From NCBI RefSeq assembly GCF_006345805.1, contig NC_042998.1, positions 129,084,001-129,148,000 of the forward strand: DNA of 64,000 nucleotides, read 5' to 3'. The translations under genes and the position numbers were made by a program. Shown here piece after piece: positions 1 to 64,000 of the stretch. The number at the start of each line of letters is the position of its first letter. The first letter of the stretch is position 1. Source of the stretch: Octopus sinensis (taxonomy: Eukaryota). The notes beneath the pieces were generated by a model that searched no databases, was not told where the DNA came from, and was given only the letters and a program-made list of their open reading frames with translations.

Positions 1-354
1 AAATGCAAAACGAAACACCAAAACCCCCTCTCTTTACCTAAGCTGCTTATATCCTTTGATGTTTACCGAAATGTAAACGGAAGTCATTAAATTCAAGCAC
101 AGACAACTAAGTATTGGTAAAAGAGGATTGCGTGAAACATACGATTGAGGATATGTTAGTTGTAGGTGTCGTTGGAGTTGGTGTTGGTGTTGATGTTGTT
201 GGTGTTGTTGTTGTTGCTGTTGATGGCGAAGTTGATAATTGGGCGGTGTTGGCAATACTAATGATGGCGGTTTGTGGCGATGGTAGAGTTGTTTTGTTGA
301 CAACGGAGAACTGTGGTGGTAGTGGCGGTGCTGTTGAGTGTTTGTAAATGTTAT

Positions 355-2180
355 TGTCGTTGTTTAACCACAGGACAAACCCAATCGAGCAAATATACGA
401 TTGAATGCATTGAAATTGTGATCATTTCGGGTTTTGTTTTTCAGGTATATAAGAAAGTAAGTGTGATGTGAAGGAGATTTAGTTATTATAGTTCGTAGAT
501 CGAGTGACTACGTAGAGGCTCGCTCATTGGCTCAGGCTGTTGTAGCAATAAGTGTTGTAATGGTGAGATTATCAGTGTTAGTAAGTGTGTTGTGCATGTA
601 ATAGTAGCGATGATGATGATGGTATTTTTGTTTAACTCCAGGTCCACCTCACCTGAGCAGATTTATGTTCAAAGATATTCTATCCAGACCTGTTCTGGCT
701 TTTCTTTTAAAGCATAGTGTAGCTGGTAATACTTTATCACGTGTCTGCTTCATTTTTCAAGCAGTAAGGTGTTATGCGGGCGGAAATCTGGCTGTTATTT
801 CCAACTGATGGACTTATCATATATAAGATACCTTTTGGATCGTAATGGTTATATTATAGTTTAAGGCCAGTTTAGATATTAACCATGAAAATCTATGGTG
901 TTCCAACCATATCCATCTTGCTTCTTTTTCTTTTATACCTGTGTCTACAACGACTAACGTATTCTTTAAGACAACAATGCGTAATTCAAGGGAGAATTGG
1001 CTGCAGTTTCTACGATGCCGAGCAACCACATAGAGGCTTTCTGGTTTTGGTAGCATAATATAGTAATGATTATCAAAGTGGTAGATGCATTTGTAATGAC
1101 TGTTGTGGACGAGCAGAAGCTGCGATTGTAGTAGCGATGTTAGTGTTAGAAGTAGAAGTAATGCTATTGTTAGTGGTGAAAAGATGAGCCACAATGGCAG
1201 TGAAGCTTTGTCTTTGTCTTAACCTATTAATACATAATTTCCTAAAAACAGCTCAGTCAGAAACTTACACAATACGACGTATTTATTTCAATTTTAAATA
1301 CTGTTCACATATTATTAATTTTTCATGCTTTCAAACTATTGTATTACAATCCTTTTATGGCATGTTTTAAAAATTCATACGTTTTATTTTTCTTGATATT
1401 TAATTGTAATTAATTTTAGAATGAAAATTAGGCTTCATGCATTAATAGGTAATACTGATAGTTTTAGCAGTTTACTGGAAATGGAGACGACGATAGCATT
1501 AATGGTGCTAGTGTTTGCTGTGGTGGTTGTGATCAAATTTTATGCAAATATAGTTTTGAGAAATTATCTTGATGTTGTTTTAGTTGTTGCTGTTGTCTTA
1601 GCTGTTATTTACTATCAGGTAAAACCGATCGAGCATACATATAATCAAAATACTCGATTTGACAACTTTTTTTTAGGCCAAATACATCTAGAACCACATT
1701 ATCTAGGGCCTTCATTTTTTTGCAAGAAAGTAAACTATAATTTAAGGGAGATTTTGCTGTTATTTCTGGTAAGGCAAGCACCGACGACATAGAGACACTG
1801 AAGAAGTAGTTGATCTCTGAGTTAATTGAGGATCAAAGCAGATATCCCAATGGTTAGTGGTTCGTGCTTTGTTTTCTGCACTATGCAACTGTATCCATGG
1901 TCAATACATATCAATCCCAAGGGCACAGTTAACTTAACTAAAAGTAATGTAGTAATGTGAAGTCGAGTATTTTGTTGTATTGTTGCTGTTGTTTTGTGCC
2001 AGATCAACCCTGGCAAACAAGCATCTGATTAAAGATGTTTCACCAATGGTCGTCTCATATGTTTTTGTATATTTAGAACTACACCGATCGATGTAGCTTC
2101 TTTATTTAAGACAGCAGTATCTGATCCAATGAAATTAAGCCTATGTGCCTAGTAGATGGTGCAGTCCCTTGGTGGTTCGA
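355..2180 (+). repeat. Cluster of about 5 degenerate copies of a ~190-bp SINE-like interspersed repeat, separated by GTT/GTA-rich linkers
   Basis: Recurring blocks TTTAAC(C)CCAGG...ATCGAGCA...GGAGA(T)TTGGCTG..ATTTC...TAGAGGCT at about 360-535, 628-810, 857-1050, 1600-1800 and 1985-2180. Related copies at ~12140-12325 (-), ~21855-22044 continuing at 25053-25130, and ~32650-32830. Confidence 0.6.
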
Positions 2181-2853
2181 TGAATAAAGTTAGGAGGCTT
2201 TTTGCGCTCAGTGGCCTCCTTCAGAATTCAATAGGTTTGATCAAACATTGATGGAAATTTCAAAATACAAACAGTGAAGCAGATGATTTTATCCTTTGAG
2301 GGGAAGGGGAATAAAGCCATGTGTGAATTAATGATTGCTGCTTCGATAGAGTACGGGTCAAAATGATAATGAAATATCAAACGTAAAGTCTTTCATTATC
2401 AGTTTTCAGATTTTCAGGTAAGGATGGAATTATAATTGTTATATTGGTCACAATATCGTAATGATTTCAAGACATCTAAATGCATCAGAAATGAATTCCC
2501 ATTTCCAGGTTTACCATTACACTAAGAAATGCACTCGAAAATACTTTCTAAATCAACAATAGACAAACAGGTATCATACAGGATTCCCTTGGAATACATA
2601 CAGAGAAACCTACCTTTAATACACAGATAACACAGATTAGATATAACTTTTATTTTTTGGAATAACATATGCATTTAGAAAATAAGCAAGACAATACAGC
2701 AAATAAATTATTCAATTGATATGTACATTAAAACGACTATACATATATACATACTCACCCACACACACGTATTTATATGTATGCATATTTAAATATATAT
2801 ATAGATATAGATATATGTGTGTGTATACATACTTGTATATATCTATATATAAT

Positions 2854-2972
<119 letters not shown>

Positions 2973-2974
2973 TA

Positions 2975-4148
<1,174 letters not shown>

Positions 4149-4157
4149 ATATATATA

Positions 4158-4256
<99 letters not shown>

Positions 4257-4659
4257 TTCACAATAACAATAGCAAAGAGATAAAGAGAACTCAATACCGT
4301 CAAGTAGAATAGCTATTCAATTTGGTCTACTGAAAACAATGCCGGTGGCTACGTATAGTTTCCTTACGCGACAATTTAGCATATTTCATAAGACGGTCAT
4401 GCTGGAATAAAATTAGAAGTAATTACAAATAATGATTAAGAAGGATAACATAAATCTCGTTTTGATCTCGCGTCGTTACAAGCATTCGAGACATTAAACA
4501 AGCATTCTATATAAATTAAAGGAAGTCATCCTTGAGAGATCGAATGGAAATAATCTGCATCCAAAGTCTGCATATAAGGACAGGGTTATACCAAAATATC
4601 CTATACGCGATGCTAGATTAAATTCTAAAGGAAGATATGGAAGGACGACGGACATAAGA

Positions 4660-4915
4660 ACGGTTAGAAGGGTAAGTGCCGCATTGGTAGTACTGCAAGT
4701 ATCATTCTCGCACGCCGGGCGAAATGAGTGCCGTATTTCGTCTGCCGTTACGTTGTGAGTTCAAATTCCGCCGAGGTCGACTTTGCCTTTCATCCTTTCG
4801 GGGTCGATAAATTAAGTACCAGTTACGCACTGGGGTCGATGTAATCGACTTAATCCATTTGTCTGTTCTTGTTTGTCCCTTCTATGTTTAGCCCCTTGTG
4901 GGTAATAAAGAAATA
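4660..4915 (+). mobile_element. tRNA-derived SINE with Nin/Deu-type central domain, tail type A
   Basis: B-box-like GAGTTCAAATTCC; central GACTTTGCCTTTCATCCTTTCGGGGTCGATAAATTAAGTACCAG; tail TTTGTCCCTTCTATGTTTAGCCCCTTGTGGGTAATAAAGAAATA. Confidence 0.85.
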
Positions 4916-5473
4916 CATTATCAGAATTCGTATATTCACTCGCCATTCATAAACTGTATTGATGTTGGCAGGTTAATGGTGATGCAAATAACCTAGATTA
5001 AATGTTGAAGCGATACAGGAACTTTTCTAAACTAGGAATAGAGCCATTTATTGTATGATTCTGTCAAGCTTCCTTGTATGTTTATTGACTATTCATAACT
5101 TACACATAGCATTAGGTGCAGCATTTTTCATGTTATCAGTGAGAACTACAAAAATAAGACAAAACGATAAAAACATAAGCAAAGCCAAAATATCCAGCAA
5201 CATAAGCTGTATACGATGTGTACTTTTGTAGGCTCCTCTCTTGTTTTAGAGAGTAGCATGCCTCTGCTTTGCAGACTGAGCCTAATGTTTTGAAAGGTAG
5301 ATGTGTATAATGTATGGACTCCTGTAACTTGGTATACGATTAATGTCATCGCATTCGTGGATACAAAAATAATGTTTTTGAATTTATAGTATCCTCGGTT
5401 TTAACTCAAGGGCACACACACCATGATAATTCCGAAACCGCATTAGTATAAAAACAATCCAAAATTATTCATA

Positions 5474-5621
5474 AGGCGCAGGCATGGTAGTGTGGTAAAA
5501 GCTTGCTTCCTAACCAAATTGTTCCGAGCTCAGTACCACTGTGTGGTACCTTCTACAATAGCCGCGGGTCGATCAAAGCCTTGTGAGTGGATATGGTAGA
5601 CAGAAACTAAAAGAAGCCTGT

Positions 5622-5679
<58 letters not shown>

Positions 5680-5935
5680 CATATAAATATACATATACAT
5701 ACATATATATATGTATATGTGTGTGTTTTTGTGTCTCCTCACCACCGCTTGACACCCTGTCTTGGTTGTTTATGTCCCCATAACTTAGTGATTCGGCAAA
5801 AGAACTGTTAGAATGAGCACCAGCCTTAACAAAATTAAGTACTGAGGTCGATTTATTCGACTAAAAAGTTCTTCAAGGAGGTGCTCTGGCATGGCTGCAG
5901 TCTAACGACTGAAGCAAGTAAAAGATAAAAGATAA
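5474..5935 (+). mobile_element. tRNA-derived SINE (octopus-type, CORE-like) with internal microsatellite
   Basis: Head GGCGCAGG..TGTGGTAA, body AAAGCCTTGTGAGTGGAT..GGTAGAC, internal (TA)n, tail GACTGAAGCAAGTAAAAGATAAAAGATAA; homologous to 19131-19525. Confidence 0.85.
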
Positions 5936-6229
5936 GGATTGCCTACAATTTCTGGTATAAGTTCCAAAAGTCTAATTTAGAATCCAGTTACATTGGGCGT
6001 AGTCATGATCGTAAAAAGTGCCTTGCAGTAATTAGTTTCGTTATGTTCCGTTAAGTTCAGTTCTCAATCCTGATAATACTAAATGTCATCTCCATTGATG
6101 CTGAGTCGAAAATTAAGCACTTTCAAGAACTTACATGGATAAAAAATTGTGGAATACTGTCTGCTTAAAAAAATATTAAGAATAACAACATTAAAGGAAA
6201 CGCGTCTTTCGAAACAGGTTGTGTGCTAC

Positions 6230-7200
6230 TTAAAGCTGGCATGAAATTCTGAACCGCTAACCATTTTTCGAACCGTAAGAGTCATGGTGCTTGTATTTCA
6301 TATGACCGAGGTCATCTAAAAGGTAACATGTCAACATGTTAGCAGTAACATATCTAGAGACCGGAAAAGATCATTCGTCTGTGATTCTTGTGATATGTCC
6401 GGTTTAGCGGAACTTATGTTTTTGGTATTCTGCTCGCGAATTGCCGTGTTTCAGAAATGTTCCACAATGATATTCCTAGCAGAGATCTTTCTATGGTACT
6501 CTGTGTCGCTGTCAGTCGTTATTCTTCTTTCTTCGTAGCAGACCATGTCTCATTTGCGTATGAAAGCGTAGGATGGACAGTGCTGTTGAAGATATTAGCA
6601 CGCAGGCTGCTTTGAGCACATGTTTAATCGAATCAAACATTTTCCATTCTGCTCTTACTCCGTACGAGATTGCAACTGTCTGTTCCAAGATGTACTCTTT
6701 CACTTCTCCAATTTCATTGCTTTCCACTGCTGTTCAGCTTCAGTTACATTTTCGGACAATATGCATTTCGTCTGCAAGCGATTTAATTTGAGGCCCGCTG
6801 CTGTATACTAAATATCCAGTGTTGTCGACATGGTTTGCCGTTGATCTGAGATTTCTACAGTGAGCACGTTGTTATCTGCAAATTAGAGGTGTGTTAACGG
6901 CTTATCATTGATGCTGATACTTCTTTTCCCATCAATATATCAGACGATCATTCCGAAACATGCAACGATGCGCTTTGGAGAGATGCTACCATCCTATTTA
7001 ACGCCCTTTCCGACTGGAACACTTAGGAATGCAGCAGAGTTATATCGGTTGTGCATCCTGAGTTCTCGTACCTGATCCTTTTAGTGTATTATGCCTGGAC
7101 TACTTGCATTTTCAGAAAACTTCAGCTCTTGAGTCAACTCGACGTTATCAAAGGCAACGTTCAAGTGAATATGTGGCATACTCTGCTGTAATTCTTCAGG
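6230..7200 (-). mobile_element. Degenerate RTE-clade non-LTR retrotransposon, RT and C-terminal fragment
   Basis: Minus-strand translation GKGVK*DGSISPK...ISINDKPLTHL*FADNNVL...AAGLKLNRLQTK matches the RT motifs GVKQGDxISP and LTHLRFADD; many stops. Confidence 0.8.
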
Positions 7201-7419
7201 AAACATCCTTCCTCTCTCCGCTCTTGGTCGTCAAAATGTTTCGATAGACTGTATACACACATTCATACATACATACATGCATACCTACCTACCTACCTAC
7301 CTACCTACCTACCTACCTACCTACCTACCTACCTACCTACATACATACATAATACATACATACATACCTACCTACCTACCTACCTACATACATACATACA
7401 TACATAGATACATACATAC

Positions 7420-8517
7420 AATGTTGTTATATGGTTGTGAAAAAGGGGAAAACTATAAACCAGACTAGTAACTGTTTCCCCTGTATCTGACGAGGAATGT
7501 TACAGGTATCTAGGGGTGGATGAAAATATATCTTACAATGGCACCTGTAACAAATCATGTCACTAAATACTATTATAGCCAACTAAAAAACAAATAAACC
7601 TCATAACTCCCGAGCCATTAACGTGAAAACCCCCAAAATACTAACAAGCACACAAAATTTCCACATAAACAGTGACGTAGACAGCTTCTACCTACAGCGA
7701 AAACAAGGCGGCAGAGGTTTAACATCTGATTACTACCTCCCACTTTGAAGGGTATTAGTTTGCAATCCAGGAACAGGAAATATCAACCAAGTATCTGATG
7801 CACAGAAGGGTTTGAGATGCAGAAAAAGCCGTTAAACTTGACAAGTGATGCAGACTTTGTGGAATTCACACTGAAGATATCACCCACATCATGAGCAGTT
7901 GTCCGAAAATGTCATCACGGTATTATCTACGGATGAGAGATGATGTTGTAGCTAGGACACTCTATAATGAAATCCGTCTGGAGGATAATCCTGCGGACAA
8001 AGAAACGAGAACCCACAATATGGTAGAAGCCATAGCCACTCATAAAAAAGGGAATACGGGTGGAATGCACCAGTGAAGACTTCAATAAAATGTAAGCTCA
8101 ACAGACCTGATGTAATGATTTGGGATTGTGGAAATTAGCTTCCCAACGGATGTTAGCATAAAGCTGAAGATCAATGAAAAGAGAGCACCTATACTGAACT
8201 ATTGAGAAAACTGCTGTTACTCGATCCAGGTTACAAGTTCAGGTTTATACTTGTAATTATTGGGGTCCTGGGATATTTAACACACCACCTAAATACCAAT
8301 CTTGAGAGATTAAGTTTCTCGAGAGCAGAAAAAAGAAAGCTAATTCGAAGACTACAGATCCAATCCACCAATGGAACTGTAAAATCTGTAAAACTTTCCG
8401 GAAGTTTATCATTTAAATATATAGGAACATGCCTAGATATGCAACTATATGCATGAGAATGCATACATAAATCAACCAAATCTGTACATACATATATACA
8501 TACATACATACATACAT

Positions 8518-8552
<35 letters not shown>

Positions 8553-8708
8553 TACATACATACATACATACATACATACATAAATACATACAAACAAACA
8601 AAAGTACCCAGCCGTTGATGTTGAAATTCCAATGAAGGAGCCTTGGACCTAGGTTAGAAACCGGTTCTTTCTCTATTGGCAAGAAATTTTGAAATAAACC
8701 GAATAATG
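7420..8708 (+). mobile_element. 5'-truncated R4/Dong-like non-LTR retrotransposon with restriction-like endonuclease, decayed
   Basis: YRYLGVDEN; NFHINSDVDSFYLQRKQGGRGL; CRLCGIHTEDITHIMSSC (CCHC knuckle); NRPDVMIWD (RLE); VIIGVLGY; 3' UTR ending GAAATAAACCGAATAATG. Confidence 0.85.
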
Positions 8709-8833
8709 ACATATATACATATATGCATGCACACATACCTACCTGCCTACCTACCTACCTACCTACCTACCTACCTACCTACCTACCTACCTACCTACCT
8801 ACATACATACATACATACATACATACATACATA

Positions 8834-9183
8834 CTGGGATATGTAACACACTGCCTAAATATCAATCTTGAGAAAATACGCTTCTCAAAACCAGAAAGGA
8901 GAAAGCTAATTCGAAGATTACAGATCCAATCCAATCACTGGAACTGTAAAAATCTGTAAAAAATTCCTGAAGTTTATCATTTAAGTATATATGAGCATGC
9001 CTAGAAATGCAAATAAATGCATGAGAAGACATACATAAAACAAAACAAACTTGCACGTCTATATATATACATACAAAAATATCCTGTTGTTGATGTTGGA
9101 ATTCCAATGAAGGACCCTTGGATCTAGGTTTGAGCCTGCTCTTTATCTATTGGCAAGAAATCTTGAAATAAAACTGAATAATG
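8834..9183 (+). mobile_element. Second, shorter 3' end of the same R4-like family
   Basis: Homologous to ~8268-8708 (RKLIRRLQIQS and the 3' UTR) and ends at the same AATAATG. Confidence 0.85.
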
Positions 9184-9242
9184 GCATACATATGTATATA
9201 CATACATATATACATACATATATACATACATACATACATACG

Positions 9243-9760
9243 CAAAAAGACTGTCCTGAAATAAACTTAGAAAATCCCTGTTATGGAATACATTCATAAA
9301 CACCAACTCAAGGAATACTGGTGGAATATTCATTCCCATCAAATGTATGCTTAACAGGCGGGATATTGTTGTTTGGGACAGAGGGGTAAAGGTATGTACC
9401 ATCATAGAGGTTAGCTACCCTGCAGATATCTCAGAAAAATCAAAGAATAGGATATCTTTGGACAACTGCTTCGAAACCCCAGCTTCTATATCCAGACTAT
9501 GTATTCATATTCATACCAATAATAATTGGAGCACTAGGCTTTGTTAGTAAATGCTTAAAGGAGAATCTGGATAAACTGGAATTTTCAGAAAGAGAAATTG
9601 ACCGGTTGATTTGTACATCTGTGAGTGGAACAGTAAAAATATGAAAGACTTTTCTCAAGTTCCACATGTAAATATGTCTGCATTAACTACATCCCAAAGA
9701 TGGAGCCTTGCATCTTTGTTGGAAACTGGCTCCCTCCTCAGTGGAAGATTTATAATAATT
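9243..9760 (+). mobile_element. Third R4-like 3' fragment (related, distinct subfamily)
   Basis: NRRDIVVWDRGVKVCTIIEVSYPAD (RLE PD..E region); similar C-terminus and UTR (GGAGCCTTG..GTTGGAAACTGGCTC). Confidence 0.75.
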
Positions 9761-9857
9761 ATAAAATAGAAGAGACATACAACCTACTTATGTATGTATC
9801 AAACTATCAATATATTCCTCTATCTGTCTATATAGTCACAGCTATATACTCATCCAT

Positions 9858-11440
<1,583 letters not shown>

Positions 11441-13039
11441 TGAGTAAGTCAGAAATATATACTGAATGATAAAGCCTTGTTTTTATGTGTGTGTGGTTTG
11501 TGATTGTGCACTCCATTCTGAACATCACATTAATTTCTGCGCTTATGTTACCAAATTCAACTTGAAGTTTACTAATGGTAGGCAATTAATACGAGAAGAC
11601 TTCGTGTTTTAAAAACCATAACTGTGCGTAATATCAAAGAGAAGTGGAGAGTGTCTGAAATTGGGTTTCCTATATTAACTGTCATTTCTTCATCATCACT
11701 ACATATCGATATCACATGCATCATCGTAAAGCCATTTATTGATCAGTATTCGATTTTCCTATACATAGTGAATAGTGAAGAAATTGCTAATTTTAGTTCA
11801 ATTATTTTCATGTTCTGACGTAATAGTATCAGCAAAGTATTAGATTGGTTCTTCTTTCGACTATATTACATTGGTAACAGGGCAAAATGGAAGATTAGTT
11901 TATAGAGTTTGGTCATAAGTTTATAAGTTTCGTGGCATAAGTTGAATGAAATGCAGCGATCTTATTGAGTTTTCTGATTCGAATCAGCTTGATTCTCTCA
12001 GATATCGTGTCTAGATACTAAAATGTTACTGGTTAAAGATTGTTTGGGAATAGATCAACGTCTTGTTCTGTGGGGAAAGATATATTTATTCTTTATTCGT
12101 TTAACACTACAAAAACACGATTTTACGAGAAAGCAGCGTGTGTGAATGGCCGTTTAACGCGTTAAAAATAATAATCAAATGTCCCTCAAATTGCATACAT
12201 TTTAAATAACATTGGAGAATGTGATCCAGAGTGCACTGTGCTTATGATAACTATGGTGATGTCACAGACGAAATGCTTTAGATCATAAGCCTACTTGATC
12301 GGTATTAACACAGAATAAAACAACGAAAACATTAGGTTCAAAATACGAATTTACCATCTAGGCCTCTATGTCTTGCGCAACAACTACTTTGTAAAGTAAA
12401 AATTTAAAGTATTAAAATCACACAGCTATGGAAGATATTTAACCAAAAGAGTATAAGTGCTGTCAAACTTTTTTCATTCGTATCAAATGAAAGACTTAGC
12501 AATTTTTCAGATTTTTGGATTGGCGGCACAAAATTCTTGCACCTTCAGCAACACCTCTAAGAGCATCGCCAGCAAGAGCAGGATCAGCAAGAAAAAGGTA
12601 TCACTATTTGCTACAATACCGCTAGCAACGGCCGACAACAATATAACAATACCTTATTTTCCCATCCCCCAGGCGTTTAACTTTCAATGATTTAACTTTC
12701 GAAACTCATCTGAAACGGAGAATTAAAGCCTAAAATTTTTTAATACTTTCCTATACAGAGGCAATACGTTTAAGTAAGTATGTTTATGCTTCAATTAATG
12801 CTTGAAGCTTAGTTGTAAGAAAGATGTAAAATACAATACCAAATGTTTCTTGATTACTTGCCGTAATAATATGGAAGCAAGAATGTTGAATAATTCTTGA
12901 AGTCTTACAGATTCAATCCTCTAATGAGCATATATTTTGCTGTAAAAAGGATTATTTGCATGCATAGGCCTTTAAAATAAAAGTATAGAATTTATATAGT
13001 CAATTATGTAGTCAATCTCATTCTTACTCCTCTATATTG

Positions 13040-13850
13040 ATGAACTGCTTGCTGTCACTTTTAACAACGCTCACTTTCATCGAACATTGTAGATAGTACC
13101 ACTCTTCACGCCCCTTAACTACCCGAACATGCATCCTAAACATCTCACTTCAAATCTACAGTCTCCATAGATATCTCGATAACATTCCGTCCGTCGTGTT
13201 ACTTCCATCATTACAAAAGCCCTGTCACGTTTTCTATTCTTGGAACATATGCAGTTAAAACAGAGCCACTTCAAATTCTCAATGACTTGTTCTATCTTAT
13301 TGAGATTCACCGTTCGCACTATAGTATAAACTGCGTCTCCAAAAATAAATTTCCTTTCAGATCCTGAAAATACTTCAGCCATGAAAATCGTCTGCGAGCC
13401 ATTATGGGTCTGATCTGAGACTCATATTGGAATGCTAATTCCACGTGTGGGACAGCACTATTGCGCTATGTACACAATATACCCCCACAAAAGACCATTT
13501 GAGTGATTGCAAAGGTGTTTCATTACAATCGTTTACCACGCATGCCGACCTCAATACGCAAACATGCTGTCTACCTCACTGTCACTCTTCTACTGTCACT
13601 CTTCTACCCCAAAGATACTTATCACTTGCGCCAAATCCACTGATACCCGTCCAACATATCCATCTTTTTGCTTCTCGTCACCCATTATACGTCTTTCCTC
13701 CAAGGTTTCGCTCTAACTGTTTATTCAATCCTTCTTCAGAATGTATAGTTTCTGGAAATCCACTTCTAACCACTTTTCCCCTTCAACTGTTGTCTTGCAT
13801 TCGTTCAACCGGAACATCAACCGCACCAATCTCAAAGGTCTGAAAAAGCT
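13040..13850 (+). mobile_element. Degenerate L2/Crack/CR1-group LINE 3' fragment
   Basis: Remnants on + resemble ADDSTLH, ASxKLxFL..KYFS, LEYxSHVWD, LQSL..RR, SLFY and SFFxR..WNxL..FP. Confidence 0.6.
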
Positions 13851-14175
13851 TGCCAAAGTCTTAAGCTCAGTTCCTTCCTCTTAACTAGCATCATAAAAAG
13901 TATTCAAAAGTAACACTTCGCAAAATATTCACCAATATTAAACCTACCCATTAGTGGCAAGTATATAGAATTTATAACATCCTATGCATTTCTGGAAGGT
14001 TTTATGACAGAAAAAATGGGTGGCTCCTAAACTTTTATTACAGAAAAGCATCAGAAAGTCTCATTGGAAGGAGAGACATTAACACTATGAATGACTGAAC
14101 ATATATGATACAAAAAGGAGAAAAAACACGTACCACCATCATTGTTAAATAACTGCAGTCAAAACTGAGAAAAAC

Positions 14176-14216
14176 CGTCGTCGTCGTCGTCGTCGTCGTA
14201 GTAGTAGTAGTAGTGA

Positions 14217-14254
<38 letters not shown>

Positions 14255-14286
14255 TAGTAGTAGTAGTAGTAGTAGTAGCAGCAGCA
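14176..14286. repeat. (GTC)n(GTA)n trinucleotide microsatellite
   Basis: Directly visible. Confidence 0.95.
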
Positions 14287-15455
14287 TATATAACATTTGC
14301 GGATAAAATAATGAGTTGTTAATCAGTTGAATATGACTACCATTATAGAAAGATAAATTTACATAACCTTAAACAACAGTCATTATTACACGTACATTGA
14401 TAGCTTAATGGATAAGAGAAGTATTACACCTCGTCTAGAGATAAGATACCCGATAACGATCGGAGGTCGGAGCAATGTGTAAACGTAACTATTATCAATA
14501 CACGTTCAGTTAGCAGTCCAAAATACTATCATTGTATTTAATAAACAGATCATAAAGTTAGCAGAAATGGTCAGGTAATCAGTGAAGGCAATCAGTGGCA
14601 TAAATGTAATAAGTTAAGTCATCTGTGAATAGAAGCAGTGTCACGATAGTAGCTTGTCTCTTTAGTCGAGACAGAAAATTTTCTTTGATTATGACAGTTA
14701 ATTTATATTTTCAGATATAATGTCAAGTCTCTCCGAACCTCGACATCATAAGTTTGTTCGATCGTAGCTGACTGCTGTCTACACAAGTACAAAAGCAACA
14801 TCAGTGTCAATGATTCAGACAGACTAGCGAATAACATATTCTTGGTAACTTTGTTCAAGATGTTTTACTATTCCAAGTGTTCGTATCATAGAAGCAATGA
14901 CTTTAGCCACGGGATCGATTCACTCAAGTTTGTTCCATTTATACAAAAACTGGTTTTGTGAGTAGTGATAAAGACTCCTTATTGCTGTAAAATAAAAAGA
15001 AAAGAAACTCCGATGACATGAATTAATAAAACTTGAGGTTTGGTAACATACTAAATTTCTTCTCTGTTCTCAAGGCCTTTGCGAAGAATTCTAGTAGATT
15101 TCAAAGTGCAATTTTCTGCACTTTCACTTATCTAGGCTTCACATACAATATCTCTCAAACCCATCTTCTTAGACAGCAAAAATTATTTCATATCTCAAGG
15201 CCGATTCAATTCATCGTACGCTTTCCTTGAAAAAAAATATGTTTCCTGACAAAGTGAGAACGCAATGACACTAAAAAGAAAAACAACGAAAATAATTGCA
15301 TAAACATTGATTCAAATAAAACTTGAAAGTTATATATATTTTTTATTCCTGCAGTACTTAATATTCCATTACACTTGGAAACATTTTCATTCGATCAATC
15401 AATGGTTCGACCACAATTATTATTGATTCGATTCGAACTGTTGTGTTGATGCAGC

Positions 15456-15474
15456 TTTATTATTATTATTATTA

Positions 15475-15542
<68 letters not shown>
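15456..15542. repeat. (TTA)n microsatellite
   Basis: Directly visible. Confidence 0.95.
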
Positions 15543-15546
<4 letters not shown>

Positions 15547-16127
15547 GCATAAATTGAAGAAGTTTGATCGATATTTCCACCATCAGATACATTCAAGATT
15601 GGCACACTGTCAGCAGTGTTATAAACCATTGCTACCAGAATTGTGCATTTATTACTAGCAAAGACGTCAACAGTAGGGATTTTGAAGTAACTTCGAGGTT
15701 AAGCACCAATCTCTCTATGTACAGTCAATATATGAGTCAATACGATTACTTTTATTATATCATTTTCACTTACCATTATTTCTTAATAGACATCGAGGCA
15801 AAGTTAATTTCCAGTTGATTTCTAGATTGAATCATTATTTTTTTTGTTTATCTATTTATTTTCTTACTCTTCATTTTCTCTTTGAAGTAAAAGTATAGAA
15901 TTTAATTAACTTAGTGGCACTTAGAGCGCCATGGGAAGTGATGCTATCAGAAGTATTTTTATTAACCGTGACTTCAAGAAAAATATCACATTTGATAATT
16001 CACATCTGACGGCTAATACAATGAACTAAATTTCACTTGGTCTCGTCTCCTTCTTCTCCTCCCCCACCTCCTCGTTCTCGCTATCCCCAGAAACTACTGC
16101 TACCGTGATAACGACGATGACAGAGAC

Positions 16128-16172
<45 letters not shown>

Positions 16173-19130
16173 CGATTATGTGATACCGCCTTGGATTTTC
16201 AAGTTGTGCTGTTCGGAATACATCTTACGTTGTTTTGTTGATGGTAGTGTTCCGTGAACCGTATCACTTCAGTGAAAGGAATAAATTGGAAGATAAAAAA
16301 GAAAAGGAAAAGAAAAAGGAGAATGATAAATAGCAGAATAGGAGAAGAGAGAAAAAGAAATAGAAAAAGAAAGAAAACGAAAGAGAAATTTTTCATTTTA
16401 CGTTAAGCTGAAAGACTCTAAACCTCGAACGACATTTAATTTCCTCTAGACGGTAACCAGTAAATAGGATTGAGTTACTGAAGGCCAAGCTAGATATTCT
16501 CTGTATTTTCTAAAGCAGATATGAACCTATATGACTGTACTATGATCTTGAATCAAATCTGTCCTCAATGAAGTTCGGAGATAATTTTGATTGGTTGTCT
16601 CAACGTATCAATTATGTATTAGCAATAGAAGTATATCATCTCTCTGATGTTTCAAATATATATATATATATATATAACGTCGATACCTAATCTTATTTGT
16701 AACTAAATAAAAATCGATTCTTCTTGTCTAAAATTCAATTTTAGGACCGTATATCAAGACGATATCTAAATACTAGAGCACAGGGCAGGATCGATCTTCG
16801 ATTCAGTATTTTAATAATCGAAAGAGAGAGAACCAACAGTGTTATCTTACTATCCGCTATCTTTTATAATATATAAACAAAATTGTTCATTCATCCAGTT
16901 TTAGGTATCACAGCAGTGGCAGGTTGACTAACTGATTATGTGAGTTTCTTAATCTATTAGGCAAGTACTGTTGAACAAGACAAAATCACGAAAGACAATG
17001 CACGAATCGTGATACGAATTCAATCTCTTGCAGGACTCATTTGACCCCATTGGCAAAGGAAATGAACATTTCATTTCTAAGCATTTACTCTTCTACAAAA
17101 ATGTAACATCTTTATAAATATTCGAATAAATATTCAGCGTTATGTAACAGCTCTGAGTAAATAGTTGGTTGTTGTAAACTATAGAGACATTGACTTGAAA
17201 TCTGGTCATGATTCTGCATTAAATTTCATCACGCACCAACGTTGGAAATATCAGCTAACTCTTCCATATGAGTGATTATTAGAAAAGGAAGCATTGAATG
17301 ACGCAGTTTTGGATATATGAAATATAAGATGACCACACATGGAAGGTCTTTACTCATAGGTCTACATAAAAAGAGTTGAGCAGGAACTAAACAGCGGCAA
17401 CAATTTCTATTCTTCTGCCATACGAGACTGGGCCTCTATAAATATATATATATATAAAAATGAAACAAAACAATATCCAGTGTTTTGGCACAAAACTGAA
17501 GGAAATAAAATGGCGGAATAAATGCATTGTAGGATTTTGCTTTGTGTGGCACTTGCTTACATTTTATCGCTCCTCACTTGTTTACATTTTATCGCCTCTC
17601 ACTTGCTTACATTTTATCGCCCCTTGTAGATGGTTACGGAAACTATAAGCTGAAGAAAAGTATCGAGTGACTACATCCTTCACCTACAAATATTGGCTTT
17701 CCTTTAAAGTAGGGAACTGTTTATTTATTACATTAAGGCTTGCTATTTTCTTCCACAATGTTTGCCCAATGTATGTCTTTGCTGGGAAGCATTTACTAAT
17801 TATCTCTTATGTGTGTTACAATCGTGGTAGAGTTTCTTTGAGACATGATTACGGGACACAATGTCTATAATCTGGTTTCAACTACTTTTAGTTAAGTGTC
17901 ACAAGTGCCAGTTATCTCTTCTCAAAATATTTTACTCGTCAGTTCTACACGGAGTAGACAATTAGAAGACCCCTCCAAGTTTCCTTTAGTCCATAGGGCT
18001 TATAATTCGTTGACTGATTGCGAATGATGAACTAAGGGTCTGTTGTGTAAAGGATTTGGATGAAATAACAATCTATCACTATTTTACCCGCTGGTTACAC
18101 CTTTTCCTTTCGTACATGTTGCTTTGATAAATTCAGTTTATAAATCGTTATTAAATAGACATAGATAAAAAAATTAGAATAAATTGCTTGTTTGCTCTAA
18201 AGGGAAAAGAATTCCAACATTCCATGCAGATTCCTCATGCGGAGAAAAATATAATTGATCATCCCAAAACAACAATTATAAATTAATCTGATTACTTTAT
18301 CTCGATGATTCTTGCCCAAGTACATTAACACTAATTTAATCCCTTAGTATAACAGAAATAAAGCAAATGTATATAGTTATGTTCCAAGTTGCTGGCCGTG
18401 GTTTTACGCCCTATTAGCTAAGATTTTACATTGGAAGAATTTTTTGCAGGGAAAAGTTCATACGCTTTGCGACTTTTGAAATTTGTTCATTTTAGCTTGA
18501 AACAGGAGCGTTGCAATATACATTAGAAGACAGTAATCAGAAAAAAAAAAGTTTGTTTAATTATGTAAATTAGTACAGTATTTTGTAAAAATAAGAAGAC
18601 AGATGCATACGAGCATACACCCACACATATAAAAAAAACTTTATATTACGTTTTATATTTCTTTTCATTTTTTGTGACTTTTTATGACGCTTGAACATTC
18701 ATGCACAAACTGTAGATTGTCAGCAATTTTTAAAAGAATTTTATGCAGAATAAAAGTGAATTTATGGGGTGTAATAAACCAAGGCAAGACAGGCCGTAGT
18801 GGCTTTTTAACTACATAATTATCTTGTATAGAGCGACTACATAGTCAACTCTTCTCTGTGCTGATTGTAGTAGTAACAGTATAATTACTGAAGATATTTG
18901 TTACATAATCCTAGATTATTCATACTAATTTTATATTACCCAAATCAAGAAACAATACATCAGTAGTTAGGCATTATAATTCATTAATAAGTACTTTAAA
19001 AAACAAATTTCCAGCTTCGCTTTAAAAGATGTTGTGTTGGAAACCCTTCCCAACATTGAACAAATAGGTCCAGCGATTTAGTAGAAGCGTATTATTTTCA
19101 GTTCAGTATCTTAATGAAAACTACTTATTT

Positions 19131-19525
19131 GTGGCTGTGTGGTAAGTAGCTTGTTTACCAACCACATGGTTCCGGGTTCAGTCCCACTGCGTGACACCTT
19201 GGGCAAGTCTCTACTACTATAGCCTCGGCCGACCAAAGCCTTGTGAGTGGATTTGGTAGACGGAAACTGAAAGAAGTCCGTCGTATATATGTATATATAT
19301 ATATGCGTGTGTGTTTGTGTGTCTGTGTTTGTCCCCCTAGCATTGCTTGACAACCGATGCTGGTGTGTTTATGTCCCCGTTACTTAGCGGTTCGGCAAAA
19401 GAGACCGATAGAATAAGTACTGGGCTTACAAAAGAATAAGTCCCGGGGTCGAGTTGCTCGATTAAAGGCGGTGCTCCAGCATGGCCGCAGTCAAATGACT
19501 GAAACAAGTAAAAGAGAAAAAAGAG
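19131..19525 (+). mobile_element. Well-preserved tRNA-derived SINE (same family as 5474-5935), slightly 5'-truncated
   Basis: GTGGCTGTGTGGTAAG...GGTTCAGTCCC...GACTGAAACAAGTAAAAGAG; possible short TSD ATTT. Confidence 0.9.
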
Positions 19526-19938
19526 AATTTAGAAAAAATCCCGTCTTTTGTTGTATTCGAGGATAATCATTTAGCAAGTCATAGACTATCTGAAAGAATT
19601 AATTCTGTGTTCAACTAAAACAACGTTGACTTATTATTCCGAGAACGAAAATATAGATTCAACGATTGAAGGATAACGATTTCAACTTAATTAGCACTTA
19701 TTAGTTTTAGAAACGTTAAAACCAATCACCATCTCAATCAGACTATTTATATATCAAGTAGTTAATTAGTGTTTCATACTTAACCTAGGTATATGGAACA
19801 GCTTACTTGGAAAGATGTGAGGCGGAGGAAACAAACACAAATAATTTTTTGAGTTTATCGATGAGTATGGAAGACAACTTAAGATATGTTTCGGTCTTAT
19901 TACACTTCTTAGTGAAGAATATATTTCACCATACTTAC

Positions 19939-20041
19939 CAAGGTAGTGATGAAAGAATCATTAAGTAAATATACAGCAATGTACACTGATTGACGTAGAA
20001 AATTAGGAATATTCAGAGAATGAATTACTCTCAGAAGTTGT
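19939..20041 (-). other. Candidate 103-bp internal exon (QLLRVIHSLNIPNFLRQSVYIAVYLLNDSFITTL), product unknown
   Basis: Acceptor ttttttcctgcag and donor TTG|gtaagt on the minus strand, with one open frame. No homology recognised. Confidence 0.3.
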
Positions 20042-21009
20042 CTGCAGGAAAAAATCATTAACTAAGTTAATGTTAGCTTATTTAATAAAGGAGGCAGGTA
20101 ATAACCAGAATAAAACCTCTTGATATAGAATTAGCAATTACTCTACAAGGAAAATTAAACTACGTAATACTCTATATAATATACGAAGTTATAAATTTGT
20201 CTACAAGAAAGTGTCTTTCGCATTGCTCTAAGACAATTTTAGTGAGGTTAGAAAGATTTATATAGAATTAATTAATTCCTATGATCGATGATACATTTGA
20301 AATCTTCTACTAACTATATTGTCGAATCTAGCTTTACTTCTAGATTGAAGTTTCCACCTCCGCCTATTGATTATATACTGTTAGATTATAATGTGAAGCA
20401 TTCAATTACAGTTTTTCACACTATATAGTTCAGCTTGTAGACACTAATCATAGACTGAAAGCTTTTTTTAAAAAAATGTCGATGCTATCTTTAGGCGACG
20501 GATTGAGAGGGTCAAAAGAGCGGAGAACAAAATACCTTGTTGCATTTGTTTCTGCTAACTGCTCTTGGAGTTCAAATTTATCGAGATCAACTCTACCTTT
20601 TCCCTGTTCGAGATCGATAAAATAAGGTACCATCAAAACGGATCAATAGAAGTGTTTGAATATGGGGCGGAAAGAGAGGAAATATGCTGTCTGGCAGCAT
20701 ATTTCCCCCCTCTTTTTTACGTCCTGAGTTCATGGTCAGTAAATTTCATCCATAGCCCGGTTTAATACCACATCTGGAATTTGAGTGCCTTTGGCGGAGA
20801 ATTTGAGGATAAATTCTTCCTATCAGTCTCAAAAACCTTGAAAAAATAATGGCTCATAAGCGCTCCCCTGTCTTAGCGGTAAAACAAGGAGTTTAACTTG
20901 CAGACACTGGATATAAGATATTGACTCTATGCTTCCAGCTTTTTAATATTCATTTATAACTGTGGTAAAAATAAAATGACTGAACCAAACAATCACTTGT
21001 ATCATACTT

Positions 21010-21550
21010 CAAATCAAATTCAGGCACAAGGCCAGCAATTTTGAGGTGATGAGATTTGCCAATTACATCGGTCCCAGTAATTCACTGGCACTTCATCTTA
21101 TCAACGCCAAAAGAATGAAAGGCAAAGTTGATCTCCTTAGGATTAGAATTCAAAAAGTAAGAAGTATGAATAAATACAGCATGGGATTTTCCCTGACACT
21201 CCAACGATTCTGTCAGTTCGCCACCTTCACCAATACTTCTACTGAAAAAGAAAAGTTAAAAGGCAAAGTCGACCTCAGCTAGATTTGAAGTCAAAAGATA
21301 AAGATACGCAACTGAGCCCAGCTTTACTGACTGTTTGTAAATACTAGTTTCAAATTTTGGTATAAAGCCAACAATTTCGGGTAAGTCAATTACATCGACC
21401 CCAGTATTTGACATATACTTATTTTATCGACCTCGAAAGAATGAAAGGCAAAGTCAACGTTGGCGGAATTTGAGCTCAGAACACGAAGGCGGACAAAATG
21501 CCGCTAAGCATTTTGCCTGGCGTGCTTGCGATTCTGCTAGCTCGCTGTCT
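21010..21550 (-). mobile_element. Two to three adjacent Nin-domain SINE copies, tail type B
   Basis: GAATGAAAGGCAAAGTC...GGCGGAATTTGA(G)CTCAGAAC on +; tail B seen as GGCACAAGGCCAGCAATTTT. Confidence 0.8.
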
Positions 21551-22044
21551 TCAACTGTTTGTAAAAATATTGGCTGTAAATTCTCTGATTGTCAGAATTA
21601 AGTACATCCACTCGGCATGACAACACTGATAATTTAAAAAGTGATTGAAGACAATAATTGAACAGTCACGGATTAAGCATGTTGAGTCACGGCTTATAGA
21701 TATAGACATTATTATAGTCACAGTTTGTTTAATTTGACAATAAATATACAGCTTGAAGCCACTGACTGCGCAATGTCATACAGCACGCAGATATTGCACG
21801 AACTTCAACTACTTCGTGTCATTTGTATACTTGTACATATTATTGTTGATGATGTTGCTATTTAGCCCCAGGCCACTCCAAGCCATGAAGATTACGATTA
21901 CTAGCCCCGGGCCACTCCTAGCCATGAAGATTAAGATTACAGGCATTTCAACAGTAGTCTTCTAGTTTTATTTTCAGGGATTAGTGCATCTAGGCCTACA
22001 TTGTAGAAAGTGTTTAACCTATTTTATGACGGTATTGTCTAGAT

Positions 22045-25000
22045 CAGTGGTTCTTAACCTTTTTACTACCACACGCCCCTCTTGCATCTATGAATAACAT
22101 TCCCTCCCAGATTTTAAATAAAATCTAAAATATGTTTTTAGTCTTTTTATTGGATATGAATTAGTCACATTATACAAAATATGTATAATTTTATATACAA
22201 TCACATTATACAAAATTAAGACACTTGACACTGCTTCTTAGCTACAAGATCTTGAATGCGTGGTTGAATGCTAGAGAGTGCACAACGTAAGTCCCTTTCA
22301 ACGTTCAGCCCGTTTCTGTACTGTGTCTTGACAGCAATGAGCGTGGAAAATGCAGCTTCACAAAGATATGTGGTTTTAAACATAGCTAAAATCTGGAGAG
22401 CTTGATGTGAGATCAGAGGGTAAACCGGAAGTTACTTCATCTAGAACGTTTCAAGATCCATTTTTTAAAAGTCTTCCTTAGCTAGGGAGTTGAACTTCAG
22501 CTCAAGAAATTCCTCTCGCACTTCATCCAAAACACCAGTCACTTCACACTGAAATTAGTTCCGGATGAATTTCCAAGCTTCACGCTTTTCATCTATAGCT
22601 GGGAAGTATCTGATGAATTCTGTTTTTAAATCAGTTAGATGAGTGATTATTTGTCTTTTAAACTCAGAATCAAGGTTTCCGTGAATGAGAGCAGAATCCA
22701 AGTAACTAAAACTGGCTCTATTTCCCAGCTGAATTCGACATTTCCAGAGGTCGAGTTTGGCCATGAAGGTTCGAATGGTGTCGTGGTGTGTGTGAATGTT
22801 ATGTTTCCCTTGTAGTTTAAGGTCGAGAGCATTCAATGCTTCGAAGATGTCCACCAGGTAAGCTAGGGATGACTGAAAGCCTTCAGACTGGAACTTGTCA
22901 TGAAAATCTGCCTTTTGCTGCAAATCTAGAAATATTGCTACTTCCCGTAGTTCATAAAGCAGTCCAAGCATGTTCCCGTTTGATAGCCATCGTACGTTCA
23001 TGCGAAAATGCAATGCTTCATGTTCAGATTACATATCTTTACACAACAGTTTGAAAAGCCGACTATTTAAGGTCCCACCTTTAACAAAGTTAACAACTTG
23101 GATAGTCACGTTCAGGACATTTCTCATTTCAGTAGGTAAAGTTCTGAATGTTAAGGCTTCACGATGAAGTATGCAGTGTGTACCTACAACAGATGGATTT
23201 TTTTCTTTCATCCTAGTAATGAATCCAGACTGCAGACCAACCATGGCTGGAGCTCCATCAGTGCACTCCTCTATCAGCGAATCTCACAAAAGTTGACTTT
23301 ACTGAAAGAAGTTTGACACATCACGAAAAATAGATTCTGCTGTTGTACAACTAACCATAGGGTGACAGAACAACATTTCCTCTTTTACACAGTCGCCTGA
23401 CACAAAACGAGCATATGTCAGTAGCTGAGAACACTGAGCGAGGTCAGTCGTTTCGTCACACTGGATGGCAAAAACAGGAGACTTTTACTTGATCGAGAAT
23501 TTGATCTTTGATGTCTTAAGACAAGTCACCGATTCTTCTCTTGACTGTATGTTTGATAGTGAAATCTGGGCAAGCTTGTTTGCACTATCTTTCCTCAGAA
23601 CGAGTTCTGCTGCATTGTTTTATGAGAGATTCTCCGATGTTATAGCTCTTCTTTCTCTTTGCAATCAACATGATGATCTCATTAAGAAGCCTCATCAACC
23701 ATTGAAGTTTGTTGCCGAAATGCCCCACTACTGTCCAACTTAGCTTGCTTCAAGGAATGTTTTTTTTTTAAAGAATGTCTTGGGCTTGTCGGCAAGAGCA
23801 GGATGTGTTGTCCTCAAGTGACGTTCCAAGCGTGAGGGTCACATTCCATCATTGCTCAAAGTTTTGTAACATATCACCCACTGGGAGACTTCTGTGTCAC
23901 CCTTTTGGAGGTACACGAATCCAAATCGAATATATTCGTCAAGATACATCCGTTTCTTTGCACTCATTGCGAATTATTTTATGTGCAGTGGACAACACAA
24001 GTATATGAACAAAAGATAAGGCACTTGTAAGGTAATGTCAAGGTCCAAGTTAGAATGCTAACCAAATTAGAACGATTGGAGTAAAATGTTCTAAAAAAAA
24101 TAAATCGAAAAAATTTGGAATAAAAGTTAAATAAAAGAAAGTTTGTACGAAAGATTTGAACAATAAAATATTGTATATATTTGTATGAAAACATAACAAA
24201 AAGTTTCTTTAAAAGAGAAAATATTTTGCATAGCTTCTAGTTTTACCTAGTACTTTCTATAACATTTGAATCTGAATTTTAGCTTAACATTTGACTTTAT
24301 ATTATAATTTTTTTCTTACAAAAAAATTTACTATATTTTTAACATAAACGTTTAATATTAAAAATTGTGGTTTTATTGTTAAAATTTTTATCTTTCCAAT
24401 CTGAGTTTTAATTTTTTTTAGACTTTATTAAATTGAACAATAGTAGATTTATTACATACTTTTTGTTTTATTTCCTATTTTTAAATGTATCATACTTTTC
24501 ATCTTGCTAAAATTTAAAAATAGTTTTCAATTTTTTAAATTAAAAGTTGATATTTCTTAGCGTGTTACAATAACGATTTGATAATGTTTCAGCATATTTC
24601 TTGATTTTTAAGAATCACATTATTTCATATATATAAAAACTGTCGATCAAATTTGTTCATAATCTATGAACTGAAAAAAAAAAATGTTTGTCTTTACACA
24701 ATAATAATATCTAAGCTTTATACTAGTGATTCTTAACCTGAGTCTTCTTGTGACAAAAAAAAAAAAAAATACAAAATAAAGGCAAATGCTAAAGGTACAA
24801 TTCAGAATTAGTGAGGGGTTAGAGGGATATGAAGTGGGGTCAATAAGTAGAGAAAATGGTAAGCAGGACTGATATAGAATAAGAAAACTAAAGGTGTAAG
24901 GCGATACTTTTGCATGTTTCATAAACTTGTCATTATTTGACCATCCTCGTTAAGAGAGTAACCAATATAATTAGAGAAATTCCTGCTTTGTCTGAAGGGT

Positions 25001-25052
25001 TCGTGCCCTCTTCGAAATTACTGACGCCCCCCCTCCAAGTTAAGAACCACTG
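22045..25052 (-). mobile_element. Full-length hAT (Buster/Charlie group) DNA transposon, 3008 bp
   Basis: TIRs CAGTGGTTCTTAACCT and AAGTTAAGAACCACTG (15/16 match); 8-bp TSD gtcTAgat (22037-22044) and gtcTAggt (25053-25060) with the central TA typical of Buster elements. Confidence 0.95.
22216..23967 (-). pseudogene. hAT/Buster transposase, frameshifted
   Basis: Start MSAKKRMYLDEYIRFGF; PSRLERHL; IQCDETTD; CTDGAPAM; THCILHREAL (CxxH); VRWLS; TYLCEAAFS; C-terminus RIQDLVAKKQCQVS*. Confidence 0.92.
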
Positions 25053-25296
25053 GTCTAGGTAATTTAGTATTATATGGAGAAGTTATAGCTAGTGTTTCTC
25101 TCGGTTGAGTTTCCATATAGAGTCTCTCACAATTGCTACTTATAATTAAGGGTTGCAGGTCACGAGACTTTAGAGTAAAAATTCTTAGACATTTTTTCAT
25201 CCTTAATTCACGGCACAACGGCACATTGAATACGATGCTGAAAATATTGTAGACCATCAGCTTTTTCGAAAGTTCATATATATATATATATATACA

Positions 25297-25974
25297 CTAG
25301 CAGTAATACCCGTCGTTCATCGGATAATTACTTTTACTCTTTCTCAGGAGTCACATTCAAAGTATTACTATATATATAATAGATTTCTCAACGGTGATTT
25401 CAGGGGAGAGTTTCAGGGAGTCACTGGCGATGTATCGTGATGATCCAAAATCCGGCCTGCTAAAATTTGGTTAAAGTGTTTCAAACTGCAGACTCAACGC
25501 AAAATGGTCACATTTAATTCAAAGCGTTAAAAATGTTATGAAAACAATTGGATATTTGTTCACAAAGTCCAAACGATTAATACGAAAAAACCCTCCAGGC
25601 TACTTCCCGGAAATTCATTCCTTTGCCGAATTTCTACAATATTTACGGCGATTCGTTTTTATATCTTGATTTTTTTAATTTTTCATGCAATTTACGCATG
25701 TCTGCACGCGTGGTGAACACAGTTCACGTCAAACAGCTGACTGAGTAAAGTTCACTATTCAATGCATGAGATAAGGCCTAAGCAAACACATTATCGATTT
25801 TTTCATTTGCGAGATGAATTTCGGAACAGAAATAGCGCAGTTCAATTTTCATTCGCCTAAACTTTAAGTGACGGATTTTTGGTGGTTCTACGATTTGTTG
25901 GCTAGGGGGAGATTTGCCGGGAAGTTAAACACACAGACACACACACAGATACAAACACAGACACACAAGTTGAG

Positions 25975-25985
<11 letters not shown>
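25297..25985 (-). mobile_element. Non-autonomous Helitron-like element
   Basis: Minus-strand 3' end CTAG|T at 25297-25300, preceded by a degenerate GC hairpin (CCCGTCGTTCATCGG on +); the 5' end merges into a (CA)-rich/(TA)n tract. Confidence 0.6.
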
Positions 25986-26009
<24 letters not shown>

Positions 26010-27621
26010 GGGATGTGAGCTAGTAATGGCTGTGTACATCTCGTGATAATAAGGCCGTAGGCACTTAATTTGACGCTGTTTCAGTCTATTTAGAAGTAAA
26101 TGAATACCAGCTGAGTGCTAGGGCAGCGCTCTCTCACTCACTCTCTGTCTGTCTGTCTGTCTATATATATATATATATATATCTCATTTTCTCCTCCTCT
26201 CTCTGTCACAATCTGCCTGTGCTCCTGGACCAAATGTAAGAGAGACGAGATAATTTTATATCTGCTCGCGACTTTAATTACCTAAACAATTAGCGAAAGC
26301 ATAGTACATACTACCGAGGTATACTCACTCGCTGACTGTACTACACACACGCACACACACGCGCGCGCGCGTACATTGCATTGGATTGCCTATACTCAGT
26401 CCCACCTACCACTGTCTGATGTGGAGGTTGTGATTACGTTCTACCGTCTTGGGAAATTAACGACACGCTGTACCTTAAAATCATTAGGCGAGGGGGCCTT
26501 TCAACCTCTCGGAGGTTATTGAAATAAAATACCAGTGTAGAGTGGTCGATGGTGTCGATTAACTTTAGTCAAAATTGAATGCCTTGTGCCTTAATCAGGA
26601 ACCATTATATACGTACACGTCAAAACATTGATTCCCTTCACAGAATGCCTATGTCCAGTTGGTTGGCCACCTGAATGAATATAAATACAATGCACTTGGA
26701 GTAAAATGACAGACATCCATGTGTTCGATATTTCATCATTGTGGTTAATTGATTAATCAGGAAAATGAATTGATGTGGTGAAGAATATGAAATTTTTGGG
26801 GGATGAAGAAGGTTATTTATTTCGGAGTGACTATATATTAGAAGTATCATTAGTATGCTGTTTTCTCGGCACCACGCAGCAGAAATTTGTTCAGACTAAG
26901 TAAGATTATCCGCATTTGTTAGGATTGACCTTTAAATAGTTTCAAAATATCAGAGCTTTCTGATTCCTTTCGCGTAATCTAGAAGTATTATTTAGTTACT
27001 TTACTTTAAATGTAAATATATATTATTTAGTATCAGCAGTGGAATGGAATGACAAGAAGGGTGATTCGCTGACGCAGATCGTGCCTCCGCATTAAACTTC
27101 ACTGAACTTGCATCATTATCTCACATATTTCTGAGACCTTCTAACTTTTATTTATTATGTAAAAAACTTAAATTCTTTCGGTGTGATTTGCATACGTACA
27201 CACACATACGCGTACATAACAATTTCTTGAAGAAAGAAAAAACAACACATACAAACAAACTCGCGTGCACATACACGCAGAAGGAAACACACACGATAAA
27301 ACATGGACTCATAAATAAGAGTGCTTGCCCATTATCTTCCTTCACTGGAACATATTTTCTGCTGAGGAACAACATTCAGTTTTATTACTTCCGATTCGTC
27401 ACGAAGATTACGGCTCGAAATGTTGACCTTTATTTTGTAACTTCAGTACAGCGTGAAGTTAATGACCGTGTACTTTTTATTTATGGTGTTTTTCGTTCCT
27501 GAGATCTTAAAGAGAGAAAAAAAAAGCCATCTGTATCTTTAAAAATCAAATCCTGCCCACTAAAGCAATGATTCAGCAACAACATGGTCTGCTCTTCTGG
27601 CAGCTGCACACATTATTTGTA

Positions 27622-27662
<41 letters not shown>

Positions 27663-27698
27663 CACACACATATATATATATATATCTATATCTATCTA

Positions 27699-27737
<39 letters not shown>

Positions 27738-28844
27738 ATGTATATATATATATATATCTACATATGCATATCTATATCTATATATCTATCTATCTATATA
27801 TATATATGTAGAATATGCCCCACATACACACACACACACGCACATGCGTACACGCACACGCGTACACGCACACGCGTACACGCACACACACACATACAAA
27901 CGTATATGTACACGCACATACGTAACTTAAATATATTCAATGGATTTGGAAACAACTTCATGTATATAAGAATACTCAGAAATACATACTGCACACATTT
28001 AAACACTAATGTATAGTTTAAACGTTAATATAAAGCATCTTGCAGCACATAGCGAGGTTAAAAAGCAATCACTTCAGTGCGTGCTCTAGAAATTATGATT
28101 TGAAATTGACGAAGGTTTTGTTTGTTAGGGATTCAGAGTTCAAATCGGTTCTTGTGAATGCTGAAAATTGTGGCTGGAAGATCATTTTTGTTCTACTGAT
28201 TTCATCTATATCTTGACGTGTGCCATGGTCTTCAAAACTCAGCCAGGAAGATACAACTAAGAATGGCAAGACATACCTTTATAATGTCTGTTTTCTTTCT
28301 CTTATCAGTAATATCAGCTCCATTTTTATTTCCATTTTCCCTTTTTCCTTCGGTCTTTCACCATTTCATGTCACTTTTTCTCTATCTGTATCTATCTCTC
28401 TACTGATATTTCTTTTAATCTATCTTTTACCTACTTTTATTTACCTCTTATTCACTCACTTCTCGTGCTCAGCAAATTGTCTTCTTTTCCTCATATTACT
28501 CCTTTATTTCTTATGATTTCTTCACTACACTTTCTGACACACCTCAATAGACACACTTGATAACAAAGTTCTATATACATGATTGAATTCTGAATAGTAG
28601 CGCACCTCCAAATTTGATCAATAAGAACCTTCCATAATATCTTTTCTTTAGAATTTATCCTACAACCCAATTATCATTCAACAGAGGTATACTTATCCCA
28701 GAAAAATTACACTCGCAAGACATAATATAAAGGCAAAATGAAACAAATGTACCAGAGTTCGACGGCGGCTAAACAAGCTAAAAGTACGAAGTCACTTCCA
28801 ATAATATTCTAGTTAAAGAATAATATATATATATACATATGATC

Positions 28845-29235
28845 CTTTCTTCTTTTTCTACCTGTTTCAGTCACTATACAGTGGCCATGCTGGGGCACAA
28901 CTGTGAAACATTTTTAGCCGAGTGACTTGACCCTGAACTTTTAAAAATAAGTCGGGTACTTATTCTATTGGTCTCTTTTGCCAAACAGCTAAGTTACGGG
29001 GAAGTAACTACTCCAACACCGATTGTCAAGACCTGGTGGGGGACAGACAAACAGACAGAGAGACAGAGAGACAGACAGACACACACACACGCACACACGT
29101 ACAACGGACTTCTCTCAGTTCCCGCTTGCCAAATTCACTCTCAAAGATTTGGTCGGCCCGAAGTTATAGTAGAAGGCACTTCCCCAAAGTGCCACACAAA
29201 GGAACTGAACCTGCAGTCATATGGTTGAGAACAAG
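28845..29235 (-). mobile_element. tRNA-derived SINE, same family as 19131-19525
   Basis: Reverse-complement tail (CCTGTTTCAGTCA..GTGGCCATGCTGGGGCAC) and head (GGAACTGAACC..ATGGTTG). Confidence 0.8.
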
Positions 29236-29344
29236 TATATAATATATATATATTTTCGTGTGTGTGTGTTTCTGTGTATGTGTGTGCGTGCGTATGTGTG
29301 CACATGCGCGCGCGCGTAAACTATATTCATGTATGTATATATGT

Positions 29345-30105
29345 ATAAAGTTATAACTGTGGAAGCTTTGAAACTTGTGTCGGATATACTCTATGAACTT
29401 AAAGTCACAAAAAAGTTATACAAAAGAAAAATTACGCCGGTTCATGTGAAGGAAAATTTAAAAGAAAATATGCAAACTATCAGTGTTCTTTCCGACACTA
29501 AAATAAAACTGACTAGCCATATATGGGATCTGAAGACCAACAGTCTACTGTACATTGAGGTGGGGCATCGTGGTGAAATCGACTCCATATGTAAATAGAT
29601 CAAAGAGACGCAAGCTAGGTGTAATTGAAAGATCGCACATTCTTTTTTTGATCTAAGAATTCCGCAACATTACTCAATTTAAGATCCGAAAGTTTCAGCA
29701 AATACAACCACATGGACAAATTTCTTTTGTTGAACTGGACGACACCGCTCTCTCAGGATTGAGCAGCTGTCTCACAGATATTGGTCTCATCCCTGTTGAA
29801 TTGTTTTACATCAGCTGAATCAGTTATGATTTTGACGAGTAAAGAGGACGCAAATCTTGGTTTTCCGTTCATTCTTTCCTTTTCTTTCTTTTCCCGTTTT
29901 TATTCAAATTTTGTTTACTCCAGCCAGCTTTTGCACCCCGCATCTCGTGTTTTTCAAGTATTTTCTCATATACCAGCGTTCTATTTTTCAAATAAGACTA
30001 GCCATGAGGATTTTAAGTTTGAAAGATGACTTGAAGATACAAGGTACAGTATATAATTTGCTGAATTATTGTTTCCATAGCATGAAACAATTAGTGGCAA
30101 ATATT
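29345..30105 (+). mobile_element. Penelope-like element 3' remnant (GIY-YIG C-terminal region and terminal repeat)
   Basis: TKLTSHIWDLK...TLLNLRSE..SK..HMDKFLLLNW resembles the PLE endonuclease C-terminus; degenerate hammerhead-like CTGAATTATTG..CATGAAAC..GTGGC at 30061-30098. Confidence 0.65.
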
Positions 30106-30255
30106 TGAATACAGTTTATATTTTGATGATACATGTATACATACAAATATATATTCTTTCATACATACATAAATACATTCATGCACACACGCACACAAAC
30201 ACATACGTACACACAGGCACAGACACGCACACAAACACACACACACTCACACACA

Positions 30256-30301
<46 letters not shown>

Positions 30302-30755
30302 CATGTGCATACGCGCGTACATGAGAATGTATAGGTAATATGGATAGAGAGAAAGATGTAGAAAGAGATACAGATATGTAAATACACACACATATGCGCG
30401 CGCACACACACACACGCATATGCGCTTGTAACGCATATATATATATATATATATATATACACACGCGCACACATATACACACATTGCTTAAATATATACA
30501 TTACTCTTACACACATTCAATCTACTCGCCATTAATACTACCACGACACTGGACACACACACACACTACTACTCAACACACGCTGGCACGCTACATACGC
30601 CCCCAACCCTTCCCCTCCCTCCCTTCCTCCTTCCTTCCTTTTCTTACTACTGACCTTTGTCTGCTAAGCTGACCATTGTCTCGCCCTACCTCACACGCCT
30701 ACACACAGACGCACACACTAACACATACATATATTTTTGTTTTTTTATCTCGCCT

Positions 30756-30789
<34 letters not shown>

Positions 30790-31332
30790 CACCACACACA
30801 CACATACACACACATCTGTTGCGTTACCAACCTTGTCTCCACTCTTTTGCCTTTAAAAACCTACTTTGCTCTTGTTATCGTAAACATCCGCCTTTCACCA
30901 TGTGCAACTCGTAAACACCAGTCGTTTTTTTTTCTCTATCCCTGTTGCCCGCTCTGGGATCTTTCTTTCCTCTCTCTTCCTTCTTTATGTTTCCGACGAA
31001 GAGCTCCGCTCGAAACGTCATACCTCCCTGCTTCCATTTCCTGAGCGCCTATTAATAATAATACTGTAATTGTTCCATTGTTGTTGTTTTTTTGTTTCCC
31101 GTTTATATATATATATATATATATATATATTATGCAATACTTTAATGGTGCTCCAGTTTTGAATAGGTCTTCTTTTGACATTTACTATAAATGTGTTTAG
31201 AACACACTTGTGCTTAGGTCAGCAACTTGTTTGATTGACAAATTGGCTTATATAGCTGGAGTAGCCTAGACATGAAGGTAGTAATTCAAACACACAGACA
31301 CACACACGCACGCGCACACACACACACACACG

Positions 31333-31364
<32 letters not shown>

Positions 31365-31799
31365 CACACACACAAAAGAACAATCAAACGCACTCAAACA
31401 CGCCTGTACACATATCTTTGTGTTTTGGTAAACTGGAATATTTCCTTATGCTCAAAAGTCCACGCATTTGATGTTAGTCAAGTGTACCTTTTGTCGGTGA
31501 TTCTCAAACGTATATATGTATATATTAATAACTATATGATAATTGCGTGGATGTGTATATGTATGTACGTAAGTATGCATGTATATATAAACATATTTGC
31601 ATGCCTATATATTCGCATACATAGATAGATAGATACATACATACATGTATATATACATGTACATGTATGCAAGCATACAGAAAGATGTATGTATGCAAAC
31701 TAATATATATATATGTAATTGTCAAAGAGGACAAAAAATGTTAAAGCAAGGCAAACAACTCAAGTCATATACATTATTTTTATTAGAAAAAATTCAGTC

Positions 31800-32100
31800 T
31801 TACAACTGTATCTGGGATATACCAGAGTATGGGATATTCCGTAATCAGAGACGTCATTTTGCCGGGTTAAATTTTGATTTATTTTTCGCCAAGGATTCGT
31901 CATTCTCATTAATTTTATCAGTAAAAAATTCCTCAAAGTTTTTGATGTCTTCCTCCAATTCCTGATGGTGGCTGTAGGTGTAGGTGTGAACTTTACTCCT
32001 TTCATCAATAATCGAAGTTCACCACTGTTTATATTTCTTCTAGAGAGATTAATAATTTTAGGGTCTATCCTATAAGTTGTTTCACAGTTGTTTCTTCTTG
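31800..32100 (-). mobile_element. Penelope-like element ORF N-terminal remnant
   Basis: LSRRNINSGELRLLMKGVKFTPTP..ELEEDIKNF...SLAKNKSKFNP matches the PLE N-terminal pattern NLS..LL.KGLKF.PTP. Confidence 0.7.
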
Positions 32101-33329
32101 GACGGGATCTATGTCAGTAATATCGGTGCGTCCGACCAATCGTGACGTTTAAGTTGCATGCTGATTGGTCAAAACAGTATTCCAAAATTCAGTTTGTTGG
32201 AACCTTCTAAAAGCTATAAAAATGAATAAGTCAGTCATTTTAGTACAGTTGTCAAGAACTCAACTGTCAGTTAAATACATTTTGAAATCTGACGATTACT
32301 ACGAACGCATGAAAGCGCTAATTGAACTTTATGAACATTACAATATATTTTTTAAAATTTTAACACACTTCAACATTGCAAATGTATTTTGAAATACAAT
32401 AATAAATAACATGAAAACCAGACGATTCACCTTTGGCTACAGTGGTTTAAGGTATAATTTAATGTTATATCATTGTTATTTGGTGCTGTAACATAAATCC
32501 GGAACTGTAATAGTTTTGATGTATAATAGGACGTCTCTTTTGGATACGGCTAACCGATAGGTTATTGGTTCGTATCATATCATCAGCACTGCAATATTGG
32601 CCCAAGACATATTTATAGCGCTAAAATTGTCGCTTCACTTAGCTGCAAGATGTTATTGTTTAGACCCAAGTCTGCCCTGATTTAGAAGACATGAGCAAAT
32701 GTATTTTCATTTTTTTACCAGATAGTATATTTAATGCTACATTGTTCAATATATCTTTAAAAAAGATGTAATTTTAGGGAAATTTGGGTATTACTTTTAG
32801 CAGATCGTGCGGCCATTTGAAACTCGTTGTGTTTTTAGCGGCAAGTTAGTAGCGAAGTGGCTGTAGCGCTCGGGTGTATATAGCAGTAGTTAGTGTCTAT
32901 GTTTGTCCTGTCATAAACTGGCTTATGATTGACTGGTGTACTAGAATTTGGAGATAATCACTGAACCAGGATGACAGTAAATGAAAATAATATAAGATAT
33001 ATTGCTGTGTTGTTTGTCGCTTTTTTGTTTTGTTTTATAAGACCAAGTCATCCTTGATCACGTAGACTTAATCTAGGAGCCAACGAGGGAGCTCCTACAC
33101 GTTTAATCAACGTGTTATAATTATCAGTAAAACCTCCTTAGATTATGTAAATGCAATATAATGAAGTGCAATTGTGTGCAGAATAATGTTGTTGTTTCGT
33201 AATTATGGGGCTGTGTAGGAAAGGTAAGTGGCGTGTATTTATAACGTAGTAGGAAACAGAAAGAACAATTGATATTGAAATAAAGTATTCATGTGTGAAT
33301 AACACACGACAATAGGTAAGATAAAGGCG

Positions 33330-33540
33330 GCTTACCTGCACAATTGTTAGCACGCCGCGCAAAATGCTTTACGCCATTTTTCCCATCTTCAAATTCTGAG
33401 TTCTAATTCCGCCGAGGTCGACTTTATCTTTAATCCTTTTGGGGTTGATAGAATGAGTACCAGTTGTGTACTGAGGCGATGTAATCGACTTACTTCCTCC
33501 CCTCAACTTACTGGCCTTGTACCAACATTTGAAATCATTA
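33330..33540 (+). mobile_element. Nin-domain SINE, tail type B
   Basis: GTTAGCACGCCG..GAGTTCTAATTCCGCCGAGGTCGACTTT..GGCCTTGTACCAACATTTGAAA. Confidence 0.8.
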
Positions 33541-33840
33541 TATAATACAGATAAATCTTTGAAAAATACTGTAGTATTTTAACCTTCTAAATTATAAGAA
33601 GCATATCATTTTGGAAGAACCATTTGTGTAAGGAAATATCTAAAGTATTTGAAAGAGACCTTCCTTATGAAGTAATTAAAAATGTTTTAAATTGCAATAC
33701 CTTTGAAACTATGGATTTAAACTTACATGCCGAAAGTAAGTTTAAATAAAACAGAAAATAATACTAAAACATGGATATTTTGACTGTAGTGAAGAAGATA
33801 TCTTCTCAGAATGGTAAGCAGAAGTATTAGATAAGATTAA

Positions 33841-33847
33841 TATATAT

Positions 33848-33880
<33 letters not shown>

Positions 33881-33935
33881 CATCCATATATATATATATA
33901 TATACAATACATACATATATAATATATATTATTAC

Positions 33936-33988
<53 letters not shown>

Positions 33989-34006
33989 CATATATATATA
34001 ATATAC

Positions 34007-34039
<33 letters not shown>

Positions 34040-34083
34040 ATACATATATACATATATATACATATATACATATATACATATAT

Positions 34084-34149
<66 letters not shown>

Positions 34150-34150
34150 C

Positions 34151-34191
<41 letters not shown>

Positions 34192-34263
34192 ATACTATAT
34201 AATATATATATATATATAATATATACATTATATATATATATACATATATATACATATATCATT

Positions 34264-34295
<32 letters not shown>

Positions 34296-34503
34296 TACAT
34301 ATATATATATATCTATATATACATATATATATATATATATATACATAATATTAATATATATATATATATAATTAATATTATATATATATATATATATATC
34401 TATATATTATATACATACATACATATATATAGTATACATATATATATATATTATATATATCTATATATATTATATATATACATATATATATATATATAGA
34501 TAC

Positions 34504-34566
<63 letters not shown>

Positions 34567-34624
34567 CATATTATATATATAATAATATATATTATATATA
34601 TATATATATCTATATATTATACAT

Positions 34625-34660
<36 letters not shown>

Positions 34661-34814
34661 CATATAGTATACATATATACTATATATATAACATATATAT
34701 ATATACTATAATACATATATTATATATATATATACATATAATATATATATAATATACATATATATATAACATATATATATATATTATACATATATATATA
34801 TAACATATATATAC

Positions 34815-34845
<31 letters not shown>

Positions 34846-34870
34846 CATATATATAATATAATATATATAT
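33841..34870. repeat. Long imperfect (TA)n/(TACATA)n tract
   Basis: Directly visible. Confidence 0.95.
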
Positions 34871-34874
34871 ACTT

Positions 34875-35984
34875 AACAATTGAGGGCATAAATTAATAAT
34901 TATTAATCAATTTCACCAAGTGTTCAGTATGCAAAGGGACCATTCAAGGCTAATTAAATATTACTATATAAAAGGGCTTAGTAAAATAAATTATTTGCCG
35001 CATACTGAACTCATTAGAAATAGCAGCTAAAAAACTTTTTTAAGGCTATTTCTAATACTTAAAGAAAATCTCTCTCATATATAGTGTTTGCATAATTTAC
35101 TCACAAAAGTTGGGGGAATGACATCGGAAAAATCAAATGCTAAGGTTATTCGAGAACGTACGTTTCAAGATTAGTCAAACAACTTTTTATATCATCGGCT
35201 CGGAAATTCCTTGGTTTGGATTGGAAATGGAAACACTGAAAATAAGAACATACCTCTCGAAGATCTGCTCCCAACTAACAGTGTCAACAAATTCAAATAA
35301 GCAAGCGAAGAAGAAGCTCTGTTCTCCCCTTTCCACCAGCGTGGGTTAAAATCATCAACTCTATGCTTATTTCGTAAAGTCCGAAGCATTAATCAGAGGG
35401 AGATTATATAATTTCAACAATTGAGGGCAAAATTAATTAATTATTAATCAATTTCACCAAGTGTTCAGTATGCAAAGGGACCATTCAAGGCTATATTCAA
35501 ATTATTACATTATATAAAAGGGCTTAGTAAAATAAATTACTTTGCCGCATACTGAACTCATTAGAAATAGACAGCTAAAAAACTTTTTTAAGGCTATTCT
35601 AATACTTAAAGAAAATCTCTCTCATATATAGTGTTTGCATAATTTAACTCACAAAAGTTTGGGGGTAATGACATCGAAAAATCAATGCTAAGGTTATCGA
35701 GAACGTACGTTTCAAGATTAGTCAAAAAACATTTCAATCCAAAACCAAGGAATTTCCGAGCCGATGATAGAAATGTTGTTTTGACATCTTGAAACGTACG
35801 TTCGCGAATACCTTAGCATTTGATTTTTCGATGTCATTACCCCCCAAACTTTTGTGAGTTAAATTATGCAACACTATATATGAGAGAGATTTTCTTTAAG
35901 TATTAGAACGAGCTTAAAAAGTTTTTAGCTGCTATTCTAATGAGTTCATATGCGGCAAAGTAATTTATTTTACTAAGCCCTTTT
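34875..35984. mobile_element. Hammerhead-bearing repeat: 541-bp unit, partial direct copy and inverted copy (Penelope pLTR or retrozyme-like)
   Basis: Unit 34875-35415; direct copy 35416-35733; inverted copy ~35735-35984. Hammerhead-like motif at 35149-35205 (-) and 35754-35808 (+). Confidence 0.7.
35754..35808 (+). ncRNA. Type I minimal hammerhead-ribozyme-like motif (CCGAUGA core variant)
   Basis: TTCCGAG-CCGATGA-stem II (tAGAaATGTT..GACATCTt)-GAAAC GTAC GTT-C(G)CGAA; palindromic stem III ACGTACGT. Confidence 0.55.
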
Positions 35985-35989
35985 AATAA

Positions 35990-35992
35990 TAC

Positions 35993-36025
<33 letters not shown>

Positions 36026-36077
36026 CATAATATATATTACATATATATATATAACATATATATAATATATATATAAC

Positions 36078-36122
<45 letters not shown>

Positions 36123-36511
36123 TATTATATACATATATACACATATATATATATACATATATATATATAGACATATATATAGATTATATATACATATATA
36201 TATATACTATATATACATAGAAATATATATATATCATTATACCATATAATATATACATATAACATATTATTATATATACATATACACATATATATATATA
36301 TAATAATACATTATTATATATACATATATATATACATATATATAATACATATATATTACATTATATATATATACATTATATATATATACCTATAATATAT
36401 ATAATATATATAAATCATATATACATATATATATATATCTTACATAATATTTATACATTATATATAACATAATATATATTACATTTATATATATATATAC
36501 ATTATATATAG

Positions 36512-36593
<82 letters not shown>

Positions 36594-36635
36594 ATATAAC
36601 ATAATATATATATATATAATATATATATATAATAC

Positions 36636-36668
<33 letters not shown>

Positions 36669-37344
36669 CATATATTTACATATATATATTATACATATAT
36701 ATACATATATTATATACATATATATATATATAATACATATATACATATATATAATATACATATATACATATATATATAGACATATATATATAAACAATAA
36801 TATATTACATATATATATATATATACATATATATTATACATATATATATACATATATAATTATACATATATACATATATAATATACATAATATTATATAC
36901 CTATATATATATAGATATATATAACATATATATATATACATATATATATAATAATATATATATACATATATATATATACATATATATATATCCATATATA
37001 TATACATATATACATATAATATATACATATATACATATATATATATACATATACACATATATATATACATATATATATATACATATATATATATAACATA
37101 TATATATACACTATATATTAATACATATATATATATACATAATATATACATATATACTATACATATAATACTATATATATATACATATATATATATACAT
37201 ATTATATGTACATATATATATATATATGTAATATAGATATATACATATATATATATACATATATATATATATACATATATATAGATATACATATATAATA
37301 TACATAATATAATATATATATACATATATAATAATATACATATA

Positions 37345-37379
<35 letters not shown>

Positions 37380-37401
37380 TCTATACATATATTATAACAT
37401 A

Positions 37402-37433
<32 letters not shown>

Positions 37434-37468
37434 CCTATATATATATATATACATATATACATATATAC

Positions 37469-37504
<36 letters not shown>

Positions 37505-37506
37505 AC

Positions 37507-37556
<50 letters not shown>

Positions 37557-37620
37557 ATATATATATATTACATATATATATATATATATATATATATCAT
37601 ATATATATATTATATATATA
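35990..37620. repeat. Long imperfect (TA)n/(TACATA)n tract
   Basis: Directly visible. Confidence 0.95.
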
Positions 37621-37649
37621 CACGTATATAATTTGCAGCCCAGTCTGAC

Positions 37650-39900
37650 AAAAATAATGTTATTTTCTTTTGAAAAGTATAGACATAATTAAACCATAAA
37701 TATTGAAATATACTGTTACATAAAAAGTATTGCCAATTCCCCAAATGTTATACGAATTAACTAAACCAATTAGTTCAAAATTTTTTAATTACAATGAATT
37801 ACAAAAACAAAAGTGTAAATATAAAATAGTTATAAGAGGTAACGAAACAGTGCCAAGAAAATAATTTAAAAATAAAAAAAAATAAAAATCATAATGAAAA
37901 TTTTTCCAGGAGATTTTAAAATATTGAAAAATGAAAGTCTCATTAATTTATTTACGAAAATGCCTAAGATTCATGTAAAGAAAACAAAAAGTTTAAGATT
38001 GTTTATATAGACATTTAAAAAATCAGAAAAATTTATTACTAAAAGAAATAATAAATTGAGAATCAATGAATAAAAAAAATCTCTGCATGGAAAAGCAAAA
38101 TATTAGAATTAGTTTAGAAGCGTATCAATACAATTTTAAAAGAAAACAAAGCGTAAATTATAATTTTAAAAAATACACTAAACAACTCAAATAAGCAGGA
38201 TGAACTGATTTGCAAAAAAAGATTATAATAACGTCAACGTGTAAACAAAATATAACACAGCATTGGTATGTGAACTATTTTTATATACAGAAACTAATGG
38301 AACAAGAATCAATGATAACAAAGGCATAGACGAAAATTAAACAAATATAAATAATCTGATACAATAGCATGAAGATTTAACATTAATGATTTAAAAAAAT
38401 AAATAAGGAATAGCTCCCTCTATACTGTATTTCCAGAATACATAAAATTAGGATTTACAATTTCATCAACAAAACATACTGGGAAACCTGTAATAATAAT
38501 AACACGCATACTGAATTTGTAACTTAAATGTATCGAAGAGTATAGTAATAAATGTAAATGTTTTCTGATGATAGTTGGCAATAGGTTTATCAATATTATT
38601 AATATAATTATTAAGATATAAAATCCAGATGTCAAGAATAGATGTAAAATAGATAATTTTAACTTCACTATATTGTACATTGTATTTTCTCAGAATGAAT
38701 TCAATAATGTCTTATAAGAAATAATAATGCTTTGCTTTCATAAAGGAAATAAAGTGAACTTTGCTACAAATAGATTAGCTGTATAAGAGACTGACAAAAA
38801 TAGATACATAAAAATACGAAACATAAATCAAGTTTTAGTGTCGTTAACATTCAATGGAACAAGAATACAGCAATATAATGGATATTTTGAATTGTAAGTG
38901 TATATAATTTATTCCCTTAAATTAGAATCCAATGGGTTTTAACAAGTTCCTCTATATGATAAACATATTTCCTTTCTAAAATGAAAATAAATGGATAAAC
39001 AATAATACTTTGCGCAATTGAAATAAAATATAAACATAAATATAGATTTAGGCATATCAATGATTTGATTGCTATATCTATTTAATTCCTGAAAATCATG
39101 TGAAAAGATGATATGTCTCTTAAAAAGTTGGAAATATATAAAAAATGAATATTGCAAATTAACAGCAAATGATTTAGACATATGTACAATCAATAAAAAT
39201 ATGATATTAAAATATAGAACAAAATCAATAAAGACCAATATTGAGTGAGATGAATATAATAAACATTGTAATAAAACAAGTCAAATATTATAGGCAACAA
39301 TACGTATTAAAATACGAAATAAAAACTATCAAAATATATCAATAATATAGCGATGTTTAAATCATACGCAAATTCAAGGAGAAAGAAAAGTACTTTCAAA
39401 AGCAAAGTAGACAGGTATATAACATAACAAGAAAAGAAAAAGAATTATTTTCAATAAAATCGCAATTATTATAAAACATTTTTGAATTATAATATATTTG
39501 ATATCTTAAGACACAAACATGAAGCGCAAGAAGTATAACAATAAATTTAAATGTATATTTTAAGTACAAAATTTGGTTACTATAAATAATAATTTGATTT
39601 GAAGATATTAAAATATTAAAAAGAGATAACATTCCTTTGAGGCAGAAATTAATGACAAAAGACCTCAACAAACTAGTGCAAAACATTTTAGACATACAAA
39701 AAATAAAATATAATATAGAAAAAAATCACTCATAAAATAAAAGGGCAAATATTATCAAAATACTAGCAGTATGACAAACAAATATACTGTATATCAATAA
39801 AACGTGAAAAATTTAGGTTAGTATATTCAAAAATTAGAAGTCAAAAATAAAAATTAATAACTAAAGAAAAAACAATGAAAAGTATATAATAGAATAAAAT
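37650..39900 (+). mobile_element. Highly decayed, very A-rich LINE (L1/Tx1-like) remnant
   Basis: Strong A skew on + and faint motifs in LINE order: IFPGDF (APE-like), NRNSS, DSW..SILL (WRPIxLL-like), KY.LGI. No intact frame. Confidence 0.4.
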
Positions 39901-41770
39901 TAAATATGTTATCCGACAACCAAATAACTGCCAGACAATCAATAATATTATACTGTTTGTCATGGTAGTTGTTCGAATGTTACACTTTTAAATACGTTAA
40001 CTTCGGAACGAAAACGAAGGCATGATTAAGACCTGTTTTATAAGCGTTTCTAACATAAACACAAGTCCTGAAATTTTGTAGAGGGTAAGGTTGGTCGATT
40101 AAATCGAATCCAGTGTTACACTTGCGGCTTATTTTGTCTTCCCTGGAGGTATGAACTGCAAAGCTAACCCCGATGGCATTTGAATTCATAACGCAAAGAT
40201 CAGTTACTCAATGCCGCGACATATTTTGAATTGACGCTCTTTTGATTTTGCCAATCCACCACCTTGAAATCTTTAACTAACGTAAGGAAACAAGATCGAG
40301 CCCTATATTTTATACCAGTTTATCTAAGGAACACAATCAAAGACATAATCGAAATGGTTAACATATTTTATTCTGTAATTTAACTAAAGAATGAAATCAA
40401 AGTCACATTTGAAATCTTCAATGGAATAAAACAACAATAATACGGAGAAATTAGAGTATTCTTAATATTCGATATTTCCACGGATCCTGTTAGTAAACAA
40501 AACAGTAAAGAAATAATGATAAAAAGCACTCTACTTAAACAATCTCATACCTAAATATCTAAAATGCTCAGGTCAAGGAAACCTCTATGTGTTCTCTTGA
40601 ACTGCTAGAAATAGCAGCTAAATTTACATCAAATGTCTCACTGCCCTGTGCGTGTGTGTGCACGCGCGCGCACGTGTGTATTACACAATGATACTGAAAT
40701 GGAAACATAATTAACATTAAAAAAGTAATATAAGTGTTCTTTAATTATTATATTATTAGTGTAACATATTACGAATGACACTAGTAAATAGAAGATATTA
40801 AATTGATATATCATTTATTAATTGAATAAAAGAATCTGTCTTATAACTGAAAAAATATTTATATTAAAACATGAGAATGCATCGCGGTATCTCCTTCAGC
40901 TCTTTACGTTCTAAGTTTAATTCTTGACAGTATCATCTTTGTCTTTTATCTTTCAGGATCGTTAAAGTACCAGTCAAGTACTGAGATCAATGATATAATC
41001 TAATCCCGCTTCTTCAAAATTGCTAACCTAACGTCAATAAAAAAAAACAAAAAAACTACCAGTAACAATGATTACTGACAGACTCATGATCTCACATTTC
41101 ACCATTGGATATAATCAGTAATATAAAATTCATTCATTGACTGGTATTTCTGATATAAACATCGGAATGATTAGAGTAAAAATTGGACGCGGAAACATTT
41201 GAACGAAGAACGTAACTGGAGCTAATGAAACTTCATAAGTTATTTTCCGTCGTTCGGCGATAGCTTGAGCTGGATATAATACGCGGAAATCTTAACAATA
41301 TGAGAAGGATTTGCGAAGAGCTGATCTAAATAATAACGTTAGTCTAAAGTATATTTTAAGGGAGGAGAACACGCTATTTAATTGACTCCTGTGCTTGGTG
41401 CTTATCTTTATTTTTTTTCATCAGTTCTTGAACAATGACAACCAAAGTCCACGATAGTATTTAAGTTCATAATAATAATGGATTCAAATTTTGACTCAAG
41501 TTTCAGGGGAAGGGGTAAGCCCATTACATTGACCTCAATCATCAACTGCTACTTATTTTATTGATCTCGAAATGATGATAGGCAAAGTCGACCTCAGTAC
41601 GAAAGCTACAGCAGTTATTTGATGATTGTCGCAGTCAATTACGTCCGCTCTAAAATTTGATTGTCGGTAAGCTTATTGGTTATCTGCTTACCGTAGTTTA
41701 TTCACTGGCTGTGAGTTAATTACTAAATGTAACTGTATTACCCAAATGCAGATTCAAATGCAAAGATATT

Positions 41771-42384
41771 TGTTTCTACTCTAGGCACAAGGCCCGAAAT
41801 CTTGGGGGAGGGGGCCAGTCGATTCCATGGACCTCAGTACGCAACTGGTACTTAATTTATTGATCCCGAATGGATAAGACGCAAAGTCGACTTCGGTGGA
41901 ATTTGAACTCAGAACGTAAAGACAGACGAAATACCGCTACGCATTTTGCCTGGCGTACTAACGTTTCTTATTTCTTTACTGCCCACAAGGAGCTACACAC
42001 AGAAGGGACAAACAAGGACAGAGAAACGGATTAAGTCGATTATATCGACCCAAGTGCGTAACTGGTACTTATTTAATCGACCCCAAAAGAATGAAGGGCA
42101 AAGTCGACCTCGGCGGAATTTGAACTCAGAACATAGCGGCAGACAAACTACCTATTTCTTTACTACCCACAATGGGTTAAACACAGTGAGGACAAACAAG
42201 GACAGACAAACGGATTAAGTTGATTATATCGACCCAAGTGCGTAACTGGTAGTTATTTAATCGACCCCGAAAGGATGAAAGGCAAAGTCGACCTCGGCGG
42301 AATTTGAACTCAGAACGTAACGGCAGACGAAATACGGCTACGCATTTCGCCCAGCGTGCTAACATTTCTACCAGCTCGCCGCCT
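41771..42384 (-). mobile_element. Trimeric/nested Nin-domain SINE cassette (two tail-A copies and one tail-B copy) with 18-bp TSD
   Basis: TTCAAATGCAAAGATATT at 41753-41770 and 42385-42402; three GCAAAGTCGAC(C/T)TCGG(C/T)GGAATTTGAACTCAGAAC cores inside. Confidence 0.88.
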
Positions 42385-42831
42385 TTCAAATGCAAAGATA
42401 TTGCAAGATTGTATCCGGAGGGCGGTCTACTACTCGGTGAAAAGACTTATAATTTCCGAAAATCACAATTTAAATGATTATTAATAATTTTTTAAGGAAG
42501 AATTTGAGCATATGTTGACAAGTCGAAATAAATGCTTTTGATCAAAGGCTATCCAGCTGGAGCTGATATTGGTAAACAACAGTTAACGAGTCTCGAAGCT
42601 AGATGGAGTAAACAAAAAACGACAGGATAGATGCTGCGCTACCTTCAGTAATGTAGCACATACCTATAAATGAATACATGTATATGTGTCTATGTATGTA
42701 TGCATATATCTATAAACATAGACAGATGCAAACAAAACCTTGCTGCAGGTGAATTGTTATGCACACCACGTACATGTAAAATGTGCATTGCTTTTTACAT
42801 GCTACACTTCTTCTTCTTCTTCCGATTAGGA

Positions 42832-43050
42832 ATGCGGCGAGCGGAGAGAATTGTTAGCATGTCGCACAAGATAAAAATGCTTACAGGCATTTAGTACGTC
42901 GCTACGTTCTGAGTTCAAATTCCGCCGTGGTCGACTTTGCCTTTCACCTTTTCGGGGTCGGTAAGCAAATTACCACTTGAGCTGTGTGGTCAATGTAATC
43001 CACTTAACTCTCCCTCAGAACTGCTGTCTTTCTGCCAAAACTTGAAACCA
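42832..43050 (+). mobile_element. Nin-domain SINE, tail type B
   Basis: GAGTTCAAATTCCGCCG.GGTCGACTTTGCCTTTCACCTTTTCGGGGTCG..TGCCAAAACTTGAAA. Confidence 0.8.
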
Positions 43051-43492
43051 TTATTGGTGACTCATATTCAACATATTTACTATATAAGATATATTCTACA
43101 ACTTGTTTAATCTCAGGATGATGAGAATTTGTTCTCATCACCATATATATTATCATTATCATTTTAGTTGCTACAGAATGCTACGTTTTGACCACTGTGA
43201 ACAAGAATTTGGAAACACGTCTGCAAGTCGAAATATGTATATTTTTAGGATTAGACAAACATGTTCTTAGCCACGCACAAAATATGAGAACAAAGTGTTC
43301 TCTTTCCAGTTTTTCTTTATTTCGTATTTTTTCTTATTTCTTAATCCTTGCCTAGGAATTTTTATTTTTTGATACGATGGATATACACATCGAACCCGGT
43401 AATATTTTATAACAAATATGAAAATAATTATCCTATGAATTTAAAGAAGTAAAAATATATTCAAACAAGCTTCTCTGCTGTTTCCACATCTA

Positions 43493-43581
<89 letters not shown>

Positions 43582-43589
43582 AACGCTGT

Positions 43590-45775
43590 TGTGCAAAAGT
43601 ACGACGACCCCTGGAAAGACTAGACTGAACCACTACATATAAATAGCAGCGGTCTGAGTAAATGAGGTTGTTCGTGCAGAACGGTAGTATTCCTGCGTCT
43701 GTGAGCCGGAAAGTGGTGGCACTGATCAGGAAGGACCCAAACAAGGGGCACGTAATTGACAACTTTAGGTCCCTCATTCTGCTTAACGCAGAGTTGAAGA
43801 TTCTGGCCAAAGTATTAGCAAAAAGTTTGACGAAAGTCGTAGATGGTGTCGTTGGAGAGGCGCAGACCCACACCATGCCCGGCAGGACTATACGCGATCA
43901 TCTCCGCCCTATACGCTATACTTTAGAAAGCGTCAATAGGATTCCTAGAAAGGGTAAATAGAATCTGGCAAGGGTTGAGCGTTAGTCCAATTAGACCAAT
44001 CCAAGGCCTTTGATAGGGTAGACTGTCGGTATCTGGCGGTGGTCCTAGAGGCAGCAGGCTTTGGCACGACATTCCGCGGCTGGATCAATGCTTTATATAG
44101 CAGCATCAGGTCGGTAGTTCGGGTGAACGGTCTCTTTTAGGAGCCGTTCAATATCGAACGCTCGGTTCGTCAAGGTTGTCCACTTTCGTCTCTGCTGTAT
44201 GTATTGGCTCTTGAGCCACTATTGTAAAGATTGAAGACGACGAATGGAGACCTGCAAAATTTAGGTTATGGAAAGTCAGTCACAGCGTTTGCGGACAATG
44301 TCACTGTCAACGTATCTAGGGACCAGGACCTAAAGAGCTTAGGTGAGGCCCTAAAGGATTACGAAGCGGTGGCAGGAGCAAGAAGTAACCGGGATAAATC
44401 GGTCGGCTTGCAGCTCGGCACCTGAAGAGGCAAGTCGATGCGATCCAACAGCGTCGTCGGACGCTGAACAGACGGTCCGGTGCTTGGGGTCTGGTTTGGT
44501 CCAGACTTCCAGATAGAGAAGAATTGGAGTAAGGTTACAGGCAGGGTGGCGTCTATAACTCAGATCTGGTCTGGTTAGAGGCTATCCCTAAAAGGAAGTG
44601 CGGAGGTGGCAAATGTGTTTATCGTATCTGTCATTACCTATCGCCTAACCGTTGTGCCGTGCCCCGATAAGGCTAAACAAGTTGGAACGCATGTTCTTTC
44701 ACTTCTTGCGGGAGGGCAGGTGGCCTCTTTTAAGGCGCTCTATCTGCTGCCAACAGTCACAAAAGGGTGGGTTAAGGATGCCGTAGCTAAAGATGCACAG
44801 GCATGCGCTGAGGTTGGGGCATCTCTGGCTCTACCTGGACGGTGAGCTTTGTGGTCTCCGTTCGTTGATGAGATATTTCTCTTTTGGTAAACTGGAATGC
44901 TGGATTAGGCGTAGACCAAGTCTGGGAGCTTGGCAAGCAGAGTGTCGACAGGCGCTCGGGTTTCTCTCCCGAACGAGCAATGCCAGCGGAGGGGGTGCCA
45001 CATCGGCTTACTACAAAGGGCTGGTAGAGGGCAAGTATGATGACGGCCTGGAGCGACTCTGGGCTTCGATGAAAGTCAGCTTGCCAACATGCATCGAAGG
45101 GGTTTCGGTACGGGACCTATGGACAACTTCCAGAGATCCCTGGCTTGGCTGTGCTTCCGAAGTGCCTTGCCAGTTCGGGATAAAATTGCGAGGCACGGCG
45201 TCACGGATTCGCCTACGTGCCCACGTTGCTGGCAGAGCAACGAAACTATTTTGCATAAAATCGTGCAGTGTTCGAGTCTCTCGGACCTCTGGCTTTCTAC
45301 CGTACGAGTATTGTCACTGCTGGGGAGAGTACGGCCGTCAGCCGAGTCGATTTTTAAGAACGTTCCGCCGCCTTCGTTAAAAGGAGAAGAGAAATTCTGC
45401 TTTCTGGCCATAATAGCTATAGCGAAAGAGGTGATATCGAAGACGCATGAATGAGGTATCGCATCAGACACCTTCGTCTCCGGGCATGATTTTGTTAACC
45501 TCTTTTTATATCACTTCAGAGGGAAAGTATGCCTGAAGAAGAAATGCCTTATGTAAAAAAAGTAGTTAAGCGGGGGGGGGGGACGAAGTAAATAGTTCAA
45601 CGCAGGAATGTGGTTGGTGGGGGTCAAACCCATTCCGCATCCATTCATTCCTTCATTTTCATTCGCAGTTATAATGTTTTTATTCACTATATGTAATCTC
45701 ATCCGACAAGTCCTCGATCCCTATTTGTCCCGTGTATTGTCCCCTCTTTGGTTAACCCTTGTGGCTTTAATAAAA
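43590..45775 (+). mobile_element. 5'-truncated Tx1/L1-clade LINE (RT and C-terminal CCHC), decayed
   Basis: NFRSLILLNAELKILAKVL; LDQSKAFDRVD; SVRQGCPLS; AFADNV; LGVWFG; CPRCWQSNETILHKIVQC; 3' UTR ending CCCTTGTGGCTTTAATAAA. Confidence 0.92.
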
Positions 45776-46016
45776 TCATCGTGCTAGTTCGTGTGTTGGT
45801 AGTTCAAAGTTTACAGTTCGAGTTAACGTGCTGGATTACTGGTTCTTAAAAGATTGTTGTTACATTTCATGTGGTTACTGCCTTTTTGTTTCGATTATAT
45901 TTTTATTACACTGTTGCAGTGTATTCGTTTATCCATAAGGATATAACAAATGCACACACGCAGATACACTCACGTCTCCCTCCTTGCTCTCTCTGTCTGT
46001 CTCTCTATGTGTGTGT

Positions 46017-46047
<31 letters not shown>

Positions 46048-46909
46048 TGTGGGGCTCTCTCTCTCTCTCTCTCTCTCCCTCTCTGTACCTTATATCGCTT
46101 AGTTCTTGGCATTGAGACGCAAGTATAGCAGTAAGCGTAATTTTCCATTTGTTAATTTCATAAGTTTCCACTCAATCCTGATGCCATGATATGAATAGAA
46201 ACCATTACTCATTACTAACTAAATCAAATATGCATTTCAATTTATATGTAACCTAATTTTACAATTGTTGAGATATTAGGTTTAATATTTTACTCAAGGC
46301 CAGTAATATCAGGGAAGGGTGTAATTCGGTTTCATCGACCACACCAGTATTCAACTGGTACTTATTTTATCGACCCCGAAAGAATGAAAGGCAAAATCTA
46401 CCTCGGCGAAATAACTGCTGAAATATTAGCAGCTCACCTACGTAGTAAGGAAACTAGAATCTTCAGCATATATGAAGTATAAACACTACATTAAGTTTCA
46501 TTGCACTTTGAAGCTCTAAGATGTTCTTAAATATAAAACTGTACTTCACTATAATATGTGTTTTAATAACACATCATTATTTACGATGTTTTTATGATTG
46601 TGTAAGAGTGAGGCATACATCTGACACGTATATAAGAAACTACAGAATAAGCAAAACAAAAATTTCGTCTTGGTATCGAAACCTCATATTGCATTATCGG
46701 TTGTTGACAACAGTATGTGACAAACAAGTATTGTAATACTTACTATAATAGATATTATAATTATGTAGAACAGAAACATTTGCTGAGCTTGGATGTGTTT
46801 ATTCAGGGCAATGTTCTATTGCTGTTGTCATAACGTGTCCTTGATAGCGAAGCTGAAATAATTATTGACAGGGAAAAAAACAGCCAGGGGAGAGAAAGGC
46901 ATAAACAGA

Positions 46910-46972
46910 GAAACACACACACACACACACACACATGTAAAAACACACAAGAGGAGAGAGGAAGAGAGAGAC

Positions 46973-47003
<31 letters not shown>

Positions 47004-48200
47004 AAGAGGAAGAAAGAGATAAGAATTGAGGCCTGATGGATGTCAATGGAAAGTGGAAAGAGATGATGGGTTTCAGGATAAATTGACATAAAGAGAATAA
47101 TTGCAATACATACACACATACACACACACGCAGGACACACAGAGAGGGAAAGAAGGGAAGAAAAAGAGAGAAAAAGAGGAAGAGAGAAAGAGAGAGAGAG
47201 AAAGAAGAGTGAGTTAGAGAAGTAATGAGTTGGAAAGAGAGCGAGGAAAGAAGTGATATAGAATGGTTAGTATAAAAGATGAAGAAATAAAGAGGTATAA
47301 TGAGAGCAGATGGGCGGAAAGACAGACCGACAGACGGAATGACGGATCGACAGACAGACAGACAGAGCGATAGAGGGATGGATACTTAGATAAAGAGACA
47401 GACAGACAAATATATAGATTGGTAGATAAATACATACGCGGAGCGAAAATGGTGACTATAGGCTTGCGATAATGGAGAAATGCTAAATCAAATAAGGATA
47501 AAGAAATAGAAAATAAGGGGAACAAGAGATGGAGAAGAAACCGGCTGGAGAGAGAGGGGTGAGAGGAGGAGAGAGATATGAATTATATCATGTAAAAAGG
47601 AGAGACAAAAGAGGAAGACAGATGAACAGACAGATAGACAGATAGACAGACACAAACACACAAAAAACATACATAAAGTTGCATAGATAGATAAATATAT
47701 AGATAGAGAGAGAGAGAGAGGAGAGATAGAAAGAGAAAGAGAGAGAGGAGAGAGAGAGAGAGAGAGAGAGGGAGACACTTTCTGTGTTTTACATACGTGT
47801 GTGTATGAATATGACTGAAGTATTGAAGCAACATATAAGGACAGTGAATAATAATAGTCTACATTACTATGATGGAAACAACGGGAATTAGAAAGAGTGG
47901 GGGAGAGAGAGAGAGTGGGAGAGAGAGAGTGGAAGAGAGAGAGTGGAAGAGAGAGAGAGAGAAACTTGGAGGGTGAAAGACTCGGAAGGAGAGAGAAAGA
48001 GAGCCTTGAAGAGAGTGTCTGAGATATGATATAGTATGACATTTTGAATAGGAAGTTGGTGGTTGAGGTGGAGTTAAGGGGAGATAACTGGAGAAAGAAG
48101 GCGTGGAAGAGGGGCGAGAGTAAGATGGATTAGAAGAAGACAAGAAAGAAAGAAAAAGTCTGGGTAAAGTAAGAAGTGAGAGGGTGGGACCGATGTCATT
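46910..48200. repeat. GA/GACA-rich low-complexity purine tract
   Basis: Directly visible. Confidence 0.85.
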
Positions 48201-48340
48201 AAGACGGAAACGAAATAAAAGTGTGTTACGGAACTGAACATCCAAGCAGTGTAAACACGCATTATTCCAATTGCATGCTTGAGTGTATGTATATACGCAC
48301 GCACAAAAACAAACGTTATTTTGTCGTTCATAGCCCCCTG

Positions 48341-48434
<94 letters not shown>

Positions 48435-48437
48435 TAT

Positions 48438-48471
<34 letters not shown>

Positions 48472-48490
48472 ATATATGCATATATGTATG

Positions 48491-48523
<33 letters not shown>

Positions 48524-48621
48524 CAATATATATCACATATATATTTACATATTATTATATATATATATCGAAACATTTATCAATTTATATAGATACGTGT
48601 GCTTATTAATAAATGTATACG

Positions 48622-48786
48622 CATAGGAGTTGTTGTGTAGTAAGAAGATTGCTTCCCAACCACATGGTTCCGTGTTCAGTTCCATTGTGCTGCTCCTTGG
48701 GCACATTTTCCAACTACAGACCCAGGCCCACGTAGGCCTTCTGAGTGAATATGATTTGATAGACGGAAAGTGAAAATAAGCCTGCT
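48622..48786 (+). mobile_element. 5' half of a tRNA-derived SINE (family of 19131); its probable 3' tail lies at 49341-49402
   Basis: TTGCTTCCCAACCACATGGTTCCG.GTTCAGT.CC..; tail AAGGCGGTGC..GACTGAAATAAGTAAAGGATAA. Confidence 0.75.
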
Positions 48787-49147
48787 AAACACACATGCAC
48801 ACATACACATACATACACAAACACACACATACACAAACACACACACACACATACACATACATACATACATGCATACATGCATGCATATACATGTATATAT
48901 ATATATAATCAGTTGAATTCGGTACCTAAGTTGAGGCACAAGTCAGTCCGGTATTATCCGCACAGCTCGAAGAGTGAATAAAATCAAAAACAGCAAGGAT
49001 ATCCTGTTGCTTATCTAGATATTTATATATATATATATATATATACATATATTATATATATATATATATATTATATATATATATATATAATATATATTAT
49101 AATATATTATATATATATATATATACATATATGAGAATGTTTATTGA

Positions 49148-49251
49148 TTACTACAGTTGTTTCAACGCATCTAGCATCGATTCCTCACGTGTGGGTTATT
49201 GCACATCTGGTTTAGGTGTATCTGTCGGTGTAGATGTGTCTTTTCAGGTGA
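49148..49251 (-). ncRNA. Degenerate hammerhead-like motif with long stem II (Penelope-type terminus)
   Basis: Minus strand: TCAC-CTGAAAA-GACACATCTA...TAGATGCGTT-GAAAC AACT GTA-GTAA, followed by AATAAA. Confidence 0.5.
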
Positions 49252-49637
49252 CAAGATGTATCTTGTTAAAATAACGTCTGTTCTGCAAGATTTCTTCTTG
49301 GTTTGTGTATACAAAAGCAGAAAATTGGCTTGTTTATATACACATTTAAGGCGGTGCAACAGCACGTCCGCAGTTCTATGACTGAAATAAGTAAAGGATA
49401 ATATGTGTGTGTGTGTGTATAAATTCGTTCTTACAGATATACATTTATATGGATGTATATCTACATAATATACATGTGTATATGTGTGTATGCGTGCGTT
49501 TTGTCGTGCAAATAACAGAGAACGTGCACAATATAGTCAGTAGTTTGTAAGATGATCGTTCGGTTAAAGCACTCACTTTGTAGTCACCTGATTTCCGGTT
49601 CAATCTTTCTGTGGCGATGGGTCTTGTACTAAACCAC

Positions 49638-49779
49638 CAGGGGCAAACTGAGCCGTCGGTAAATTGGGCACTGCCCAAGGGCCCGGAGCTCTGAGGAACC
49701 CGCACTCTACATGTTAATACTACAAAACACACTTTCAAAGTAGTCCGGTGAACAGCTAATATTCTCAGTCCGCCCCCTG
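49638..49779. mobile_element. Small hAT-type MITE (~142 bp)
   Basis: TIRs CAGGGGCAAACTGAG and CTCAGTCCGCCCCCTG; 8-mer TACTAAAC on both flanks (3-bp offset on the left). Confidence 0.7.
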
Positions 49780-50014
49780 TACTAAACCTTCAAATTGACC
49801 AACATGTGATGAAGGAAAATGTGCGAAGGAGTAGAATGTCAAATGGTTTATAACTGTTCGTCGTAAATAAATTCATTACATTGTTCTGCATAATAAATAT
49901 TTCTACAACAGCCTTGGGCACCTTTAAAGTATTTCATTTTGTTGTAAGCATATGGTTCGTGGTCCAGATGTATTAGCATATGGTTCGTAGTCCAGATGCT
50001 TAAAATATATAGGT

Positions 50015-50173
<159 letters not shown>

Positions 50174-50204
50174 GTCTGTCTATCTATCTATCTATCTATC
50201 TATA

Positions 50205-51440
50205 TTAGGATGGCAACAAAGTTCCCGCTGTTTTTTTAATTTAAAAGTTTTAAAGGTTTAAAAAAAATAACAGCTAATTAATCAATAATGTATTCATCCT
50301 TGTTATTTACAACTTCTTCCCAACGTTCAACAAGATTGTCAATACCTCGTGGGTAGAAATCACCTGATTTCTACTCGAAAAATTGATCCAACCAGCTCTC
50401 AATTCTGCATCAGTATTGAGCGAAACTCTGCGTATAGCATTTGAATGAGGTGGAAATACGTTGGTGCCAAATCAGGAGAGTACGGCGGCTGTGACAACAT
50501 TTCCCAGCTATGCTTTTGAATGGCATCCTTGGTCATATTGGCGATATGAAGGCGGGCGTTGTCGTTTAGCAGAAGAACTCCATGCTGACTGCTGACGATT
50601 AGTTCTTTTCTCTCGAATAGCTGTGTTGAGCTGTTCCATCTGTTGAACATAGAGTTCCGCGTTGACCGTTTGGTTCCGTTCAAGCAATTCTTAATGGATA
50701 ATCTCTTCCCAGTCCCACCATACGCACAACATCGTTTTACGCGGATGAAGATCTTGTTTCGCGCGCTGTGTCGCTTGTTTACCGGGGCTAGGCCATTCAT
50801 TACGCTGCTGCATATTGATGTACAGATACCATGTTTCGCCGCCAGTAACGATTCGGTAAAGAAATCGTTGCTTGTGTCCATGAGTTGAGCGGTGACGAGC
50901 CAGCAAACCAGCGGAGATTGTGGCACATTGATTTTTGTTGTCGTCACTTAAAGCATGCGGAACCCATGCTTCATACTTCTGGACCCTTCCCATCGAGTGA
51001 AGATGCTTCTCTATAGCAATGTGGAAGCATTCCATTTTCTCTGCTAGTTCCCTTGTCATTTGACGAGAATTGTCGTGCAAAAGTTGGGTTAATCGCTCTT
51101 CATCGAACTCAACTGGACGGCCAGAACGAGGTATGCCTTTGAGGTCAAAATTTCCATATTTGAACTTGGCATACCAATCACGAACGGTTCTTTCAGCTAT
51201 GGCACACTCTCCATACACAGCAAAAATGTCGCGAGCAGCTTTTGCGGCCTTAGAACCTTGATTAAAAGCAAAAAGGACGTGTCGAAAATGCTCATTTTTC
51301 TTGACATAACATTTTAATGATCTGAAAATAAACAAAAAATAACAAAAGCAAAAGACAAAAAACAAAATAGACTCCAAAATTTAAAAACGCAATAAATTCC
51401 AAAATTTAAAAAAACGGCGGCAACTCAGTTGCCAATACAA
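50205..51440 (-). mobile_element. Full-length mariner transposon (~1.24 kb)
   Basis: Imperfect ~30-bp TIRs (TTAGGATGGCAACAAAGTTCCCGCTGTTTT vs reverse complement TTGTATTGGCAACTGAGTTGCCGCCGTTTT), flanked by TA on both sides. Confidence 0.93.
50278..51320 (-). pseudogene. Mariner DD34D transposase, inactive
   Basis: PRSGRP; WVPHAL; IVTGGETW (first catalytic D replaced by G); NDNARLH; PPYSPDLAPTYFHL (third D replaced by Y); frameshifts. Confidence 0.93.
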
Positions 51441-51524
51441 TACATACATACATACATACATACATACATACATACATACATACATACAAACATACATACA
51501 TACATACATACATACATACATACA

Positions 51525-51560
<36 letters not shown>

Positions 51561-52229
51561 TATGACAGAAGTGAGGGTGTATTTTCACGCAGTAAAATAT
51601 ATAGGCAAATTTGTTGTTGAAAATGCACGTGAATTTGAAAATATTGTGTAATTAATTTAAAATAAATTTATTTACATATATACAAAACTAGTTTCAACAA
51701 TGTTTTTTGTTTATCAATAGTAAACATTTAGAATTATGAATTAGAAAAACATGTTAAAAGTTTCAATGTGAGAATTTTAAATGTTCATAACAATCAATAA
51801 TATAAAAACTGTGGATCAACTTGTTTAAATGTACAAATTTCAATAGTGTTAGTAGTAGTCGACAAGAAATGAATATCATCAAAGTTTCAGTCATACTGAG
51901 TTAAGAGGGAGAAAAACAAGGGAGAAATGAAGATTGTAAAATCAAGGATTTCGCTTGCAGTTTCTGTGATTCTCTTTCTGTCATGAGCAGGAACTTGCGC
52001 TTGTAACGGTGTTTTTTCGGAATCCGGTGTATTTATTATTTTTTTCGCGAACGGATCTGATTTTTGATTCGTTAAAGTATGACGTTTTGCCTGTTTGGCT
52101 TCCTTGTGGAGAACGGTCATCAGCTGTTTCAGTTGGTTGATTCTCTTAAAGGGTCATTTTTGTTGAGTAAAAGTTCTTAAACAAGATAGTGACACTATTT
52201 TCTTTTAGTAATTAATTTTGTCAGCATTT

Positions 52230-53010
52230 CAAAAGAGCTTTATGAATGTTACCAGCTAATTTCAGAAAAAATATCCTCGTCTCAAACAAAAAATTTTCCT
52301 TAGCCGTCTATTGTAGCCTTTAGACGCAATAAAAATTTGAGAGCTATTAGCCACTACCTCCAATCCTTAAAATCACAACCATTGGAGTTCTGAACGCTGC
52401 ATCTCAAAATATGGCCGAAAGTGAGATAAACCCTGTTCATTGTGCAACAACAAGAGTCAAGTCAATTCCATCACAAATCATGATAGAAATGTTATGATTT
52501 ATACAGAAGGTGGGACGTATAAAGATTCCCATTCTGTGTACGTAACGAAATGCACCAAACACAACTTGATTTATGTTTATTATACAACAGAACAGTTAAA
52601 TAAAAGATTCATTGGGCATAGATATGATGTCAGGCATTATAGCAGTAGTTCGACAGAGTTTGCCGAACATTTTACATGAAACAGCTGTAATTTTGAGTAA
52701 CATCTGAAAGTTCACATTCACGGAAACTATTCTGGCTTTACAAAACTTCTAGTCCTCAAAATGCATGATTTGTGAATTGTTACGTCAGAGGAATGAATAA
52801 AATGACAGGTGAATTTCATCACATTTACACACAACTATTTGACTAAGTTTTCCCTTTCCTGCTTTTTTTTTCTTTTTCCTTGTTACCAGTTATGAAAAAG
52901 TGATAACTGACGATGTCCTTTTATCTAAAAAGGAACGCAGGATTTCTTCGTCCATATTTTAAATTTCTTTGTTTCTGCGGGATTTTTTTTTGCCGAAATA
53001 TTGTTCAATC
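52230..53010 (+). mobile_element. Penelope-like element 3' part (linker, GIY-YIG endonuclease, terminal region)
   Basis: IVAFRRNKNLR; PCSLC; VYVTKCTKHNLIYVYYT..LNKRFIGHRYD (GIY-YIG); CTGACGA...GAAA at 52907-52998. Confidence 0.75.
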
Positions 53011-53106
53011 CGTTCAATAAACAGTCATTTTCTATTACAAATCGCATTGCGTACTTCTTATTGTTCCTCCCCCCTCCCCTCCTCCTCTCCCCCCCCCTCC
53101 TCCTCG

Positions 53107-53141
<35 letters not shown>

Positions 53142-54092
53142 TCATCATCATCATCATTGTTATTGGGAAATATATTTTATTAAAAACCGACTTTCCAAAT
53201 ACTCATTTTACAAAGAGGTCCACTTAGTATTTAATACATTTCTCGAGGAATTATTCCACTGGCTTTCTTTGCAGGAAATGTGTTGTAAACTTTATCATGC
53301 CTGTAGCTTATCGAATAACCTATTCATGAATGTTTTAAATTTTAACGAATATATCAAAATTAAAAGCTTTACCCTACATGATCCTTTTCCTTGGCTAGAA
53401 ACCGCTTATGCAGACTGTATATGTTATTCACTTGCCAGGCAAATATACACATATAGAACGCATAAACGTATTTATACACTCATGTTTATGTGTCTGCGTA
53501 CCATGGAGAATAATATAGGGTATTAATAATTGTACTACGACTGAATTGTTTGAGACTTTTACAACATATAAAAAGACCTCGTCATAGACTCATGTACCAA
53601 CACATACGCTTATATATAAAAACATACAGATGGACGGATGCACATAGTTACATCTCCCCCCCCACACACACATGTGTGCCTGTATGTGTATAAACAGTTA
53701 CGTGTCCCCATATACCTATATTCTTGGCACGCAAACACACTGATATTACATAAATACATACGATATTTTCTTCTTAGTGTGTTCCTAAACATGCATGCCG
53801 ATCATGATAAGTGTAAATTATCTACAGTTTGGTATTATTATACGGCGCTTCATTGTGCGTGCCTGATCGCACCACTACACATCGATAAGTTGTTTATAGG
53901 TAAAAAAACCCCAAAAAAAGAAAACCCCGAAAAAACAAAAAACTTTCAAACTACGAATTTCAAATATGTACTTTTATTCTATTTCAAGTTTGTAACATAA
54001 AAGCTACTCCCCACCCCCATTTTGCCTCCCTCGCTCGCATGCCTTCAAACATTCATTTTCTTGATTTATTCTTACTTCTCTAACAATATCAC

Positions 54093-54127
<35 letters not shown>

Positions 54128-54461
54128 TATATATAGCTCTAGATATATAATATATATATGTATGTATGTATATATATGTATGCGTAAGTATATATATATA
54201 TATATACACATACATGCATACAAAGCACTATATATATATATATTGTACACGGAATGAATACGTAGATATGAGCTACCTTCCATTATTTTATGTGGCCGAA
54301 CGTTTCGCCAGTCAGTAAAATTGCTACACTGTGTAACGCTACGGGAATTTTGAATTAAAAATTCTCTTTAAAGACTTTTCTTGTCTCATGATTCGAGTAC
54401 ATAAACACATTAGTTACTACGGCAGGTGCAATATATATAATATATATATATATAATATAAT

Positions 54462-54497
<36 letters not shown>

Positions 54498-55045
54498 CAT
54501 ACATACATATATATGTGTGTGTGTGTGTGTGTGTATGGTGTGTACACACACATGCAGACAGACGCGTACACACACACACACACACACGTATATATGTTAC
54601 CTGTCAAGTTATGGAACATAATTTTTCTCTATTATGTGAGTTTGTAGGTGAATTTTGTAAAGTAAGAATTTAAACAACCAAATGGAATGGAAAATAAAAA
54701 AAGACTGAAACATATGGGAGACTTAAACTCGTGAAGAAATACCAAAGCTATCGTCTGCAAAAAGGAAAGAAAATATAATCCATATCTAGTCAATAATTAC
54801 TCGAACTTTATTGACAATGTAAAGAGAAAAAAAAAAAATAAACAAAAACATAAAACAAAACAAAGTAAACTAGAGAAAAAAAACAACAAAAAGACTTGCT
54901 TCATTTCAAAGAAGTGTGAGAACTAGTAAGGAATACAGAAAGGTAGCGGGCGTGAATTTAGAGAGATATATTACACCGCAATATTTACATACATACATAC
55001 ATACAGACGTGCATATGTATATACAAACATATATGAATATATATA

Positions 55046-55095
<50 letters not shown>

Positions 55096-55132
55096 TATGA
55101 ATGTACATATGTATATATATATATTTTCATAT

Positions 55133-55189
<57 letters not shown>

Positions 55190-55237
55190 CATATAAAATA
55201 TATTCGCCGCACACACATATATTTATAATATATATAC

Positions 55238-55335
<98 letters not shown>

Positions 55336-56010
55336 TACACACACACACACACCCCACACACATATATAATATATATAATATATATATATATATATATACC
55401 TACATACGTATACAACTATCTACATCTATATCTATGCATAAATATATACATGTATCTGTTCTGTAATATATGCACACGCGACTACGTTGTTTATCTTTGC
55501 ATTGAATCAATCATTAAACCTTTCGTTTTCTATTTTCATTTGTTTTTTTTTTAGTTACTCCCCTTTCCTCCTTTCTTTCTTGCTTTCAACCTTATTTTCT
55601 TTCTAACAACCGATCGTCTGCTTTTGATGCAATTTATTTATTGCATGGATAAACATATTTCCTTTTTTTCTCTCTAAATTAGTTTGATATAAGCATGCAT
55701 GCTATTACAAAATTTACCATAACATATCCTTCAGACCCGCAATGCGTTTCTTTTCCATAATTATATTCATAATATCTCTGATATATTTTTTAATTTGTTT
55801 CCTTCTATTACACACACGCGTGCCCCTCCACACACGCACACTTGCACGCCACACACACAGACACCACACACACACACACACGTATACATACATACACACA
55901 CTCACAAACATGCACACGCACATGTTAGTCTTCTCTGGTTCTGTATTTCTTCATCATCAACAGTTTTGACACTAATGTTTTCTACATTATTCCTTTCAAA
56001 AACATTTCTT

Positions 56011-56050
<40 letters not shown>

Positions 56051-56242
56051 ACACACAAACACATATACACACACATATAGATGTATGTATGTAGATATAT
56101 ATATACCATGTATATATATATATATACACACATTTACACATATGTAAATGAAGATACATAATCACATACATACAAACATATCTGTATTCGCATACAATCA
56201 TACACCTATTATGTGTGTGTATATTATATTATATATATATAT

Positions 56243-56286
<44 letters not shown>

Positions 56287-56689
56287 TATATTTATGCATA
56301 AGTGTGTGTATGCACACACACACACGTATATATATATATATATATATGAATGTACGTATTCTATATCGATGCGAACAGGAATGCGAGGGAAAGTGTACTC
56401 AAAACTATATTAGAGCCTATATATATTATATTGTGTTTGGAGCTGAATCCTGACGAACGACCGCAATGAATATTTCTGTAACAAGTAACTCGGAGTACTG
56501 TTCTCTGAAATTTTAGGTCACTTTGATTATATAGTAACGCACAAAAATGCACATATACTCTGACTGACATAATGGAAGTCCTTAATCCGAGAAAGGCATT
56601 CTGAAATTTCTTGCCGAACAAGTTGCGCAAACGATTTTTCTATAGTGATCAAATATTTATGCTGAACTTCAGCTCACTTTATCCATCAA

Positions 56690-57025
56690 GTCGACGTTGC
56701 CTGAAAAGGTGGTGCACGGTGTACCACTCGTCAGGTCTCGTAGTTGTCACAGATCTACGTGAGATGAAGTCATTCGTTCAGGGACACCATGCACCACACT
56801 GTCCAGGAATTAAACCTTGATCACTCGATCGTGAGTACATTACCGTAACAATAGGCCATGTTACCTTGCTCGCCGAAACATACGCTATATAAGTAAGTGT
56901 ATGTATATAAACATATTATGAAGGAACGTGTCGTAGTGGTTAGGTTTTCCAGGTCAAGATTATGAAGTCATAAATCTGATTCCTGGAGTAGAAGTGAATT
57001 TTGTGTACTGGGGTAAGGTATATCA
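56690..57025. mobile_element. Degenerate tRNA-derived SINE heads, divergently oriented
   Basis: Minus-strand head-like sequence (CAGGAATTAAACC..GTAACAATAGGCCA on +) and + strand GTAGTGGTTAGG...GATTCCTGG. Confidence 0.45.
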
Positions 57026-57248
57026 CATCGTTCCAATTATAATGTATATATATATATACATTATAATTGGGACAATGTGAAGTGAAGTAGTATCAGATGA
57101 GGATTCCATAATGAAATTAACACTACATGAAGGAGGTTGCGAAACGGATATAATCCTGTGTAAGTCACATGATTATATATATATATACATATATATACAT
57201 ACATATACACAGACATACCCACATATACACTCACAGAGATATGTATAT

Positions 57249-57317
<69 letters not shown>

Positions 57318-57322
<5 letters not shown>

Positions 57323-57692
57323 GGAAGGGTGAACAGTGAGTAGACAAGTTAAAGAGGGACTATTAAATATATCCAATATAATCTCATATTTAAATGGATA
57401 CATCAATATACAAACGCGTACATATATATCCATGGATCTTGCATCCATATATATATATATATATATATATGCATACTTAAAACCATATGCAGATATATAT
57501 ATATATATATATATACATACACACACACGCACACACATCCACACACCCACATAAATATAAATATGTATTCCTTTATGTATAAACCTATATTTAGATACAA
57601 TTACACCCCCATACACACACACACACATATATATATATATACATTGTATAGGTATATATACCAACATACACACGCATACATTTATCTCTCTG

Positions 57693-57728
<36 letters not shown>

Positions 57729-58661
57729 CATATATACATCTATGCATGAGCGTATATATAAGAAGAGATTGTTAAAATGCGTGGAAAGAAACTATATTCA
57801 ATGCTATGTCAATCTACATTAACACAGTAGCACGCACATACACATAGAAATATTTTATTTACCAATGCACGTATGTGCATACGCATACGTATTCATTCTC
57901 GTCTTATCTACACAAATATTTCTCTGTTCAACTCTCACCTGCTACTTATTTAATTGAAAGAGAAAAAAGTATACGAAAACAAGAAATGCAAAAGAAAGAT
58001 GAAAGAAATAATACAAAGAAACTAAAGTCAGAATGATGAAACAGAAAATGCAAACAAACAACCGAACAATAACAAAAACGATCTTATTTCGTATTGAGCT
58101 ATCAGCATGAAGTGAATTGATATGATGTCGGTTAGGGGGTGAATACGCAGTGGCTTATATATAGAAATAGACGTATACGCACACATAATATAATGGGAGC
58201 ATGGTGTCAGAGAGAGAGATGAGAAGAGAGAGAGAGAGAGAGAGAGGAGTAGAGAGACGAGAGGAGAGAGAGAGGAGAGAGGAGGAGAGAGAGAGAGAGA
58301 AGAGAGATGAGGGAAGGTGAACAGTGAGTAGACAAGTTAAAGGGGGACTATTAAATATATCAATATAATCTCATATTTAAATGGATACATCAAATACAAA
58401 CGCGTACATATTATCCATGGATTTGCATCCATATATATATATATATATATATGCATACTTAAAACCATATGCAGATATATATATATATATATATATACAT
58501 ACACACCACACGCACACACATCCCACACCCCACATAAATATAAATATGTATTCCTTTATGTATAAACCTATATTTAGATACAATTACACCTCCATACACA
58601 CACACATATATATATATTGTATAGGTATATATACCAACATACACACGCATACATTTATCTC

Positions 58662-58727
<66 letters not shown>

Positions 58728-59211
58728 CATATATACATCTATGCATGAGCGTATATATAAGAAGAGATTGTTAAAATGCATGGAAAGAAACTATATTCAA
58801 TGCTATGTCAATCTACATTAACACAGTAGCACGCCACATACACATAGAAATATTGTATTTACCAATGCACGTATGTGCATACGCATACGTATTCATTCTC
58901 GTCTTATCTACACAAATATTTCTCTGTTCAACTCTCACCTGCTACTATTTAATTGAAAGAGAAAAAGTAAAAAAGTATACGAAAACAAGAAATGCAAAAG
59001 AAGATGAAAGAAATAATACAAAGAAACTAAAGTCAGAATGATGAAACAGAAAATGCAAACAAACAACCGAACAATAACAAAAACGATCTTATTTCGTATT
59101 GAGCTATCAGCATGAAGTGAATTGATATGATGTCGGTTAGGGGGTGAATACGCAGTGGCTTATATATAGAAATAGACGTATACGCACACATAATATAATG
59201 GGAGCATGAGT

Positions 59212-59216
<5 letters not shown>
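57318..59216. repeat. Tandem direct duplication of ~0.9 kb (period ~1 kb), bounded by (GA)n
   Basis: 57318-58210 and 58307-59216 are near-identical apart from small indels and microsatellite length differences. Confidence 0.93.
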
Positions 59217-59275
<59 letters not shown>

Positions 59276-59439
59276 AGAAAGAGAAAGAGAGAGAGAGCGA
59301 GCGAGTGAGACAGAGAGAGTGAGAGAGAATTATTAACATTCACTCATAATAATGTACACACATACACCCACACAACACATATCTATTCATGTATGCATGC
59401 ATACATACATTCCTAAATACATACATACATTTCGATTTT

Positions 59440-59475
<36 letters not shown>

Positions 59476-59527
59476 AGGTATAAGAAATTGAAGTGACAAA
59501 GGATTAAACAATTATCTTATGAACCTC

Positions 59528-59612
59528 ATAGCTTACAGCTGTTTCTGCTATGAGATGCAGTGGACTTAGAGTTAGGTGCCTGGGTATCACCTTAGAGCGT
59601 CATCGGAGTTTC
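59528..59612 (-). ncRNA. Hammerhead-like motif (CCGAUGA core, branched stem II, palindromic stem III)
   Basis: Minus strand: GAAACT-CCGATGA-cGCTCTAAG(AGGTG..CACCT)..CTCATAGCa-GAAAC AGCT GTA-AGCT. Confidence 0.55.
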
Positions 59613-61111
59613 AAATATGGGGTATAATTTATTCAGGAAAACATTTACATTTATGTATATACTCTGAAATATATTATCAATGAGAAAACAAAGATGTATG
59701 CGGGGAATGAAATTTAGGAGCTACTCCCATATGAAGCTACCTACTTCCCCGCTTGTCTGCCTGCCTACTTACGTACATTTGCTCAACAACCCCTGATGCC
59801 ATGAATATATAATAGAAAGAACTTGTTACTTAGTTGCATCTGTATAGCTAACTTTGCATCACACATGGCAAACATTAAAACCAAAGAGCTATCCTACACT
59901 AATAACCACAACCCTCATCTCTCATGAAACTTCATTAAGCTTATTGTCTGTTTGAAATTTTATGCCCTAAAATGAGTTATGTTCCGCGTAGCTGTTTTTC
60001 AGTGCCTACAGTGCCTACAAAATACATTGCAATGCACTCAAATCGTAGAGCGGTATAACTGCAAACACCTTCAAATACAGATTCTATTATCAAGTGCATT
60101 CATTCAGACGGATGAACGGATAACACCTTTTCTTAGTACACATTCTTGCTAAAAGACACTAATATAATATCAATTGAACATTACTATAATTTCACTACTA
60201 TAATATCAGTTGGATGGCTACCAATCACAATGAAGTATACTATCAGAATGACAAATTATATTTTGTGTAATTCGTGCCATGGAGAATCATGTCACTCCGA
60301 ATTTAAAATTTAACTCGATTCCATTTTATTTGTAGAGGTGCAAATATCTACTGAAAAGCAATGAAACAGATGGCAATGACATCATGTGTTCACTAATATA
60401 TCTTTGAAATATCTCCGTCCCACGTACAACTAACTTTCTTTTCTCTGTATTACATATTTTAACACCTACTTCATGTATCTTATATTCCGTACTGTTTCTT
60501 ATAATAGCCACAGCTAGCAACTTATACTTTGCTAATATCTTTCAATCCGAATACTCTGCTGGAAATGTACTTATCTACGATGTTCATATGTCCTTAGATT
60601 CTCAGATTTCTTGTTCTCTGATTCCACCTACTTCGTAAAGCGTTGTTTTGCGATAATGATACATTTATTTTAGAAACTTTATATTTCGACATTTTATAGC
60701 ACTAATAAATATTTTCTATTTTCTATCTAGCTTTTATAATTGCTGAATTATGTACATAATTTTTTTATGTTTAAGCTCAATCGTCAACCAATTCATAAAG
60801 TATTCTTAAATGAATATTTTCGTTCGTTACTTTTGCTTATTTACTCTTTCTATAAATCTTATTTATAAACTGTCATATATTTTTCAATTTTTTAAACTCA
60901 GAAATGAGGATCTCAAGTGGGTCTTTTTCATGCATACATGTATAACTGTACAATGCATATAGGTATAACTATAGAAGTAATTACGGTGATACGCAAATCC
61001 ACAAAAGAAAATTAAACTCTCGCTTACGTACACACACAAATATGTATGTATATACGTATGCATTTATGTATATATGTATACATGCAGTTACATATATATA
61101 TATATATATAT

Positions 61112-61196
<85 letters not shown>

Positions 61197-61554
61197 ATCA
61201 GGTTAGTAGAGTTAGAGGTTTGAATAACCGTATATACATACATACATATACATACATCAATACATATATACATACGTAGATACATACATACATACGTACG
61301 TACATACATACATGCATACATGTACTTTAGAGTTATTTGTGTTTTGGATGTCACTGTAATTAGTTATATGTATGCAAAAAAAATGTATGGTGATTGTCGG
61401 TTTGACAAACTGTTGTTTTGTAGCCTATGTATATTTGCAAACAGTTTTCTTGTACTGAGCGTTTTCTTGTTCAGGTTTGTTCCTTTGTTCTGCTGTTCTT
61501 TAGTGATTGTATAGCGTAGCTAACATTTTGGTGCTTTTGTTATATACGTATAAA

Positions 61555-61930
61555 CTAGCTGACGTACCAGTAATTCCCGGTAAAGCGGGGGCTTATCCTT
61601 TGGTTCCGTTCTCATAATTGTTTCGCTAATCCAATAACAACAACACAAAGGATGTAGCCCTTAAAACGGTTTTCGTGCATTTACAGAGAATACGGAACTG
61701 TCTTACACAGGAGCTTGTTTTTAGGAATTCCCAATAAGTTATGAATACCCAAATTGTAAAATCAGTTATGTAATAACATGAAGTTAGTTACTCGATAGTA
61801 AGAATTCAAATAAAGTAGCCCCGAAAAGGGCTTTAATGAGTTCCCAGAGAATATTACCCCCAGAGGCGCTAGTGGTGAAATAGATTATCAATGAATGTAG
61901 AAACAGACTGACATTTAGTTTTACAGTAGA
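61555..61930 (-). mobile_element. Non-autonomous Helitron, 376 bp
   Basis: Minus strand A|TC...CTAG|T termini; hairpin TACCGG-GAATTA-CTGGTA 6 nt before CTAG; no TSD. Confidence 0.8.
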
Positions 61931-62050
61931 TATACAAATAAATTTGTATATATATTTAAAAATTAAATAACCTGTAGATTATCAATACATTTACAACACT
62001 TAAATATATTACAGTTAAAAAATAAATACCTGATGATTAGGTAAATCTTA

Positions 62051-64000
62051 TTAAATTTGCAGAGCGTCTTGATAAACAACACTTTTGTTCTTTCGTTGTG
62101 GGGCATAAATAAACAAATGATTAGGATTGCCGACTCTTGAGCATCCGACATAAAGTTGGCCATGGGAGAAAACTGGCTCCGCAAGGTTCAGACCTGCCAC
62201 GTTCAAGGACTGTTTCTGGGCGCTGTTAATGGTCATTGCAATGCTCAGTTTCAACGGGAAATGCAGGCGCTTGTACTGGAAAGGTACATCCAAGGAAATA
62301 AGTGGAATTCTAGGAATGAATACAGGCTCACCGCTTGCTTTACCAATTGTTGTATCCAAGTTTGTTGGCATAATCTTCTTTATTATAAGTAGTGTGTCGT
62401 TGCAAAGCTTTGGTGGAAGAGGTTTCGAAGTAGCGTAGCTGGGGCCCCAATCCTGGGGTGAAAGTTGTGAGGTGGGAGACAAGCTGGTGTTAGACTATTC
62501 AAGAATTCAACTGGATAATTCACGGCTTCATCGATGTTGAGTACAGCGTCATTGGAATTGTAGATGTGATGCTCACCTGGCAACTGCTCCAGAAGTTTAA
62601 AGTTCAAATCATTAACTCCCATATTCTTTGGAGCTAAAATGGCACGGGTTTTCAGCCAGTTGTGGTATGTAAACTGGTTCCTCAGGTTAGGGAACACTTT
62701 GTTCATTAGTTCCTTTAAATCAGATACCATATGTCCAAAGGGTAAGCTTGTCCGTCCATACTTCTCGCCAGCCAAAGTGCCATTACCGACATCCAACAGC
62801 TGCTTTGAAAAAGTTGTCTGCATCATCACTATGAACTGCACTTTCATGCTGGTTGTGAGTCTTAGCTTTTGCACTCTGCTCCATATGTAGGATGATTTTA
62901 TGCTGGCATTTACTTCATCAGCTCTTGTCCCCTTTGGAACCACTGGAAGGGTTTGTCGAAAGTCTCCTGCAAACAAGACTGTGGCACCTCCCATGAGCCT
63001 GGTGTTTTGTCTCAGAACCTGAAGGGACATGTCAAGAGCTTCAAAGGAAACCTTATGGCTCATTGTCGCTTCATCCCAGATGATCAACCTGCATTCATCC
63101 TGAAGTTTGCCTTTTATAGAACCACGACTGATGTTGCAGCTTGCCTTCTCTTTCTTGGATAGGTCCAAAGGATGCTTGAGACAGGAATGAGCTGTGCGGT
63201 CACCACTTAGCAGAGTTGCAGCTGTTCCACTTGCCGCCACTGCTATGGCATTGTGCTTCATATGGCGCAGTTTAGCCAGAAGAACTTTGATGACAAATGT
63301 TTTACCGGTTACACCTGGATCATCCAGAAAGAAAAAGACCTACTCTTTCATTTTCAGTGATCGAAATAATGGTGTTATAAACACCTAGTTGGTCATCCAT
63401 CAGTTTGTATTCTTTATCAGTTATATACGCCGTCATTTCCTCGATGTCATAGCTGATTTCTCATAGGTACTCAATTGCGAGATTGTTTGCTGCATGCCCC
63501 GGATGAAACAGATCAAATGTGGAATTGCCTTGACCTCCTATTGCTTGCACTCGGATGTCCAGGTTAAGTAATGCCTCATTGTAAATGGTGTTATTGAACG
63601 CGGTAATTTCCGCCGAGGTTTGCTTTTGAATTCTTTCTAGATGTCCTCTGCCATGCTAGTTTTTTGAATCGCGCAAAGCTTGTGAGGTTCACGCAAGCCA
63701 CATGTCATCAACATAATGAAAAATAGCTGGCGCAGTTGACTTAGCGCTGTGATGATTGCTGTCACCTTCAGTGTCTGGTCCCAGCGAGCATCGTCCTCCA
63801 GTAGTCCATGTTTGACGCAGGCTTCTTCTATAGGTCGTATAGACTTCCCATTGTTTCTTCGAAAGTTTTTGAATGATGTAGTACCTCTGATAGCGTGTAG
63901 CAGTAGATGCAGAAAGAAACACTCCTGCTGATTAAGGTACACATTGTACACCCACCTGATAGCCCCATTTCGAAGGCAGCATCTTCTTCCCAGCCCTCAA
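62051..64000 (-). pseudogene. Helitron Rep-helicase, PIF1-like helicase half, frameshifted; continues beyond the window
   Basis: LDDPGVTGKTF (Walker A); ASGTAATLL; IIWDEATM; GDFRQTLPV; AILAPKN; AMTINSAQKQSL; HGQLYVGCSRV. Confidence 0.93.

Follow-up and report, generated by a model that had tools for sequence, protein, structure and literature searches.

How does a non-coding unit come to lie once in full, once in part and once more in inverted orientation between two (TA)n tracts? The question arises in a stretch of 64,000 nt from Octopus sinensis (hereafter the window), where two arms of a non-coding 546-nt unit, one of 865 nt and the other inverted and 255 nt long, are flanked by (TA)n. The unit defines a young, dispersed family, and the class to which it belongs, that of the non-LTR retrozymes, is already known. 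We propose that the insertion probably entered its TA microsatellite through a Penelope-like reverse transcriptase (RT)/GIY-YIG protein, which would have primed on both cut strands and copied one circle. Statements on published systems refer to the available parts of the papers cited.

The window locus and its family

The left and right target tracts occupy positions 33840-34871 and 35989-37620. Between them, the arrangement described by the sequence-only reading was recovered in each of its parts. On the minus strand, the outer 3' end, which is the tail-bearing one, lies at 34870-34880 (unit position ~552, called site A) and is the presumed priming site. It belongs to a full unit (34875-35415, family-unit positions 1-546), 94% identical to locus L011, with mostly indels as differences. 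This unit is followed by a 5'-truncated direct copy (35416-35739, minus strand, positions 221-546) that keeps the cut site and lacks the catalytic 5' strand. At the inversion junction (35736-35739), two cDNA ends were apparently joined with a 3-4 nt overlap, and an inverted 5'-truncated arm then runs on the plus strand (35736-35990, positions 192-454) up to a second end, site B. Read in ribozyme sense, the arms are divergent.

Two complete type I hammerhead motifs were found. The first (35149-35205, minus strand), identified by sequence and by pairing across subfamilies, has its predicted cut between 35155 and 35154, and the second (35754-35808, plus strand) has a predicted cut after 35802 and one stem I mismatch. 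The stem I strand of this inverted copy reads CGCGAA, which is possibly a sequencing error. Since the partial direct copy is devoid of the catalytic 5' strand, the window has one complete motif per strand. The foldback announced from the letters, with arms of about 215 bp, was also found (214-216 pairs across the centre), and its hairpin covers the second cut site. For these two reasons, we regard this short locus as a probable dead-end daughter rather than a source of RNA; the foldback itself is a by-product of insertion. The window's own copies differ from each other by 3 mismatches and 18 gap positions. The unit length of 541 bp given at first holds for the window copy, but it results from indel noise and does not apply to the family, whose unit is 546 nt long.

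As had been stated, no recognisable protein is encoded: all frames of the 546-nt unit stop, and in a circular reading the longest Met-started frame has 67 aa. A plasmid-like rolling ORF was rejected because every frame stops, and a centromeric satellite because the arrays are short and dispersed.

A check of copy number, suggested by the sequence-only reading, gave a positive answer. In the genome (2.72 billion bases, ~30 chromosome-scale contigs), 1,006 exact matches to the hammerhead core with CCGATGA were counted, versus 1 for the reversed control pattern. The core of the sister subfamilies, whose units are 541-560 nt long, gave 2,550 exact matches (control, 0). A DNA search for the unit returned at least 296 matches, from 40 of 1,227 candidates. 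Contig 1 holds 80 cores of the window type in 29 clusters, and scaling from these clusters would put the family at roughly 365 insertions. Arrays reach 17 units. It is practically certain that these copies form a real dispersed family.

The unit resembles the metazoan non-LTR retrozymes, which are also low in GC, non-coding and tandemly arranged, with one type I hammerhead in every unit, and which are found dispersed in genomes alongside coding Penelope-like elements (PMC7229834; bioRxiv 10.64898/2026.07.22.740005). Its 546 nt compare with 170-400 nt in one survey (Cervera and de la Pena 2020, PMC7229834) and with families of 51-972 in another (Li, Clavereau and Pollet 2026, bioRxiv 10.64898/2026.07.22.740005).

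In the same genome, distant non-coding families have their last 200 nt in common with the unit, at 65-74%. At least three further ~600-nt non-coding families sharing these 3' 200 nt (L141, L099, L050, L193, L209) often lie within each other's TA flanks, and in L141 the core is canonical, with GUC, and stem II is long.

A hammerhead motif with a changed core

The motif comprises a bulged 6-bp stem I, a stem II with a U·U at its base, GAAA, and a 2-bp palindromic stem III. The latter sits within a 10-nt palindrome, for which pairing between copies is predicted at -11.6 kcal/mol. The 2-bp stem III and the U·U at the base of stem II are also those of axolotl HHR_Amex2, which cleaves better as a dimer (PMC7229834). 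The motif is closer to the canonical amphibian type I form than to the minimal type I form first supposed.

All the segments by which the motif had been recognised (TTCCGAG, CCGATGA, GAAAC-GTAC-GTT and CTCGAA) are present, but a departure in the core had gone unflagged. The type I core consensus is followed at all positions except U4, which is a C in 347 of the 348 units covering the site, whereas the sister subfamilies keep U4. The core is thus a variant (U4C) hammerhead core, and the cleavage triplet is GUU. In the available parts of PMC7229834 and bioRxiv 10.64898/2026.07.22.740005, metazoan non-LTR retrozymes differ on this point. The identical change is found in a natural viroid hammerhead (Perreault et al. 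2011, PMC3088659). There, U4C considerably lowers activity in vitro, and the low activity is enough in vivo. Unlike in the viroid, ~1,000 genomic copies here have U4C fixed, in the youngest of the animal lineages examined.

The helices are conserved across copies: stems I, II and III pair in 94-100% of cells over 12 variants, and a distal helix in 55%. In a tree where each locus is represented by a single unit, one pair of stem I changes from U-A, found with the canonical core, to U·G and then to C-G, both found with U4C. No unpaired state was seen among 395 motif matches, some of which are counted twice through overlapping loci. This covariation amounts to one pair and one event, and one of five measures beats shuffles (5 of 500). 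U4C (position 217) and the stem I change at position 263 map to the same branch (L131-L159, L100). Together, the two changes would keep a 3-bp slipped, inactive pairing, which may be a coincidence.

A search of hammerhead models, also suggested by the earlier reading, was negative: Rfam had no hammerhead match for the 546-nt family at E up to 10, nor for the canonical-core sister, and returned nothing but sub-threshold miRNA-like hairpin matches. The hammerhead fold is predicted at -3.6 kcal/mol versus -11.3 kcal/mol for the predicted minimum. Stems II and III are buried by a competing hairpin and have p ~0.01 in the circle. The negative Rfam search, the thin covariation and this hairpin speak against activity, and just 1 of 9 Xenopus retrozyme dimers was cut in vitro (bioRxiv 10.64898/2026.07.22.740005). 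On the whole, we lean towards an active ribozyme. A weakened U4C ribozyme may keep circles from reopening, and this may have led to the expansion of the youngest lineage. The natural series of U-A, U·G and C-G pairs, with U4 and C4 cores, provides a test of whether weak ribozymes favour spread.

Divergent arms and two fixed ends

Seventy insertions were examined: the 40 top-scoring ones, window included, and 30 that correspond to contig 1 clusters in positional order. Over these insertions, 135 of 137 readable outer flanks were TA-rich. Two arms were present in 49, and in all 49 they diverged; in the sister subfamilies, 19 of 19 two-strand clusters did so (first 100 matches, read by eye). The fixed ends were always 3' in ribozyme sense, and the inner 5' ends were scattered, with some excess in positions 130-235 (38 versus 23).

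Outer ends fell at site A (unit position ~552) or at site B (~454), ~98 nt apart. Among the 43 classifiable two-armed insertions, 42 had one end of each kind and one was A+A (P=1e-11 versus independent choice). Six of the 49 were left out of this count, two because they met an N run or the edge of the retrieved sequence and four because an end lay elsewhere. Two later classified as A+B (one of the two interrupted cases and one further array) bring the count to 44/45. Single-arm insertions ended at A in 11 cases and at B in 10. In the sister subfamilies the A+B pattern held in 11 of 12, the other being a true A+A (L079, with unique flanks). The A+A exception of the 546-nt family, L156, has a 237 nt inverted flank.

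These counts bear on whether the arrangement arose from chimeric reads or assembly. The window copy is indel-noisy, its inversion junction is bridged by no contig in four public runs (which is uninformative for a repeat), and L156 resembles a larger foldback. Chimeras, however, predict either orientation and equal ends, against 49/49 divergent insertions and 44/45 with unlike fixed ends, and the two flanks at the window are not inverted copies of each other. An artefact is thus scarcely credible at the level of the family, in line with the first reading.

Three insertions stand apart. In L041 (3470-3584) and L156 (1592-1825), the flanks of the two sides are inverted copies (117 and 237 nt, 98%), which may reflect a foldback rearrangement, a palindromic target or an artefact. 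The outer arm of L146 (1001-1263) ends at unit position 381, where it abuts a different inverted-repeat element; this may be a second element that went into the hairpin of the unit.

Inspection of the junctions between arms revealed overlaps of at least 2 nt in 28 of 49, versus 19% in random pairs, some of the long ones being possible alignment artefacts; short inserts were present in 9. The 5' ends of the two arms lay within 30 nt of each other at 11 junctions, versus 5.5 expected, and were distant at the other 38. Such an excess of near-equal ends is predicted if a single priming event is followed by folding back of the cDNA, which the same enzyme then copies into the inverted arm. The short inserts, and the haplotype common to both arms that is described below, would also fit. 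It does not predict the 38 junctions with distant 5' ends, nor that either arm can be the longer one (26:16, with uncorrelated lengths), and it does not explain why the second arm ends at the other fixed site. We consider such a foldback unlikely, and strongly favour twin priming from two sites.

In L1 twin priming, both target strands prime, the 3'-ward ends face outward and the 5' ends are joined by microhomology; the second site is variable, and the arms do not repeat the template. Here, in contrast, both sites are fixed and the arms are multi-unit. Poseidon PAc of Anolis has two internal RT start sites bounding the tail, an AT-rich target cut on both strands, a predicted dimer and a protein-assisted hammerhead (Frangieh et al. 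2024, PMC11167929). For PAc, no strand difference in start site was seen and the authors did not match the sites up within insertions (PMC11167929), whereas one site per strand is the rule here.

The insertions carry the hallmarks of the Penelope type, namely 5' truncation, an inverted 5' copy, a tail at one end and a (TA)n target. Neptune/Naiad-type insertions likewise show 5' truncation, partial tandems and an inverted 5'-truncated copy (Craig et al. 2021, PMC8557442), and Penelope-like insertions often have a tail at one end only and (TA)n targets that hide target-site duplications (PMC8557442). In non-LTR retrozymes, target-site duplications exceed 4 bp when present. In our set, direct flank repeats were flagged in 7 of 64 insertions, all within microsatellites. 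The differences from the Neptune/Naiad types are the lack of an ORF, a tail of ~98 nt versus 30-40, up to 17 whole units per arm, and a tail rule that is here counted and near strict (PMC8557442). The available part of the same paper describes as unresolved how copies in tandem and in inverted orientation come about with a tail on one side. To this question, and to that of circular templates, the 546-nt family brings counts and a defined substrate, with two mapped priming sites and a TA target. The two-armed insertions, the A+B rule and the per-array haplotypes presented below are not described in the available parts of PMC7229834 or bioRxiv 10.64898/2026.07.22.740005. Searches of the open-access literature found no report of the end rule, of such haplotypes or of cephalopod retrozymes, although subscription papers or supplements may contain one.

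A CCCT motif follows a predicted hairpin 10-15 nt ahead of both priming sites (positions 441-454 and 534-552), an arrangement also present at both sites in one distant family. It is a possible duplicated recognition signal.

One template per insertion and its likely copying enzyme

Sequence variants were followed in 408 segments, giving 302 variant-by-array cases with at least three covering units. Singletons accounted for 167 of these. The 135 variants present in two or more units of an array were nearly all in every unit (124) or in all but one (2), and 9 were partial. Where both arms could be tested, 67 of 67 variants were present in both. The 44 arrays fell into 23 haplotypes, and the distance within arrays was 0.16%, in the same or opposite arm, versus 0.90% between arrays (none of 1,000 permutations reached so low a value). 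Many of the fixed variants belong to whole clades and are not private; four were tested genome-wide. Two proved private, each with 9 of 9 matches in one array only, in both arms. A third fills two arrays and occurs as one singleton. The fourth, a CpG transition, is present throughout one array and occurs as a singleton at nine further loci, which implies that mutations arising afterwards do not spread.

From a linear transcript, a given unit can be copied no more than once per arm, and the data thus call for a bottleneck of a single unit. The predicted cut site was exact in 326 of 359 units, with an indel rate of 0.08% versus 0.59%, and 3 of 119 inner 5' ends lay near it versus 4.6 expected. 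Since neither an indel excess nor a pile-up of 5' ends is seen there, the template was continuous at the cut site. A circular monomer fits both the bottleneck and the scarless cut site, and we consider a circular RNA template probable. Writing back of RNA edits was also looked for and rejected, as ~3 of 24 derived fixed sites were A-to-G, with no excess (by eye, polarity approximate).

The scarless site would be equally expected if the U4C ribozyme were nearly dead and uncut multimers served as template, with unequal crossover or gene conversion homogenising the arrays later. Slow cutting is indeed predicted from U4C, the GUU triplet and the competing hairpin (PMC3088659), and the Anolis element inserts in vitro without need for cleavage (PMC11167929). 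On contig 1, U4C arrays are also slightly longer, with 80 motifs in 29 clusters versus 96 in 48 for canonical ones, a difference (P=0.07) confounded by age. However, a linear template gives at most two copies of any unit, whereas the private variants fill at least nine, in both arms, and have no other carrier in the assembly. Homogenisation, moreover, sits poorly with the rarity of partial sweeps (9/135), with opposite arms being as similar as neighbours, and with CpG mutations that remain singletons. Copying of uncut multimers is therefore improbable.

A monomer DNA circle released from an array, amplified by rolling-circle DNA synthesis and reinserted without any role for RNA would also account for the single-unit bottleneck and the scarless site. 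Against it stand the fixed ends, always 3' in ribozyme sense with random 5' ends, and the coding Penelope-like elements that show the same two-end pattern (see below). The fold points the same way: the whole unit folds far better than shuffles (z -5.8 linear, -5.0 circular), and the sense circle is predicted at -133 kcal/mol versus -113 for the antisense circle. We judge a DNA circle very unlikely, and retain the RNA circle as the preferred template.

Such insertions could arise as follows. Longer tandem arrays would be transcribed, and their hammerheads, probably paired via the palindromic stem III, would slowly release monomers that a host ligase would close into circles. A dimeric Penelope-like protein would cut both (TA)n strands, its two subunits priming at A and at B, respectively, on the same RNA and at a distance of ~98 nt. 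Each subunit would then circle the template for 0.1 to 17 turns, and the two cDNA ends would be joined through 2-5 nt microhomology. Whether the insertions record rolling-circle reverse transcription, by a dimer whose subunits are each tied to one priming site, of an RNA circle made by the ribozyme, we hold to be an evenly balanced matter. Circles as RT templates, with Penelope-like elements as partners, were proposed before, and the step from circle to tandem cDNA was given as a hypothesis (PMC7229834; bioRxiv 10.64898/2026.07.22.740005). If true, a two-subunit rolling-circle RT would account for the layout of Penelope-like elements in general, with its tandem and inverted copies and its tail on one side.

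Candidate enzymes exist in this genome. It contains intact ORFs of 775-781 aa with RT and GIY-YIG domains and a CX2-5CxxC linker, as in Neptune and Nematis (PMC8557442), and one such coding family has two end points ~35 nt apart before (TA)n. Together with the copy number, the dispersed tandem arrays, the fixed 3' ends, the one-end tail, the inverted 5'-truncated arms and the TA targeting, these intact elements uphold the initial proposal of a non-autonomous, Penelope-mobilised retrozyme; mobilisation by a Penelope-like element is very probable.

Physical attachment of the unit to a coding RT/GIY-YIG element, which had also been envisaged, was not found. The GIY-YIG search gave 147 matches, with 150 of 5,029 candidates scored, so that a rare partner may have been missed. 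In 61 partly overlapping stretches around these matches, sharing with the unit was limited to nested retrozyme-type insertions. No homology to the unit's 3' region or to a pLTR was present among the matches listed (flanks of 30, 11 and 20 stretches), whereas 24 of 57 Xenopus families have a pLTR link (bioRxiv 10.64898/2026.07.22.740005). Two diverged relatives, followed over 50 loci as further candidates, turned out to be short or tandem non-coding elements, with their sole protein matches at the query's own nested locus. Parts of the unit are covered by contigs of public runs that are not recorded as RNA; a loose end in the contigs of run X6 resembles what we take to be a cDNA template-switch adapter.

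Two young Penelope-like families (L160 1673-5373 and L166 4744-7817) have a separate upstream ORF that overlaps the start of the RT ORF; that of L160 encodes 479 aa and has no Pfam match. The window itself contains, 1.7 kb from the TA tract, a fragment of a Penelope-like RT N-terminus (31851-32110, minus strand), 44% identical to the intact L166 ORF.

Other elements were noted in the window. A frame at 22555-23028 (minus strand) has no Pfam match and looks, we presume, like a hAT-derived relic. Broken PIF1 helicase frames (62051-63996, minus strand; PIF1 E 2e-50) presumably belong to a Helitron. A zf-RVT fragment of a LINE-type element lies at 45044-45454 (plus strand), and a broken mariner transposase of the Mos1 type, with HTH_48, Transposase_1 and weak DDE_3 matches, at 50399-51380 (minus strand).
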